A DNA stretch of 64,000 nucleotides from Bacteroidia bacterium (lineage in GTDB: Bacteria; Bacteroidota; Bacteroidia; UBA4408), in the NCBI GenBank assembly GCA_035439485.1, contig DAORKI010000001.1, forward strand, positions 1,287 through 65,286, in the 5' to 3' direction. The notes under the pieces are model-generated. The model saw nothing but the letters and a program-made list of their open reading frames with translations, had not been told where the DNA came from and did not search any database. How positions within the stretch are numbered: the stretch's first letter is position 1; every line of letters begins with the position of its first letter. This document shows positions 1 through 64,000 of this stretch, piece by piece. The position numbers were made by a program, and so were the translations under genes.

Positions 1-1
1 A

Positions 2-2743
2 TCGTCTATTTGTGTTAACTCGAGTCCAATCTTATTAAATTCAGCCACACCTGTAGGAGGAATATATACTGGTGTAGGAGTAGCTTCTAATATTTTTGAT
101 CCTCAAACTGCTGGTGTTGGAGTGCACACCATTACTTATGAAGTTATTGATGCCAATGCATGTTTGTCTTCAAGTAATCAAACAATTATTGTAAATGCAT
201 TACCAGTTATAAGCACAGTTTCTGTATCGCCTTTGTGCAGTAACAGTGATGTTGTACCTTTAACCTTTGCTCAGCCTGTTGGAGGTATTTACAGTGGTGT
301 TGGGGTAGTTAATAACATATTCGATCCATTGATTTCTGGAAATGGTAGTTTTAATATACAGTATGTTTATACTGATAATAATGCATGTTCTGATACTGTT
401 TATGAAAACGTTATAGTAAATGCAGCCCCAACAGTAACACACACAAATTATTCTTCTGTATGTGAAAATTCAGGAATCATTACACTCAATAATGGATTGC
501 CAACTGGCGGTATTTATTCAGGAAACTTTGTAAATGCTAATTCATTTAATAGTAATTTAAGTGGACCGGGTACATTTACCATTACATACACTTACATTGA
601 TGCCAATGGTTGTGCGGCTTCGGCTGATGCCAATATTGTTGTAAATTCCAACCCAATAGCAAGTTTAAGTCCACTAGGCAACATTTGCAATGGTGCTGGA
701 CCTATAAATTTATCAAATGGATTACCTGTTGGTGGAACATACTACGGTTTAGGCGTTACAGGTGGAATTTTAGACCCATCAATTTTACCAAATGGAACCC
801 AAACTTTGGGTTATACGTTTACGAACGCTGATGGTTGTGTAGATTCAACTAGTTTAACTTACAACACCTACACCTTACAAGCAAATGCAGGAAGTGATCA
901 AAGTATAACTTGTACCAACTCAGCACTTTTACAAGGTCAAAGTAATTATTCAGGTGTGGGAGTACTTTCATATACTTGGAGTCCAGCACTTGGATTAAGC
1001 AGCACAAATACACAAAATACAATTGCAAATCCAGCATCAACAACAAATTATATTTTAACAGTGAGTGATGGTTTATGCAGTTCTGACGATACAGTATTGG
1101 TGGTGGTTGCTCAGCCAAATTTTAATTTATCGGTTACACCAAGTGCTCAAATATTAAATGCAGCGCCATTTATAGTTTTCTTTACTAATAATACTCCTAA
1201 CCCTACAAATTATTCATTTACTTGGGATTTTGGTGATGGAACAAGCTATAATGGTTTTCAACCAATTTATCATAATTACACAAGCAATGGTAGTTTTACA
1301 GTGACTTTAATTGCTACTGCATTAGGAAGTGGTTGTACAGATACTTTGACAATGTCAAATTTAATTACATGTAATAACGGAGTATTCTGTAATGACAGTG
1401 CCAATATATTTGTTGGAGGAGTGTTGATTCCAAATAACAGTAATTATAGCACTACAATTTGTGCAAGTCAAAACTTTGTTTTAGGTTCTAACACAGGAGC
1501 AAATTATACGCATCAATGGTACTTTAATGGTCTTCCATTGCAGGGAGCGACTGGTGTAACATATGCTCCAACGGTTTCGGGGTACTATGCAGTAGCTGTT
1601 GAGGACAGCAGTTGTATAAACTTATCAAGTCCGGCCTATATTATTGTATTACCAACACCAAATGTTCCATTTATTACTAGCAGTGGTTCAAATAATTTTT
1701 GTGGTGGCGGTACAATGATTTTAACGGCTAACACAGGCTATAGCTCTTATTTATGGTCAACAGGTTCAACCCAAAGCAGTATTACTATAAGTTCATCTGG
1801 GAATTATTGGGTACAAGGCTATGATGCCAACGGTTGCTATGCTCAATCGCTTGATTTCGCTGTAAATGGAAGTAATATGTTACCACAATATATATGTGTA
1901 GCCACAGTTGATACCAATTTAAATGAAAATAGAATTATTTGGGAAAAACCAATTACAACATCTATCGACTCATTTGTAGTTTATAGAGAGTCAAACTTAG
2001 CTGGCGTTTACAATGAAATAGGACGCGTTGATTACAATTCAAATAGTGAGTTTGTTGACACTGCCTCTAACCCAAGTGTTAACAACAACCGTTATCGATT
2101 AGCAATTTTGGATAGCTGTGGAAATTTAACAACACAAGGAGATATACATGCAACTATTAAAACTTGGATTACACAATTAGGTAATGGCGATAGTCTAGAA
2201 ATTTTCTTTACCAAATATGTGGGTATAGACTCCTTGAGTTATACATTGTACAGAGGTCCTTCGGCAACAAATTTGAGCCCTGTTGGTAATGCTTATACAT
2301 TTAATGGCAATGCGAATTACTATTCAATCAAAGATTTGTCGCCACCTGCATTTTCATCAGGTTATGTTTATTATCAAATTAGAGCTAATATAATTGATAT
2401 TTGCAGTAGTGATAGCAGTACTTACCAGCATTCTATTTCAAATACGATTAGTTATGGAAATGCATTAAGCATTGAAAATATGAATCAAGTATTTTCTGTT
2501 AATGCCTTTCCTAATCCCAACAATGGAACATTTAATATAAGTATTGAGTCAGGATCAACTGAAGATATTAATTTAATAATTTATAATCAAATTGGAGAAG
2601 TAGTGTGGACAAAATATTTAGATAAATTAAACGGGAAAACAACCTTAAGTGTCTCCATGGAACAAGCAGCACAAGGGGTTTATCAATTACAAGTGATGAG
2701 TAGTAAACAAATAATCAATAAAAAATTAATTATAAATAAGTAA
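2..2743 (+). CDS. Giant T9SS-sorted cell-surface repeat protein (adhesin-like), 5' end outside window
   Basis: Frame 2 is open from nt 2. Residues upstream of the listed Met at 122 continue the same repeat (..PVGGIYTGVGV..FDP..GVG.HTITY). There are four ~75-aa modules with the motif C..(L)..G.P.GG.YSG.GV...F.P...G.G...I.Y.Y.D.NGC, then a PKD-like FTWDFGDG segment. The C-terminal ~80 aa fit the T9SS type-A sorting domain pattern (FPNPNNG...GVYQLQV). Confidence 0.85.
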   Translation, partial: SSICVNSSPILLNSATPVGGIYTGVGVASNIFDPQTAGVGVHTITYEVIDANACLSSSNQTIIVNALPVISTVSVSPLCSNSDVVPLTFAQPVGGIYSGVGVVNNIFDPLISGNGSFNIQYVYTDNNACSDTVYENVIVNAAPTVTHTNYSSVCENSGIITLNNGLPTGGIYSGNFVNANSFNSNLSGPGTFTITYTYIDANGCAASADANIVVNSNPIASLSPLGNICNGAGPINLSNGLPVGGTYYGLGVTGGILDPSILPNGTQTLGYTFTNADGCVDSTSLTYNTYTLQANAGSDQSITCTNSALLQGQSNYSGVGVLSYTWSPALGLSSTNTQNTIANPASTTNYILTVSDGLCSSDDTVLVVVAQPNFNLSVTPSAQILNAAPFIVFFTNNTPNPTNYSFTWDFGDGTSYNGFQPIYHNYTSNGSFTVTLIATALGSGCTDTLTMSNLITCNNGVFCNDSANIFVGGVLIPNNSNYSTTICASQNFVLGSNTGANYTHQWYFNGLPLQGATGVTYAPTVSGYYAVAVEDSSCINLSSPAYIIVLPTPNVPFITSSGSNNFCGGGTMILTANTGYSSYLWSTGSTQSSITISSSGNYWVQGYDANGCYAQSLDFAVNGSNMLPQYICVATVDTNLNENRIIWEKPITTSIDSFVVYRESNLAGVYNEIGRVDYNSNSEFVDTASNPSVNNNRYRLAILDSCGNLTTQGDIHATIKTWITQLGNGDSLEIFFTKYVGIDSLSYTLYRGPSATNLSPVGNAYTFNGNANYYSIKDLSPPAFSSGYVYYQIRANIIDICSSDSSTYQHSISNTISYGNALSIENMNQVFSVNAFPNPNNGTFNISIESGSTEDINLIIYNQIGEVVWTKYLDKLNGKTTLSVSMEQAAQGVYQLQVMSSKQIINKKLIINK

Positions 2744-2785
2744 TTAGAGCAATTTAAAGAAATTTTGAACTTTAGAATCAATATC

Positions 2786-5700
2786 ATGAAGAAATTAGTT
2801 GTAGTAGGTTTAACATTAATAAATTTTGTTGTTGCAAAATCACAAGCGCAAAGCATTAGCACCTTGCCTTTAACCAACACCTCAATTTGTGAAGGGGATA
2901 ATATAAATATCTCCTTTTCAGTGAATGGTATCTTCAACCCGGGGAATACCTTTGTTGCCGAATTGAGTGACAATATTGGTGGATTTGGCTCACCAACAAA
3001 CATAGGATCAATTCTTGGCACTGGGTCAGGAAATATTTCAGCTACCATTCCATTGGGAACACTTCAAGGGAGTGCATACAGAATAAGGGTAAAAGGAACT
3101 AACCCAGCTGTTATTGGTAGTAATAATGGGAGTGATATAACCATAAATTCACTTCCTATAGTTAGTTTTGCTGCTCCAAGTGATGCTTGTATTAACTCTT
3201 CAGCCATTGTTTTAAATGGTGGTAGTGGTTTACCTGTTGGAGGCAACGGCACGTATAGTGGGCAAGGAGTTTTTGGTGGAAGTTTTTTTCCAAATTTGGC
3301 TGGTGCTGGCTCGTTTGCTATTAATTTTACTTATATAGGTTTAAATGGTTGTGTAGCAAGTGCAAGCGATAATATTACTGTCAATAATTTGCCAGTTGTA
3401 ACTTTAAATCCATTTGCATCTGTTTGCCTGAATGATCCTTTATTTAATTTAAGCGGAGGTTTGCCAATTGGAGGCACTTATACAATTGATGGAAATGTCA
3501 GTTCACAGTTTGATCCAGCTATTATAGGGCCTGGGAATCATCAAATTACATATTCTTATACCGATGCAAACGGTTGCTCAGCAAGCGCAAGTCAATTTAT
3601 TTTTGTAAATCAACCTCCAATAATTTCATATAATATTCCAACTTCGGTTTGCGTTGGCTCAACTACTAATTTATTGTTTTCACCATCAGGAGGAATATTG
3701 CTAATTGATGGAACTCCAAGTACTGGCGTTTTTAATGCAAGTACTGCTGGCAATGTTAACATCAGTTATTCATATACAGATGCTAATACGGGATGTACCA
3801 CAGTTAGTTCATTTGTAATCACAGTAAACCCACTTCCTAGTGTTACATTGCCTCCAACTGCAACCTATTGTAATAGTGTAGGGAATATAATTTTAACAGG
3901 GGGGACACCAAATGGAGGTTATTACAGTGGAGTAGGAGTTTTAAATGATTCTATTTTTTACCCATCATTAATTGGAGGTAACAACACTTCAATACAATAC
4001 AATTATACCGATGGAAATGGATGTACGGGAAGTGCAACTCAAAGTATTACATTAAGTCCTGCGCCTATAGTTTCTATGATTATACCAGGAATTGTTTGTT
4101 TAGATGGCGGTATTGTGAGTTTAATTGGCACTCCTTTAGGTGGAACATTCAGTGGAATAGGGGTTGTTGGAAACACATTCAACCCATCTGTTTCAGGATT
4201 GGGAACCTTTAATATTAGTTATAGTTTTACCGATGGAAATGGCTGTACTGCTGCTATAAATCAAAATATCACTGTAACCACTGGATCAGCTCCTGTATTA
4301 CAGGCTATATCACCACTTTGTGTAAATAGTAATCCTGTCACCTTCACATATTCTCCTATTGGAGGAACATTTACTGGCAACGGAGTTATTGGAAATTCAT
4401 TTGACCCTAGCATAGCAGGAGTAGGAACGCATGAAATAATTTACTCCGTAACTTTTGCAAATGGTTGTATTGGATATGACACTATAAATATTATTGTCAA
4501 TGACTTGCCACAAATAATTTTTACAATGCCTAGCCAAACTTGTATTAATGGCTCAAATATTACTCTAAATACAGGATTGCCAGTGGGGGGAACCTATAGC
4601 GGAAATGGTGTAACTGGAAATATTTTTTCACCAACGCTAGCTGGTGTTGGCACTTCTGTAATCACCTATACTTATACTGATGTTAATTCTTGTACCAACT
4701 TTGATACTTCATCAATTGTTGTGAACGCACTCCCAACAGTAAGTTTAGATACATTTGACATATTATGTAATGGGTTAACGCCTATTAATTTAGTTGGAGG
4801 AAGTCCTGTTGGAGGAACCTATGCTGGAAGCGGTGTAGTTGGTGGTACCCAATTTGACCCAACCTTAAATGGTGCTGGTAATTTTCAAATTACCTACATT
4901 TATACAGATTTAAATGGTTGTACAAATACGGCAAGCCAAAATTTATCAGTTGTTAATTTATCGGTTAATGCTGGTGTTGATCAAACCATCACATGTGGAA
5001 ATATTGCTCAATTAATTGCATCAGTTAATTACTCAGGAACAGGCAACATAACATACAATTGGACACCTGCTCAAGGCTTAAGTAATACGAATATTGCTAA
5101 CCCAACCGCGTCCCCTGGGGTAAATACTACCTATGTAGTTAATGTAAGTGATGGTGTATGTGCTAACTCAGATACAGTGAATGTAAATTACAATCCAGTT
5201 TCATTTGGTATAAGCTTCACAGCCAGCCCAATTTCATTTAATCAAAACCCACCATATGTAGTTAATTTTACAAATCCTTATGCTTCATTAGGTACGTATA
5301 ATTTTACTTGGATTTTTGGAGATGGATTTACACAATTTAATAACGCTCAAAATTTTTCATATACTTATTACAATAATGGAGTATATACTGTAACATTAAT
5401 TGCTCAGGATATTTTAACAGGTTGTATTGATACTATTCCAGCAAGTTTTTCAATTAATATTTCAGGAAACAATTGCACAACACAAGCTACAATTAATGAA
5501 GTAGGTCCAATAATTGGTTGTAGTGGTTCACCAGTATTATTAACAACAAATCAAATAGCGGGAGCTAGCTATCAGTGGTACTTCAATGGAACTGTAATTG
5601 GAGGAGCAAATAACTCAAGCTACAATTGCTTTTACAATGGCACTCAATTAAGTTATTCAGGCTTTTACAGTGTTTTGGTAACCGATCCCACAAATAATTG

Positions 5701-6883
5701 TGTTAGCATGTCAAATGTGGTTCAAGTTATATTTAACCAGCCTCCAGTAGCTCCAATAATTACTATTATTGACCCATTTGATCCATGTACTCCAAATAAT
5801 ACAGCAACGCTACAAGCAAATTCGGGCTATGCAAGTTATGAATGGTATAAGTTGATAAGTCCAAATCTTATTGGCAGTCAACAAACCATTACCATTACAC
5901 AAACTGGAGTTTATGAAGTAATAGTTACCGATAATAACGGGTGTACCAATTCTTCTTTTTTACCAATAGCTAATTTTGGACCAGATCCTAGTGCTATTTG
6001 TTTTGTAACCGTTGATAAGCCTTCGCAACATAATTATGTTTTTTGGACCAATCCAGTTACCACTGTTCAATTAGACAGTTTTTTATTGTTAAGAAAATCA
6101 GATATTCAATTTGGATTTGACACTATTGCAACATTTGCCTATGATGCTACAGCAACATACTATTCTTACGAAGATTTAGATACCATTAGTTTACCAACTT
6201 ATGGATTAACAAACGACCCAGTTAATCCAGCTGCTCACTACTACACTTATGGATTGGCCTTGAAAGATGTTTGTGGTGGAACAAGTATCCCAACTTTGTT
6301 TCATACTACGATTAATTTACTAGTTACAACAATTGACAATGGCGCTTCCTATAACCTAAGTTGGAATGCTTATGGAGGATTACCATTTGGTATTTTTGAA
6401 TTGCATAAAGAAACTTCAACGAATCCTGATTTGATATTTGATAACGTTTCAAGTAATATATTTAATTACACTGATAATAATACAAGCCCCGATTCGGTTA
6501 TTGCCTATTGGATTACAGTTCCTTTGAGTGATATTTGCGACACCTCTAGAGCTGTGAATGGAAACTCTACATCAAACATTGTTAGAAGAGATGTTTTTGG
6601 AGGAATAGATGGCTTAAATAAAAACTCAGAAGGGCTCAGTAAATTTGAAATTATTCCTAATCCAAACAATGGAAATTTTGTATTAACATTTAAAAATGAC
6701 TTTAAAAACAAAGTTGAAATTGACATTATATCAGCAATGGGCACAACGGTTTGGAGTAACAAAATATTGAGCACTAAAGATAACTTAAAGGTAGATTTGC
6801 CTGAACTATCGCAAGGTGTTTACCTTATTCAAGTGAAAGAAAATAACAGGAAACATTATAAGAAGATGATAGTTAACAAATAA
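2786..6883 (+). CDS. Giant T9SS-sorted cell-surface repeat protein, tandem paralogue of the upstream gene
   Basis: The ORF track starts at a TTG at 2765. ATG 2786 gives a clean signal peptide (MKKLVVVGLTLINFVVAKSQA/Q). It has eight ~75-aa modules of the same motif as the upstream gene and the same downstream order: NAG.DQ.ITC block, PKD-like FTWIFGDG, Ig-like Y.W..NG blocks, then a T9SS CTD (IIPNPNNGNF...GVYLIQV). Confidence 0.85.
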   Translation: MKKLVVVGLTLINFVVAKSQAQSISTLPLTNTSICEGDNINISFSVNGIFNPGNTFVAELSDNIGGFGSPTNIGSILGTGSGNISATIPLGTLQGSAYRIRVKGTNPAVIGSNNGSDITINSLPIVSFAAPSDACINSSAIVLNGGSGLPVGGNGTYSGQGVFGGSFFPNLAGAGSFAINFTYIGLNGCVASASDNITVNNLPVVTLNPFASVCLNDPLFNLSGGLPIGGTYTIDGNVSSQFDPAIIGPGNHQITYSYTDANGCSASASQFIFVNQPPIISYNIPTSVCVGSTTNLLFSPSGGILLIDGTPSTGVFNASTAGNVNISYSYTDANTGCTTVSSFVITVNPLPSVTLPPTATYCNSVGNIILTGGTPNGGYYSGVGVLNDSIFYPSLIGGNNTSIQYNYTDGNGCTGSATQSITLSPAPIVSMIIPGIVCLDGGIVSLIGTPLGGTFSGIGVVGNTFNPSVSGLGTFNISYSFTDGNGCTAAINQNITVTTGSAPVLQAISPLCVNSNPVTFTYSPIGGTFTGNGVIGNSFDPSIAGVGTHEIIYSVTFANGCIGYDTINIIVNDLPQIIFTMPSQTCINGSNITLNTGLPVGGTYSGNGVTGNIFSPTLAGVGTSVITYTYTDVNSCTNFDTSSIVVNALPTVSLDTFDILCNGLTPINLVGGSPVGGTYAGSGVVGGTQFDPTLNGAGNFQITYIYTDLNGCTNTASQNLSVVNLSVNAGVDQTITCGNIAQLIASVNYSGTGNITYNWTPAQGLSNTNIANPTASPGVNTTYVVNVSDGVCANSDTVNVNYNPVSFGISFTASPISFNQNPPYVVNFTNPYASLGTYNFTWIFGDGFTQFNNAQNFSYTYYNNGVYTVTLIAQDILTGCIDTIPASFSINISGNNCTTQATINEVGPIIGCSGSPVLLTTNQIAGASYQWYFNGTVIGGANNSSYNCFYNGTQLSYSGFYSVLVTDPTNNCVSMSNVVQVIFNQPPVAPIITIIDPFDPCTPNNTATLQANSGYASYEWYKLISPNLIGSQQTITITQTGVYEVIVTDNNGCTNSSFLPIANFGPDPSAICFVTVDKPSQHNYVFWTNPVTTVQLDSFLLLRKSDIQFGFDTIATFAYDATATYYSYEDLDTISLPTYGLTNDPVNPAAHYYTYGLALKDVCGGTSIPTLFHTTINLLVTTIDNGASYNLSWNAYGGLPFGIFELHKETSTNPDLIFDNVSSNIFNYTDNNTSPDSVIAYWITVPLSDICDTSRAVNGNSTSNIVRRDVFGGIDGLNKNSEGLSKFEIIPNPNNGNFVLTFKNDFKNKVEIDIISAMGTTVWSNKILSTKDNLKVDLPELSQGVYLIQVKENNRKHYKKMIVNK

Positions 6884-6905
6884 GCAAATATTATAATTAT
6901 GTGAA

Positions 6906-6936
6906 GCCACAGTTAGTATATTAACTGTGGCTTTTT
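6906..6936 (+). terminator. Rho-independent terminator after the adhesin gene
   Basis: GCCACAGTTA (6906-6915), 6-nt loop, TAACTGTGGC (6922-6931), then TTTTT. Confidence 0.6.
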
Positions 6937-6943
6937 ACTTTTG
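6936..6943 (+). promoter_or_regulatory. Candidate Bacteroidota -7 promoter box (TAnnTTTG) for ribD
   Basis: TACTTTTG at 6936-6943, only 4 nt before the ribD ATG (6948). Confidence 0.3.
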
Positions 6944-6947
6944 CAGC

Positions 6948-7985
6948 ATGTTTAATCATGATTTATACATGCAACGTTGTTTGCATTTAGCTGTTTTAGG
7001 GCAACCATGGGTGGCTCCAAACCCAATGGTAGGTGCAATTATTGTGTATAATGACAAAATAATTGGAGAAGGATTTCATCAAAAGTTTGGTGGAGCACAT
7101 GCTGAAGTAAATGCTATAAATAGTGTTTCTGATAAAAGCTTACTTAAAAAGTCTACCATTTATGTAAGTTTAGAACCATGTACTCATTACGGGAAGACCC
7201 CTCCTTGCACTAATTTAATTATTGAAAATAAAATTCCAAGAGTGGTTGTAGCTTGTTTAGATCCCAATCCCCTAGTTGCAGGTAAAGGTATTAATTTGCT
7301 TAAAAATGCTGGTATTGAGGTAGAAGTTGGCGTTTTAGAGCATGAAGCTAAATATTTAAATAAACGATTTAATTGCTATTTTGAAAAGAAAAGGCCCTTC
7401 ATAACATTAAAATGGGCCGCATCTTCAGATAATTTTTGCGGTATAATTAACACTTCAAAAAAAATTACAAATTGGTTTTCGGATGTTAAGGTACATCAAT
7501 TAAGAAGTACAGAACAAGCCATTCTCATTGGTTTTAACACGGCAAAAATTGATAATCCAAAATTAAATACAAGAAATTGGTTTGGAAAAAACCCCATAAA
7601 AATAGTAATAGACTTACAAGGTGAACTCTCATCAGAATTACATATTTTCAATGGTGGCAGTCAAACGCTGGTATTTTCGGAAACCCCAAATAATAATAGT
7701 GAATTTATTAATTATATCCTTATTGATAAACATAATGAATTGCTGCATCAAATAATGTCAAATTTGTATGAAAGAAATATTCAATCTGTATTAATTGAAG
7801 GAGGACCAAAGACACAACAACTTTTTATTGATAGCAATTTATGGGACGAGGCGCATATATTCACATCTTCGGACAAACTTGGTGAAGGTATTATAGCACC
7901 CATTATTAGTAATTATGATGAATTTTTCAATCAAAAGTTATTGAACGACAGTTATAGTATTTTTACACCTAAAAATCAGATATGA
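6948..7985 (+). CDS. ribD: Bifunctional riboflavin biosynthesis protein RibD (pyrimidine deaminase / uracil reductase)
   Basis: The N-terminus HDLYMQRCLHLA..G...VAPNPMVGAIIV, HAEVNA and EPC..YGKTPPC form a CMP/dCMP-type deaminase zinc motif. The C-terminal half is reductase-like. I chose the start at 6948 because the 6927 GTG lies inside the upstream terminator hairpin. Confidence 0.9.
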   Translation: MFNHDLYMQRCLHLAVLGQPWVAPNPMVGAIIVYNDKIIGEGFHQKFGGAHAEVNAINSVSDKSLLKKSTIYVSLEPCTHYGKTPPCTNLIIENKIPRVVVACLDPNPLVAGKGINLLKNAGIEVEVGVLEHEAKYLNKRFNCYFEKKRPFITLKWAASSDNFCGIINTSKKITNWFSDVKVHQLRSTEQAILIGFNTAKIDNPKLNTRNWFGKNPIKIVIDLQGELSSELHIFNGGSQTLVFSETPNNNSEFINYILIDKHNELLHQIMSNLYERNIQSVLIEGGPKTQQLFIDSNLWDEAHIFTSSDKLGEGIIAPIISNYDEFFNQKLLNDSYSIFTPKNQI

Positions 7986-8857
7986 TATATATAATTCTAT
8001 GCATATTAATCAATACAGGATTAATATTAATTTTTAGATTATTTCCCAGATTTGGAATTGACAGTTTTCAAGCCATAGTTGCAAATTACTTTATTGCAGC
8101 TTTTTTAGGTTATCAAATAGCTTTAGAATCATTCAATATAATTTATATAATGAATCAAGATTGGTTGATTTATGCAAGTATTTTAGGTTTACTTTTTGTC
8201 AGTTTATTTTACTTGATATCAGTTACAACAGTAGTTTTTGGCGTATCAGTAGCTTCTGTGGCTAATAAAATGTCAATAGTAATTCCTGTTACACTAGCCG
8301 TTTTTTTGTATAAGGACGCTTTAAGTTTGATTCAGATTGTAGGTATTATAATTGCCATGGGAGCTGTTGTTTTGGTGAGTTATAAGAATTCCGAGCAAAC
8401 GATTAAAATTACTCAAAAATGGCATTTCTTACTACCACTAATATTATTTGTTGGATGCGGAAGTATTGATGCACTTATTAACTTTCTTCAAAAAAAATTC
8501 ACAGGTCCTAATGCAAGTAATGAATTCATTTTATCAACAGCCTTTTTAATTGCAGCAATAGGAGGTTCACTCGCTTTTTTATTCATGATTATATTAAAAA
8601 AAATTAAATGGCACACCAAGAGTATTATAACAGGTTTATTTCTTGGAATACCTAATTTTTTTTCAATGTATTTAGTTATGAAATCATTAGAAAGTAATGT
8701 GATGAAAGCTTCTGTTTTTTTTCCTGTAAACAATATGTCAATTGTTGTTTTAGGTACACTTGTAAGCGTTCTTGCATTTAAAGAAAAATTAAGCAAATTT
8801 AATGTAATTGGTATTTTTCTGAGTGTGCTTGCTATTGTTTTAATTGCATTATTGTAA
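7982..8857 (+). CDS. Polytopic membrane protein, DMT/EamA-like transporter
   Basis: About 10 hydrophobic helices with a two-halves arrangement. Its start overlaps the ribD stop by 4 nt (ATGA). Confidence 0.55.
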   Translation: MIYIILCILINTGLILIFRLFPRFGIDSFQAIVANYFIAAFLGYQIALESFNIIYIMNQDWLIYASILGLLFVSLFYLISVTTVVFGVSVASVANKMSIVIPVTLAVFLYKDALSLIQIVGIIIAMGAVVLVSYKNSEQTIKITQKWHFLLPLILFVGCGSIDALINFLQKKFTGPNASNEFILSTAFLIAAIGGSLAFLFMIILKKIKWHTKSIITGLFLGIPNFFSMYLVMKSLESNVMKASVFFPVNNMSIVVLGTLVSVLAFKEKLSKFNVIGIFLSVLAIVLIALL

Positions 8858-8860
8858 ACA

Positions 8861-9475
8861 TTGAAGGATACATATTACACTATAAATGATGTTTATGAAG
8901 CCACTTTCAAAGATAAAGGAAGTAAATTCATTGCTATTGCACATCCAATAAAAAGTGTTGAACAAGCTAAACTCCTTGTGGAACAATTTCGGAAAGATGC
9001 TCAATATAGAGGAGCTTGTCATTTTTGTTTTGCTTACAAATTAGGGATAGACAATATTATTTATAGAAGTAGTGATGATGGCGAACCTTCTGGTACTGCA
9101 GGAAAACCTATTTTAAATCAAATTGAATCATTCAAACTGAGCGATATTATAGTTGTTGTAATTCGTTTTTTTGGTGGTACTTTACTAGGTACATCGGGTT
9201 TAATAAATGCATATAAACAAGCCACAATAGACTGTTTAACACAAGTTAAAATTGTAGAAGTAATTGTTAGAAGCAATATTAGTATTACCTTTAGCTACCA
9301 AATTCAGTCTGAAATAGAACGTATGCTCAAAAACTATAATATTGAATATGAGGAGAAAAATTTTGATATTCAAATAAACTATAGAATAAAAATCAAATCA
9401 AGTGAATTAAATTCACTTATCGAAACTATAAATAATTCGGTCATTCTTAATCAAATAAAAATCTATGAGTATTAG
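8861..9475 (+). CDS. YigZ / IMPACT-family protein
   Basis: The N-terminal domain has KGSKFIA...H.....A..........HFCFAY and SSDDGEPSGTAGKPIL motifs typical of UPF0029/IMPACT. TTG start. Confidence 0.7.
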   Translation: MKDTYYTINDVYEATFKDKGSKFIAIAHPIKSVEQAKLLVEQFRKDAQYRGACHFCFAYKLGIDNIIYRSSDDGEPSGTAGKPILNQIESFKLSDIIVVVIRFFGGTLLGTSGLINAYKQATIDCLTQVKIVEVIVRSNISITFSYQIQSEIERMLKNYNIEYEEKNFDIQINYRIKIKSSELNSLIETINNSVILNQIKIYEY

Positions 9476-10508
9476 TGAAGAATCAGATTACGAAGAACAA
9501 GATTTGTATGAGCATCATAGATTGGTGATGAGTAAAGGGCAGCAGTTGTTAAGAATCGACAAATTTTTAATGACACGCATTGAAAATGCCACTAGAACAA
9601 AAATACAACAAGCCGCAGAAGCAGGTAATATTTTAGTAAATGATAAACCTGTAAAATCAAATTATAAAGTTAAGCCATTTGATATTATTAGTATTGTAAT
9701 GACCCATCCGCCAAGGGTTACAGAGATACAGCCTGAAAATATTCCCTTAGAAGTGGTTTACGAAGATGATCAGCTTATTGTTATTAATAAACAGGCTGGT
9801 TTAGTGGTACATCCTGGTTTTGGGAATTATTCTGGAACATTGGTTAATGCACTCATGTTTCACTTTCAAGATTTACCATTGTTTAATGAGAACAGCCCAA
9901 GACCGGGATTGGTGCACCGTTTGGACAAAGACACTACTGGAATAATGGTAGTGGCAAAAAATGAGACTGCACTTGCTAAGTTAGCGAAGCAGTTTTTTGA
10001 CCGGACTACGAAAAGAAGTTATATTGCTTTAGTTTGGGGAGATTTTGCAGAAGATGTTGGGCGAATTGAAGGTTACATTGGAAGAAACATTCGCGATAGA
10101 AAACAAATGGATGTTTTTGATAATGAAGAAATGGGAAAATACGCAGTAACACATTACAAAGTAATAGAAAGATTTGGCTACGTAACTCTTGTTGAATGTA
10201 AACTAGAAACAGGTCGTACACACCAAATTAGAGTACATTTTAAGCACATTGGTCATCCTTTGTTTTGCGATGAATTATACGGTGGAAAAAGAATTTTAAA
10301 GGGCACTACCTTTAGCAAATACAAGCAATTTATAGAAAATAATTTTGAAGTGCTGAATAGACAGGCTTTGCATGCCAAATCACTGGGCTTTGTACATCCA
10401 GTTACTGGCCAAGAGCATTTTTTTGATTCAGAAATTGCCTCAGACATGCAAAAAGTAATTGAAAAGTGGCGAGTATATTGCAATTCAAAAGATTTATTTA
10501 AAGATTAA
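9465..10508 (+). CDS. rluD: RluA-family 23S rRNA pseudouridine synthase (RluD-like) with N-terminal S4 domain
   Basis: S4-like RIDKFL...TRTKIQ....G.ILVNDK and the catalytic HRLDKDTTG motif, followed by GRTHQIRVH. Overlaps the upstream gene by 11 nt. Confidence 0.9.
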   Translation: MSISEESDYEEQDLYEHHRLVMSKGQQLLRIDKFLMTRIENATRTKIQQAAEAGNILVNDKPVKSNYKVKPFDIISIVMTHPPRVTEIQPENIPLEVVYEDDQLIVINKQAGLVVHPGFGNYSGTLVNALMFHFQDLPLFNENSPRPGLVHRLDKDTTGIMVVAKNETALAKLAKQFFDRTTKRSYIALVWGDFAEDVGRIEGYIGRNIRDRKQMDVFDNEEMGKYAVTHYKVIERFGYVTLVECKLETGRTHQIRVHFKHIGHPLFCDELYGGKRILKGTTFSKYKQFIENNFEVLNRQALHAKSLGFVHPVTGQEHFFDSEIASDMQKVIEKWRVYCNSKDLFKD

Positions 10509-10798
10509 TTGTGTAATAAATAATGCGTATATTAAATTTCTTTAAAAGATTTTTACGTATAGGGCATTGCATTTAATTAATTTGCTTATCTTTGAAAACA
10601 ATCATTTAAGCAAATCAATATTGATATTAATAGTATAATAATTGTTGTTAGTGATATAAAGTCTAGTTATAGGAATTACAAAAATGTGTTTTGAATTTCA
10701 ATTAGTTTGTATTTGTACATTATTCTTTTTTAGCAAGGCTTAATAGAATTATACTACATCATTAATTAATTGAAATACGATGAATTAATTTTAGGAAT

Positions 10799-12829
10799 AT
10801 GTTTTATTACAAGTTTGATTTAAAGTATTTATATTTTTTTATAACAAGTATATTTTCATTAATACCTAGTCAACAAGTAGCTGCGCAAAAAAGCGAAATC
10901 TCCCTGCCTCATTCAGGGGTTAAAAAAATAGTACACAGTCCAAATTTAAAGCTCATGGCTGTTGCAGATAAACATGAAGTTCATATTATGCTATCAGGCG
11001 GTAATGTAATCAACAACTCCTTTCATGTTGAATTAAAAGAAATTAATGACATTTGCTTTAGTGCTGATGGTGACAAAGTTTTTGTAGTTGGAGCAAAATC
11101 TAAGAAAAATGCTATTTTAGTTTATGAAGTAAAAACAGGAAACAGAGTAAAATCAATCCCTTTAGAACAAAAAAATATTTTGGCTGTTGCTGCATCTCGT
11201 AATGGTCAGCAAGTTGCGGTTTGTTCTTCTGACAAAATGGCGATGGTTTTCACTCTTGATAGTGATAAACTGCTTTATCAATTTAAAAACCATCATGGAG
11301 TTTTTACTGATTTGGCATTCAATAAAAAGGGAACATCACTTTATTGTAGCAGCAGTAGTGGTCATTTTTTTGATGTTAATACCATCGATGGAAGTTTCAC
11401 CAAAGTATTAAATATCGACAAAGAATACATGGGATGTATTGAAACTTCAAATGATGGAAAATATGTGGCATGTGGTTTTGATAATGGTGTTTGTAAGCTA
11501 TTACATCCTGAAAACAATTATGCCAAGTACCATTTAACAGGGACTCAAAAAAAGATAAATTCTTTAACATTTAGTGAAGACGATCGTTATCTTGCATCAT
11601 CTTGCAAATTGCCCATTGTAAACATTTGGAGTTTAGAAGAGATGGCCATCAAACATCAAATAAATGTTGATAAAGCAAAAGGAATGATTTCTTGCGTTAA
11701 ATTTGATCCTGCAGGAAAAGTGTTATTGGCGAGCGATGCTTCAAGCAAAAGGCTTATTCAAATTGATGTTGCCAATTTGGGCATTGTTCCAAAATCAGTA
11801 TTGCAAAGCAGTTTTGATAAAAATCCACCACAAATTACTGTTACTTCTCCATTGTTGATAAACAACGAAGCTACCATTTTTAATGAAAACTTAGTAATAA
11901 AAGGTGCTGCAATAGACGAAACAGGAATTTATGTATTGAAAGTAAACGGAAATCCAACCAAATATAACGAACAGGGTGAGTTTGTGATTAACCTAAAAGT
12001 AGGTTTAGGCGAAACTAATTTTTTGATTGAAGCCACTGATGTAAACGATTTAACAACAATAAAAAAATTTAAGATTATTAGAAAAACTGCTGAAGATGAA
12101 GTGTTGGATATAGATTATAGTGCAAAAAATTATTTATTGGCAATTGGTATCGACAATTATTCCTTTTGGCCACCTCTAAAAAATGCAGTGAGTGATGCTA
12201 TTACCTTTCAAGAAGTATTAAGAAAAAAATATCATTATTTAGAAGAAAATATTACCATTATAACTAATGAAAAAGCTACAAAACAAAATATCATTGATGC
12301 ATTTAAAGGAATTATTGAAAAGGTTGGCCCTAACGATAAGTTAATTATTTATTTCTCAGGACACGGATATTATGATCAAGTATTAAATGAAGGTTATTGG
12401 ATAACTCAGGATTCTAAAAAAGGGACTGAAGCAGACTATTTACCCAATAGTTTTTTGATTAAAATGTTTAAACAAATAAACGCAAAGCATATCTTCTTAA
12501 TCGCTGATGCCTGCTTTAGTGGTTCCTTATTTATTGATACACAAAGAGGTAATTTATCAAATGCCTCTCAATCTAAATCAAGATGGGGTTTAACCTCAGG
12601 CCGTTTAGAGTTTGTTGATGATGGAACCCAAGGTGAGCACAGTCCATTTGCAAAATATATTATTGAATATTTAAACACCAATATGAAAAGCAAAAGTTCG
12701 GTTACTGATCTTATTACATATGTTAAAGAGAAAGTAACAGCCGAAACAAAGCAAGTGCCTACTGGCAATGCTTTAAATAATGCCGGAGATGAGGGTGGTG
12801 AGTTTATTTTCGAATTATTTGGAAACTAA
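10799..12829 (+). CDS. Secreted WD40 beta-propeller / Ig-like / caspase-like (peptidase C14) protein
   Basis: Signal peptide ends ..QQVAA/QKS. There are about seven WD40-like blades (residues ~40-330), then a beta-sandwich-like linker. The C-terminal C14 domain has the catalytic dyad YFSGHG (His522, nt 12362-12364) and ADACFSG (Cys572, nt 12512-12514). Confidence 0.85.
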   Translation: MFYYKFDLKYLYFFITSIFSLIPSQQVAAQKSEISLPHSGVKKIVHSPNLKLMAVADKHEVHIMLSGGNVINNSFHVELKEINDICFSADGDKVFVVGAKSKKNAILVYEVKTGNRVKSIPLEQKNILAVAASRNGQQVAVCSSDKMAMVFTLDSDKLLYQFKNHHGVFTDLAFNKKGTSLYCSSSSGHFFDVNTIDGSFTKVLNIDKEYMGCIETSNDGKYVACGFDNGVCKLLHPENNYAKYHLTGTQKKINSLTFSEDDRYLASSCKLPIVNIWSLEEMAIKHQINVDKAKGMISCVKFDPAGKVLLASDASSKRLIQIDVANLGIVPKSVLQSSFDKNPPQITVTSPLLINNEATIFNENLVIKGAAIDETGIYVLKVNGNPTKYNEQGEFVINLKVGLGETNFLIEATDVNDLTTIKKFKIIRKTAEDEVLDIDYSAKNYLLAIGIDNYSFWPPLKNAVSDAITFQEVLRKKYHYLEENITIITNEKATKQNIIDAFKGIIEKVGPNDKLIIYFSGHGYYDQVLNEGYWITQDSKKGTEADYLPNSFLIKMFKQINAKHIFLIADACFSGSLFIDTQRGNLSNASQSKSRWGLTSGRLEFVDDGTQGEHSPFAKYIIEYLNTNMKSKSSVTDLITYVKEKVTAETKQVPTGNALNNAGDEGGEFIFELFGN

Positions 12830-12843
12830 AAAAAATATTAGCA

Positions 12844-13665
12844 ATGAAAACACTTATTTTAATTTTTTCAATTGCCTTGCTTAATTTTAATTATGCAATT
12901 AAAGGTGATGACAAGTTCAGTATTATTAAAGTGAACGGAAAGGTTTTGAATGCCAAAAACAAAAAAAAGCTCTCCCCTGGTGACTCCTTAAATCCTAAAG
13001 ATAAATTAGTTTTTGCTGATATGAATGCCTCGTGTTTTATTTACAGTAAAAGCAGTGGTAGATACATGATAAAGGCTGGTGATAAGCTTGAAGTAGATGT
13101 TGAAAATGCTTTAAAACCAGTTGGTTTAAGGTCATCTATTACTACCAGAGGTGCAAGTAATTTAAATGATACTTTACCAATTACTGATTTGTATTATTTT
13201 TTTGGCAAAAACAAATTTATGTTTGTTGATTATGTTACCACACTAAAAATTGATACAAGTATTTTTAATAAAGGAAAAAACAGAATAATGATTGCTAAAT
13301 ATACAGATGACCAAGGTAAATTGCATAATATTGAAATAGGCAAGGCAAATCCAAAACTACGCGTAGATTTAAAAAGCATTTTTAAAGAAATGGATGCAAA
13401 TGGGCAACTTAAAATACAAAAGTTTGAGTTAATTGATTATGACAAATTAACCAAGGATATCAAACATTGTGCATATGTTAATCCAGTGATTGTAAATGAA
13501 AAAGAATTAGCCGAATCGCTTCGATATCTAGTAAATGCTTTGGATGGGGTTGAAAAGAAAAATATATTTTACGATGAGATATATTCATTTGTTTATAATG
13601 AATATGGAGAATTTAACCCAGATGACTTAAAAGTTTTTATGTCGAAAAATAATATTATCAAATAA
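12844..13665 (+). CDS. Secreted protein of unknown function, tandem paralogue A
   Basis: Signal peptide present; starts 14 nt after the caspase gene. About 30% identical by eye to the next ORF along its whole length (KVNG..N...K.KLS.G.S.N..D...F....F..SK..GR..M; LKP...R..ITTR; DL..YFGK..F.F; AKY...GK). Confidence 0.7.
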   Translation: MKTLILIFSIALLNFNYAIKGDDKFSIIKVNGKVLNAKNKKKLSPGDSLNPKDKLVFADMNASCFIYSKSSGRYMIKAGDKLEVDVENALKPVGLRSSITTRGASNLNDTLPITDLYYFFGKNKFMFVDYVTTLKIDTSIFNKGKNRIMIAKYTDDQGKLHNIEIGKANPKLRVDLKSIFKEMDANGQLKIQKFELIDYDKLTKDIKHCAYVNPVIVNEKELAESLRYLVNALDGVEKKNIFYDEIYSFVYNEYGEFNPDDLKVFMSKNNIIK

Positions 13666-13683
13666 CATTAAAATTGAAATGCA

Positions 13684-14514
13684 ATGAAAACAATTAAAAT
13701 TAGTTCAATTTTTTTACTTTTAGTAGTTTTTGCTCAAGCTCAAAATGCATCAAACTACAATGTAGTAAAAGTAAACGGCACCCTTTATAATGCAACTCAA
13801 AAGCAAAAATTATCAACTGGTACATCAGTGAATCAAAATGATGAGGTTGAGTTTGGCTCTTTAACTAATTCTGCCTTTGTAATTAGTAAGGATAATGGAA
13901 GATTTATTATGATTCCTGATAACTCTTTATCAGCTACTGCTGGCACAGTTTTAAAGCCTTTGAGCCGCAGAACTGCAATTACAACCAGAAGCGAATCACA
14001 GGTGAAATTACCTCATAATGATTTATTTAAATACTTTGGAAAAGACAACTTTTTGTTTTTAAATAAAATATCTACGGTTTGGATTGATACCACAAAAATG
14101 AAAATCAATGAAAACAATATGTTGGTTGCAAAATATAAAAACCATGAAGGCAAAGCAATCACCAAAAAATTAATGCTTGAAGGTGATAAATTAGTTATGA
14201 ACCTTGATGAAATTTTTACCGATAAAAACGAAGATGGGAGCAACAAAATGTTTCCTATTGAAATATTTTATTACAATAACCTAACCAAAGAGCTTGCATT
14301 AAAGGCTAGTTTTACACCTATTTTAGCTAACAAAAAGGAAATTGTAAATGAATTTAAAGTTATAGCAGCTACGGTGAATAATTCTGAAAGCAATAATTCC
14401 AATGTTATTTTTGAAGAAATAGAAAGTTTTGTTTTTAATTCATATGGAAATACAAATGAAGATGAATTAAAGCAATTTATTATCTCTAACTTAGAAATTA
14501 GGATGAAGAATTAA
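13684..14514 (+). CDS. Secreted protein of unknown function, tandem paralogue B
   Basis: Signal peptide (..VVFAQA/QN); starts 18 nt after paralogue A. Same conserved blocks as paralogue A. Confidence 0.7.
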   Translation: MKTIKISSIFLLLVVFAQAQNASNYNVVKVNGTLYNATQKQKLSTGTSVNQNDEVEFGSLTNSAFVISKDNGRFIMIPDNSLSATAGTVLKPLSRRTAITTRSESQVKLPHNDLFKYFGKDNFLFLNKISTVWIDTTKMKINENNMLVAKYKNHEGKAITKKLMLEGDKLVMNLDEIFTDKNEDGSNKMFPIEIFYYNNLTKELALKASFTPILANKKEIVNEFKVIAATVNNSESNNSNVIFEEIESFVFNSYGNTNEDELKQFIISNLEIRMKN

Positions 14515-14565
14515 GCACTCAAACTTAGGTTTCTCCTTATTGGGAGAAAAATTTTGAATATTTGC

Positions 14566-14596
14566 AAAAGCGCAGCCTTAAACTGCGCTTTTTCTT
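14566..14596 (+). terminator. Rho-independent terminator after paralogue B
   Basis: AAAAGCGCAG, 7-nt loop, CTGCGCTTTTT. It is preceded by a second hairpin, TTTCTCC-ttattg-GGAGAAA, at 14529-14548. Confidence 0.55.
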
Positions 14597-14692
14597 TTAT
14601 GTTTGTTCAATAAATCTCCAAGAGTGAAATATTAATTCAATTAATTTAAAATAGAACTCATACATTGCAGTTAAATTAAAGAACAAACTAAA

Positions 14693-16594
14693 TTGCAGAA
14701 GTTTAAATTATATATATTTTTTTGTTGTTTAATATGGTCAAGAAATTTTGCATTTGCAACTAAAGAAAGTAGCAAATTCTTAAATAAAGTATACGAATCA
14801 GAACGACTCCTTAATCAACAAATAGATACAGCAAATTCAATTTTAATGCTGGAAGAAAACTTCTCTTATCCAGGCATTGATTTAATTTTTAATAAGTTAA
14901 TAAGTCAGGCTGAAATCAATAAACATGACTTAGGATTAGCAAAAGTGAATTTAAATTATGGTGTTTATTTGTATGCTAAAGGACAGTACGAAAAGTCAAT
15001 TAATTCCTTACTAAACGCCTTAAAAATTTATGAGAAATTAGAATTAACTGCGGAGCAAGCTGATGTAAATAATCAACTTACGCGAGTATACATTAGCCTA
15101 AGTGAAGTACAACCAAACGAAAACACAACTGTAGAAAGTAAAATTCCAGGTATGTTTTTAAAAAGCAATGAACTTGATAGGGCCGAATCATATTGTAGAA
15201 AGGCTCTTAATTACAATAAAATAAACAATAGACTTAGCATGTTAGCCTCTAATTACAATAACTTAGGGGTAATTAAGCAAAAAAAAATGGAGCTCGATTC
15301 AGCTGAATTTTTTTTCAGAGAAGCTTTTAAATATTATGAAAAGTTAGGAGATGTTTTCAATAAAGCCAATATTTTAAACAATTTGGGAATAGTATTTGAA
15401 TTTCAGGGCATGTTCGATCAAGAGTTAAAATCATATCAAGATGCATTAATGTTATTCGAAGAAATATTCGATACTGCTGGAATAGCCATAAGTAATGGAA
15501 ATATTGCCAGTGTTTACTACTCAAACGGTGAGTGTAAGGAGGGACTCAAATTTGCGCAAAAAGGTTATGATTTGGCAGTTCACACACAAAAATTACCTAT
15601 TAAAAAGGATATGTTGTACACGCTATTTGTTTTGTACGATTGCCTTGGCGATTGTGATAAGAAATCATTTTACTTTAATAGATATATTGAAGTAAAAGAT
15701 TCAATTTTTAATATTGAATCTAAGAAAATTTTAGAAGATGTGAATGCTCAATATGAAACAGAGAAAAAGGAAAATCAAATATTATTATTAAGCAAAAGTA
15801 AAGAGTTAGATGAAACCATTAAAAAAGCATTAACAGCAGGCATCGGACTAACAGTAATATTAGTTATGGTAGTTTTTAGAAGTTACCGACAAAAACAAAG
15901 AGCTAATGTATTATTAACCACACAAAATGAAATTATTGAATCTGAAAGAAAAAAATCGGATGCCTTACTATTAAATATTTTACCTGTTGAAACCGCCCAA
16001 GAATTAAAAGAAAAGGGCTTTGCTGAAGCGCGAACATTTGAATCTGTAACAGTAATGTTTACCGATTTCAAGGACTTTACTAAAGTGGCCGAATCATTAG
16101 ATGCTACTAGCCTGGTTAAAGAAATAGATCATGTATTTAAAAAATTTGACGAAATCATAACTTTTTATAGTATTGAAAAAATTAAAACTATTGGTGATGC
16201 TTATATGGCTGCTGCAGGTTTACCAATTGAAAACAACACGCACGCCATTGATATGGTAAAGGCTGCAATGGAAATTTTAGAGAGTATCGAAGAAATAAAG
16301 AATGAAAGAAAAAGTAAAGGCTTGCCTTATTTTGAAATTCGAATAGGAATTCATACTGGGCCTGTAGTTGCTGGAATTGTTGGCACCAAAAAATTTGCCT
16401 ATGACATTTGGGGAGATGCCGTAAATGTGGCTAGTAGAATGGAAAGCAGCGGAGAGGCAGGGAAAATCAATATTTCAGGTAGCACATATAATCAAATAAA
16501 GGATTACTTTATTTGTACTTATCGTGGTAAAGTTACAGCTAAAAACAAAGGCGATATTGATATGTATTTTGTTGAAGGAAGTAAAAGCCAATGA
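14693..16594 (+). CDS. TPR-repeat sensor / single TM / class III adenylate cyclase
   Basis: TTG start with a hydrophobic N-terminus. About 350 aa of TPR-like repeats, then a TM helix (GIGLTVILVMVVF). The cyclase domain has metal-binding Asp residues (VMFTDFKDFT; IGDAYM), the substrate pair Lys498 (IKTIGDAYM) and Asp571 (YDIWGD), and the transition-state motif NVASRMES. Confidence 0.85.
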   Translation: MQKFKLYIFFCCLIWSRNFAFATKESSKFLNKVYESERLLNQQIDTANSILMLEENFSYPGIDLIFNKLISQAEINKHDLGLAKVNLNYGVYLYAKGQYEKSINSLLNALKIYEKLELTAEQADVNNQLTRVYISLSEVQPNENTTVESKIPGMFLKSNELDRAESYCRKALNYNKINNRLSMLASNYNNLGVIKQKKMELDSAEFFFREAFKYYEKLGDVFNKANILNNLGIVFEFQGMFDQELKSYQDALMLFEEIFDTAGIAISNGNIASVYYSNGECKEGLKFAQKGYDLAVHTQKLPIKKDMLYTLFVLYDCLGDCDKKSFYFNRYIEVKDSIFNIESKKILEDVNAQYETEKKENQILLLSKSKELDETIKKALTAGIGLTVILVMVVFRSYRQKQRANVLLTTQNEIIESERKKSDALLLNILPVETAQELKEKGFAEARTFESVTVMFTDFKDFTKVAESLDATSLVKEIDHVFKKFDEIITFYSIEKIKTIGDAYMAAAGLPIENNTHAIDMVKAAMEILESIEEIKNERKSKGLPYFEIRIGIHTGPVVAGIVGTKKFAYDIWGDAVNVASRMESSGEAGKINISGSTYNQIKDYFICTYRGKVTAKNKGDIDMYFVEGSKSQ

Positions 16595-16681
16595 TGCCTT
16601 ATTGACAATTAAATAACCAAAATTAAAATGTAAATTATATATTTGTAACAAAGGTTTAAAATTTTTTATAATATGATTTCG

Positions 16682-18376
16682 ATGAGATTGATTCAAATTT
16701 TTATGTTTATAGCAGCGCTTGGTACCTCTAAGTTGGTGTTTGCTCAAGAAAAAGTTGATCCAACAGAAAGTGCTCCTAAGCAATACGACTCAAAAAATTA
16801 CAAAGCTGCATTAAGAGGTTATACGGAGCTAATTAAAAGCGATAGCAATAATCCCGAATACAACTTGCGCTTGGCTATTTGTATGTTAAAAACCAATGTA
16901 ATTAAAAGTAATGCATATACATATCTTGAAAAATATTTCCAATCGGATATGGCCGAAAATCAATATTATTTCGATTTAGGGCAAGCTTATCATTTTGCCT
17001 TAAAATTTGAAGATGCTATAAACGCTTACAATAAGTTTATTGAACTCAATCCCAAAAAGAAAACTGAAATTGAATTTGCAAAGCTTGGCGTAGAACAGTG
17101 TAATAATGGAAAAGAACTTATCAAAAAGCCTTTAAATGTTTCTTTCGAAAATTTAGGTAAAAAAGTTAATTCAGAATTTGCCGATTACTATCCATTTTTA
17201 CCTACAAATGAATCGTTTGTTGTTTTTACAACCAGACGTCCAGGTAATACAGGTGGTGTAATTGACCCGGATGGATATTATACCTCAGAAATGTACATTT
17301 CTGAATGGAAAAACTCTTCTTGGACAAAATCAAAAGGAGTTAATGCAAAATTAAACACTGAATATGATGAAGAAGTGGTGGGTTTAAGTGCCGATGGAAA
17401 ACAAATGTTGGTGTATATTGACCATGAAGACACTTATGGTGATATTTACATTTCTGAATTTGAAAAAAGTGGTTTTGGCTTAGCCGTTGATTTAGGAAAG
17501 GTAATTAATACAAATAAGGTTGAATCGGCTGCTTCAATTAGCCCTGATGGTAATACACTAGTGTATGCAAGTTTTAGGTCCGATGGAAAGGGAAGTTCAG
17601 ACTTATGGGTTTCAAAAAAATTACCTGATGGTACTTGGGGTAAACCAATAAATTTAGAGGAGTTGAACACTCCTTATGGTGAAGATTTTCCTCGAATTAC
17701 TGCTGACGGAAATTCAATATTATTTGCTTCACAAGGTTTTGGAAGTATGGGTGGTTTTGATGTTTTTAAAGCCGATTGGGACAGCGTTAATCAAAGGTAC
17801 AAAGAGCCAGTAAATATTGGTTATCCAATTAATACGCCTGAAGATAATATGACCATTTGTTTTATGGAAAACGGAAGAAGTGCTTATATTTCGGCAGTTA
17901 GAGAAGATGGTTTGGGAGATTTTGATTTGTATCGTGTGGTTTTTGAAGATGTGCCTCCAAAACTCTCCGTAATTACTGCAAACATAATTGCAAGTGCTGA
18001 TACAGGAAAAGCCGGTATTAATGCCGAAATTATAGTGAATTACTTACCCACAAATAACAAACAAGGTGAATATAAAACGTATAGAAATGGGAAAGTAGCC
18101 ATAGCTCTTGATGCTGGTAGGTATGAGTTAATTGTAAATTGTAATGGCTATAAAAAATATGTAAAGGATATTAATGTGGATAATAGAAAAAAATACACCG
18201 AAATTATTCCAATGACCATTAATTTAGAACCTTTGTTTACACCGCCTCCACCAAAGGCAAAAGATAAAACTAAGAGAGGCAAAACAGATCCCAAAGCCAA
18301 AGATACTAAAGGCACACCAACAAAAGCGGGAGAGGCAAGCCCAAAAAAAGCTAGCCCAGCAACAAAACCAAAATAA
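16682..18376 (+). CDS. Secreted TPR + TolB-like (PD40) beta-propeller + carboxypeptidase-regulatory-like domain protein with Lys/Pro-rich tail
   Basis: Signal peptide MRLIQIFMFIAALGTSKLVFA/QE. N-terminal TPR region. PD40-type repeats (SADGKQMLVY, SISPDGNTLVYAS, RITADGNSILFAS). The last 45 aa are TPPPPKAKDKTKRGKTDPKAKDTKGTPTKAGEASPKKASPATKPK. Confidence 0.75.
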   Translation: MRLIQIFMFIAALGTSKLVFAQEKVDPTESAPKQYDSKNYKAALRGYTELIKSDSNNPEYNLRLAICMLKTNVIKSNAYTYLEKYFQSDMAENQYYFDLGQAYHFALKFEDAINAYNKFIELNPKKKTEIEFAKLGVEQCNNGKELIKKPLNVSFENLGKKVNSEFADYYPFLPTNESFVVFTTRRPGNTGGVIDPDGYYTSEMYISEWKNSSWTKSKGVNAKLNTEYDEEVVGLSADGKQMLVYIDHEDTYGDIYISEFEKSGFGLAVDLGKVINTNKVESAASISPDGNTLVYASFRSDGKGSSDLWVSKKLPDGTWGKPINLEELNTPYGEDFPRITADGNSILFASQGFGSMGGFDVFKADWDSVNQRYKEPVNIGYPINTPEDNMTICFMENGRSAYISAVREDGLGDFDLYRVVFEDVPPKLSVITANIIASADTGKAGINAEIIVNYLPTNNKQGEYKTYRNGKVAIALDAGRYELIVNCNGYKKYVKDINVDNRKKYTEIIPMTINLEPLFTPPPPKAKDKTKRGKTDPKAKDTKGTPTKAGEASPKKASPATKPK

Positions 18377-18403
18377 CTTATATTGTTTGAATAACACTTT
18401 TTA

Positions 18404-19210
18404 ATGCAACTAAAACTCACCAAACCCATAGCATTTTTTGATTTAGAAACAACAGGTGTAAATGTAGCCTCAGATAGAATTGTTGAAATTTGTATAATCA
18501 AGGTAATGCCCGATGGCAGTAAAGAAAAATACGAACAAAGGGTAAACCCAGAAATGCCTATTCCATTAGCTTCTTCCTTAGTCCATGGTATTTATGACAA
18601 GGATATTGAAGAAATGCCAACTTTCAAAAAATTAGCGAAAACAATTGCAAACTTTATAGGGAATAGTGATTTAGCTGGTTACAATTCGAATAAATTTGAC
18701 ATTCCTGTTTTAGTAGAGGAATTTCTGAGGGCTGAGGTTGACTTTGACTTGGAAAATAGAAGAACTGTTGATGTGCAAAATATTTTTCATCAAATGGAAC
18801 AAAGAACCTTAAAGGCGGCTTACAGGTTTTATTGCAATAAAGAAATTATTAATGCGCATTCAGCGGAAGCAGATGTTACTGCTACCTATGAAGTTTTATT
18901 AGCGCAACTTGAAAAATATAAGGATGCTGAGTTTGAAGATAAGAATGGTGTAAAATCAAAACCAGTACAAAATGATGTAAAAGCATTACACGAATTTACA
19001 AATATCAATAAAAACGTTGATTTGGCAGGTCGAATTATTTATAATGATAAAGGAATTGAAGTGTTTAACTTTGGAAAACATGCCGGCAAACCCGTGAGTG
19101 AAGTGTTAAAAAATGAACCTTCTTATTTTGCTTGGATGCTGAATGGCGATTTTCCACTTTACACCAAAAAAGTGCTAACAGCCCTTAAATTGCGTGATTT
19201 TAATAAGTAA
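18404..19210 (+). CDS. DEDDh-type 3'-5' exonuclease (DnaQ/epsilon-like domain protein)
   Basis: Exo I FFDLETTG, Exo II GYNSNKFDIPVL, Exo III HSAEADV. Confidence 0.8.
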   Translation: MQLKLTKPIAFFDLETTGVNVASDRIVEICIIKVMPDGSKEKYEQRVNPEMPIPLASSLVHGIYDKDIEEMPTFKKLAKTIANFIGNSDLAGYNSNKFDIPVLVEEFLRAEVDFDLENRRTVDVQNIFHQMEQRTLKAAYRFYCNKEIINAHSAEADVTATYEVLLAQLEKYKDAEFEDKNGVKSKPVQNDVKALHEFTNINKNVDLAGRIIYNDKGIEVFNFGKHAGKPVSEVLKNEPSYFAWMLNGDFPLYTKKVLTALKLRDFNK

Positions 19211-19236
19211 TATTTTTTGAATTTAATTTTGTTATT

Positions 19237-20367
19237 TTGAAAGTTGTTATTGTTGGTCCTGCTTTTCCATTACGAGGTGGTATTGCCAATTTTAATGAAT
19301 CGCTTTGTCGAGAGTTTGTTAAGGCCAATCATAATGCCTCCATTTACTCCTTTTCATTACAATACCCTTCGTTTCTATTTCCCGGCACAACACAGTATGA
19401 TACAGGAAAAGGCCCAGCTGATATCAGCATTAAAACCGTAATTAATTCAATTAATCCTTTGAATTGGATAAGCACTGCACTTAAAATAAAGAAAGAAAAA
19501 CCCGATTTGGTTATAGTTCGCTTTTGGATTCCTTTCATGGCGCCATGTTTAGGAACGATTATGCGTATTATAAAGTTTAATTCAAACATCAAAATTATTG
19601 CGATTACTGATAATGTAATTCCACATGAAAAGCGTTTTGGGGATCGTATTTTTACTAAGTATTTTGTAAAATCCTGTCAAGGCTTTGTTGCCATGTCAAA
19701 AGCTGTTTTAAATGATTTAAATAACTTTACAATTAATCAAAATAAAGCTTTTATTCCTCATCCTATTTACGATACTTTTGGCGAAAAAGTGAGCAAAAAA
19801 GATGCCTTACAAAAATTAAAACTTGACCCTAGTAAGCATTATATTTTGTTTTTTGGTTTTATCAGACAGTACAAAGGCTTAGATTTATTACTCAAAGCCA
19901 TGGCCGATGCGCAAATAAAAAAATTAAATATACATTTAATTGTGGCAGGCGAGTTTTACGAAAGTCCAGAACCCTATTTAGAACTCATTCAAAAAGGTAA
20001 TTTAGAAGGGCATTTAATTTTAAATACGCATTACATTCATACTGATTTAGTGAAGTATTATTTTTGTGCTGCCGATTTAATAGTTCAACCTTATCATACT
20101 GCCACGCAAAGTGGTGTAACACAAATAGCCTATCATTTCGAAAGACCAATGTTGGTAACCAATGTAGGAGGTTTAGCCGAAATGGTGCCTCACCAAATAT
20201 GCGGCTATGTAGCTGAACGTGACCCACAACAAATTGCCCAATATATTAAAGATTTTTATTTAGAAAGTAGGGAAGAAGATATGGTTAAAAACACCATCCA
20301 AGAAAAGAAAAACTTTTCATGGCAGGCCATGGTACAAGGAATACTAAACCTCAAAAAACAACTTTAA
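19237..20367 (+). CDS. Glycosyltransferase, GT4 (group 1) family
   Basis: The N-terminus KVVIVGPAFPLRGGIANF and a C-terminal GT-B region (..QPY..ATQSGV...A..F..P.LVT.VGGL.E.V) fit the family. TTG start. Confidence 0.75.
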   Translation: MKVVIVGPAFPLRGGIANFNESLCREFVKANHNASIYSFSLQYPSFLFPGTTQYDTGKGPADISIKTVINSINPLNWISTALKIKKEKPDLVIVRFWIPFMAPCLGTIMRIIKFNSNIKIIAITDNVIPHEKRFGDRIFTKYFVKSCQGFVAMSKAVLNDLNNFTINQNKAFIPHPIYDTFGEKVSKKDALQKLKLDPSKHYILFFGFIRQYKGLDLLLKAMADAQIKKLNIHLIVAGEFYESPEPYLELIQKGNLEGHLILNTHYIHTDLVKYYFCAADLIVQPYHTATQSGVTQIAYHFERPMLVTNVGGLAEMVPHQICGYVAERDPQQIAQYIKDFYLESREEDMVKNTIQEKKNFSWQAMVQGILNLKKQL

Positions 20368-20447
20368 TCAAAAACTTTAATCAGCATTTTTGGCTTAATA
20401 AATTTCACTCCTCAGGTTTTCACAATTACCAAAGCTAGTTGCTTTTT

Positions 20448-22157
20448 TCACTTCTGTAAAACCCCATCTTTAAAAAAGGCAACCTTATAAATTTTTCCTT
20501 TACGATTGTAACTTTCCCATTTTCCATCCTTTTTGCCTTCCTTAAAATTTCCTTTATCCATTATGGTTCCCACATCATAGTAACTAGTCATGCTGCCATC
20601 AGGCTTTCCATTTTTATACTCAATCTCTTCAAATTTGCCTCCATTTTCATAATAAAAAGTCCACTTTCCTATTCTTTTACCTTTTTTGAATTCACCTTCT
20701 TCTTTCACATTGCCATTGCTAAAATAACTACGCGATAAACCATCTTCTTCTCCTTTAAAATAAGTTATTTCTTTTTCTTTTTTACCGTCCGGATAATTAT
20801 AAATCCAAAGTTTATCCTTTTTTCCCAACAAATAATTTCCACTATATTTTTGTTTCCCATTTTCATGAAAACCTTGCCATTGTTTATCCATAACGCCTTT
20901 AGTATAAGTTCCTTCATCTTTTTTATTACCATTATCATGGTATGAAACCCAATTACCTTCTTCTTTTCCTAAAACAAATTCTCCTTCATAAAATAATTTT
21001 CCGTTTTCGTAAAATGCCTGCCAATGGCCTGTTTTGAGATCATCTTTAAAATTTCCTTTGCGCCAAATTTGTCCCTTGGGATAATAAAAAGTCCAAGTAC
21101 TATCACTTAATCCATTTTTATAAAAGCCTGTAGATTCTGGTTTTCCATTCTCAAAATAATTTGTCCAACTCCCATTTTGCTTATCGTTTTCAAAATTACC
21201 TTCCATTTCTAGTGAACCGTTATTTCTGTAAAAACGCCACGTTCCACACTTTTTTGCTTCACATAATCGGCCTTCTTTTTCAACTTTTCCATTGGTAAAC
21301 CAATATTTAGCAGGTCCATTTTTGATCCCAGCCATGTATGTAAGTTCAAATTCTTTAACCCCTAATGATGTGAAAAATTGCCATACACTATCTTGAAATC
21401 CATCTTTATATTTTCCGAATGATTTTTTTGTGCCATCAGGAAAGTAATAGGTACAATAGCCATTGCCATTTTTTACAATTGTTTTCCCTTTTTCATTAAA
21501 ATAGTTTTGTAATTGATAAACACCTTTTAAATAGGTGCCTTCTTCCTTTAGGTTGCCGTCAACAAAGTATTTGCTCCATTTACCAACTTCAATTCCAGCA
21601 TCAAAAAAACCACTTATCGAAAGTTTTCCATTTTCGTTGTAAGATTTAAATGGGCCTGTTTGCAGGTTATTTTCAAAAGTTCCCTCACTTTGTAAAACTC
21701 CATTTTCGTACCAGTACTTCCAAACACCCTCTTTTTTGTTAAGTTTATACCATCCTTCACTTTTCATTTTCCCATTTTCATACCATTCTTGCCAAACACT
21801 GTCGGGTAAATCCTTTTTGTAAAAAGTCGATAGGGCAGTATTGCCATTTTTAAAATAAAAAATTGATTTTCCTGATTTCTTACCAGCATAATAATTTTCT
21901 TCTGCTTTTACTTTTCCATCTTCATAATAACGCATCAAAGCACCAAACTCCTTACCTTCTCGATAATTTAGCTCTTTGGCTAGCTTACCATTTTCATAGT
22001 AATAGCTTTGTTTTCCATGTTGCAACCCGTTTTTATCGTAATTTTCTTCAGATTTAATATTTCCATTTTGATATTTTTCAATACGAGGTTGGCCATAAAG
22101 TACCCCAAAGCAAAGGATGTAAAAGAGTAATAGATATTTTTTCAAATTGATTTTCAT
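20448..22157 (-). CDS. Secreted MORN-variant (YwqK-like) repeat protein
   Basis: Signal peptide ..VLYG/QP, then more than 20 repeats of the ~23-aa unit G.W..YYENGK...EG.Y..GK..G. Confidence 0.8.
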   Translation of the reverse strand: MKINLKKYLLLFYILCFGVLYGQPRIEKYQNGNIKSEENYDKNGLQHGKQSYYYENGKLAKELNYREGKEFGALMRYYEDGKVKAEENYYAGKKSGKSIFYFKNGNTALSTFYKKDLPDSVWQEWYENGKMKSEGWYKLNKKEGVWKYWYENGVLQSEGTFENNLQTGPFKSYNENGKLSISGFFDAGIEVGKWSKYFVDGNLKEEGTYLKGVYQLQNYFNEKGKTIVKNGNGYCTYYFPDGTKKSFGKYKDGFQDSVWQFFTSLGVKEFELTYMAGIKNGPAKYWFTNGKVEKEGRLCEAKKCGTWRFYRNNGSLEMEGNFENDKQNGSWTNYFENGKPESTGFYKNGLSDSTWTFYYPKGQIWRKGNFKDDLKTGHWQAFYENGKLFYEGEFVLGKEEGNWVSYHDNGNKKDEGTYTKGVMDKQWQGFHENGKQKYSGNYLLGKKDKLWIYNYPDGKKEKEITYFKGEEDGLSRSYFSNGNVKEEGEFKKGKRIGKWTFYYENGGKFEEIEYKNGKPDGSMTSYYDVGTIMDKGNFKEGKKDGKWESYNRKGKIYKVAFFKDGVLQK

Positions 22158-22274
22158 TGCATATTTTCGGACATAAAATTACATCATTAGCATACCTTTT
22201 TATCGTTGTATTAAATAACTTTTCAATAAGGCTATTCACAATTTGTTTAATTTGCATAAAAATTCTTCAATTGT

Positions 22275-23030
22275 ATGCACCAATTGTCTGTTGTTATTAT
22301 CACCTTCAACGAAGCTAAAAATATAGCTAAATGTTTGCAAGCTGCAGTGCAAGTTGCAGATGAGATAATTGTGTACGATTCATTTTCAACTGATGATACA
22401 AGTGAAATTGCTAAACAATTTGGAGCAAAAGTGTTTCAAGGGGCTTGGCAAGGCTATAGTGCAAGTAAAAATTTAGCCAATTCACAGGCAAAATTCGATT
22501 GGATTTTATCGTTAGATGCAGATGAGGTATTGAGCAAAACCTTACAAGATGATATAGTTAGATTAAAGCAAAATGGCTTGCAAACTGCTTCATTTAAAAG
22601 GTTAACAAATTATTGTGGTTCATGGATAAGGCACTGTGGGTGGTACCCTGATATTAAATTGCGATTATTTAACCGAAAACAAATGCAATGGCAAGGTTTA
22701 ATACATGAACAATTAATATCTATGACCAATAAAAAAATAAGTTCAGTATTATTACAAGGCGATTGTCTGCATTACAGCTATTATAGTGTTACGGAGCATT
22801 ATATACAAACCGAAAAATTTAGTGGTTTATCTGCGCAAAGTTTATTTGAAAAGGGAATAAAAACAAACCTAATATCAATTTACTTGGCACCCATTTTTAA
22901 GTTTGTAAAAATGTATTTTGTACAACTTGGATTTCTAGATGGTTATTATGGTTTTGTAGTTTGTAAAGTTTCATCAAAGGCTATTTATTTAAGAAATAAA
23001 AAACTAAAGGCGCTACATTCTAATTCATGA
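22275..23030 (+). CDS. Glycosyltransferase family 2 (LPS-core-type)
   Basis: LSVVIITFNEAKNI, a YDSFSTDDT (DxD-like) motif and LSLDADE. Confidence 0.8.
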   Translation: MHQLSVVIITFNEAKNIAKCLQAAVQVADEIIVYDSFSTDDTSEIAKQFGAKVFQGAWQGYSASKNLANSQAKFDWILSLDADEVLSKTLQDDIVRLKQNGLQTASFKRLTNYCGSWIRHCGWYPDIKLRLFNRKQMQWQGLIHEQLISMTNKKISSVLLQGDCLHYSYYSVTEHYIQTEKFSGLSAQSLFEKGIKTNLISIYLAPIFKFVKMYFVQLGFLDGYYGFVVCKVSSKAIYLRNKKLKALHSNS

Positions 23031-24070
23031 AAAAGTTGAAAGTACTGGTCGAGATGGAAAAATTGAAGAACTTAAATAGCGGTTTAGGTCAGTTCTGTTT
23101 GGGTTTGGGGCAAGCCTTAGTAAATCAAAATAAAAACAATGACTTACATTTTTTAGTGCCCGAAAATAAAAAGGGCATCTTTGGAAATCATGTTTTTTAC
23201 AACAATATTAAAAATTATTTATCTTTTTTATTCAAACGACCAAAGTCCTTTGATATATGGCATTGCACACATCAACAATCAAAATTCTTACTAAGCAGTG
23301 GCAAACTTATTTTGACAATTCATGATTTAAATTTTTTATATAAATATAAGGGAATAAAAAAATTGTTTAAGATGAATGCGTTGCAGCGTAAAGTTAATAA
23401 AGCTTCCGCCATTGTAGCTATCTCACAATTTACAGCCAATGAAATTAAACAACACTTAAATATAAATGATAAAAAGTTGCATGTTATTTATAATGGCGTA
23501 AGCTTGAAAAGCATTGAAAATGTTGAGCTACCATCATTTTTACGAAATAGAAAATATTTATTTAGCATTGGGATTATTAATCCTAAAAAGAACTTTCATG
23601 TGTTGTTGCCTTTGTTAAAAAATAATGCAAATTTATTTTTAGTAATAGCAGGAAATAGTACACATCAATATGTACAAAAAATAAAATCAATGGCGCAAGA
23701 AATGGGAGTTTTAACGCAATTATATTTTTTGGGTATAGTGAGTGATGACTTAAAATATACTTTATATAAAAATTGTTATGCTTTTGTATTTCCCTCCTTG
23801 TCCGAAGGATTTGGGCTGCCGGTAATTGAAGCCATGATTTTTGGAAAGCCTGTTTTTTTAAGTAATAAAACTTGTCTCCCAGAAATTGGGGGTAGTGAAG
23901 CATTTTACTGGGAAAATTTTGAAGCAAGTGATATGCAAAAGACCTTTGAAAAAGGCATGAAAATTTATAATGATGATAATCTTAAAACTGAAAGAATAAT
24001 GCAACATGCTTCTCAGTTTAATTGGGAGATAGCTGCAAAAAAATATTTAGCACTTTATGAAAGTATCTAA
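23027..24070 (+). CDS. Glycosyltransferase, GT4 (group 1) family
   Basis: Its start overlaps the GT2 stop by 4 nt. The C-terminal FVFPSLSEGFGLPVIEAM motif is typical of GT4. Confidence 0.8.
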   Translation: MKKLKVLVEMEKLKNLNSGLGQFCLGLGQALVNQNKNNDLHFLVPENKKGIFGNHVFYNNIKNYLSFLFKRPKSFDIWHCTHQQSKFLLSSGKLILTIHDLNFLYKYKGIKKLFKMNALQRKVNKASAIVAISQFTANEIKQHLNINDKKLHVIYNGVSLKSIENVELPSFLRNRKYLFSIGIINPKKNFHVLLPLLKNNANLFLVIAGNSTHQYVQKIKSMAQEMGVLTQLYFLGIVSDDLKYTLYKNCYAFVFPSLSEGFGLPVIEAMIFGKPVFLSNKTCLPEIGGSEAFYWENFEASDMQKTFEKGMKIYNDDNLKTERIMQHASQFNWEIAAKKYLALYESI

Positions 24071-24074
24071 GCCC

Positions 24075-25103
24075 TCACTTTAACAACTCCTTCATTATTT
24101 TCCCATCACCATAAGGCATTTTAAAACCTAATAAATAGGCAATAGTAGGGGCAATATCAATTTGTTCATATGTAGTAGTGCTTGTATAGTTTTTTTTAAA
24201 ATCTGGCCCAAGTGCTAAAAATTCAATATGGCGGCATCCTTCACATGTATCACCATGAGATACATAACCATCCAAATGCCCTGCTGTGTGACGGCCATGA
24301 TCGTTAGTGATAATTAATGCTGTTTTATTTTTATAATGAGCATTGTTTTGTATAAAATTCCAAATTAAATTTACATAATTATCGGTGTCAAATATACCTT
24401 GTAAATAAGCCAAACTGTCGGCTGCATGTCCCGAAAAATCTGGCTGTTTAAAGTTAATCAACATTAAGTTAGGTTCATGTTCAGCTAAAATTAATTTTGC
24501 TTTATTCAAGGTTGTTAAATCTTCTCTATAACCAGAACCTAAACCTGAGTTGCCACAATTACTCATAGGGTTACAAACGTTGTTCCATTCACCATTAGTG
24601 CAGTTTTTTAGTACGTCTAACTTGTCTTTTGAAGCAACAATCCAGGCCTTTTCAGCAGCTTTATTAAATGTTTTTCGCCATACCTGCATAAATGAAGGAT
24701 AACTAGGAGTTTGTGTCCCCGTGTTATTTAATGTTTCATATTTACCAGTAATTATGGCAGTGTGGCCCGATACGGTGAGCGTTAATCCATTATTTTTAAA
24801 GTTAGAACAAAACACTCCTGTATTTCGAAATTCTCTTCTGTACGGAATGTAAGGTGTGGCAATAGCTCCCCAAGTATCTGCATAACGTGCACCATCAATA
24901 ACCAACACAATAATATTTTCGGTTGAATCTGCCAAAGGTGCAATTGTTGAATCTTTTTCAACAATAGGTTTTTCTTTTTCTGTTTTTCTTTTTGAGCTTA
25001 TGGGCTTACTATAGGGACGCTCTTTTGAGCATGAGTATGCGAAACTAAATACAAAAGAAATTAAGATGATAAAATAATACTTATTTGTGGTGGAAAATCT
25101 CAT
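24075..25103 (-). CDS. Lipoprotein of the alkaline-phosphatase superfamily (phosphodiesterase/nucleotide pyrophosphatase-like)
   Basis: Lipobox FAYS/C. VLVIDGARYADTWG (metal-site Asp), TVSGHTAI, and DHGRH...GDH-like C-terminal metal ligands (NDHGRHTAGHLDGYVSHGD). Confidence 0.6.
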   Translation of the reverse strand: MRFSTTNKYYFIILISFVFSFAYSCSKERPYSKPISSKRKTEKEKPIVEKDSTIAPLADSTENIIVLVIDGARYADTWGAIATPYIPYRREFRNTGVFCSNFKNNGLTLTVSGHTAIITGKYETLNNTGTQTPSYPSFMQVWRKTFNKAAEKAWIVASKDKLDVLKNCTNGEWNNVCNPMSNCGNSGLGSGYREDLTTLNKAKLILAEHEPNLMLINFKQPDFSGHAADSLAYLQGIFDTDNYVNLIWNFIQNNAHYKNKTALIITNDHGRHTAGHLDGYVSHGDTCEGCRHIEFLALGPDFKKNYTSTTTYEQIDIAPTIAYLLGFKMPYGDGKIMKELLK

Positions 25104-25157
25104 ATTGAAAATTCAAGATTATAAAGATAATAAACCTTAGCAAAAAAAAAATTGCAA

Positions 25158-26921
25158 CTAATATTGCCAAGTATAGCTCTCTTCCTCAAAAATATCATTA
25201 TTATGCGTGTGTTTATTTTGAAGATAAGGCAAGCGCTCCATTTCTTTATAATAGAAAATGAGCTCTTTTGAAACACGCTGGTATTCGTACATACTATATT
25301 TTATTAAACGATCATATTTATCAAATTCATAATAGTAACTAAATCGGTCATTTTCAGTATGTGCTTCTACTAATCGGCCTTTTTCATCAAAACCTAATTC
25401 AACATCATTATGCTGGTATTTCAACATTTTTACAGCAATTACTTGCATGTTTTTATCAAAAGTTAAACAAACATCAGTTAAACATAACTCACTGTTTTTA
25501 AATGAGATTTTGTTGAGTTTTTCTTCAAATAAATCATTACTAAAATCTAGACTGAAGGTGTAGCAATTATCTGCATTATAAAAAAAGAATTGATCACCTC
25601 CATTAGCTGGCTCATCCGATTTCTTATGTATCAAATTCCCTTTTTCATCATAAAAATGTATCGATTTTTTACTGTTATTTTTATTAACTTTTTTGCTCGT
25701 TTTTCCATTGTTTTTTTCTATGAAATAGCTGTAATCGCTTTTTGCAGCCTGCAGTTGAAAATTATTTGCTTTCATATCAAATTCATAAATAAAATCACCT
25801 CTATGATTTTTATTATTGTCTTTAAATATTTGATAACTGGCCACACTTAATTGTTTCGGCTTATCCAATACATTATTGGTTTTGAACAAACTAGTTACAC
25901 TTGGCTCATGCCGAAACTTGTTATAATCGTTTAGCACTTCAAAATAATCGAAATTCTGGAACAAAAGAGATGGTTTTATCAATTGTTTATAGGAATGGTA
26001 TGCAGGAAACAAATCCAAAAGATTTTTACATTTTTCAAAGGGAACAAATACCGAATATGAATCTCCATTGCTAATATAGCTGCTTTTACAATAAGGTGGA
26101 ACACTAATCATCATGCCCCAGGCAAACCAATAAATATGAGTTTCTTTAATATCAAACTTGTGTTGATCAAACTTTCTTTGTCCTTTTTCTTGGCGTTGAT
26201 AACCGGTTTCATTTTCTTCTTCATTAATTATTTCCTCATCCTCTATTTCAACTTCATCAGGATTTTCTTTAAAATAAATATCTAATTCTGAAAAAAATTG
26301 ATTTACATATGGCAATACCTCCTGTTGTGTTTGTGCTAAGTTATTTTCATTAAACTCAGCTTTTAACTGGCTTATTTTTTGCGTGAAAACATCAAAAGTA
26401 AAGTACTTTGTTATGTTTATTTCTACAGTTTCATTACTATATCTATTGTTGTTTGATGTTACCTTGAATTCGTAATTCAAATAGCATGTAAATATTTGAT
26501 TACATACTGATAAGAGTTTTATATCAATGGCATGAAGTTGCGGATTAAAATCATCTTCAACACCCTGTTCATACTTATTGTTTCTGCGAAGCTTAAATTC
26601 ATTATATTTAACTATTTGTGCTTTTATTTCATTGTTTAATTCATACTTTTTTTGTTTATCTTTCCATGCTTCTAGCGCTAAATTTTCAATTTGCCTGTTG
26701 ATACGTTCAAAGTTATTTCCGCCCTCATTACGCATAGCAAAATATTCAATATCAAATTCTCCATTTAAATTCAATTCAAAGTCCTTAACTTCTTTATATT
26801 TATTTTGATAAAAATATTCATGATTTGAAAACACATCAAAAACAACACTTGATTGTGAAAAGCCTTTATTTACAAAGCTTATAAGCAGTATCGAAAATAG
26901 TAGTTTAATTTTTTTATTCAT
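25158..26921 (-). CDS. Secreted hypothetical protein (587 aa) with acidic linker and YD-repeat-like C-terminal segments
   Basis: ATG 26921 gives the signal peptide MNKKIKLLFSILLISFVNKGFS/QS and lies 2 nt after the upstream stop. Acidic stretch EVEIEDEEIINEEENE. YD-like motifs HFYDEKGNLI and FDEKGRLVEAHT..YYYEFDKYDRLI. No family recognised. Confidence 0.7.
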   Translation of the reverse strand: MNKKIKLLFSILLISFVNKGFSQSSVVFDVFSNHEYFYQNKYKEVKDFELNLNGEFDIEYFAMRNEGGNNFERINRQIENLALEAWKDKQKKYELNNEIKAQIVKYNEFKLRRNNKYEQGVEDDFNPQLHAIDIKLLSVCNQIFTCYLNYEFKVTSNNNRYSNETVEINITKYFTFDVFTQKISQLKAEFNENNLAQTQQEVLPYVNQFFSELDIYFKENPDEVEIEDEEIINEEENETGYQRQEKGQRKFDQHKFDIKETHIYWFAWGMMISVPPYCKSSYISNGDSYSVFVPFEKCKNLLDLFPAYHSYKQLIKPSLLFQNFDYFEVLNDYNKFRHEPSVTSLFKTNNVLDKPKQLSVASYQIFKDNNKNHRGDFIYEFDMKANNFQLQAAKSDYSYFIEKNNGKTSKKVNKNNSKKSIHFYDEKGNLIHKKSDEPANGGDQFFFYNADNCYTFSLDFSNDLFEEKLNKISFKNSELCLTDVCLTFDKNMQVIAVKMLKYQHNDVELGFDEKGRLVEAHTENDRFSYYYEFDKYDRLIKYSMYEYQRVSKELIFYYKEMERLPYLQNKHTHNNDIFEEESYTWQY

Positions 26922-26923
26922 TT

Positions 26924-29900
26924 TTATTCGATGTAAAAAGTAAACCACAATTGCTTTTCAGCTACGCTGTAAATGAAATTTATTCTTGAGAAACCATTAT
27001 TTTCCAAGGCTTTCCTTATATCAGTTACTACAAACTTACTTTGATTTTTATTTAAAATGTACAATTCATTTTCTGTTTTAGTACAATTTATTTTTATTAC
27101 TCCACAAGCAAATTCACCACCAAGCAGCATAAAGTCAGTATGAGCATCTATGTTTTCATAACCTTTTGTACCATAAATATCAAATTTAACAGTTGCATCG
27201 GCTACCGCAATGCCGAAAAATAAATCAAGTTCCGCCTCACTCATTTTTAGCTGATATTTTTCAAATATGGCGCTGCTAAATTTCTCAAAAATAAAGGCTT
27301 CTCCTTTTTTTATATCTAAACTAATGAAATCCTTTATTTTAGCAGGTGTAAAGCAATTAAAGTTTGATTTTATATATTCAATACTTAACTTTTTTTCTGG
27401 ATCAAATGACACATTTTTTGTTTCAAAAAAAGCTTTAAAGTTGGCATAGTTTTTATCATTGCTTTTGATAGGCCCTTTCATAAATTCAAGGGCAATTTTT
27501 TTAGGATAAAAATCAACATGAGTATAATTTCTGTTTCCAATGCTATAGCCCGCAGATATTTGCATACGACTGATGTAACCCTTGGTAATACATGGGTTAA
27601 ACACCAATTTAATTTGGTGATTAGTGGGTAAATAAAATGCAAATTCCTTAAACATCATTAAATTCATTGAACTAAATCCTGAATTGTTTCCATTGCTATT
27701 TTGAAATCCTGTATAAAATATGGAGCGATAATTTAAACTATCAACTGGAATTAAATACTTAGGGAAATAACTCTGTAGTTTATCATATTCAAGTAAAGTA
27801 CTCAAACTTGGCGCAAAGCCTCCTCTGTTAATGCTATACGTGGTATCAATGCATGAACAAGGCATTTCTGTTGGCTTAACTTGTAAATTATTATTGCGAT
27901 AGTATAGCGTGTCTATTTTGCCATTTTCGTTTACGAAAATGCCCATGCCTTCTAATTTATCATCTACCCAATTGCTTTTACGTTTTATATTGCCATTTTC
28001 AAAATATTCAACATAAGTTCCATTTTTTTTGCCATTTATATAAGGCATTTTACTCTGCAATTTGCCCGATGCATAATAGCTTTCTGACATACCATCTTGA
28101 ACTTTGTTTTTATAAATATTTTTATTTTTTATATTATTTGATTTAGGATAATAGGATTCGCTTTGAACTATTTTTGCAGCTTCATCTATTACAATGGAGC
28201 GAGAAACAATATTGTTTTGATCATCTCTTGATTCATATGCACCCGATTCGTAATCATTATAGGTTTTTAAATATCCATTTGGATAAAACTCAGTAATGGC
28301 AACACTTTGACCAGTTTTACTACTGTATCTTCTTATTTCATAAGCTTTTCCCGAAATTTGATTTCTTATCCAGGTTCCGCACATCTTTTGATTGCAATAA
28401 TGTCCTCTTAGCCAAACATATTTTGCTCCAAATTTTTCGAGCCAAGGACCATTTAGTAATCCATTATTAAATTTTGCATATAACATGGTGTCGCCATTTT
28501 CAGGATGATAAAATACAAAGTCGCCATGCGGTAAATCATTGTTAAAATTCATTTTAGCATACACTTTTCCATTGTTAAAATAAATAAGGTAATTGCCATT
28601 TTTTATAGTATCAGAATAAAAATTGTTTGGTTTTAATACACCCCCAGCAGCAACGGTAATACTCGAAATTTGATATTGTGGAGGCAAAAGTGTATCAGGT
28701 TTTTGATAAAAGCTCCCACTTGCAAAATTATATGTACCATCACTTTTAAAGTGTAAAGTATTATAAATTTGATTTTCGGCATGTTGAAAGCCTATTTTTC
28801 GGATATTGCCATTCATGTAATAATAGCGTGCAAAGGGCATCATAGAAGTCGATGAACTAATTTTTTCTGACTTCAATTTTCCATTTGGAAAATAATTTAA
28901 TTCTAACACCTTGTCAATAAATATCTGATTTAACTTCCCTTCATGATAGCTATATTGTATTACCCTATTGCCAAGTGAATCATAAAATAATTTTGAAGTA
29001 ATTTTGCCTGCTTGGTCATACTGAAATGCCCAACCTATTTGATAATATTTTTTTTCATTACTTGAAGTAATAAAAGAGTTATAATTTCTTGTTGATTTCA
29101 CGTTTCCATTTTCATAGTATTCAATCGATTCACCTTGTAATAAACCATCAATAAAATTTTGAGAATGCGCCAGTTTCCCGGATGGATAATAAGATTTTCT
29201 TAACCCATTTTCCTTACCATTCTTAAATGTAGTTTCAAATACCAATACATTTTTTTGCCAATTCAATTCTTTACCTGTTTTTACCGAAATGTCGCTGGTA
29301 TCTCCTTTAATAATTTCATAAGTAACATCATAAGTTTTATTGCCATCTTCATCGTAAGAAATCGATTTTCCAATTTGTAAATTGTTCTCGTATGTGTTGC
29401 TCGTTTTTACGTTGCCGTTAGGGAGATGCGTTTCCCAAGTCCCTGTTTTTTTGCCATAATAATAATATTCACGACTATCTATTTTACCATTGCCTTTGTA
29501 TCTTTCCCTCACACCATGTAATACATTACGTAGCTTTTTTCCATCAATTTCTATTTCTTCATAATACTCACTTTTTGTTTCCAAAGTGCCTGTGTTTGTG
29601 TATGAATTATTGGTTCCGTGTACCTTCCCATTTTTATAATAGGTTTCTTTATATAAATTGCCATTTGGGTTGTACTCACGCCACAAACCAGTTTTTTTAT
29701 CATATTCGTAACGCCCCTCTTGACTTACCTGTCCTGTTGAATGAAATGACACAAATTTGCCATGTTTTACTGTTGTTTTTTTTCCATTTTCAGTAATTTC
29801 AATAAAGCTATTTTTGTATTGCAATGCACCTTTGTTGTTATAAAATATTTGTTCTCCAATAGCTTGTCCTTGTTTAAAATTTTGCTCACTTTTAATAATA

Positions 29901-30358
29901 CCATTGTTGTGAAATTGTTTCCATTTACCTTCTTTTAAACCATCTTTATATGTTCCTTTAGTGATTAAGGTTTTGCCATAATATTCTAAATATTTCCCCT
30001 CTAACCAAGTTTTATCTTTTGATGGATCACAAGCATATGATTTCTTTTCCATGATTGTTCCATCGCTGTTGTAAGTAATATATGGGCCACACAGTAAGCC
30101 TTGCTTATAATTAATTTCGCTCAACAAAATTCCATTACTATTAAAATGCTCTTGTTTACCATGTTTAAGGTTATTTTTTAAACGAATAACCTCCATAATT
30201 TTACCATCATTAAATAGCACTTTTAATACAGTTTTACTGCCATGTATAGTTTTAATAGTGTCTGTTTTATAACTTAAAAACACAGCGGCATTTACCTTGC
30301 TTATAAAAGCAATATTGGTAAGCAAGACTATTAATATAAGGAGTTTAAACTGTTTCAA
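26924..30358 (-). CDS. Secreted 1144-aa MORN-variant repeat protein with unassigned ~313-aa C-terminal domain
   Basis: Signal peptide, then about 800 aa of G.W..Y..NG....E..Y..G...G repeats. The C-terminal region from MPCSCIDTT (nt 27865 down to 26927) has no repeat character and no motif I recognise. Confidence 0.8.
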   Translation of the reverse strand: MKQFKLLILIVLLTNIAFISKVNAAVFLSYKTDTIKTIHGSKTVLKVLFNDGKIMEVIRLKNNLKHGKQEHFNSNGILLSEINYKQGLLCGPYITYNSDGTIMEKKSYACDPSKDKTWLEGKYLEYYGKTLITKGTYKDGLKEGKWKQFHNNGIIKSEQNFKQGQAIGEQIFYNNKGALQYKNSFIEITENGKKTTVKHGKFVSFHSTGQVSQEGRYEYDKKTGLWREYNPNGNLYKETYYKNGKVHGTNNSYTNTGTLETKSEYYEEIEIDGKKLRNVLHGVRERYKGNGKIDSREYYYYGKKTGTWETHLPNGNVKTSNTYENNLQIGKSISYDEDGNKTYDVTYEIIKGDTSDISVKTGKELNWQKNVLVFETTFKNGKENGLRKSYYPSGKLAHSQNFIDGLLQGESIEYYENGNVKSTRNYNSFITSSNEKKYYQIGWAFQYDQAGKITSKLFYDSLGNRVIQYSYHEGKLNQIFIDKVLELNYFPNGKLKSEKISSSTSMMPFARYYYMNGNIRKIGFQHAENQIYNTLHFKSDGTYNFASGSFYQKPDTLLPPQYQISSITVAAGGVLKPNNFYSDTIKNGNYLIYFNNGKVYAKMNFNNDLPHGDFVFYHPENGDTMLYAKFNNGLLNGPWLEKFGAKYVWLRGHYCNQKMCGTWIRNQISGKAYEIRRYSSKTGQSVAITEFYPNGYLKTYNDYESGAYESRDDQNNIVSRSIVIDEAAKIVQSESYYPKSNNIKNKNIYKNKVQDGMSESYYASGKLQSKMPYINGKKNGTYVEYFENGNIKRKSNWVDDKLEGMGIFVNENGKIDTLYYRNNNLQVKPTEMPCSCIDTTYSINRGGFAPSLSTLLEYDKLQSYFPKYLIPVDSLNYRSIFYTGFQNSNGNNSGFSSMNLMMFKEFAFYLPTNHQIKLVFNPCITKGYISRMQISAGYSIGNRNYTHVDFYPKKIALEFMKGPIKSNDKNYANFKAFFETKNVSFDPEKKLSIEYIKSNFNCFTPAKIKDFISLDIKKGEAFIFEKFSSAIFEKYQLKMSEAELDLFFGIAVADATVKFDIYGTKGYENIDAHTDFMLLGGEFACGVIKINCTKTENELYILNKNQSKFVVTDIRKALENNGFSRINFIYSVAEKQLWFTFYIE

Positions 30359-30656
30359 AATATAAACTTAACTTCATTAAAACACAAAGAAACAATTTAT
30401 ATGAGCAAGTGCTTGTTAAACTTGCTAAATGTGAAAAAAAATAAGGGAAGAAGGCAAGCAGGAATTTAAAATATTAATTCGTTTTGTAATTTCCCTTTTC
30501 ATATTCATTAAAATCCATTATTATGAATAGGGGATATGTTTAATAATCTTGTTGAAAAACAAAAGGGAATTCTTGGGGCACAATATTAATATTGCCTTTG
30601 GAAGTGAAAACTTAGGAGTATTAGAATTACTAATTATACTAAGTTAATTAAAATCA

Positions 30657-30860
30657 TTAAAGCAGTTCATATGTAATGAATTCTTTAACATTAAACTGGG
30701 CATCAATAATCCACTGATTTTCTTCCAATAGTTTATCAATAGCTTCACTTTCAGTATTTACATTATCTATAAGGCCTAATACCTGTAAATTTTCAATTAA
30801 GAATTCTTCTTTAGGCGCTATTGTGCTTCCCTCAGGTGTTACAATGATGTATTTTTTCAT
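30657..30860 (-). CDS. Small acidic hypothetical protein (67 aa)
   Basis: ATG-initiated ORF whose start codon directly abuts the TAA (30861-30863) of an upstream degraded reading frame. No family recognised. Confidence 0.4.
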   Translation of the reverse strand: MKKYIIVTPEGSTIAPKEEFLIENLQVLGLIDNVNTESEAIDKLLEENQWIIDAQFNVKEFITYELL

Positions 30861-31077
30861 TTAATTTTTTTTGTAATGCCCTCTTCCTGTAAACTCAATT
30901 ATTCCTTTAACCCTTAACAACTGCAATTGTTTTCTTATTTTGTCTTTGATAAAATTATTTTCAGGGTACTTGTTTCAAATGCGCTTCAATTTAATTTTTC
31001 TTCCCAAAGCTATCAATTTTTCAATTTCATTAGCTTTATGAATACAATAACCTTTTCTTTAACAATAAAATAGGCAT
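30861..31077 (-). pseudogene. Possible decayed small gene with winged-helix-like C-terminus
   Basis: One minus-strand frame is open over 30864-31058 except for an in-frame TGA at 30975-30977. It reads RKGYCIHKANEIEKLIALGRKIKLKRI*NKYPENNFIKDKIRKQLQLLRVKGIIEFTGRGHYKKN and contains no ATG. The only nearby ATG (31077-31075, MPILLLKK..) is one frame off across an A-rich run. Confidence 0.3.
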
Positions 31078-31169
31078 TTTAACTTTTTCTTGATAAATAA
31101 AATATACCATGTACCCTTTGCAGAGTTAAAAATAAATTGGTTATTTGTATAAATTTAAAAAACAAGAAC

Positions 31170-31688
31170 ATGATTATTGAAAAAAACAAGGTAGTTTCGG
31201 TAAACTATGTGTTAACTGTGTACGATAAAGAAAATGGACCAGAAACCTTAGTAGAAGAAACAAGTGTTGAAAATCCTTTTGTATTTTTATACGGAAACGG
31301 TGATTTATTAGAAGATTTTGAAACAGCACTGAGTAACAAATTAAAAGGCGATAAATTCGACTTTAAAGTGGCCTACGAAAGAGGTTATGGTCAAATTCAT
31401 CACGACCATATTGTAAATGTTCCAATTGAAGCTTTTAAAGATGATGAAGGTAATATGGATGAAGAAATGGTAGTTGTTGGAAATACACTACCCATGCACG
31501 ATCAAGAAGGAAATCGTATGCAAGGTTTGGTTGTTGAAATTACCGATACTTATGTGAAAATGGATTTCAACCATCCTTTGGCAGGAAAAAATTTACACTT
31601 TATTGGTGAAGTATTGGAAGTGCGCCCTGCCACCCTCGAAGAGTTAAGCCATGGGCATGTGCATGGCCCAGGAGGGCATCATCATTAA
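31170..31688 (+). CDS. slyD: FKBP-type peptidyl-prolyl cis-trans isomerase SlyD
   Basis: KVVSVNYVL..........E.....PF.FLYG.G.LLE.FE..L, an IF-domain insert, DFNHPLAGK.L.F.GEV..VR.AT.EE, and a His-rich tail HGHVHGPGGHHH. Confidence 0.85.
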   Translation: MIIEKNKVVSVNYVLTVYDKENGPETLVEETSVENPFVFLYGNGDLLEDFETALSNKLKGDKFDFKVAYERGYGQIHHDHIVNVPIEAFKDDEGNMDEEMVVVGNTLPMHDQEGNRMQGLVVEITDTYVKMDFNHPLAGKNLHFIGEVLEVRPATLEELSHGHVHGPGGHHH

Positions 31689-31702
31689 AAACTAAAAATT
31701 AC

Positions 31703-31728
31703 AGCACGATTTAATTCGTGCTTTTTTG
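31703..31728 (+). terminator. Rho-independent terminator after slyD
   Basis: AGCACGA, loop tttaat, TCGTGCT, then TTTTTT. Confidence 0.6.
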
Positions 31729-31857
31729 TTTACATGAATGATGAAATATTTTTGAATAATATTTAAGTTAATAGCATGATAATACCGATGTGAAATAAGT
31801 AATAGCCCAAATTTACTTAACTAAATTTGTGATAAACTTCTTTCCTATCGGCATTTA

Positions 31858-31905
31858 CCAATGTAAGAATTATAAATTATACCAATAATTTATAATTCAC
31901 ATTGG
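31858..31905. repeat. Long imperfect inverted repeat (hairpin) upstream of the ComEA-like gene
   Basis: CCAATGT(AA)GAATTATAAATTAT - acc - AATAATTTATAATTC ACATTGG. This gives 21 paired positions with a 2-nt bulge. Confidence 0.6.
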
Positions 31906-31936
31906 TATAAAAGGCGAACGAGATAAGTAACCTAAT

Positions 31937-32917
31937 ATGAAAAAAATACTTAAAGATTTTTTTACCTTCGAAAAAAGAGGGCAAAAAGGATTGCTCATAT
32001 TGATTATTATTTTAGTTGTGCAATTGATTGTTTTATGGGGGCTTAATTTTTATGAACCCTTTAAATCGGTTAACTCAAATTTTTCGTTTGTAAACCCTGC
32101 CTTGCTCGATAGTCTTGATAAGCAAGAGCGTGCGGTTTATGAGTCAAAATCACTTGAAGCTTTTAGTGATGATGTTGTAACTTTTCATTCTTACCAAAAA
32201 CAAGCACAGCGATTTAAATTTAACCCAAATACAATTAGCGATGAACAGTGGCTCAGTTTAGGCTTAAACAAAGGTCAAGTAAAGGTATTAAGAAAATATA
32301 TCAACAAAGGAGGTAAATTTAAACATGCCAATGATGTATTGAAATTTAAAATGGTTGATGAAAGTATATGGAACGAATTAATACCCTATATAGAAATTGA
32401 AAACAATAGGGCTTCAACGGCAGTTATTAACTTACCTAAGGATAGCATTGAGATTATAACAAGTGAAAAAGAAAAAATAAAAGAAGAGAAATTCAACAAC
32501 TTCCGAAAAAATTTAAGCTTTGAATTCAACACTTGTTCCCGTTTTAACTTAAAGCAATTGAATTTAATTGACTCCATCACCATCGATAAAATTATGTATT
32601 ACAAAAGGGCTTTGGGTGGCTTTGTTACATTAGCTCAGCTTTATGAAATTGAAAATGTGGATACCTCCAATTTTGCACAACTCAAATTGCATTTATCACT
32701 CGACTTAATGTCGGTAAAAACTATCAACATCAATAACTGTAGTGTTTCTCAATTAAATAAGCACCCTTACATAAGTTATAATTTAGCCACCGCCTTAGTC
32801 AACTACCGCAACACGCACGGCAAATATGGGCAAATAAACGATCTCAAAAAATGTATTGCAATGAATGATCAGATATTAAAAAAAATTAGCCCTTATATTA
32901 GATTAAGCGATGATTAA
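31937..32917 (+). CDS. Membrane-anchored helix-hairpin-helix (ComEA-like) DNA-binding protein
   Basis: N-terminal TM helix (GLLILIIILVVQLIVLWGL). Repeated HhH-type units (FNPNTISDEQWLSLGLNKGQVKVLRKYINKGGKF...DV; ININNCSVSQLNKHPYISYNLATALVNYRNTHGKYGQINDL). Confidence 0.65.
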   Translation: MKKILKDFFTFEKRGQKGLLILIIILVVQLIVLWGLNFYEPFKSVNSNFSFVNPALLDSLDKQERAVYESKSLEAFSDDVVTFHSYQKQAQRFKFNPNTISDEQWLSLGLNKGQVKVLRKYINKGGKFKHANDVLKFKMVDESIWNELIPYIEIENNRASTAVINLPKDSIEIITSEKEKIKEEKFNNFRKNLSFEFNTCSRFNLKQLNLIDSITIDKIMYYKRALGGFVTLAQLYEIENVDTSNFAQLKLHLSLDLMSVKTININNCSVSQLNKHPYISYNLATALVNYRNTHGKYGQINDLKKCIAMNDQILKKISPYIRLSDD

Positions 32918-33122
32918 TATTGATCGTACTTTCAATTTAGTCCAATTACGGCACAGCCTTATTTTACTAATTTCAATTTGTATCGGCATTAACGTTTGCG
33001 TAATCTGGGTTTAAACTGAATTTAATTCAGGAAGACTAAAAAAAATGCAATTGGTATAAAATGTATAAATTAATCAGTGATCTGATTAATATAAGTGCAT
33101 AAAACAGAATATTTCTAATATT

Positions 33123-34136
33123 CTACTCCTGAAATAAAACCTCAAGAACAGTTTGCCCTACTACTTTTAAGATATTTTTATCAATAATACTTAAGTTATC
33201 CTTATGGGTGTGATGATGCTCACCATAACTGCCAGTTAAAGGGCTCATGTGTACTATATCAATACAAGGAATTTTAGCAATTGTATTCACGTATAGGTGA
33301 TCGTCAGTAGTGTTGCCAGTTCTATCATCAATAAAGTAACTTCCATAACCAATTTTTTGCGCAGTGCTCCAAACCTTGTTTACTACATCAGGGGCAAAAT
33401 AGGTTCCAGTTCCTTCACGAGGAAAAACAGCGCCTTTGGCGCCCACCATATCTAATAAAATACCATAATTAGCAGTGTAATTAGGAACGTGAAGGTTCTT
33501 AGCCCAATATTGAGTACCTAAACACCAACTGTCTTGCATTTTTGGTTTGTCACTATCATCGGGTTGACCATAATCTTCTAAATCCGAAAAAAATAAATCT
33601 ACACCAATTTTTACGTCAGCTTTCGATATTTGACGAGCTATTTCAAGCAATACTGCAACACCACTTGCTCCATCATCAGCACCATCAATAGCTTTATTTT
33701 CATCTTTCGTATCATTGTCGGCTATAGGGCGGCTATCCCAATGTGCCAATAATAGTACTCTTTTTTGAAAATCAGGTTTGTATGAAGCTATGATGTTTTT
33801 TATAGTAAATATTTTACCATCATAAGTAGTTACAGGTGCACTTTGTACTATAACACTTAAACCATAAGATTTCAACGTATTTTCTATAAATGCTGCGCAA
33901 TTGGCGTGTGCTTTTGAACCAGGTACGCGTGGCCCAAATTCTACTTGTTTTTGCACCCAATAAAATGCCGAATCTTCATTAAATGAAGGAGCTTTAGCAA
34001 TAAATGCAGTGGGCTTTTGTGTATTATCATTTGCTTGCTTATTACTTTTATCATCACTGTTACACGATATTGTAGTTGCAAAAACAAATAACAACCAAGC
34101 AAGGTAATTTCTATATTTAAACCAAAAGCGATTCAT
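33123..34136 (-). CDS. M28-family lipoprotein, glutaminyl-cyclase-like
   Basis: Lipobox TTIS/C when started at ATG 34136. HWDSRPIADND, DGADDGASGVAVLLEIAR and SDLEDYG form an M28 metal-ligand pattern of the glutaminyl cyclase type. Confidence 0.75.
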   Translation of the reverse strand: MNRFWFKYRNYLAWLLFVFATTISCNSDDKSNKQANDNTQKPTAFIAKAPSFNEDSAFYWVQKQVEFGPRVPGSKAHANCAAFIENTLKSYGLSVIVQSAPVTTYDGKIFTIKNIIASYKPDFQKRVLLLAHWDSRPIADNDTKDENKAIDGADDGASGVAVLLEIARQISKADVKIGVDLFFSDLEDYGQPDDSDKPKMQDSWCLGTQYWAKNLHVPNYTANYGILLDMVGAKGAVFPREGTGTYFAPDVVNKVWSTAQKIGYGSYFIDDRTGNTTDDHLYVNTIAKIPCIDIVHMSPLTGSYGEHHHTHKDNLSIIDKNILKVVGQTVLEVLFQE

Positions 34137-34199
34137 TCCAATAAAATAAATTTTTAAGAGTTGAAAATTCACACCAATCTTTTATGCATTTACTATGGC

Positions 34200-35675
34200 T
34201 CATTCAACTTGCCACACGGTTCCTTCTTTTGTGTCCTTTATAGTTATGCCCCCCGACAACAATAAGTCTCTTATTTGATCAGATGTTGCAAAGTCTTTGC
34301 GTTTTTTAGCTTCGGCTCTTTGTTCTAAAACTATTTGCATCACAGTTGTTAAGGCTTTACCCCCCGAGTTGCTTTCTATATCATTTCTTAAGCCCATTAC
34401 CTCAAAAACAAAGGCATTTACAGAGGTTTGTAAAAGTGTTAAATCACTATCAGTAATGTTTTCCTTACCATCATTTACTGAATTGATAATGCGAACCGCT
34501 TCAAATAAATTTGCAATCAAAACTGGACTGTTAAAGTCATCATTCATTGCGGCATAACATGCATTTACTAAAGCTTTAATATCTGAAGTGCTGTTTGATG
34601 AAGTTTTAAGTTGCATCATAGTTTTTACTGCACTCATTAATTTGGCGAATCCTTTTTCGGCTGCCTGAAGGGCTTCGTTACTAAAATCTAAAGTGCTTCT
34701 ATAATGTGTTTGCATCATAAAAAACCTTACAGCCATTGGGCTATATCCTTTTTCAAGTAATGGATGATTTCCTGTAAATAATTCGCCTGGTAAAAATCCA
34801 TTTCCAGCACTTTTGCTCATACGTACACCATTTACGGTAAGCATATTAGTATGTATCCAATATTTTACTGGCGCTTTATGGCTGCATGCTTGAGATTGAG
34901 CAATTTCATTGGTGTGATGAGTAGCTTGTAAATCCATACCACCACCATGTATATCAAAAGTATCTCCAAGGTATTTAGTACTCATGGCCGAACATTCAAT
35001 ATGCCATCCAGGAAATCCCCATCCCCAGGGCGAAGGCCATCGCATAATATGTTCAGGCTTGGCTTTAATCCATAATGCAAAATCAAGCCTTCCTTTTTTT
35101 TCATCCTGACCTTCAAGCTCTCTTGTGTTTTCCAATAAATCCTCAAGTTTTCTATTGGTTAGTTCTCCATAATTGTGCTCTTTTGAGTATTTTTCAACAT
35201 CAAAATAAACCGAACCGTGAGCTTCATAAGCATAACCATTGGCAATAATTTGTTTTGTCATTTCAATTTGTTCGCAAATATGACCAGTTGCAGTAGGTTC
35301 AATACTTGGGGGCAAAGCGTTAAATGCTTGCATTACCTCATGAAATCCTAATGTATAACGTTGCACTATTTCCATTGGCTCTAGTTGCTCCAATCGGGCT
35401 TTCTTGGCAAACTTATCATCACCTTCGTCACGATCACCTTCAAGGTGCCCGGCATCGGTAATATTACGCACATAGCGCACTTTATATCCAAGATGTAAAA
35501 GATATCTAAAAATTAAGTCAAATGATATAAATGTGCGGCAATTACCTAAATGAACATCGCTGTAAACTGTTGGACCACATACATAAAGACCAACAAATGG
35601 GGGACTTAGTGGTTCAAATTTTTCTTTTTTGCGTGTAAGCGTATTGTATAACGATAAATTGTTTTGTGAAATCAT
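34200..35675 (-). CDS. cysS: Cysteine--tRNA ligase
   Basis: YVCGPTVYSDVHLGNCRT (HIGH-type), GWHIECSAM, and the KMSKS-type RMSKSAGN. Confidence 0.95.
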   Translation of the reverse strand: MISQNNLSLYNTLTRKKEKFEPLSPPFVGLYVCGPTVYSDVHLGNCRTFISFDLIFRYLLHLGYKVRYVRNITDAGHLEGDRDEGDDKFAKKARLEQLEPMEIVQRYTLGFHEVMQAFNALPPSIEPTATGHICEQIEMTKQIIANGYAYEAHGSVYFDVEKYSKEHNYGELTNRKLEDLLENTRELEGQDEKKGRLDFALWIKAKPEHIMRWPSPWGWGFPGWHIECSAMSTKYLGDTFDIHGGGMDLQATHHTNEIAQSQACSHKAPVKYWIHTNMLTVNGVRMSKSAGNGFLPGELFTGNHPLLEKGYSPMAVRFFMMQTHYRSTLDFSNEALQAAEKGFAKLMSAVKTMMQLKTSSNSTSDIKALVNACYAAMNDDFNSPVLIANLFEAVRIINSVNDGKENITDSDLTLLQTSVNAFVFEVMGLRNDIESNSGGKALTTVMQIVLEQRAEAKKRKDFATSDQIRDLLLSGGITIKDTKEGTVWQVE

Positions 35676-35756
35676 AAAATGGGTAAAATAATGTTGTTAT
35701 TATTGAATAGTTATATTGAAAAAACTATTTAACAACATCGCATTGCCCAAAGCATA

Positions 35757-36629
35757 TTATTTATTTTCCTTCTCTGTTTCATATCTAATTATCTTGCCAT
35801 CTCTAACTATAGCTATCTTTTCAATTTTCCCTTCTTTATAATAATATTGCTTTCCTTCAATTAATTTTGCATTTTTAAACTCACCTTCACGATCTATTTT
35901 GCCTTCCTTTGTAAATGTTTTATTATAACCATCTTTAATTACTCCTAATTGAGGGTTTGCGGGTGGTTTAACTTCTTCCTTAGGTGTTTCAATTTTTGGT
36001 TCAACAGCCTTTACTTCTTTAGGAGCATATGTTTTAATACTAGTGGTATCGAGTTTTCCATCATAAAAAAATTTTTCACTTTTTAAAGCACCATTTTCAT
36101 AATATTCTTTTATCACGCCAGCCTCTTTTCCGCCATTCCATTCGCCATCAAACATTAAATTACCGTTATCATAAAAGTATTTTTGCCTACCTGTTCTTTT
36201 ACCTCCTTGGTCATACTCCCATTCATAATACAATTTTCCGTTTGGATGATACATTTTATAGACACCAATCCAGCCAACACTATTCCATGTGCCTTCCTCT
36301 TTTAATTTGCCATCTTGATAATAATCTTTTGAAGAAATGCTTCTGTCAGCATTATAAACTAACTCATTTTTTATTTTTCCATTGCAGTAATATCTGCGCC
36401 ACGTTCCTGTTTTTCTATTATCTTTATAGTAACCTTCTTCAATTTTTGTTCCCGCAGTGCAGCCCTCGGCATCTTCACCATCGCTATTTTCAATCCATTT
36501 ACCTTGCTTCCACCCTTGCTCATCGGTTTTATTCAAACTGTCACTTTGTGCCAATAACAGCATTGGAATAAATCCAAAACAAAGAAAGAAAAAGCGAGAT
36601 ATCATCTTACTATTCATCAACTTATTCAT
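35757..36629 (-). CDS. Secreted MORN-variant (YwqK-like) repeat protein
   Basis: Signal peptide ..MLLLA/QSD, about 8 G.W..YY.NGK...E..Y repeats, and a Pro/Lys/Glu-rich spacer before the last repeats. Confidence 0.8.
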   Translation of the reverse strand: MNKLMNSKMISRFFFLCFGFIPMLLLAQSDSLNKTDEQGWKQGKWIENSDGEDAEGCTAGTKIEEGYYKDNRKTGTWRRYYCNGKIKNELVYNADRSISSKDYYQDGKLKEEGTWNSVGWIGVYKMYHPNGKLYYEWEYDQGGKRTGRQKYFYDNGNLMFDGEWNGGKEAGVIKEYYENGALKSEKFFYDGKLDTTSIKTYAPKEVKAVEPKIETPKEEVKPPANPQLGVIKDGYNKTFTKEGKIDREGEFKNAKLIEGKQYYYKEGKIEKIAIVRDGKIIRYETEKENK

Positions 36630-36849
36630 TTAGCCAATTTTGCTTTTGAGGCAAAAATAACGGATTTTATCAAAGTTATGAATAATTTTTGATAAGTCAT
36701 TGTAAATTACATCTTACTGAGCCTCTTCGCAAGATAAAATATAAATTTAGGACTAGCTAACCACTTCAGTCTGATAAAGTTCTATAGCAAACCTAATTTA
36801 CAAAACATGAAGAATTCCCTTTTTACTTTGAGCTATTGCAGCATACAAA

Positions 36850-37863
36850 TTACTGAACAACCAACTTTTTAGTGAAAGTGTTATTATTTTGATTTACCTT
36901 AACAAAATATACCCCTTTTTCTAAATCAGCAACTGAAATATTTAAATTGCTTAATTGGGCATCAACATTGTTGTTTTCATATACAATTTGTCCAAGTGCA
37001 TTAAATATTATCACTTCGGTTTTATTTCTATTTGATTGATTAAATTTCAAATTAACTATGTCTTGCGCTGGATTTGGTGATAAACTGAAATCATTTTTGT
37101 TAGTGTAGTTTTTAATACCAGCAGGACCAGTTGCCTCAACCCATACCAGCTTATCCACTGTTGGGGCACCACCAAATGGGTCAGTAGTGGTTACCTGTTC
37201 AATATGTAATAAAGGAAATTTGTTAATACCATCATACCATTCATAAATATTTTGTGTTTGAGTAATATTAAAAATGGATACAGTAATATTAGTAACTACA
37301 TTATATTTTACACGCAGTACATTATTGAATGCACCTTGTGGTAGCAATAAATTACCACTACCATCAGCACTACTATTTATAGTTCCAGTGGCATTTACTG
37401 CATTGCCTTGAAAGGTAGCAGTAAAGGCAAAATTATCAGTGTTGGTATTGCCATATGAAAAAGGAAATGTTAATAAAGTCATAGGATTGCTGTACGCCAC
37501 TACGTTCACATTAGCACTATCTGAGAAGCCCAACATGGAATATTCAGTTGCTGTATTATTAAAGAAATTATACCCATTTAAGGTATCACCTTGTGCTACT
37601 GAATGACCTGTTACAGGTGGGGTAGTTACAATTGGAGCAACATAATTATCAGTTTGCAAAACAGTATCCACATTTAAATCCTCGAAATTCCAAATTTGTG
37701 CTGAACCAGCTGAACCAGCAACAATACCTAAAGTATCAGTATAAAAGTATTTGTAAATATCACCTGGCGAAGGAAAATGTGATGAGTTAAGCGTTTGTCC
37801 TTGCGATTGATTAGCATAAATAGCAATCATTAAAATGAAGTAATATTTTTTCATAGTATACAT
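36850..37863 (-). CDS. T9SS-sorted secreted protein of unknown function
   Basis: Signal peptide (..NQSQG/QT; ATG 37854 is an alternative start). C-terminal type-A sorting domain (LSPNPAQDIVNL...GVYFVKV). Confidence 0.75.
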   Translation of the reverse strand: MYTMKKYYFILMIAIYANQSQGQTLNSSHFPSPGDIYKYFYTDTLGIVAGSAGSAQIWNFEDLNVDTVLQTDNYVAPIVTTPPVTGHSVAQGDTLNGYNFFNNTATEYSMLGFSDSANVNVVAYSNPMTLLTFPFSYGNTNTDNFAFTATFQGNAVNATGTINSSADGSGNLLLPQGAFNNVLRVKYNVVTNITVSIFNITQTQNIYEWYDGINKFPLLHIEQVTTTDPFGGAPTVDKLVWVEATGPAGIKNYTNKNDFSLSPNPAQDIVNLKFNQSNRNKTEVIIFNALGQIVYENNNVDAQLSNLNISVADLEKGVYFVKVNQNNNTFTKKLVVQ

Positions 37864-37880
37864 AGTTTGAATTTGGTTAA

Positions 37881-38369
37881 TTATCTTATTCTGTCGGCAC
37901 TTTTAATGAGTTCTTCATCTTTTCGAATGCCTTTAATAGCTAAAAAATTAAACACTAAAGACAATAAAGGTAAAATCATACCTATGCCATAAGTTGTTGA
38001 TAATTCCGCTCCCTGACTATTAAATGAACGGTCTAAAAATGATTTTGCATTATCATAACTATAAAACATTAAAACAATAAATCCACATATCAATAAAATA
38101 TTGAATGCAGCAAGCTTAATTTGCTTTTTACGGTTTTTATAGCTAAATATGATAAAAGCAGTGAAAAGAATTACTACAACATTTACGGCCATTAGAGCGT
38201 AGCTATTTTGCAACATTTCGTGTCCTGCAGAACTTAGTTTGTAAAAACCCATTAAACTGAGGTTAAAATTTGTTTCATATGTCGAAAAAGTTGCCAAGGC
38301 AGTAGCAAATAATAAACCTTGACAAACTACAACAAGCAATAAAAAAACTGATTGAATCCTTTGAATCAT
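37881..38369 (-). CDS. Small 4-TM membrane protein (DUF4293-like)
   Basis: The N-terminus MIQRIQSVFLLLVV and four hydrophobic helices recall the DUF4293 family. Confidence 0.55.
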   Translation of the reverse strand: MIQRIQSVFLLLVVVCQGLLFATALATFSTYETNFNLSLMGFYKLSSAGHEMLQNSYALMAVNVVVILFTAFIIFSYKNRKKQIKLAAFNILLICGFIVLMFYSYDNAKSFLDRSFNSQGAELSTTYGIGMILPLLSLVFNFLAIKGIRKDEELIKSADRIR

Positions 38370-38415
38370 TTAAAGTAAAATTAAAAGTCCAAAAGTAATT
38401 TAAGTTTTTAAATTA

Positions 38416-39390
38416 TCATAGTCTATTTTTTTGAGCATATTCTTTGGCAAAATAGGTAAGAATTATTTTTGCTCCAGCTCGTTTTATGGAAGTTAAACAT
38501 TCAACCATTGCTTTTTCACCATCTAACCAACCATGCTGTGCAGCAGCTTTAATCATGGCATATTCGCCACTCACATTGTATGCTGCAATAGGTAAATCAA
38601 AATTATCATTAAGTGCTTTTATTACATCAAGATACGCTAATGCTGGTTTTACCATCAAAAAGTCAGCTCCTTCTTCCATGTCTAATTGGGCTTCAATAAT
38701 TGCCTCTCTTTGATTGGCTGGATTCATTTGGTATGTTTTTTTATCACCAAATTTTGGTGCAGAGTCTAAAGCATCTCTAAATGGTCCATAAAATGCGCTT
38801 GCGTATTTAGCGCTATATGCCATTATCGAAACATTTGTGAAGCCTTCTTTATCTAACTCATTCCTAATATAACCCACACGTCCATCCATCATGTCGCTTG
38901 GCCCTACAATATCGGCTCCTGCTTGCGCCTGTGCTACAGCCATACGGCCCAAAACTTCTAATGTTTCATCATTTAATATTTCTCCGTTTTCAACAATGCC
39001 ATCGTGTCCATCACTGCTGTAAGGGTCCATCGCTACATCGGTCATCAAACAACATTCAGGGAAATACTTTTTTATTTCGCGTAATGCCCTTAAATAAAGT
39101 CCTCCGCTGTTATAACTTTCCTTGGCATATTTATCTTTTAAGCTATCGCTGATATTCGGAAATAAAGCAAAACTATTGATACCAAGTTGCATGCAACTTT
39201 CAATTTCTTTCAACATTAAATCGCTGCTGTAACGATAAATACCAGGCATTGAAGTAACTTCACTACTATTGTTTTTACCTTCAATTAAAAACAAAGGAAA
39301 AATTAAATCGCTGTTAAGTACTTGTGTTTCTTGTACCATTGCACGAATGGTTGCACTTTTTCTGTTTCTTCTTGGGCGATGTATAATCAT
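38416..39390 (-). CDS. hemB: Porphobilinogen synthase (delta-aminolevulinate dehydratase)
   Basis: HRPRRNRKS..IR, active-site region MVKPA..YLD, YNVSGEYAM. I chose ATG 39390, which lies 7 nt after the upstream stop. Confidence 0.9.
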   Translation of the reverse strand: MIIHRPRRNRKSATIRAMVQETQVLNSDLIFPLFLIEGKNNSSEVTSMPGIYRYSSDLMLKEIESCMQLGINSFALFPNISDSLKDKYAKESYNSGGLYLRALREIKKYFPECCLMTDVAMDPYSSDGHDGIVENGEILNDETLEVLGRMAVAQAQAGADIVGPSDMMDGRVGYIRNELDKEGFTNVSIMAYSAKYASAFYGPFRDALDSAPKFGDKKTYQMNPANQREAIIEAQLDMEEGADFLMVKPALAYLDVIKALNDNFDLPIAAYNVSGEYAMIKAAAQHGWLDGEKAMVECLTSIKRAGAKIILTYFAKEYAQKNRL

Positions 39391-39397
39391 AATTTTA

Positions 39398-40981
39398 TTA
39401 TTTAACAGCAATTTTATAAACTGCCTGTAATATTCCTAAATCATCAAAACTCTTTGGTAAAGTGCATTTTCGAACACCATGTTTGCGCAATTCAGCTTCG
39501 GTTGCACCTCCCATAGCAATTATTTTATGATGCTCCTCAATTTTGTTTGCTTTAAAAAAAGCATTTACATTACTCGGACTGGTAAAAATAATAATATCAG
39601 CACTAGGTAATGAAGTGGCACTATGTTCAATGGTTTCGTACACGTTGATGTCAAAGGTTTGTTCTTTTTTTACAAACTGACTTTGCACACTTCTTAAGCT
39701 TCCTTTCGCTACAGGAAAAAGCACTGTGGCATTGCCAACACGCGCAGCAAACTGTTTTCCAATAGTTTTTGTATCGGTCGATTGGCCTATAAACTCAGCT
39801 CGTTTCCCAAATTTTCGAAGTGCATCTGCAGTTGATTTACCTATAGCTCCAAATTTTTGATCAGTCAAATCAGGCAGTTGTTTGAAGAAATTTTCAACGG
39901 CATGTTTACTACTAAAAAATATCCAATCAGTTTTTGGTAAATTTTTAATTACAATAGTTTTAAACGTTATTAATGATATCCCATTAACTTCAAATCCTTG
40001 TGCAATAAGACTTGCACTAAATAAATGATGCGCTTGTAAATTTCTTGTTATTAAAATTTTACATGGTTTAATAGCATTTATATGTGCCACAATTTCTTGA
40101 GCAAATTCTGTAGTTTGTGTATTTTCGTAATAACTAAACAAGGGTGCTGTATTGGCATCTGTGGCTTTACTTACCCATACTTTGTAAATACTATTTTCTT
40201 CTTCGTCAAAGCCTTTTTCGCAATAAACACCCAAAGGTAATTGACAGCCACCATCAAATAAATTCAAAACTTTTCTTTCAATTACAATTTTAGCTGCTAC
40301 TTCAGGTTGATTAATTATTTGCAATGCTTCAATTAATTCTAAATCATTTTCGCGCGTTTGTAGAGCTAACACACCTTGCGCTGGTGCGGGAACAAACTGC
40401 TTAGGGTCTAGTTTTTCAACCACAAATTCATCTAAATTAATTTGTAAACGCTCTACACCTGCTGCCGCAAGCATAATTGCATCATAATTACCTTCTCTTA
40501 ATTTTTGAATTCGTGTTGGCACATTTCCCCTTAAATCACTTATTTTAAAGTCGTTTCTGTATGCATTTAATTGTGTTTTTCTCCTTGCTGATGAAGTTCC
40601 AACATATGCATTTTTCTTAATGTTCCACAGCTGTTTTTCATCAATTGCATTTTTGTTAATGAGTAAAATTTCAGAGGGGTCCTCACGCTCCGAAACTGCA
40701 GCAATACATAAATTTTGGGGCGAAGTGGTAGGTAAATCTTTATGTGAATGTACTGCTAAATCAATACTTCCGTTAAGTAAAGCTTCTTCGAGTTCTTTAG
40801 TAAAAAAACCTTTACCCTCAAGTTTATCAAAGGAGAGATGTTGAATTTTATCTCCTTGTGTTTTAATAATATTGATGATACATTCAAAACCGGCTTTTGT
40901 CAATCGGTCTTTTACATGATTGGCTTGCCATAACGCTAAATCGCTACCGCGTGATCCTATAATTATTTTTTTATTGAACAC
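39398..40981 (-). CDS. hemC: Fused hydroxymethylbilane synthase (HemC) - uroporphyrinogen-III synthase (HemD)
   Basis: Residues 1-~300 match HemC: IGSRGSDLALWQA, GKGFFTKELE.ALL.G.IDLAVHS.KDLP and the cofactor Cys in DGGCQLPLG. Residues ~305-527 are HemD-like: KILITR......F...L...G......LI.F; DWIFFSS..AV..FF; IGKSTA.AL. GTG start. Confidence 0.85.
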   Translation of the reverse strand: MFNKKIIIGSRGSDLALWQANHVKDRLTKAGFECIINIIKTQGDKIQHLSFDKLEGKGFFTKELEEALLNGSIDLAVHSHKDLPTTSPQNLCIAAVSEREDPSEILLINKNAIDEKQLWNIKKNAYVGTSSARRKTQLNAYRNDFKISDLRGNVPTRIQKLREGNYDAIMLAAAGVERLQINLDEFVVEKLDPKQFVPAPAQGVLALQTRENDLELIEALQIINQPEVAAKIVIERKVLNLFDGGCQLPLGVYCEKGFDEEENSIYKVWVSKATDANTAPLFSYYENTQTTEFAQEIVAHINAIKPCKILITRNLQAHHLFSASLIAQGFEVNGISLITFKTIVIKNLPKTDWIFFSSKHAVENFFKQLPDLTDQKFGAIGKSTADALRKFGKRAEFIGQSTDTKTIGKQFAARVGNATVLFPVAKGSLRSVQSQFVKKEQTFDINVYETIEHSATSLPSADIIIFTSPSNVNAFFKANKIEEHHKIIAMGGATEAELRKHGVRKCTLPKSFDDLGILQAVYKIAVK

Positions 40982-41024
40982 CTTAATTAATTTTTGAAGC
41001 GCTAAGGTAAGGCTAATAGTGTTA

Positions 41025-42392
41025 TTAGTTGAGCATAATTTCCTTGGCCAATTTCATAGGTACGCTGATGTATTTCTTTTCTACATAATTTAATACCTTG
41101 TTAAGCACCGCTTTTGCTTCTTCATCAAGATTTTCAATGTCTTTAGCAAAAACAGTTTGTAAAGCATTTTCTTTAATTTCTTTCACCTTTTTAGGAACAT
41201 GTTTCATAGCGAGTTCAACCTGTCGTTCCTTATGAATTAATTTGAAGTCGGCAATTTTTTCTTCAATAATTTGATGACATAAATGCAATTCTTTTTTGCG
41301 TTCAGCTAAATTTTTGTTGGCTACATTTTGCAAAAACTGAATATCAATAAACTTTACATTATAATTGCTTTTAACCTCTGGTGCAATATCATTTGGAACC
41401 GATAAATCAATAATTACTTTTTGGTTTTTATCACCAGCTAGTAATGAATTGTAAATATCTTCGGTCACTATATTTTCTGATGCGCCTGTGCAAGAAATTA
41501 ACACATCAAATCCTTCATTATAATTTCCCAATTCATTTAATGCATAGGCCTTTCCATTAAGTTCCTCAGCCAATTTTTGTGCTTTGCTTAAGGTGCGATT
41601 AAACACAGCAAAAGTTCCAAATGCATGTTTTTTTAAAAACTTTGCCATCAATGTATTGGTTTGTCCTGCACCAACAATGATAAATCGCGCACTCGATTTA
41701 ATTGAGCTTTCGATTAAATTACGATAAGCCAATGAAACTATGGAAACAGGTTTGTTGGCTACTTGGGTGTTTGTATAAACTTCTTTAGCAGTAACAATTG
41801 CCTGTTGAACTGCTAATCGAATAACTTCTCCAGTTAAATTAAGCCTGTTGCACTTGTCATAAGCATTTCTAACTTGTGTTATAATTTCGCGCTCACCAAC
41901 TACTAAAGAGTCAATTGAAGAAGCCACTTCAAATAAATGCTTTATTGCTTTGTCTTCGGCAAAAATAAGGGCATTTTCAACAGCAAAGTTATTTTCTTCT
42001 TGTGTAAAATGTGGCGCAAAATATTTAAAAAACCTATGTAAAAAGGATTGATTTACAGTCTCTTCGGTGGTTATTAAAAACTCAACTCGGTTGCAAGTAG
42101 AGAGAAATAAAAACTCTTGCAAGATACACTGCTCTTTAATTTGCTCAAATCTTTTTTGATATTGCTCATCATCAACATGAAACATTCCGATTTGGTCAAT
42201 CGGGATATTGTTATGGGTAAAAGCTATGCAATACAGTTTGTTCAAGGTTTTTTCTTTTTCGAAGGCGAATTTCACAAACACATAAAGGCTTTTTGTCATA
42301 AAAATGTCATACGTATTGGCAAATGCTGTTTTAACACCTTGAAATGCCTGCTGCAATTGATTTGTATCAAGAATATGACATTTGTCATACAT
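41025..42392 (-). CDS. hemA: Glutamyl-tRNA reductase
   Basis: LSTCNRVEF (catalytic Cys), GE..I..QV, and the NADPH site VGAGQT. The start is uncertain. Met32 (nt 42299) would give a more typical ~424-aa length. Confidence 0.85.
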   Translation of the reverse strand: MYDKCHILDTNQLQQAFQGVKTAFANTYDIFMTKSLYVFVKFAFEKEKTLNKLYCIAFTHNNIPIDQIGMFHVDDEQYQKRFEQIKEQCILQEFLFLSTCNRVEFLITTEETVNQSFLHRFFKYFAPHFTQEENNFAVENALIFAEDKAIKHLFEVASSIDSLVVGEREIITQVRNAYDKCNRLNLTGEVIRLAVQQAIVTAKEVYTNTQVANKPVSIVSLAYRNLIESSIKSSARFIIVGAGQTNTLMAKFLKKHAFGTFAVFNRTLSKAQKLAEELNGKAYALNELGNYNEGFDVLISCTGASENIVTEDIYNSLLAGDKNQKVIIDLSVPNDIAPEVKSNYNVKFIDIQFLQNVANKNLAERKKELHLCHQIIEEKIADFKLIHKERQVELAMKHVPKKVKEIKENALQTVFAKDIENLDEEAKAVLNKVLNYVEKKYISVPMKLAKEIMLN

Positions 42393-42511
42393 TGTAATTA
42401 AGAATGATTTTAAGTAAGGGAAAATAGCAGAAGTAAGTCATTCTTTATTATTTTGTATTAAAACTTGCTATTTTATAAAAAGTTATTACTTTTACTTTAA
42501 AATTTCAGCAC

Positions 42512-44548
42512 ATGAAAAAGCTCTTAACATTTTTATCATTATTGATTTCTTTATCAACGATTGCTCAAAGCAATTATGCTGTTTATCCAATCCCATACAA
42601 TCCTGATCCTTTTGTAAGTAACAATGTAGCATCAAATACGCAAATTGATGACAGTTACTCATCACCAATACCTATTGGGTTTACCTTTAACTTCTTTGGA
42701 TTAGATTTTACACAAGCTATTATTAGTACAAATGGATATATTACCTTTAATACTAGTTTGGCAAATAGTTTCTCCCCTTGGAACATAAATTCATCTATTG
42801 CAAATGTTGCTGGACAAGGTATTAATAATGCTATTCTTGCTCCTTGGCAAGATATTAATCCTGGTACTGGGGGAATGATATATTATAGCTTAAATGGAAC
42901 TGCACCATTTCGAAGGTTTGTTGTTTCCTTTTATCAAACACCTATGTTTTCGTGCTCTAACTTACTATTTTCTCAACAAATTATTTTATATGAAACCACA
43001 AATATTATTGAAACTCATATCCTTGAAAAACCTTTATGTTTATCATGGAACAATGCATATGCTATTCATGGTTTAGTTGATTTAAATGGAACTAATACTG
43101 TGGTTGTTCCTGGCCGTGATTATCCAAATATTTGGTCTGCTAGTTATGATTCATGGCGTTTTGACCCCAGTGGGAATGCTTTTGTAAACAATTTAGTAAC
43201 AGGCAAAGTCTTTCAAGATTTAAATGGTAATTGCCTTCCCGACACCAATGAATTAGGAATTGCCAATCGTCCTGTTATTGCAAACGGTGGTGATTTTTAT
43301 ACCTATACAGATGCTAATGGCAATTATGCCTTACATGTAGATACTGGAACATATACTGTCACCGAAATCCCACCTTTGTATTATACCATTTCTTGCCCAT
43401 CAACAGGCACCTATACGCTAAATTTCCCTGCTCAATTTGACACCAGTGCCAACAACAATTTTTCTGATTCCATTTTATTTTATTGTTCGGATTTAGTAGT
43501 AGATATTGGAACTACAAACATGTCGCGTTGTATGACTGAATGGGTAGGTATCAATTACTGCAACATTGGCACCGTGGCCGACTCAGCAGCAGTTATTAAT
43601 TTTACCTTAAATGATTCTATTCAAATAATAAATTTACCTGCTAATATTTTGGCATTAGGAAACAACAATTACCAGGTTGCAGTGGGTAATGTTAATCCTG
43701 GACAGTGTGGAAATATTGCCTTTCAAGTACATATTGGTTGTGATACGGTTGGAACAGTATACTGCATGAATGCCAATATTTATGGTGCAATAACCAACGA
43801 CTGCGATACAAGTAATAATTTATCAAACGATTGCCATGCATTAATTGGCTCTTTTGATCCTAATGATTTGCAAGTTGCATCACAACAATTTTTACAAGAA
43901 GGTTTTGTGATGGCCGATGATATTGATGATAATGATGAACTAACATATTTGATTCGCTTTCAAAATACAGGAAACGATACAGCATATAACGTAAAAATTA
44001 GAGATTTGATCCCATCTGAATTGAATCCTAATAGTATTGTTCCTGGGGCGGCTAGTCATAATTATAATTGGTTGGTGTTAAATGGCGAATTAATAATTGA
44101 TTTTTTAATGATTAATTTGCCCGACAGCTTCAGTAATGAGCCTAATAGTCATGGTTTTGTGAAATTTAAAATTCAACAAAATATTGGAAATTTACCAGGT
44201 ACCGTAATCACTAACCAAGCAGGAATTTATTTTGATGCAAACCCTCCTGTCATTACCAATCAAACATTTAATACCATACCATTAGCAACAGGAATTACAA
44301 CTCATACTCATGAAATGGTTTTTATGCCAAATCCTGTAAAAGATAATTTGCAATTAATTTTACCCTTCGAAAATTATGAAAATACAAGCATTCAATTGTT
44401 TGATGTTTTAGGAAAAAATGTGCTACAACAACAAATCATTAATAAAAGCGAAAACATTGATTGCAGTGGCTTAAGCAAAGGAATATACACAGCACGAATT
44501 TTGCACAATACAAGTGTGTATACTTATTTTAAGATTGTGAAAGAATAA
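42512..44548 (+). CDS. T9SS-sorted secreted protein with DUF11/CARDB-like beta-sandwich region
   Basis: Signal peptide ..LSTIA/QSN. The central GSFDPNDL...LTYLIRFQNTGNDTAYNV.I.D.....L block is typical of Bacteroidota conserved-repeat surface proteins. C-terminal type-A sorting domain (FMPNPVKDNLQL...GIYTARI). Confidence 0.8.
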   Translation: MKKLLTFLSLLISLSTIAQSNYAVYPIPYNPDPFVSNNVASNTQIDDSYSSPIPIGFTFNFFGLDFTQAIISTNGYITFNTSLANSFSPWNINSSIANVAGQGINNAILAPWQDINPGTGGMIYYSLNGTAPFRRFVVSFYQTPMFSCSNLLFSQQIILYETTNIIETHILEKPLCLSWNNAYAIHGLVDLNGTNTVVVPGRDYPNIWSASYDSWRFDPSGNAFVNNLVTGKVFQDLNGNCLPDTNELGIANRPVIANGGDFYTYTDANGNYALHVDTGTYTVTEIPPLYYTISCPSTGTYTLNFPAQFDTSANNNFSDSILFYCSDLVVDIGTTNMSRCMTEWVGINYCNIGTVADSAAVINFTLNDSIQIINLPANILALGNNNYQVAVGNVNPGQCGNIAFQVHIGCDTVGTVYCMNANIYGAITNDCDTSNNLSNDCHALIGSFDPNDLQVASQQFLQEGFVMADDIDDNDELTYLIRFQNTGNDTAYNVKIRDLIPSELNPNSIVPGAASHNYNWLVLNGELIIDFLMINLPDSFSNEPNSHGFVKFKIQQNIGNLPGTVITNQAGIYFDANPPVITNQTFNTIPLATGITTHTHEMVFMPNPVKDNLQLILPFENYENTSIQLFDVLGKNVLQQQIINKSENIDCSGLSKGIYTARILHNTSVYTYFKIVKE

Positions 44549-44596
44549 TAGGAAATTAATACATTTGATTAATATTGATGATTTAATCCATTGGTC

Positions 44597-44640
44597 AAAA
44601 AAAATCCCAACTAATAACTTATTAGTTGGGATTTTTTTTA
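44597..44640. terminator. Bidirectional rho-independent terminator between convergent genes
   Basis: AAAAAAAATCCCAACTAAT - aactt - ATTAGTTGGGATTTTTTTT. There is an A-run on one side and a T-run on the other. Confidence 0.65.
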
Positions 44641-44651
44641 ATAAAATAATT

Positions 44652-45362
44652 TTACAAAGTATTTTTAACCAACAGCTTAAAACCTTTGCCATGTACATTA
44701 ACTATTTCCAAATTGGCATCTTCTCGTAAATACTTACGTAATTTGGCTATATAAACATCCATGCTTCGGCCATTAAAATAATTGTCATCATGCCAAATTG
44801 ATTTTAAGGCAAATGTTCTATCTAAAACATCATTAACATTAATGCAAAGTAATTTGAGTAACTCTGCTTCACGGGTGGTTAATTTTTGCGCTTTGCCATT
44901 TACTTCTAATTTTTGCAAATTAAAATCAAATTTATATTCCCCAATTTCAAAGTTGTTTTGGTCACTATTGGTTAAAGTTTGATTCTTTGTTCTACGCAAA
45001 ATAGCTTTTAAACGCAGCAATAACTCTTCCATACTAAAAGGCTTGGTAAGATAATCATCACCACCAGCATTAAAGCCTTCGATGGTATCCTCTTTCATTG
45101 ATTTGGCAGTAAGAAACACGATAGGAGTTTCGGCATCTAATTTGCGCACTTCACGGGCTAAGGTAAAGCCATCCATTACAGGCATCATTACATCAAAAAT
45201 GCACACATCAAAAACATTGTTTTTAAATTGTGTTAGACCTTCTTTTCCATTTGTAGCTAGGGTAGTGTCGTATTCTTTCGCTTGTAAATATTCAAGCAAT
45301 AAGTTGCCTAAATTAGGGTCGTCTTCAACTAATAATACTCTTGGTTTGAAATCTTTTGTCAT
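44652..45362 (-). CDS. OmpR/PhoB-family response regulator
   Basis: Receiver domain (LLVEDD, phospho-acceptor in FDVMMPVMDG, LTAK) plus a winged-helix output (LT.RE.ELLKLL, VY...LRKYL). Confidence 0.9.
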   Translation of the reverse strand: MTKDFKPRVLLVEDDPNLGNLLLEYLQAKEYDTTLATNGKEGLTQFKNNVFDVCIFDVMMPVMDGFTLAREVRKLDAETPIVFLTAKSMKEDTIEGFNAGGDDYLTKPFSMEELLLRLKAILRRTKNQTLTNSDQNNFEIGEYKFDFNLQKLEVNGKAQKLTTREAELLKLLCINVNDVLDRTFALKSIWHDDNYFNGRSMDVYIAKLRKYLREDANLEIVNVHGKGFKLLVKNTL

Positions 45363-45381
45363 AAATCTTTATTTTTAAATA

Positions 45382-46974
45382 TTAGCTTTCTAATTGTTTA
45401 TATGGGAAGAAACAGGTAAATGTGCTTCCAACTCCGAGTGAACTCTCTACAAAAATGCTGCCACCATGTTTTTCTATTATTGCTTTAACATAACTTAACC
45501 CTAATCCAAATCCCTTAACATTGTGAATATTGCCTGTTGGCACACGATATAGCTTTTCAAAAATTCTTTTCTGATTTTCTTTTGAAATTCCCATTCCGTT
45601 GTCCTTAACGCCAATATATACCCCTTTATTATCACTTTTAGTAAAAATTGTGATTTTAGGTGTTGATGTGGCATATTTGAGTGCATTGTCCAATAAATTG
45701 TAAATAATATTAGATAAATGCACCTTATCGGCACTAATCACTGATTCTACTGCATCAAATTCAATTTCAATTTCAGCCTTTTTATTCTCAATTTGTACAT
45801 AACTGTTATTCAGCACATCTTCAATAATTTCGTGCACATCCCATAATTTAAGCTTTAATTTAAGTTCTCCTTTATCTAATACTGCTGTTTGTAACACATT
45901 TTCTACCAATAAACCTAATCTCTTGTTTTCATCCTTTATTACTTTAACGTAATTACTCAATTTCTGGGGACTTTTTTCAACCGTTGTGTCACCTAGAACT
46001 TCGCAAGCCAATGAAATGGTAGAGATTGGAGTTTTAAATTCATGGGTCATATTGTTGATGAAATCGTTTTTGATTTCAGACAACTTTTTTTGCTTAAATA
46101 TGGTAGCAATGGTATATGAGAACATCCAAATAATTAATAAAATTAAAAATGCTGAGCCAAGCAACATATACCATAGATTACGTAAAATATAGTTCTGTTG
46201 TGAGGGAAAATATAAACTTAAATATCTTGGGTTAATATAAATGTTCTGTGCGGTAAGATTTATGCGGTATGGCGATTTTAAAAGTGTTGAAATAAGTTGT
46301 GCTTTTACGGGGTATACAAAGGCATTTTGATTTTGGTTTAATATACCAAATTCATATTTGGTGTCTATTCCTTGCTCCTTTAATTCAGCTTTTACCATGC
46401 TGTCAAGAGCTACTGTATCAATTTTATTGCTAAAATCATTGTATATATTAATGCTTACTAACTCATCAAAAATATCATTCATCATATCTTCTTGATTTAA
46501 AAACCAATTCAAACTTTTGTTTCCTCCTTCTTGCAGATTTACTGAAAATGGCTCCTTTTTCTTTAAATCAACATTGATTTTAAAATCGGGGTGATTTAAT
46601 GCATTGCTTTTATAAGTTTTGGTGCTTTGTCTTTTGGTTTGAACTCCTCCGCTGTCAGTAATTATTTCCTCAAACACATTCAAACGCATGTCTTTATACG
46701 TATTTTTTCTTTTTTTAAATGCTATTTTATCATCACCTAAATGGTCATCACGTTCTGATTGTCGGTGCATATTTAACCTGCGTGTTACCTTTGTAGCGAT
46801 AGCTTTTTTCTCAAGATTGTAGGCCACCTTGTGCAAGGCTTCACTCACTGACGCATCAAAACGTTCTTGTTTAATGGCAATAGCGCTCTTTATCCAGTAT
46901 AATTGAAAAGCAATTATTCCTCCTATAGCTAAAAGAATTACTACAATGGCCAGAAGTATTTTTTTATTATTCAC
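45382..46974 (-). CDS. Sensor histidine kinase
   Basis: Two TM helices flank a ~230-aa periplasmic region. H-box NMTHEFKTPIS, N-box LLDNALKY, G-boxes DNGMGI and GFGLGLS. Confidence 0.85.
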   Translation of the reverse strand: MNNKKILLAIVVILLAIGGIIAFQLYWIKSAIAIKQERFDASVSEALHKVAYNLEKKAIATKVTRRLNMHRQSERDDHLGDDKIAFKKRKNTYKDMRLNVFEEIITDSGGVQTKRQSTKTYKSNALNHPDFKINVDLKKKEPFSVNLQEGGNKSLNWFLNQEDMMNDIFDELVSINIYNDFSNKIDTVALDSMVKAELKEQGIDTKYEFGILNQNQNAFVYPVKAQLISTLLKSPYRINLTAQNIYINPRYLSLYFPSQQNYILRNLWYMLLGSAFLILLIIWMFSYTIATIFKQKKLSEIKNDFINNMTHEFKTPISTISLACEVLGDTTVEKSPQKLSNYVKVIKDENKRLGLLVENVLQTAVLDKGELKLKLKLWDVHEIIEDVLNNSYVQIENKKAEIEIEFDAVESVISADKVHLSNIIYNLLDNALKYATSTPKITIFTKSDNKGVYIGVKDNGMGISKENQKRIFEKLYRVPTGNIHNVKGFGLGLSYVKAIIEKHGGSIFVESSLGVGSTFTCFFPYKQLES

Positions 46975-47140
46975 TTTTAATTTTTGAACTTTTTTAAATG
47001 CAAATCAAAGTTAGCTATGCCTTATGACTACTGCCTTGGCTTAACCTTTTTTAACATCAAGTTTTATATTTAATTATCATTCTCAACAAAAAAATGTTGT
47101 TAATGTTGATTTGCTAAGTACTTTTATACAAACATTTAAA

Positions 47141-47632
47141 ATGATTAAAAATATAATTTTGATACTGATATTGAGCAGTCAGTTTGGTTTTGCTCAAACA
47201 TCAATAAATACCGAACAAAACGTGATTACTGGTATCACCGATGTTCGATTATTAGAGCGAAGTGTAGGTTACAAATGGTTTAAGGACGGATATATAAATT
47301 ATCAACCAAATAATTCGGCTGTTGGTGTTTTACGTGAATTGCCTAAGGACATACAATTGTATGTATTTGCAGGAACATGGTGTGAGAAAAGCCAACAACT
47401 AATACCTCAATTTTACAAAGTAGCTGATTTAGCTGGTATTCCAAAACAACGCATCACTTTATGTTTTTTAGACCGTGATAAAAGATCATCTCAAGGTGTT
47501 GAGAACAATTTTGGTATTAATACCACTCCCGTTTTTATCATTTTGCAAAAAGGTGTTGAAATTGGTCGAATTACCGAAAGTGTAAATCAATCAATTGAAG
47601 CCGACCTTGCCGATTTAATGCCAAGAAAATAG
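47141..47632 (+). CDS. Secreted thioredoxin-fold protein with CxxS motif
   Basis: Signal peptide MIKNIILILILSSQFGFA/QT. FAGTWCEKSQ carries a monothiol WCxxS in place of WCxxC. Confidence 0.65.
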   Translation: MIKNIILILILSSQFGFAQTSINTEQNVITGITDVRLLERSVGYKWFKDGYINYQPNNSAVGVLRELPKDIQLYVFAGTWCEKSQQLIPQFYKVADLAGIPKQRITLCFLDRDKRSSQGVENNFGINTTPVFIILQKGVEIGRITESVNQSIEADLADLMPRK

Positions 47633-47648
47633 TTAGAATTGCAACTAT

Positions 47649-48872
47649 ATGAATGAATTTGAAATTTTTGAACTGCCCAATGGACTTCGTGTAATTTACA
47701 AACAAATTGTAGGCGAAGCAGCGCATTGTGGCATTATACTCAATGCTGGAACTAGAGAAGAAAAAGCAAATGAGCAAGGTCTTGCACATTTTATTGAACA
47801 CACTTTATTTAAAGGGACTACCAAACGAAAATTTTATCATATATTAAGCAGAATTGACAGCGTTGGTGGAGAGCTCAATGCCTATACTGCCAAAGAAGAA
47901 ACCTGCATTTATGCTTCTTTCCAAAACCAATATTTAGAGCGAGCAGTAGAACTTATTGCTGATATTACTTTTAATTCAACTTTTCCGATTAAGGAAATTG
48001 AAAAAGAAAAAGATATCATTATTGATGAAATACATTCATACAAAGACACACCCGCAGAGCAAATTTATGATGATTTTGAATCTCATTTATTTAAAAATCA
48101 TCCATTAGGAAATAATATCTTGGGTAGCATCGAAAGCGTTAAAAGCTTCAAGCAAAAAAACATTATTGATTTTATTAAACATCATTATCTAATAAAGAAT
48201 ATGGTTTTTAGTATTGTTGGAAATTATAAAAAAGAGTATGTTAAAAGAATAATGCAAAAACACTTTGGAAATTATAAAACCAAAGGAAATGCTGCTCCAA
48301 GAAATGCCCCAACAATTAACAAAAACTTTCATGTAATCAATAATATAAATGCAAACCAATCACATTGTATGATTGGCAGTATTGCTCCATCATCAGGCTC
48401 AAAAAAAAGAACAGCCATGGTGCTTCTCAATAATTTGTTAGGTGGACCAGGAATGAATAGTAGACTTAATTTAAATATTCGCGAAAAATATGGTTTTGCT
48501 TATAATTTAGATTCTAATTATGTTGCCTACAGCGATACTGGATTGTTTGCAGTTTATTTGGGAACTGATAAAAAGTACCTTCAGAAAACCATAGCATTGG
48601 TGCATAAAGAGTTGAAAAAGTTGAGAGACACACCACTTAGTACACTGCAATTACATAAAGCAAAACTTCAATTGTGCGGAAACATTTCATTAGCCCAAGA
48701 AAACAATAGCAGTGTCATGTTGGCATTAGGAAAGAGTTTGCTCATGTTTAACAAAATTGATTCTTTGAGCTCGATTTATGCCGAAATTGAAAAAATAACG
48801 CCAAAACAGTTATTTCATATTGCCAATGAAGTATTTGATGAAAAAAAAATGAATTCACTAACATTTCAGTAA
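47649..48872 (+). CDS. M16-family (pitrilysin-like) zinc peptidase
   Basis: Inverted zinc motif HFIEH followed by LFKGT and ...GG.LNAYT..E. Confidence 0.85.
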   Translation: MNEFEIFELPNGLRVIYKQIVGEAAHCGIILNAGTREEKANEQGLAHFIEHTLFKGTTKRKFYHILSRIDSVGGELNAYTAKEETCIYASFQNQYLERAVELIADITFNSTFPIKEIEKEKDIIIDEIHSYKDTPAEQIYDDFESHLFKNHPLGNNILGSIESVKSFKQKNIIDFIKHHYLIKNMVFSIVGNYKKEYVKRIMQKHFGNYKTKGNAAPRNAPTINKNFHVINNINANQSHCMIGSIAPSSGSKKRTAMVLLNNLLGGPGMNSRLNLNIREKYGFAYNLDSNYVAYSDTGLFAVYLGTDKKYLQKTIALVHKELKKLRDTPLSTLQLHKAKLQLCGNISLAQENNSSVMLALGKSLLMFNKIDSLSSIYAEIEKITPKQLFHIANEVFDEKKMNSLTFQ

Positions 48873-48873
48873 C

Positions 48874-49515
48874 ATGCAAATTGTAAATCCAGAAATTGAA
48901 AAATATTGCGAAAAGCATAGCGAACCCGAAAGTGAACTTCTTCAAAAAATAAACCGTGAAACACACTTAGAAGTGCTTATGCCACGCATGCTTTCAGGAC
49001 ATTTGCAAGGTAGGTTTTTAGCTATGATAAGCAAAATGATTAAACCTAAATTTATTCTTGAAATTGGTACTTTTACAGGATATGCTTCTTTATGTTTAGT
49101 GGAAGGTTTAGAAGAAAATGGACAATTATTTACCATTGATATTAATGAGGAATTAGCCCCCAGAGTAAATGGGTATTTTACACAACACCCTAAAGCCTCA
49201 CAACTCAATTACATCAATGGTGACGCTATGGCCGAAATTCCTAAAATTAAGGTGAATTTTGATTTGGTTTTTATTGATGCGGATAAAAAAAACTATGCTA
49301 AATATTTTGATTTAGTTATTGATAAAGTTAATGCGGGTGGATATATCATTTCAGATAATGTATTGTGGAGTGGAAAAGTGATTGATATGGAAGCACAAAA
49401 TGACGCTGATACCTTAAACATGCTTAAGTTTAATGAAAAGTTAGTCACTGATAAAAGAGTAGAAGCCATGTTATTGCCACTAAGAGATGGATTAATGATT
49501 TGCAGAAAAATCTAG
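48874..49515 (+). CDS. Class I SAM-dependent O-methyltransferase (family 3, caffeoyl-CoA OMT-like)
   Basis: ILEIGTFTGYS (SAM motif I), FIDADK, and ISDNVLW. Confidence 0.8.
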   Translation: MQIVNPEIEKYCEKHSEPESELLQKINRETHLEVLMPRMLSGHLQGRFLAMISKMIKPKFILEIGTFTGYASLCLVEGLEENGQLFTIDINEELAPRVNGYFTQHPKASQLNYINGDAMAEIPKIKVNFDLVFIDADKKNYAKYFDLVIDKVNAGGYIISDNVLWSGKVIDMEAQNDADTLNMLKFNEKLVTDKRVEAMLLPLRDGLMICRKI

Positions 49516-49696
49516 CAAAAGCGAATATTTGACTTAATAAAATCTTTAATATCAATTTAAATTTAAAAGAGGAAAGTCATTTTGCTTCTTTTTTATTTGT
49601 ATTATATTATTTAATTTGGGCTATATAAATGGAAATGGCGACTCTAAATACACTTAAATTCGTCAAAAAAATAGCACATTTCCGGGAGTAATTTGT

Positions 49697-49704
49697 TACA
49701 TTTG
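49697..49704 (+). promoter_or_regulatory. Candidate -7 promoter box (TAnnTTTG) for purL
   Basis: TACATTTG, 23 nt upstream of the purL ATG. Confidence 0.35.
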
Positions 49705-49726
49705 CAGCTTCTTAAAATAAAACATT

Positions 49727-51976
49727 ATGATGTTAGATTCAACATTGGTTGGTGCCCCTGAAACAGTAGAGACAGCAAAAAAGCTTGGATTACTTCCTCA
49801 AGAATTTGAACGTATTACCGAAATATTAGGACGTGTTCCCAATTTTACTGAATTAAGTATTTTTTCAGTTATGTGGAGCGAGCATTGTTCTTATAAAAAC
49901 TCAATAGTTTGGCTTAAAACCTTGCCAAAGGAAGGATCACGAATGCTTGCAAAAGCTGGCGAAGAAAATGCGGGACTTGTTGATATTGGTGATGGGCTTG
50001 GATGCGCCTTTAAAATTGAGTCACATAATCATCCAAGTGCTTTAGAACCTTATCAAGGTGCTGCAACAGGTGTAGGCGGCATCAATAGAGATATTTTTAC
50101 TATGGGGGCAAGGCCAATTGCTCAACTAAATTCTTTACGTTTTGGCAATATCAATAGCAAACGAACAAAATGGCTAATGCGCGGTGTTGTTAAAGGTATT
50201 GGCGATTATGGAAATGCTTTTGGAATTCCAACTGTAGGTGGTGAAGTTTTTTTTGATGATTGTTATGAAGTTAACCCACTCGTTAATGCCATGAGTGTAG
50301 GTATTGTAAAAAAAGGAGAAACAGTTTCAGCAACTTCCTATGGTGTTGGAAATCCGGTGTATATTGTTGGGTCAGCCACAGGCAAGGATGGTATCCATGG
50401 CGCTACTTTTGCTTCTGCAGATATAACCGAAGATTCTGCAAAAGATTTACCAGCAGTGCAGGTAGGCGACCCTTTTCAGGAAAAACTATTGTTGGAAGCA
50501 ACTTTAGAAGTAATTAAAACAGGCGCTGTAATTGGGATGCAAGACATGGGTGCAGCAGGAATTACTTGTTCAACTAGCGAAATGAGTGCTAAAGGTGAAC
50601 ATGGAATGATTATTCATTTAGATAAAGTTCCTACACGTCAACAGGGTATGCAACCATTCGAAATATTACTTTCTGAAAGCCAAGAGAGAATGCTAATAGT
50701 AGTTAAAAAAGGACAAGAAAAAGCTGTTGAAGATGTATTTGAAAAATGGGATTTGAATTGCCAAGTAATTGGCGAAGTAACGGACTCAAAACGTTTAAAA
50801 TATTATATGCATGGTAATTTGGTGGCTGATGTACCAGCGCACGATTTAGTGCTTGGTGGTGGTGCACCTGTTTATCACCGTGAATATAAAGAGCCTGCCT
50901 ATTACAGCGAAGCTAAAAAGTTTGATATTAATCATGTTGCCGAACCTCAAGATTATAAAGCTGTAATGCTGCACTTGGTAAACCACCCAAATATTGCATC
51001 AAAACGATGGGTTTATGAGCAATACGATAGCATGGTAGGAACAATTAACATGAGCACCAATAAGCCTTCTTCAGCTGCAATTGTGAATTTAAAAGATAGC
51101 GACCGTGCATTGGCATTATCTGTTGATTGCAATAGTCGTTATGTAAATGCTGATCCTGAAATTGGTTGTGCTATTGCTGTTGCGGAAGCTTCAAGAAATA
51201 TAGTTTGTGCAGGTGGAATTGGATTGGCAGTTACCAATTGTTTAAATTTTGGAAATCCATATAATCCAGAGGTGTATTGGCAATTTGTTGGAGCAATTAA
51301 AGGGATGGGTTTAGCTTGTAAAAAGTTTGAAACGCCAGTTACTGGTGGAAATGTTAGCTTTTACAATCAAAGCACCAATGGCGATAAAACAGAACCTGTT
51401 TTTCCAACGCCAACAATTGGAATGTTAGGAATATTGGATTCTAAGAAAACATTCACAGGAATTGGATTTAAAAAAGTTGATGATTTAATATACTTGATTG
51501 GAGAATCAGTGAATGACATAAACTCTTCAGAATATTTATATTCTTTTGTTGGGGTAAAAAACAGTCCAGCTCCGCATTTCGATTTAGATAAAGAATATCT
51601 CATACAAAAGGGAATAAGTGAAATTATTAAACAAGATATGATTGCTTCTGCAAACGATTGTGCCGATGGTGGTTTGTTTATTGCTGTATTGGAGTGCGCT
51701 ATGGCAAGCGATTTGAGTTTTCATATCAACACAGATAAAAAAATTAGAAAAGATGCTTTCCTATTTGGAGAAGCACAAAGTAGGGTAATAGTGAGTATTG
51801 ATCCATCTCAAAAAAAGGAGTTAGAGAATTTCTTAACCAAGCAAAATCTACCTTATACTGAAATAGGAAAAGTAGCGCAAAAAGAAATTAAGATTGATGG
51901 TATTTCCTTTGGTAATTGCCATGAGTACAAAAGACATTACGATAATGTTTTGTCAAACATCATGACCGAAAATTAA
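49727..51976 (+). CDS. purL: Phosphoribosylformylglycinamidine synthase subunit PurL (small, three-subunit type)
   Basis: [27 protein letters not shown], and a duplicated AIR-synthase-like fold. The ~749-aa length indicates the PurL/PurQ/PurS type. Confidence 0.92.
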
Positions 51977-51995
51977 TAAAATAGCGCTGTAATTC

Positions 51996-53333
51996 TTGAC
52001 AAAAGTTGCTTTTCATACTTTAGGTTGCAAATTAAATTTTGCTGAAACAAGCACCATTGCACGACAATTCAATGACAATGGTTTTACACGTGTCTCATTT
52101 GATACGGTAGCAGATGTTTATGTGATAAATACTTGTTCAGTAACCGAGAATGCTGATAAAGAATGTAAAAAAATAGTACAGCAAGTCATGAAACTAGCGC
52201 CTGAGGCGTTTGTTTGTATAGTTGGGTGTTATGCGCAATTAAAGCCCGATGAAATTGCTAAAATAAATGGGGTGGATTTGGTATTGGGTGCAACTGAAAA
52301 GTTTCGTATTATTGAATATATCAATGATTTAAATAAAAAACAATTTGCTGAAATTCATAGCTGCGAAATTGAAGACGCAAACATTTTTACTTCAGCATAC
52401 AGTATAGGCGACAGAACCAGGGCCTTTTTAAAGATTCAAGATGGCTGTGATTACAGTTGTACCTATTGTACTATTCCGCTTGCAAGAGGCATCAGCAGGA
52501 GCGATAGTTTAAACAATGTGCTTGATAATGCTGCACAAATTGCTAAAAAAGGAATTAAAGAAATAGTGCTTACTGGGGTTAATATTGGTGATTATGGGAA
52601 GGGTGAAAATGGGGATAAAAAACATCAACACACCTTTCTAGATTTGGTGAAAGCACTTGATTCAATTGATGGAATTGAGCGATACAGAATATCAAGCATT
52701 GAGCCCAATTTACTTAAAAACGAAATCATAGAGTTTGTTGCCCATTCAAACAAATTTGTACCACATTTTCATATTCCACTTCAAAGTGGATGTAACAAAA
52801 TTTTAAAATTAATGAAAAGACGCTATATGCGTGAATTATATAATGAAAGAGTTAGTACTATTAAAAAATTAATTCCTGAATGTTGTATTGGAGTTGATGT
52901 AATCACAGGTTTTCCTGGTGAAACAGAGGAGGATTTTTTAGAAACATATCATTTTTTAAATGATTTAGATGTATCTTACTTCCATGTTTTTACATATTCT
53001 GAAAGAGAGAATACTGAGGCTGCAACTTTTTCAAATGTAGTGAGTCTTGCAGAAAGAAAACGAAGAACAAAAATGTTGCGTATTTTATCATCAAAGAAAA
53101 AAACAAATTTTTATAATTCATTTAAAAATTCATCACACGAGGTGCTGTTCGAAAGTGAACAAAAAAACAATCGCATTTATGGTTACTCAAGAAACTATCT
53201 TAGAGTAAGTGTTCCTTTTGATGCAAATTTGATAAACCAAAAAAGAATGGTACACATTAATAAAATTGATGGGGAAGGAAATTTAATAGCTACACTTGAA
53301 AATATTGAAGCGAATTCAATCGTTAATTATTAA
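51996..53333 (+). CDS. mtaB: tRNA methylthiotransferase MtaB (radical SAM, MiaB family)
   Basis: KVAFHTLGCKLNFAETS (UPF0004 domain), the radical-SAM motif GCDYSCTYC, and a TRAM-like C-terminus. TTG start. Confidence 0.85.
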   Translation: MTKVAFHTLGCKLNFAETSTIARQFNDNGFTRVSFDTVADVYVINTCSVTENADKECKKIVQQVMKLAPEAFVCIVGCYAQLKPDEIAKINGVDLVLGATEKFRIIEYINDLNKKQFAEIHSCEIEDANIFTSAYSIGDRTRAFLKIQDGCDYSCTYCTIPLARGISRSDSLNNVLDNAAQIAKKGIKEIVLTGVNIGDYGKGENGDKKHQHTFLDLVKALDSIDGIERYRISSIEPNLLKNEIIEFVAHSNKFVPHFHIPLQSGCNKILKLMKRRYMRELYNERVSTIKKLIPECCIGVDVITGFPGETEEDFLETYHFLNDLDVSYFHVFTYSERENTEAATFSNVVSLAERKRRTKMLRILSSKKKTNFYNSFKNSSHEVLFESEQKNNRIYGYSRNYLRVSVPFDANLINQKRMVHINKIDGEGNLIATLENIEANSIVNY

Positions 53334-53348
53334 TAAATTATACCAACA

Positions 53349-53374
53349 AAAAGTAATAGCAAATTACTTTTTTA
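53349..53374 (+). terminator. Rho-independent terminator after mtaB
   Basis: AAAAGTAAT - agcaa - ATTACTTTT followed by additional T residues. Confidence 0.5.
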
Positions 53375-53420
53375 AAATAAATCTTTATATCTTTGATTAA
53401 TTTCCTCTAAAGAAAAAATA

Positions 53421-53702
53421 ATGGATTCTAACGAGCAATACTCAATTTCACCTAAATCTGGAAGGTTAAGAAAAAGAGTAAGGGTTAAATATAAAAAAAA
53501 GAAACCTGTTGTCACCAAAAGTAAACTTAAAAAACTTATCAGTAATCCATTATTAATAATACTCATGCTAGCATTTTTATGTTTAATAACATATTATTTG
53601 ATGCCAAAATATGGGGTTTATTATGAAAAATATAGACAATCAAATGATAATGAAACTCATAATTCAAATAAGCGCATCAAAGAAACCGATGTTTATGAAT
53701 AA
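53421..53702 (+). CDS. Small single-TM protein with very basic N-terminus (hypothetical)
   Basis: Co-directional with its neighbours. KKRVRVKYKKKKPVVTKSKLKK is followed by one TM helix (LLIILMLAFLCLITYYL). I prefer it over the overlapping antisense 64-aa ORF. Confidence 0.4.
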   Translation: MDSNEQYSISPKSGRLRKRVRVKYKKKKPVVTKSKLKKLISNPLLIILMLAFLCLITYYLMPKYGVYYEKYRQSNDNETHNSNKRIKETDVYE

Positions 53703-53751
53703 GAAATTACTAGCGATACATTACCTCAATACTGAATTCTAATTTTTTACA

Positions 53752-54921
53752 ATGTATCCAACTATCACTGATTTAATTCAGGACCTTTTAGGCTTTCATT
53801 TTGCATTACCAATTCAAACTTTTGGCTTTTTTGTGGCCATAGCATTTTTAATTGCTGGTGCCTTATTGGGTGCAGAATTAAAAAGAAAAGAAAATGAAGG
53901 ACTCATTCCTGTTTCTTACAACACTGTTATTGTAGGTAAGCCAGCATCAATAAGTGAGCTTATTTTGGCATTTTTTACAGGCTTTATTATAGGGTATAAA
54001 TTTATTTATGCAGCACTAAATTACGCTCAATTTGCCGACAATCCCCAGGAGGTAATTTTATCTTTAAAAGGCAATCTTTTTGCAGGAATTGTTTTTGGAG
54101 CCATATCCGCCTACATGCGATATCGTGAAAAAGAAAAACTTAAAAAAGAAATTCCTACCACTGAAAAAATTACTGTTCATCCAAACGAGCAAGTGGGAAA
54201 TATTGTCATTATTTGTGCAGTAGCCGGACTATTAGGCGCTAAAATATTTCACAACCTCGAAAATATAGACGAGTTTTTGGCTGATCCAATTGATGCTCTC
54301 ATATCATTCAGTGGCTTAACAATGTATGGCGGTTTAATTCTTACTTCAATTACGCTTTATTTTTATTCAAAAAAAATAAATATTCCATTTATACACATGG
54401 CTGATGCAGCAGCAGCACCATTAATGATAGGCTATGCAATAGGTCGAATTGGTTGTCATATGAGTGGTGATGGTGATTGGGGAATAGTAAACACATTGCC
54501 CAAACCCAATATTTTTGGTTTTTTACCTGATTGGTTTTGGAAATACAATTATCCACACAATGTTATTAGTGAAGGAATTCCTATACCGGGTTGTGAAGGT
54601 AAACACTGTTTTATGTTGCCTGAAGCTGTATTCCCAACACCATTATACGAAAGTATAGCATGTATATTATTGTTTTTTGTAATATGGAGCATTCGTCACA
54701 AATTTAAGAAACCAGGCGTTTTGTTTTCTTTTTATATTTTATTAAACGGAATCGAAAGACTATTAGTAGAACAAATTAGAGTAAACACAAAATACCATAT
54801 TGGGAGCTTAGATATAACCCAAGCCGAAATAATTGCAACATTATTTATTATTATGGGCGCGTATGGAATTTATTTTTTTCGAAAAAGAAGTAACTCACCA
54901 TCAGCTTTTAAAACCGTATGA
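53752..54921 (+). CDS. lgt: Prolipoprotein diacylglyceryl transferase
   Basis: Polytopic membrane protein with a GRIGCHMSGDG block in the position of the Lgt G-R-x-G-N signature, and the N-terminus ...FG.F.A.AFL typical of Lgt. Confidence 0.75.
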   Translation: MYPTITDLIQDLLGFHFALPIQTFGFFVAIAFLIAGALLGAELKRKENEGLIPVSYNTVIVGKPASISELILAFFTGFIIGYKFIYAALNYAQFADNPQEVILSLKGNLFAGIVFGAISAYMRYREKEKLKKEIPTTEKITVHPNEQVGNIVIICAVAGLLGAKIFHNLENIDEFLADPIDALISFSGLTMYGGLILTSITLYFYSKKINIPFIHMADAAAAPLMIGYAIGRIGCHMSGDGDWGIVNTLPKPNIFGFLPDWFWKYNYPHNVISEGIPIPGCEGKHCFMLPEAVFPTPLYESIACILLFFVIWSIRHKFKKPGVLFSFYILLNGIERLLVEQIRVNTKYHIGSLDITQAEIIATLFIIMGAYGIYFFRKRSNSPSAFKTV

Positions 54922-55718
54922 GTATTAATTACCAAAGCATTTGCAATAATGTTATTGAAATTGCAAAAAAAACAGCACAATATATACAAAGCGAAAAGGG
55001 TAAGATTTCGGCACAACAAATTGAAATTAAAGGACTTAATGACTTTGTAACAAGGGTAGATAAAACCTCAGAAAAACTTATAATTGAGGCTTTAGAACCT
55101 TTAGTGCCTGAAGCAGGATTTATAGCCGAAGAGAATACAAAATCTCAGAAAGGGGATGTATATAATTGGATTATTGATCCATTAGATGGTACAACGAATT
55201 TTATTCATGGCATTCCCTGCTATTGTATTAGTATAGCATTAATGCAAGAAAATGAAATTGTTGTGGGGGTTATATTTGAAATGAATTTACAAGAGTGCTT
55301 TTATGCCTGGAAAAACGGTGGAGCATTTTTAAATGGGAAACAAATTCATGTTTCAAACACCAATAAGCTCATAGATTCATTATTGGCAACAGGCTTTCCT
55401 TATTATGACTATCAGTACTTAAACGAATACCTTGATTTGTTTAAACATTTTATGAAAAACTCACATGGAGTAAGAAGGCTAGGTAGTGCCGCTGCTGACT
55501 TAGCTTATGTTGCTGCAGGACGCTTTGAGGGCTTTTATGAATATAGTTTAAAACCATGGGATGTAGCGGCTGGGGCACTAATTGTTATTGAAGCTGGCGG
55601 CAAAGTTTCTGATTTTAAGGGAGGTAGCAATTATATTTTTGGTCAGGAAATAGTGTCTTCTAATGCTAATATATTTAATGAATTTACAGAAGCAGTGTCA
55701 AAATTCATGAATAAATAA
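54918..55718 (+). CDS. Inositol monophosphatase family protein (SuhB-like)
   Basis: AEE, IDPLDGTTNF and WDVAAG motifs. Overlaps the lgt stop by 4 nt. Confidence 0.85.
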   Translation: MSINYQSICNNVIEIAKKTAQYIQSEKGKISAQQIEIKGLNDFVTRVDKTSEKLIIEALEPLVPEAGFIAEENTKSQKGDVYNWIIDPLDGTTNFIHGIPCYCISIALMQENEIVVGVIFEMNLQECFYAWKNGGAFLNGKQIHVSNTNKLIDSLLATGFPYYDYQYLNEYLDLFKHFMKNSHGVRRLGSAAADLAYVAAGRFEGFYEYSLKPWDVAAGALIVIEAGGKVSDFKGGSNYIFGQEIVSSNANIFNEFTEAVSKFMNK

Positions 55719-55814
55719 GTTATGTTTTAGGAAAAAAAATCAATTTATCGAAGCTAACAATTCATATGACGATATTTTTTTTGATAAAAAAATTGTAGGT
55801 TTTGAAGTAATTTA

Positions 55815-55822
55815 TAAATTTG
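55815..55822 (+). promoter_or_regulatory. Candidate -7 promoter box (TAnnTTTG) for the SiaB-like/DUF1987 pair
   Basis: TAAATTTG, 52-76 nt upstream of the candidate start codons. Confidence 0.3.
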
Positions 55823-55897
55823 CCACAATTATCATAAGTAAAAGTTAATTATTAATAAACAAATAAAGGTAACTTGCAAGACGTAAAAAATTCTGAA

Positions 55898-56446
55898 ATG
55901 CTTGATATTTACGAGTTTTACGACAAAATGGAACGTAATAAAATTATGCTTTCATTTAAAGGAGACATTACATCTGAGTTACTCACTTCTATACTTCAAA
56001 TTATGGAAAGCAAGTTAGATAACTTGCAAGAAGAACCCAAAATCAAGAAAAAAGTTTATAATGTGCTTGTGGAGTGTTTGCAAAATCTATATCATCACCT
56101 AGATGTAGATTTAAATGACAACTCTGAAAGAGCAAAAAAGTACCGTTCCGCCATATTTATGATAGGAAAAATAGGTACTGAATACAATATTATTACAGGA
56201 AATTATATTTTAAATGAAAACGTGGCCAATTTACGCGAGAAATTGAATAGAATTAATGTAATGAGTAAAGATGAATTAAAAGAATATTACAAAGAAATTT
56301 TAAATAACGATGAATTCTCCGAAAAAGGAGGTGGTGGGCTTGGAATGATTGATATTGCAAGAAAGTCGGGACAAAAATTAAATTTTAACTTTGTTAATAT
56401 TGATAGTCAGTTTTCTTTTTTTAGTTTAAACATTAAAATATCTTAA
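55898..56446 (+). CDS. SiaB-like protein kinase (DUF6272, GHKL/anti-sigma-like ATPase fold)
   Basis: The ORF is open from TTG 55874; I prefer ATG 55898. IMLSFKGDIT and the C-terminal GGGGLGMIDIARKSG ATP-lid-like motif match what I recall of the SiaB family. Confidence 0.65.
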   Translation: MLDIYEFYDKMERNKIMLSFKGDITSELLTSILQIMESKLDNLQEEPKIKKKVYNVLVECLQNLYHHLDVDLNDNSERAKKYRSAIFMIGKIGTEYNIITGNYILNENVANLREKLNRINVMSKDELKEYYKEILNNDEFSEKGGGGLGMIDIARKSGQKLNFNFVNIDSQFSFFSLNIKIS

Positions 56447-56472
56447 CCCTAATATAACCCCTAATAAATACG

Positions 56473-56856
56473 ATGGAAACTTTACTAATAGAAGGCTCAG
56501 CAAAAACACCAACCATTAAATTTGATGCAGAGCAAGGAATTATTGAAATAAAAGGAAGATCAATTCCTGAAAACTCAATTGAATTTTACAAACCATTAAT
56601 TGATTGGTTAGAAAAGTATTCAGGAAAGCCTAAATCAAATACTATTGTTAATATACAATTGGAGTACTTTAATACTAGTTCTTCAAAATGCATATTGGAT
56701 GTTTTTAAAAAATTGGAATCTATTAACAAAGGTGGTCAGAGCCAAGTAGTTATCAATTGGCATTATGAAGAAGATGATGAAGACATGAGCGAAGCAGGTG
56801 AAGATTATCAAGCTATTATTAATGTGCCATTTAAAATGGTTATGGTGCAAGAGTAA
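56473..56856 (+). CDS. DUF1987 (SiaC-like) partner-switch protein
   Basis: LLIEGSAKTPTIKFDAEQGIIEIKGRSIPENSIEFYKPLIDWL....LEYFNTSSSKCILD......INWHYEEDDEDM.EAGED is essentially the DUF1987 consensus as I recall it. Confidence 0.8.
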   Translation: METLLIEGSAKTPTIKFDAEQGIIEIKGRSIPENSIEFYKPLIDWLEKYSGKPKSNTIVNIQLEYFNTSSSKCILDVFKKLESINKGGQSQVVINWHYEEDDEDMSEAGEDYQAIINVPFKMVMVQE

Positions 56857-56875
56857 AGCCTCAATTTTATATTTT

Positions 56876-56909
56876 AAAAAGCCTACAATTTTAATTGTAG
56901 GCTTTTTTT
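56876..56909 (+). terminator. Rho-independent terminator after the DUF1987 gene
   Basis: AAAAAGCCTACAATT - tt - AATTGTAGGCTTTTTTT. Confidence 0.65.
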
Positions 56910-57261
56910 ATTGCCCAATAATTTATTGATTTGAACGCATTAATAAACACGTCATTTAAATTAATATTAATTTGACATCATTTTGCTTATTTAAGTATTA
57001 ACCATACTCCAATTTCCCATGTTTGAAATTGAATCAATTGGAGACTATCCTACCTTGCTCAGAATCAATTAAAACTTCATTTTCTTATTGACTATTTGCT
57101 TAAACAAAATTTGGATAATTGTTTAATAGAAAAGAACACATTCAAAATTTTAGTTATGAACTTTTATAACGTTGGAATTTTAATTTTTGGTTGAGCTATA
57201 TACAACTAAAATTCTTCAACATGAAGCAAACATTAATGACACAAAATAATAAAATAGGAGC

Positions 57262-57295
57262 AAAAAAAAGCGGAATGCCTTAACATCCCGCTTTT
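57262..57295 (-). terminator. Rho-independent terminator after the T9SS cargo gene (minus strand)
   Basis: On the minus strand: AAAAGCGGGATG - ttaagg - CATTCCGC followed by TTTTTTTT (one mismatch in the stem). Confidence 0.55.
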
Positions 57296-57312
57296 ATCAT
57301 AAACTATAGAAT

Positions 57313-58227
57313 TTAATGATTGATAGTAATTTTACCTGAAGTCATTATTAAATTGTTATTATCAAGTAAAGTATAAAAGTATAAGCCTTTGGCTAAATGA
57401 CCAACACCTATAGTTTCAATTTTTGAATTGAGGCTAAAGCTTTCAATGATCTTCCCATTAACATCTAAAATTTGCATTTGACTAGCTTTTGTTTTATTTC
57501 CCATATTAATAGTAATAAACTCCTTTGCTGGATTAGGGGCAATCGTAATATCTTCATTTTTTAAAAACTCTGTAATGCCTGTATTTACTGTTCCCCATTT
57601 TAAATCATCTATCCATAAACTACTTCCAACCTGTGCATTAATTAAATCACTTGAAGAAACAACAATTACACAAGTATCAGGGATAACGTTGGTAGGAACG
57701 GTATAATTAATTACTGCATATTTTAAAGTGAATTGATTTATGCTACCACTAATGTATGCAATACCAAGTCCTATTGTATCTCTTTTGTTAGTTCCATTAT
57801 AATTAAATTTTGTCATAGCAACGCTAACAAAACCGGAATCATTATTTACCGGTGCATAACGCACATAAAAGGATAAAGAATCTTTTCTATTGCTGTATGG
57901 AAACCCAAGTTTAATGCTTGTTGGAATGGGTATGATTGAACCAGTTAACATTAAACCAGAAACATCTGGAACCAAGCCTCCAGTATTTGCACTTAAACCA
58001 GGTATAGATTTGGTGGTAATATTTGCTGACTTTGAACCCCAATGCCAAATAACAGCATCTTCTTTAACTATTGGCGGTGTGCCTGCTAAAATATTGGCAG
58101 AAGTCCAGCCTTGTGGATTAGTTCCAAAGCCTCCCCAAGTGTTTTCAAAACCAAAGTCGGGAACTTGCGCAAAAGCATTAAAACTAATTAATGCACTCGT
58201 TAAAACAGTAAGTAATATTTTTTTCAT
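57313..58227 (-). CDS. T9SS-sorted secreted protein of unknown function
   Basis: Signal peptide ..FNAFA/QVP, an N-terminal FGFENTWGGFGTNPQGW segment, and a C-terminal type-A sorting domain (IAPNPAKEFITI...GLYFYTL). Confidence 0.75.
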   Translation of the reverse strand: MKKILLTVLTSALISFNAFAQVPDFGFENTWGGFGTNPQGWTSANILAGTPPIVKEDAVIWHWGSKSANITTKSIPGLSANTGGLVPDVSGLMLTGSIIPIPTSIKLGFPYSNRKDSLSFYVRYAPVNNDSGFVSVAMTKFNYNGTNKRDTIGLGIAYISGSINQFTLKYAVINYTVPTNVIPDTCVIVVSSSDLINAQVGSSLWIDDLKWGTVNTGITEFLKNEDITIAPNPAKEFITINMGNKTKASQMQILDVNGKIIESFSLNSKIETIGVGHLAKGLYFYTLLDNNNLIMTSGKITINH

Positions 58228-58286
58228 TTGTGGTTTTTTATTGTTTGTATTAAGTAGAATATAAATTTGATAATGCTTATTAGCTG

Positions 58287-59000
58287 CTAATTTAATTGTT
58301 TTAAATACATTTGAATAGTATTTTCTATTCCAAAATATAAGGCATCACTTATTAATGCATGCCCAATTGAAACTTCTTCTAAATGTTTAATTTGACTTGA
58401 AAAGTACTTTAAATTATCTAAATTTAAATCATGTCCTGCATTAATTTTTAAACCTAACGAATGGGCCATTTCGGCTGCTTTAATATAGGGCTCAATTGCT
58501 TTCTCTTTGTTTTTTTGAAAGTTACTTGCATATGATTCGGTATAAAGTTCCACACAATCGGTTCCTGTTTTGAGCGCAAATACCATATTCATTGGCTCTG
58601 TGTCGATAAAAATTGATGTTCTTATGCCCGCAATTTTAAATTTATCAATCACATCTTTTAAAAAGTTTTCATTTTTTTGCGTATCCCATCCAGCATTGGA
58701 TGTTATAGCATCGGGAGCATCGGGTACAAGCGTAACTTGATGAGGTTTAATTTGAAGTACTAAATCTATAAAGTGTTCAGAAGGATATCCTTCAATATTT
58801 AATTCTGTTTTAATATTTTGCCTTAATGGTAATAAATCGTTGAATCTAATATGGCGCTCATCAGGTCGTGGATGCACAGTAATCCCTTGAGCTCCAAACC
58901 GTTCGCAATCTGTAGCAAACCGTAATAAATCAGGAGTATTGCCACCTCTAGCGTTTCTAATGGTAGCCACTTTATTTATATTTACGCTTAATTTAGCCAA
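58287..59000 (-). CDS. pdxJ: Pyridoxine 5'-phosphate synthase
   Basis: [40 protein letters not shown] start. Confidence 0.9.
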
Positions 59001-59002
59001 AT

Positions 59003-59836
59003 CTAATTGAATAAAACACTTCCTCCAATGGAAGATTTAATAGGATTTAAAATCATTGTAGGTATTTGGGCATCATTAGTAATTATTTGACGTTCATCTG
59101 TACCAGCTAAAATTTCAGGGAATCCCATTTCTTGGCTATTCACAACAGCAATCAAATCTGCATCTTTGGAGGCCGCATAGGCCAAAAATTGTTTCACAAA
59201 ATTTCCTTTTTCATCGGCCATTTTAACATCAAATTCAATTTGATTGGTTCTAAGTTCGTTTTTGGCAAGCGACACATTATTGTTAATTGCGTTTACTAAA
59301 AAGGTGTCTGACTCTTGAGGATAAATAATGTGAACCTTGCTATTAAAAACCTTTGCAATGTTGATGGCTAAACTTAATTTTTGTTTACTATCTTTTGATA
59401 AATCAAAAGGTAATACTAAGTTTTTGTAACCATTTCTAAAACCGCGTTCTTGTACTACTATGAATGGAACACTGCTATGGGTAATTACTTTTACTGCGTA
59501 ACTACCAGTTATGTGCTGCATCCCTCTTACACCATGAGTTCCCATGATTATTAATTTTGCTTTTAAATCAGTTGCAGCAGCACCAATATCATCAAAAATA
59601 TTACCCAATCTTGCTTCATATCCAACTTTTACTCCACTTGAACTGCTTAATTTTTCAGATTGCTCTTTCATTTTAACTTCGGCAGCAGCCTTTTCCTTTT
59701 CCTTTCCAATAATATGTAACAAAACGATTTCTGAGTTGGGAATTGATTTACATAATCCAATGGCATGCTCAACCGCAGTTTCGGCCACTTTAGTAAAGTC
59801 TGTTGGTACAACAATAGTTATTTTTTCTGAATTCAT
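59003..59836 (-). CDS. Tandem universal stress protein (UspA) family protein
   Basis: Two Usp-like halves ([11 protein letters not shown]...; GTHG..G.......GS.A..V) and the C-terminal PTMILNP. Confidence 0.8.
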
Positions 59837-59999
59837 ATACTAATTTATGGTCTTGGTTTTTGGGTACGAATGTAATAAAAATCAATATGAATTTAAAATA
59901 GTATTTCAAGACACCTTATAATCTACTATGTATGGTCTTTAGTAATGAAGAATTTATTGAAATTTAGAAATAAAAATTATCAGATGTCAAAAATAAAGA

Positions 60000-60007
60000 T
60001 AAATTTG
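60000..60007 (+). promoter_or_regulatory. Candidate -7 promoter box (TAnnTTTG) for the giant adhesin gene
   Basis: TAAATTTG, 31 nt upstream of ATG 60038. Confidence 0.35.
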
Positions 60008-60037
60008 CGGCAATTAATACTTCTTTATACAAGTAAA

Positions 60038-63000
60038 ATGATGTTAATAGATTTACACTGCAAACGTTTTTCAGATTATAGCAATATTATTTCTTTTAGA
60101 AAACTTTTGACTATTTCTGTAATTTCCATGATGGGTTTTATAGCGCCCCTAAAAGCTACAAACTTTACTGTTACTAATACTAATGATAATGGTCCAGGTT
60201 CTTTCCGAGCTGCTGTTGTTTCATCTAACTTTGATGCTACAGCTACAGCTGGTTCTCCTCATATTATTGATATGACTGGAATATCTGGAGCAATAGTTCT
60301 TGATTCATCTTTAACAGATATTAGAAATCACGTAATAATTAATGGACCAGTAAATAATAGTTTATCTATTGAAAGAAATCAAGCAGCTGCTTCTTTTTCA
60401 ATTCTTACGGTAAAACCTATAGGTTTAGCAGCAATAACTGTTCAGTTAAATAATTTAGTTTTAACCAAAGGTTCAAGTTTAACTGGTGGTGGTTTATATG
60501 CCGAAAACACAAATCTTACAATTAATAATTGTCAAGTTACCAAAAATTTTGTAAACAACGGTTTAGGAGGAGGTATTTGTACCAATAATGCCAATGTTAC
60601 AATAAACAATAGTACAATTGATTACAATACAAATTTAGCTGGTTTGGGTGGTGGAATTTATATGAATTTTGGTAGTTTGTTTATGAATAATTGCACTGTT
60701 TTTGGAAACAGAGCAGCCATTGGTGGTGGTTTAGATAAAGCTACAATTGGAACTGTAAATATTACCAATTGTACTTTTGCTTTTGACACTGCTGATGATG
60801 TTGCAGGGGGAATTTACATCAATTTAGGAAGTATTGAAGCAAATAATACATTAATCACAGGAAACGTTGCTGTAAATGGTGCAAGCGCTGTTTTTGGAAA
60901 TATGTTTTCTACGAATGGGCACAATTTAGTTGATAATGTCCTTGGAATGAACTTTACTGGAAATACAACAGGTAATATTATTGGATTGGCTACTAACTTT
61001 GTTTTAAGTAGTGTTTTACAAGACAATGGTGGTGTGACACCTACTGTGCTTCCTTTAGCATGCAGCGCTGCTATTGATGCGGGAACAAATGCTGGAGCAC
61101 CAGCCACTGATCAGCGAGGATTCATTAGAGCAAACTTTGGTTCTGCCTATGATATTGGTGCTGTTGAATACAGTGGGCCCATTACAACTGACCAAAATGT
61201 TTGTGGTACCCAAACAATTACACTTGTAGCTTCTGGTTCAACCAATTATCGTTGGTATGATGCAGAAACTGGTGGAAATATTTTACTTGAGGGTTCTAAT
61301 TCACTAACCGTAACAGTTAGCAGTGATACTACCTTTTGGGTTGTGGATTACACACCTGATTGCGAAAGTACTATAAGAGTTGCCGTTAATGTAAACCAAT
61401 TTACTTCACCTACTGCACCTGTAATAAGCACCAACGGCAATAACAGTTTTTGTATTGGAGGTGCAGTAACTATAAATTCTACAACTTCTCCCGACTATGT
61501 TTCCTATAATTGGATACCATCAGGAGAAACTACAACCTCTATTTCTGCAACTACAGCTGGCGCTTATCAAGTAGAAATTACAGATGTTAATGGATGTACA
61601 GCCCAATCAAATACAATAAATGTTACAGTTAATCCATTACCAGTGCCAGTCATTACAGCCAATGGTTCAACAGTTATTTGTCAGGGTTCTAGTGTAACAT
61701 TAACTTCAAGTTTCGCTACAGGGAATGTTTGGAGTACTGGTGAAACAACTCAAAGCATTACTGTAAATTCAGCCCAAACTATTACTGTTACAGTAACTGA
61801 TGCAAATGGCTGCGTTGGAACATCAGCACCTGTAGAGGTGACTTTGGTCCCAAATGCTCCTCCTGCTCCAGTGATTTCAGCTTCGGGTGCTCTAGATATT
61901 TGTGTGGGCGGTTCTGTTACATTAACTTCAAGTTATGTAAGTGGTAACCTATGGTCGCCAAATAATGAAACTACACAAAGTATTACGGTAAACCAAGCAG
62001 GTACATATTCAGTAACCTTTACAGATGCCAATGGCTGTTCTGCTGTTTCACAAGCTTTAACAGTAAATGTGCTTCCTCAAGCACAGGCACCAACTATAAC
62101 TGCTAATGGACCTACTACTTTTTGTGTTGGCGGTTCGGTTGTGTTAAACGCACTCCCACAATCTAATTCAATAATATGGAATCCTGGCAATATTAATGCT
62201 AGTTCGATTACTGTTGATGTTTCAGGTTCTTATACTGCAACAATAACAGACATTAATGGATGTACTGCCACTTCACAGCCAATAGACGTTGTTGTTGAGG
62301 CTAATCCTGCACAACCAACTATTAATGCATTCGGGCCAACCACTTTTTGTCAAGGTTCAAATGTTTCTCTTTTTAGTAGTAGTGTTTCAAACAATGTTTG
62401 GAATCCTACCAATGAAACTACTAATTCAATTATTGTTTCAACTGCTGGAACATATACAGTAACAGTAACTAATACAGCTGGTTGTTCAGCTACATCAGAC
62501 CCTATTGAAATAGTTGTTCTTCAAAACCCAATAGCTCCAGTTGTTACTGCCAACGGTCCAACAAGCTTTTGCATTGGCGGAACTGTTACTTTAACCTCAG
62601 ATATAACTACCAACATTGTATGGAATACAAATGCTACAAGTGCCGATATCACTGTATCACTTCCAGGAAGCTATAGTGTGGTTGTTTCAGATGCTAACAA
62701 TTGTACTTCACAATCTAATATAGTTAATGTAGTGGTAAACAACCCAGGACTAGCTTCTATATCTGGGAATAATTTATTTTGCGAAGGAGGTTCAACTACA
62801 TTAACTGCTGTAAATGGAGTGAGTTTTCTATGGTCACCTAATGGCGAAACTACTCAAAGCATTTCCGTGAATTCACCGGGTATCTATAGTGTTACTATTA
62901 CTGGCCCAAATGGTTGTACTTCAGTATCTGCACCAGTTTTAGTAAATAGTTTTCCATCAAATCCTGTTACGATTACTCCGATAGGAACTGTACAAATTTG

Positions 63001-64000
63001 CGATAATGCATCTGTAACACTAACTTCATCGTCTTCTGCAGGAAATGTATGGTCACCGAATGGTGAGACTACTTCTTCTATAACTGTAAGTTCAGCAGGT
63101 GACTATTTTGTAACAGCAACAGATGTTAATGGATGTCCAAGTGTTTCAAACACAGTCTCAGTGGTTGTAATTCCTGCACCACAGCAACCAGTAATTAATC
63201 CTGCAGGTACTATAGTTCAATGTGGGGGCAGTGTTTTATTAGATGCTGGAAATATTCAAGGGGTAACCTACTTATGGAATGATAATGTTACCACAACACA
63301 GACCAACAATGTTAACCAATCAGGAAATTATTCAGTAACGGTTACCTCAACTAATGGTTGTACAAGCACTTCAAATATTGTGAATGTTTCTATTGAGTCG
63401 TTGCCTATTGTTAACTTAGGTAATGATATAACTCAATGTGGTGGTACAGTAACCTTAGATGCTGGCAATCCTGGTGCAACATATTTATGGAGCAATGGTG
63501 AAACTACACAAACCATAACATTAAGTTCATCAGCAACTGTTAGTGTTACTGTAACTAATACCTGTGGTAGTGCTACTAGCAATAATTTAAATGTAACAAT
63601 TAATAATATCCCTAACGCAGCTGTAGTAAGTCCAGCTGGTCCAATACAAATTTGCAGTGGAAACACTGAGGTTTTAACATCTAATTCAAACAGTGGAAAT
63701 GTCTGGTCTCCAAATGGTGAAACTACACAAAGCATAACTGTTTCAGCTTCTGGCAATTATTTTACAACAATTACCGATGCTAATGGTTGTACAGCAATTT
63801 CAAATGTAGTTGTAGTTAATGTGGTAAACCCAATAGGACAAGTTAATATTGGGAATGACATTACTCAATGTGGTGGAAGTGTAACCTTAAATGCCGGCAA
63901 TCAAGGAGCAAGTTATTTATGGAGCAATGGTTCTACTTCACAAACCATAAATGTATCAGCAAGCGGAACTTTTTCAGTCGATGTAACTAATGCCTGTGGT
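60038..64000 (+). CDS. Giant surface protein: signal peptide, right-handed beta-helix (choice-of-anchor-Q-like) head, at least 13 tandem Ig-like modules; 3' end outside window
   Basis: This ORF is not in the supplied track because no stop is reached. By my own translation, frame 2 is open for 1321 codons from ATG 60038 to nt 64000. N-terminus ..SVISMMGFIAPLKA/TNFTVTNTNDNGPGSFRAAV. Gly-rich beta-helix turns (GGGLYA, GGGICT, GGGIYM, GGGLDK). The head ends in ATDQRGFIR....YDIGAVEY, followed by the repeat modules. Confidence 0.85.
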   Translation, partial: MMLIDLHCKRFSDYSNIISFRKLLTISVISMMGFIAPLKATNFTVTNTNDNGPGSFRAAVVSSNFDATATAGSPHIIDMTGISGAIVLDSSLTDIRNHVIINGPVNNSLSIERNQAAASFSILTVKPIGLAAITVQLNNLVLTKGSSLTGGGLYAENTNLTINNCQVTKNFVNNGLGGGICTNNANVTINNSTIDYNTNLAGLGGGIYMNFGSLFMNNCTVFGNRAAIGGGLDKATIGTVNITNCTFAFDTADDVAGGIYINLGSIEANNTLITGNVAVNGASAVFGNMFSTNGHNLVDNVLGMNFTGNTTGNIIGLATNFVLSSVLQDNGGVTPTVLPLACSAAIDAGTNAGAPATDQRGFIRANFGSAYDIGAVEYSGPITTDQNVCGTQTITLVASGSTNYRWYDAETGGNILLEGSNSLTVTVSSDTTFWVVDYTPDCESTIRVAVNVNQFTSPTAPVISTNGNNSFCIGGAVTINSTTSPDYVSYNWIPSGETTTSISATTAGAYQVEITDVNGCTAQSNTINVTVNPLPVPVITANGSTVICQGSSVTLTSSFATGNVWSTGETTQSITVNSAQTITVTVTDANGCVGTSAPVEVTLVPNAPPAPVISASGALDICVGGSVTLTSSYVSGNLWSPNNETTQSITVNQAGTYSVTFTDANGCSAVSQALTVNVLPQAQAPTITANGPTTFCVGGSVVLNALPQSNSIIWNPGNINASSITVDVSGSYTATITDINGCTATSQPIDVVVEANPAQPTINAFGPTTFCQGSNVSLFSSSVSNNVWNPTNETTNSIIVSTAGTYTVTVTNTAGCSATSDPIEIVVLQNPIAPVVTANGPTSFCIGGTVTLTSDITTNIVWNTNATSADITVSLPGSYSVVVSDANNCTSQSNIVNVVVNNPGLASISGNNLFCEGGSTTLTAVNGVSFLWSPNGETTQSISVNSPGIYSVTITGPNGCTSVSAPVLVNSFPSNPVTITPIGTVQICDNASVTLTSSSSAGNVWSPNGETTSSITVSSAGDYFVTATDVNGCPSVSNTVSVVVIPAPQQPVINPAGTIVQCGGSVLLDAGNIQGVTYLWNDNVTTTQTNNVNQSGNYSVTVTSTNGCTSTSNIVNVSIESLPIVNLGNDITQCGGTVTLDAGNPGATYLWSNGETTQTITLSSSATVSVTVTNTCGSATSNNLNVTINNIPNAAVVSPAGPIQICSGNTEVLTSNSNSGNVWSPNGETTQSITVSASGNYFTTITDANGCTAISNVVVVNVVNPIGQVNIGNDITQCGGSVTLNAGNQGASYLWSNGSTSQTINVSASGTFSVDVTNACG
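61178..64000 (+). repeat. Coding tandem array of at least 13 Ig-like modules (~73-77 aa, ~220-240 nt each)
   Basis: Recurrent pattern P.I...G....C.GG.V.L.S......W.P.GETT.SI.V...G.Y.V..TD.NGC...S....V.V. The last ~600 nt show a two-module higher-order unit. Confidence 0.8.

Follow-up and report, generated by a model that had tools for sequence, protein, structure and literature searches.

We examined a 64,000-nt stretch of Bacteroidia DNA (the window) and, with somewhat more confidence than doubt, read a gene cluster within it as an extracytoplasmic, proteolysis-linked signalling module that consists of a protease, its substrate from a secreted family here called FAM, and a receptor adenylate cyclase. 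No published description of such a module was found in the literature.

The cluster and its exported products

The ORF list of the window has five co-directional genes, all on the + strand (10799 to 18376), each with an export signal, as the original prediction had it. The intergenic gaps are, in order, 14, 18, 178 and 78 nt; the first three are as predicted, but the last had been put at about 87 nt. Read by hand from the sequence, each of the five N-termini combines a basic n-region with a hydrophobic core. A small-x-small cleavage site is present in four of the products (VAA/Q, AQA/Q, AFA/T and VFA/Q, the slash marking the cut), and the site of the first FAM paralogue, NYA/I, is less canonical. 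Signal peptides are also found on orthologues whose N-terminal sequences differ.

We ran the regular expression TAnnTTTG, the consensus of Bacteroidetes sigma-A promoters, over the intergenic regions of the window. It matched a Bacteroidetes-type -7 promoter box, TATCTTTG (10587..10594, +), upstream of the caspase gene, by consensus match only, and two promoter-like -7 boxes, likewise regex matches, for the cyclase gene (TATGTTTG; 14598..14605, +) and the PorE-like gene (TATATTTG; 16638..16645, +). Two hairpins follow FAM paralogue B (14530..14592, +), the first at 14530-14549 and the second, a strong intrinsic terminator, at 14566-14592 with a T run. Hairpins at 14529-14596 had been taken to imply at least two transcription units; the terminator bears this out, and with the promoter-like boxes it makes three units probable. 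These elements part paralogue B from the cyclase gene and the cyclase gene from the PorE-like gene, which counts against a module.

The first gene (10799..12829, +) encodes an exported protease of 676 aa with WD40, Ig-like and Peptidase_C14 parts, as judged from Pfam, motifs, alignment to metacaspase structures, and orthologues that are 47-53% identical and hold the same gene position. It has a signal peptide (aa 1-30), a WD40 propeller and a C14 domain (PF00656, aa 446-655; 60 bits against a Pfam cut-off of 21.4). The predicted His/Cys dyad is intact, with His522 in FSGHG and Cys572 in DACFSG, and a further motif, AVSDA, is present. In alignments to the metacaspase structures 6w8s and 4f6o, the His region matches the SGHG motif, and Asp570 (Cys-2) and Asp466 align with metacaspase Asp positions. 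By comparison with the S1 pockets of metacaspases, these two are candidates for an acidic S1 pocket that would give Arg/Lys specificity. The Asp that matches the metacaspase CVND motif is present in most FAM-linked C14 copies and, with the Asp at Cys-2, suggests that the C14 proteases have basic P1 specificity. GHG and D[AT]C.[SG]G are intact in each of the 18 FAM-linked C14 domains. Among the FAM-linked CHAT genes, the HG motif is retained throughout, and the SACET Cys motif everywhere but in loci L035 and L039. A signal peptide stands at the start of every complete FAM-linked protease, and judging from their sequences these enzymes look active and exported.

The fourth gene (14693..16594, +; TTG start) encodes a receptor adenylate cyclase of 633 aa with TPR (TPR_12) and Guanylate_cyc (PF00211, 186.9 bits) matches. 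A signal peptide (aa 1-22) is followed by a periplasmic TPR region, a single TM helix (aa 379-397) and a class III domain (aa 446-629) whose top PDB matches are adenylate cyclases. The topology proposed earlier, with the protease and FAM exported, the cyclase behind a single TM helix and its TPR sensor in the same compartment, agrees with these predictions. All six class III catalytic residues are present (FTD458F, K498TIGD502, YD571IWG and N578VASR582M); in class III cyclases they form two metal-binding Asp residues, the adenine-specifying Lys/Asp pair and the Asn/Arg transition-state pair, and the cytoplasmic domain is active-looking. The TPR sensor part of the cyclase recurs in TPR-TM-SpoIIE proteins: one, in locus L003, adjoins C14 and FAM genes, and another, P0220, shares 59% identity with it across the sensor region.

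We give next to no credence to a role in anti-phage defence or conflict, as in caspase-effector or Pycsar systems. PADLOC returned only domain-level matches ('caspase' and PycC), and the NCBIfam model caspase_w_EACC1 gave the caspase 65.8 bits, under its cut-off of 140, with no EACC1-like gene among the neighbours. Every component is exported or membrane-anchored with a periplasmic sensor domain, and membership of the Pycsar and caspase systems was rejected. The cluster also lacks an NTPase sensor, effector or EACC1 component, the cyclase combines Lys/Asp adenylate specificity with a receptor architecture, and the flanking genes are housekeeping genes.

The fifth gene (16673..18376, +) encodes an exported protein of 567 aa that is PorE/CHU_0125-like by Pfam and NCBIfam; whether it belongs to the module is uncertain. 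It has TPR, PD40 propeller and CarboxypepD_reg domains and a Lys/Pro-rich tail where an OmpA domain is expected; no match to the OmpA peptidoglycan-binding domain was found in it, whereas the related PorE-like protein of L003 does have OmpA. Its scores of 142 bits for PorE and 174 for CHU_0125 do not reach the NCBIfam cut-offs of 600 and 620, and identity with either (PorE being a T9SS protein) was rejected. PorE-like proteins turn up at 12 FAM loci, chiefly CHAT-type ones, and neither L133 nor L134, the distant cyclase-type loci described below, has one. The five-gene module first proposed thus stands for caspase, FAM and cyclase, and less firmly for this gene. Its product may be an envelope scaffold of the module, as the weakest link in it; that it is an unrelated neighbour is plausible.

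FAM and its conserved arginine

Paralogues A (12844..13665, +; 273 aa) and B (13684..14514, +; 276 aa) are 34% identical (E 2e-48) and match no Pfam or NCBIfam model. Predicted as two tandem paralogues of unknown fold, they belong to a real, unnamed family of about 270 aa. An exhaustive profile search gave at least 524 representative clusters at 50% identity, nearly all of 260-290 aa, and scanning GTDB genomes with a degenerate motif gave at least 119 stretches, about 112 with a confirmed FAM gene, almost all from Bacteroidota.

Paralogue A is built of a signal peptide, an N-terminal beta-sandwich (aa 25-92), a disordered linker, a second beta domain and a C-terminal three-helix unit. The pLDDT of its AF2 model is 79.6 and falls below 50 in the linker (aa 97-116). 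This linker contains the motif ITTR102/G (nt 13138-13152), and paralogue B has ITTR102/S (nt 13978-13992). Across the family the motif reads [LIMV]-S-[TS]-R-[GSA]; its Arg is the best-conserved residue (262 of 268 sequences), and the P1' position after it is G, S or A in 237 of the 268. An Arg motif in a linker modelled as disordered between two domains fits cutting by an Arg-specific, metacaspase-type protease, and we infer that FAM is cleaved there.

It is possible, though doubtful, that FAM is instead a cognate regulator (inhibitor, chaperone or adaptor) of the protease or the sensor, with signalling by binding and release. On this reading the Arg motif would either mimic a substrate as a reactive loop or serve as a linear motif to which the WD40, TPR or propeller domains bind; short linear peptides are typical ligands of such domains. 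Next to a cysteine protease gene, operons often carry one for a small beta-rich inhibitor (staphostatins and chagasin are examples); moreover, the commonest neighbour of FAM is a sensor and not a protease, and FAM is intact in a relative, L032, whose caspase gene is deleted. However, Arg plus a small residue in a disordered linker resembles the cleavage site of Arg-specific clan-CD proteases, canonical inhibitor loops are usually rigid, and no similarity of FAM to known inhibitor families was found.

The cluster might also be an accessory system for envelope maintenance or secretion (PorE-like, T9SS-related or outer-membrane-tethering), which we consider unlikely. Processing of surface or periplasmic proteins would fall to the protease, and FAM would be a structural periplasmic protein with an N-domain that acts as a LapA-type plug or retention domain. 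The best PDB match of this domain is indeed the MpIBP/LapA-type retention domain 5ix9 (TM 0.64, prob 1.0), but at a Foldseek E-value of only 0.11; the LapA counterpart precedes a flexible protease site (bioRxiv 10.1101/198937). The fifth gene has the PorE/CHU_0125-like architecture, albeit with scores far under the cut-offs and the OmpA domain missing, and L133 and L134 have genes for Kelch lipoproteins and OMP beta-barrels upstream. Against these points, FAM has no T9SS C-terminal domain, RTX repeats or adhesin repeats, and it is mostly partnered by signalling proteins whose outputs are cytoplasmic.

Neighbourhoods of FAM in Bacteroidota

We sampled 111 independent Bacteroidota FAM loci as 8-kb chunks and sorted the neighbours into classes with home-made HMMs and simple ORF calls; Pfam searches of representatives back these classes (Y_Y_Y with SpoIIE, TPR with CHAT, WD40 with C14, and CHASE2). 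At the 98 loci where the next gene downstream is visible, FAM is followed by a membrane sensor in 64 (propeller/Y_Y_Y in 41, CHASE2 in 23), and the same-strand gene upstream, visible in 91, is CHAT in 12 and C14 in 8. The chunk includes an exported CHAT or C14 protease at 39 of the 111 loci, a lower bound because 8-kb chunks clip the context. That FAM is also found alone counts against the module: it has no partner in the visible chunk at 28 of the 111 loci, and it is an orphan in two of three loci viewed with 10-kb flanks. Stand-alone CHASE2 follows FAM in 25 related loci, many of which have a C14 or CHAT gene ahead of the pair (the order in L023 is WD40-C14, FAM, CHASE2); in the window no CHASE2 gene is present beside FAM. 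Propeller/Y_Y_Y sensors usually carry a PP2C output, and a PP2C phosphatase is the common output of FAM loci, a cyclase a rare one. Across the family, FAM shows a linkage to exported clan-CD proteases and membrane sensors, and the arrangement recurs in unrelated contexts, beyond what chance would give.

Conservation of the neighbourhood beyond close relatives had been set in advance as the test of the proposal, and the core of the proposal withstands it. In L133, whose cyclase is 52% identical to that of the window, WD40-C14, FAM and TPR-cyclase genes follow in order with gaps of 8 and 12 nt, and L134 (cyclase 45% identical) has the same order with gaps of 11 and 111 nt. The downstream flanking genes of these two loci differ. 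Caspase, FAM and cyclase have diverged from the window in parallel, at 52.5/55.0/52.3% identity in L133 and 47.3/47.5/45.5% in L134, and the single FAM of these loci is orthologous to paralogue B, with which it shares 55% and 47% identity; with paralogue A the values are 34% and 31%. As a negative control, a generic TPR-cyclase of 41% identity adjoins an HD hydrolase and a cNMP-binding kinase, with no FAM or caspase. Since L133 and L134 keep the trio and the generic cyclase does not, caspase, FAM and cyclase form a conserved unit despite the terminator.

It is thus very unlikely that only the caspase and FAM form a unit, with the cyclase and PorE-like genes as unrelated neighbours that are syntenic by chance in this lineage. 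Such a reading would suit the terminator and separate promoter-like boxes, the abundance of TPR-TM-cyclases in Bacteroidota (more than 5000 matches), the generic cyclase without FAM linkage, and L032, where large deletions in the caspase and cyclase genes, the latter mostly missing, leave both FAM genes and the PorE-like gene intact. However, the trio is packed together in the different contexts of L133 and L134 and has diverged in parallel, and a membrane sensor follows FAM at most visible loci. From L032 it follows that FAM may have a function that needs neither caspase nor cyclase. The cyclase shares its architecture and catalytic residues with receptor class III adenylate cyclases, including the Bacteroidota TPR-TM-cyclases, and differs from them in its linkage to caspase and FAM, which is seen only in the subclade that shares at least about 45% identity with it.

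Related systems and the proposed signalling route

The original prediction likened the cluster to CHAT / FecR-like / CHASE2 neighbourhoods, and this holds in part: CHASE2 does follow FAM in related loci, but no homology of FAM to FecR was detected. None of 107 FAM members matched the FecR profile (PF04773) at E <= 1, the window paralogues gave nothing with it at E <= 10, and Foldseek against the PDB, with the full FAM model and its N-domain, returned no FecR or PupR match. The CHAT-FecR-CHASE2 pairing in proteobacteria and cyanobacteria was found neither in the literature searched nor in two plasmids spot-checked. FecR/CHASE2 clusters are described as the Burkholderia 'BiofilmReg' operon, LysM-FecR / CHASE2-histidine kinase (PMC5192318), and as a Campylobacterota cluster of a CHASE2 adenylate cyclase, a FecR outer-membrane protein, a TPR protein and a phosphodiesterase (PMC9239204). 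As in the window, a gene for a small exported protein stands beside a membrane sensor whose output can be an adenylate cyclase, with TPR proteins in the cluster, and FAM directly precedes CHASE2 in related Bacteroidota loci. In contrast, FAM has no detectable FecR domain, the window sensor is TPR and not CHASE2, and an exported clan-CD protease is added. To our knowledge, no FecR/CHASE2 cluster is understood mechanistically.

Orthocaspases and metacaspases occur with accessory WD40, TPR or CHASE2 domains, caspase-CHASE2 fusions are reported from cyanobacteria, and programmed cell death in the cytoplasm, rather than signalling at the envelope, is the focus of the published models (PMC7475262, PMC5756287). 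The window protease shares with them the C14 p20-type domain, the His/Cys dyad and the WD40 fusion, and the caspase-CHASE2 fusions mirror the C14-FAM-CHASE2 gene linkage; it is unlike them in its signal peptide, dedicated secreted partner and linked receptor. In the LapG/LapD/LapA system, a periplasmic cysteine protease is placed under an inner-membrane second-messenger receptor (bioRxiv 10.1101/198937). Features in common with the proposed module are the periplasmic cysteine protease, a substrate with an N-terminal beta-sandwich and then a flexible linker that holds the site, and coupling to a nucleotide second messenger across the inner membrane. However, LapG is a C93 transglutaminase-like enzyme that cuts Ala-Ala, information in the Lap system runs inside-out from c-di-GMP to the protease, and LapA is a giant T1SS adhesin. 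No LapG (C93) or LapD domain and no RTX adhesin with an Ala-Ala site occur in the cluster, and the sole tie is the weak 5ix9 fold match.

Envelope signalling by proteolysis is known from DegS/RseA and DegP/CpxP-CpxA, and protease-generated ligands from Spaetzle/Toll. These share with the proposed module the sequence of extracytoplasmic protease, small protein and transmembrane transducer, as a functional analogy only; their protease clans and components are unrelated, and no homology is implied.

In the module as we propose it, the C14 metacaspase-type protease would reside in the periplasm or envelope, with its WD40 part as a recognition or regulatory domain. It would act on one or two FAM proteins, each predicted to consist of two beta-sandwich domains and a helical tail with the Arg motif in the linker. 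The single-pass receptor would hold its TPR domain in the compartment of the protease and its class III cyclase in the cytoplasm. Either a cue that acts through the WD40 domain or the availability of substrate would prompt the protease to cleave FAM on the C-terminal side of the conserved Arg; in its intact or its cleaved form, FAM may then bind the periplasmic domain of the receptor and switch cAMP synthesis up or down. In most relatives the protease-FAM pair would be wired not to a cyclase but to a propeller/Y_Y_Y-TM-PP2C protein, a histidine kinase or a stand-alone CHASE2 protein. Through this module, proteolysis outside the cytoplasm is probably converted into an intracellular signal.

Architecture of the five-gene cluster

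The original prediction placed an envelope proteolysis-to-cAMP signalling module at 10799-18376, starting from a cluster of five genes with exported products, and the presence of that cluster was confirmed. Five ORFs lie on the forward strand, separated by gaps of 14, 18, 178 and 78 nt. Pfam and NCBIfam scans identified a WD40 propeller and Peptidase_C14 in the first product (the caspase, 10799-12829), TPR repeats and a class III cyclase domain in the fourth (14693-16594), and TPR, PD40 and CarboxypepD_reg in the fifth (PorE-like, 16673-18376). No model in either collection matched the second and third (A, 12844-13665, and B, 13684-14514; 273 and 276 aa), which are paralogues (34% identity, E 2e-48) of a family for which we use the working name FAM. 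Apparent Sec signal peptides were read at all five N-termini, and signal peptides also occur in orthologues whose N-terminal sequences are unrelated. The single internal hydrophobic helix among the five products is that of the cyclase (aa 379-397). The caspase retains His522 and Cys572, while the cyclase retains both metal-binding Asp residues, the Lys/Asp adenine-specifying pair and the Asn/Arg pair; since its catalytic residues are all kept, an active adenylate cyclase is predicted. A strong terminator lies 3' of paralogue B, consensus matches to Bacteroidetes-type -7 boxes lie 5' of the caspase, cyclase and PorE-like genes, and the cluster probably comprises three transcription units.

Elsewhere in the window, the reverse strand encodes two secreted MORN_2-repeat proteins (20448-22157 and 35757-36629), the first of which (569 aa) consists almost entirely of repeats. 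On the forward strand at 55874-56856, a DUF6272 (SiaB-like) gene adjoins a SiaC-family phosphoprotein gene (Pfam 144 and 150 bits). PP2C partner-switching phosphatases typically act on pairs of this sort. PP2C is the usual output of FAM modules outside the window, and no PP2C gene was found among the scanned window proteins.

The FAM family and its linker motif

A word-indexed homologue search reached close FAM relatives only, and an exhaustive profile search was used instead. At E <= 1e-3 it returned 524 representative clusters, almost all with lengths of 260-290 aa. FAM is a new family, exceeding 500 clusters, that has no Pfam model. Homology of FAM to FecR found no support in Pfam: when 107 diverse members were scanned, no family matched consistently, FecR included.

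In the AlphaFold model of FAM (pLDDT 79.6), a signal peptide leads into a small beta-sandwich (aa 25-92), which a disordered linker (aa 97-116, where pLDDT drops below 50) joins to a second beta domain; three helices make up the C-terminus. An Arg within the disordered linker is the best-conserved position of the family (262 of 268 sequences). It lies in the motif [LIMV]-S-[TS]-R-[GSA], with G, S or A at P1' in 237 of the 268; in the window, paralogue A has ITTR|G at this point and paralogue B has ITTR|S. From two Asp residues, one at Cys-2 and the other aligned to the CVND motif of metacaspases, the C14 protease would be expected to prefer a basic P1 and to cut FAM after the Arg.

In Foldseek searches, the full-length model gave weak Ig-like or FN3-like matches only. 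The best match of the N-terminal domain modelled alone (pLDDT 86.7) was 5ix9 (TM 0.64, prob 1.0, but E 0.11), the domain by which LapA-type adhesins are retained in the periplasm. A flexible stretch with the LapG cleavage site follows this domain in LapA (bioRxiv 10.1101/198937). The LapG/LapD/LapA system is among the nearest published cases by its logic only. Comparison of the FAM profile with PDB sequences gave one insignificant match, to the dynein-light-chain-like domain of a Fasciola calcium-binding protein (5fx0, E 0.17). This match covers the ...Y-G-K-T-D region in the C-terminal helices of FAM (profile positions 206-259).

Genomic linkage of FAM to proteases and receptors

No stretch of the FAM alignments (107 and 19 sequences) was conserved enough for alignment-based locus finding, and the N-terminal FAM motif was back-translated to a hand-designed degenerate DNA pattern as a replacement probe. 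The pattern matched once in the window and not at all in shuffled sequence. A scan of GTDB genomes yielded at least 119 stretches, in about 112 of which the FAM HMM confirmed a FAM gene. Among the matches listed, confirmed loci are nearly all from Bacteroidota (Bacteroidales, Cytophagales, Flavobacteriales including Parvicellaceae, and Chitinophagales), with a few from Ignavibacteria; matches in other phyla are few and mostly lack a FAM gene. Neighbouring ORFs were clustered, representatives were identified by Pfam, and class HMMs were built from these.

Five kinds of partner recur: TPR-CHAT proteins (about 1050-1450 aa), WD40- or TPR-Peptidase_C14 proteins, propeller/Y_Y_Y-TM-SpoIIE (PP2C) sensors (about 1085 aa; one locus, L128, has a histidine-kinase output), stand-alone CHASE2 membrane proteins (about 400 aa; 36.6 bits against a cut-off of 26.3) and PorE-like proteins. 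For the 111 independent loci among the matches listed, the gene downstream of FAM is a propeller/Y_Y_Y sensor in 41 of 98 visible cases and CHASE2 in 23, and the upstream same-strand gene encodes CHAT in 12 of 91 and C14 in 8. A clan-CD protease is visible somewhere in 39 of the 111 and neither partner in 28; since each locus is an 8-kb chunk, these neighbourhood counts are minimum values. When flanks of 10 kb were examined, two FAM genes out of three were orphans and the third lay in a FAM-CHASE2-Y_Y_Y-kinase arrangement. Every FAM-linked protease with a complete N-terminus has a signal peptide, and catalytic motifs are kept in all FAM-linked C14 genes and in all but two CHAT genes. At one locus (L043), FAM and a Y_Y_Y-SpoIIE sensor are followed by genes with Pfam matches to a cytidine-deaminase fold and to Peptidase_S41 (CtpB-like, PDZ), the latter of which would bring another class of periplasmic protease close to the FAM module; L079 and L104 have genes of matching size at these positions.

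Among the motif-scan matches listed, cyclase-type loci came from close relatives of the window only, and for this reason a search was run from the cyclase side. TPR-TM-cyclases are very common (more than 5000 matches). The two nearest non-syntenic orthologues of the window cyclase (52% and 45% identity) each lie directly 3' of WD40-C14 and FAM genes, with gaps of 8 and 12 nt in locus L133 and 11 and 111 nt in L134, and with differing downstream genes. Their FAM genes were confirmed by HMM and carry ITTR[SA] motifs, and caspase, FAM and cyclase diverge in parallel (52.5/55.0/52.3% and 47.3/47.5/45.5%). A generic TPR-cyclase (41% identity) has an HD hydrolase and a cNMP-binding kinase as neighbours, with no FAM or caspase gene. 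Linkage, parallel divergence and the unlinked generic cyclase together argue that caspase, FAM and cyclase form a conserved unit. The lone FAM gene of L133 and L134 is the orthologue of paralogue B, making paralogue A a lineage-specific extra copy. A very widespread TPR-cyclase, P0259 (L135-L137), which the contig index lists in 494 blocks, has flanking genes for an HD phosphohydrolase and a cNMP-binding histidine kinase, and this locus looks like a compact unit for making, breaking and sensing cAMP in Bacteroidota.

Usually the module is wired to PP2C, with the cyclase as a rare alternative output, and the sensor half is exchangeable. Locus L003 has the order TPR-TM-SpoIIE, TPR-C14, FAM. A TPR-TM-SpoIIE phosphatase, P0220 (L132, 8001-10049), has a sensor half 59% identical to the TPR half of the window cyclase, a resemblance that suggests a recent swap of output domain. 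P0220 does not adjoin FAM, and three small genes without Pfam matches upstream of it on the other strand did not match the FAM HMM.

The PorE-like gene may plausibly belong to the module. Its product resembles PorE and CHU_0125 but falls far below their cut-offs and lacks an OmpA domain; a Lys/Pro/Ala-rich low-complexity tail (PPPPKAKDKTKRGKTDPKAKDTKG..., 18230-18376) stands in place of the OmpA peptidoglycan-binding domain of related PorE-like proteins such as that of L003. A homologue in a Bacteroidia MAG (L032) is nearly as long (568 aa), with 81% identity from end to end. Among the matches listed, 12 FAM loci have a PorE-like protein, mostly encoded directly 3' of a TPR-CHAT gene, and no PorE-like gene was found in L133 or L134. 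There, the co-directional genes directly upstream of the caspase encode a Kelch-propeller protein (in L133 probably a lipoprotein) and a small OMP beta-barrel (L133 3049-5085, L134 2981-5021), which may be further outer-membrane components of this variant.

Locus L001 (GCA_964268615.1), from a close relative, is uninformative on conservation, as its housekeeping flanks are syntenic too. At 18147-20822, just after a glycosyltransferase gene, it has a third, frameshift-split FAM gene and then a Y_Y_Y-SpoIIE sensor, where the window has a MORN-repeat gene; the many split genes of this assembly suggest sequencing errors.

A possible periplasmic proteolytic pathway

By sequence, the module offers active-looking exported proteases, a secreted partner with a near-invariant linker Arg, a receptor whose sensor lies in the same compartment, and conserved linkage. 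The original interpretation is partly supported and narrows to a core of three parts (protease, FAM and receptor), whose output can be exchanged and for which a cleavage site is predicted. On the favoured, moderately probable reading, the C14 protease would cut FAM after the linker Arg, and intact or cleaved FAM would then modulate the receptor and hence cAMP. We more tentatively propose, as a possible though rather unlikely extension, a widespread and so far undescribed Bacteroidota periplasmic pathway in which an exported C14 or CHAT protease would cut the pro-ligand FAM at this Arg and processed FAM would switch the receptor, as a bacterial counterpart of Spaetzle/Toll-type signalling. Its output would be interchangeable: adenylate cyclase in the window and, at other loci, CHASE2, a histidine kinase or a partner-switching phosphatase of the PP2C type.

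The chief alternative to cleavage is that FAM acts by binding, as a regulator or inhibitor, and is not a substrate; L032 (about 76% nucleotide identity to the window) bears on both views. Here some 600 nt are gone inside the caspase gene (window 11770-12368), as are about 1.7 kb (window 14523-16199) that include the terminator and roughly the first 500 cyclase codons; the PorE-like gene and both FAM genes remain intact. FAM can thus persist without the other two, as would suit a binding role; the shared loss, however, hints at caspase and cyclase acting together. The two genes may truly have decayed together, or the deletions may be an artefact of MAG assembly. A defence-system reading was rejected on a defence-system scan and topology.

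The proposed cleavage pathway would fall within extracytoplasmic signalling by regulated proteolysis, which is already known. Although bacteria have many caspase homologues (orthocaspases, CHAT proteases), few have a known substrate or role; to our knowledge, exported ones are essentially unstudied. Literature searches returned no description of FAM or of the module, and none of the CHAT-FecR-CHASE2 pairing mentioned in the original prediction. The nearest published systems are operons of a FecR-domain protein and a CHASE2 kinase (PMC5192318), a Campylobacterota CHASE2 cyclase/FecR/TPR cluster (PMC9239204) and orthocaspase-CHASE2 fusions (PMC7475262). A Bacteroidota CHASE2 protein had no tblastn match in plasmids, and two CHAT plasmid loci (Tolypothrix, Shinella) had no FecR or CHASE2 neighbours, a spot check and not a refutation of that pairing.

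The locus provides a concrete candidate protease-substrate-receptor triplet with predicted cleavage sites and, in cAMP, a simple read-out. If the pathway is real, exported bacterial caspase homologues would gain a physiological role that has nothing to do with cell death. The locus may also open a first functional route to three abundant classes of orphan Bacteroidota sensors (TPR-TM-cyclases, propeller/Y_Y_Y-PP2C proteins and stand-alone CHASE2), and would aid understanding of the poorly understood accessory protein-CHASE2 clusters of other phyla.
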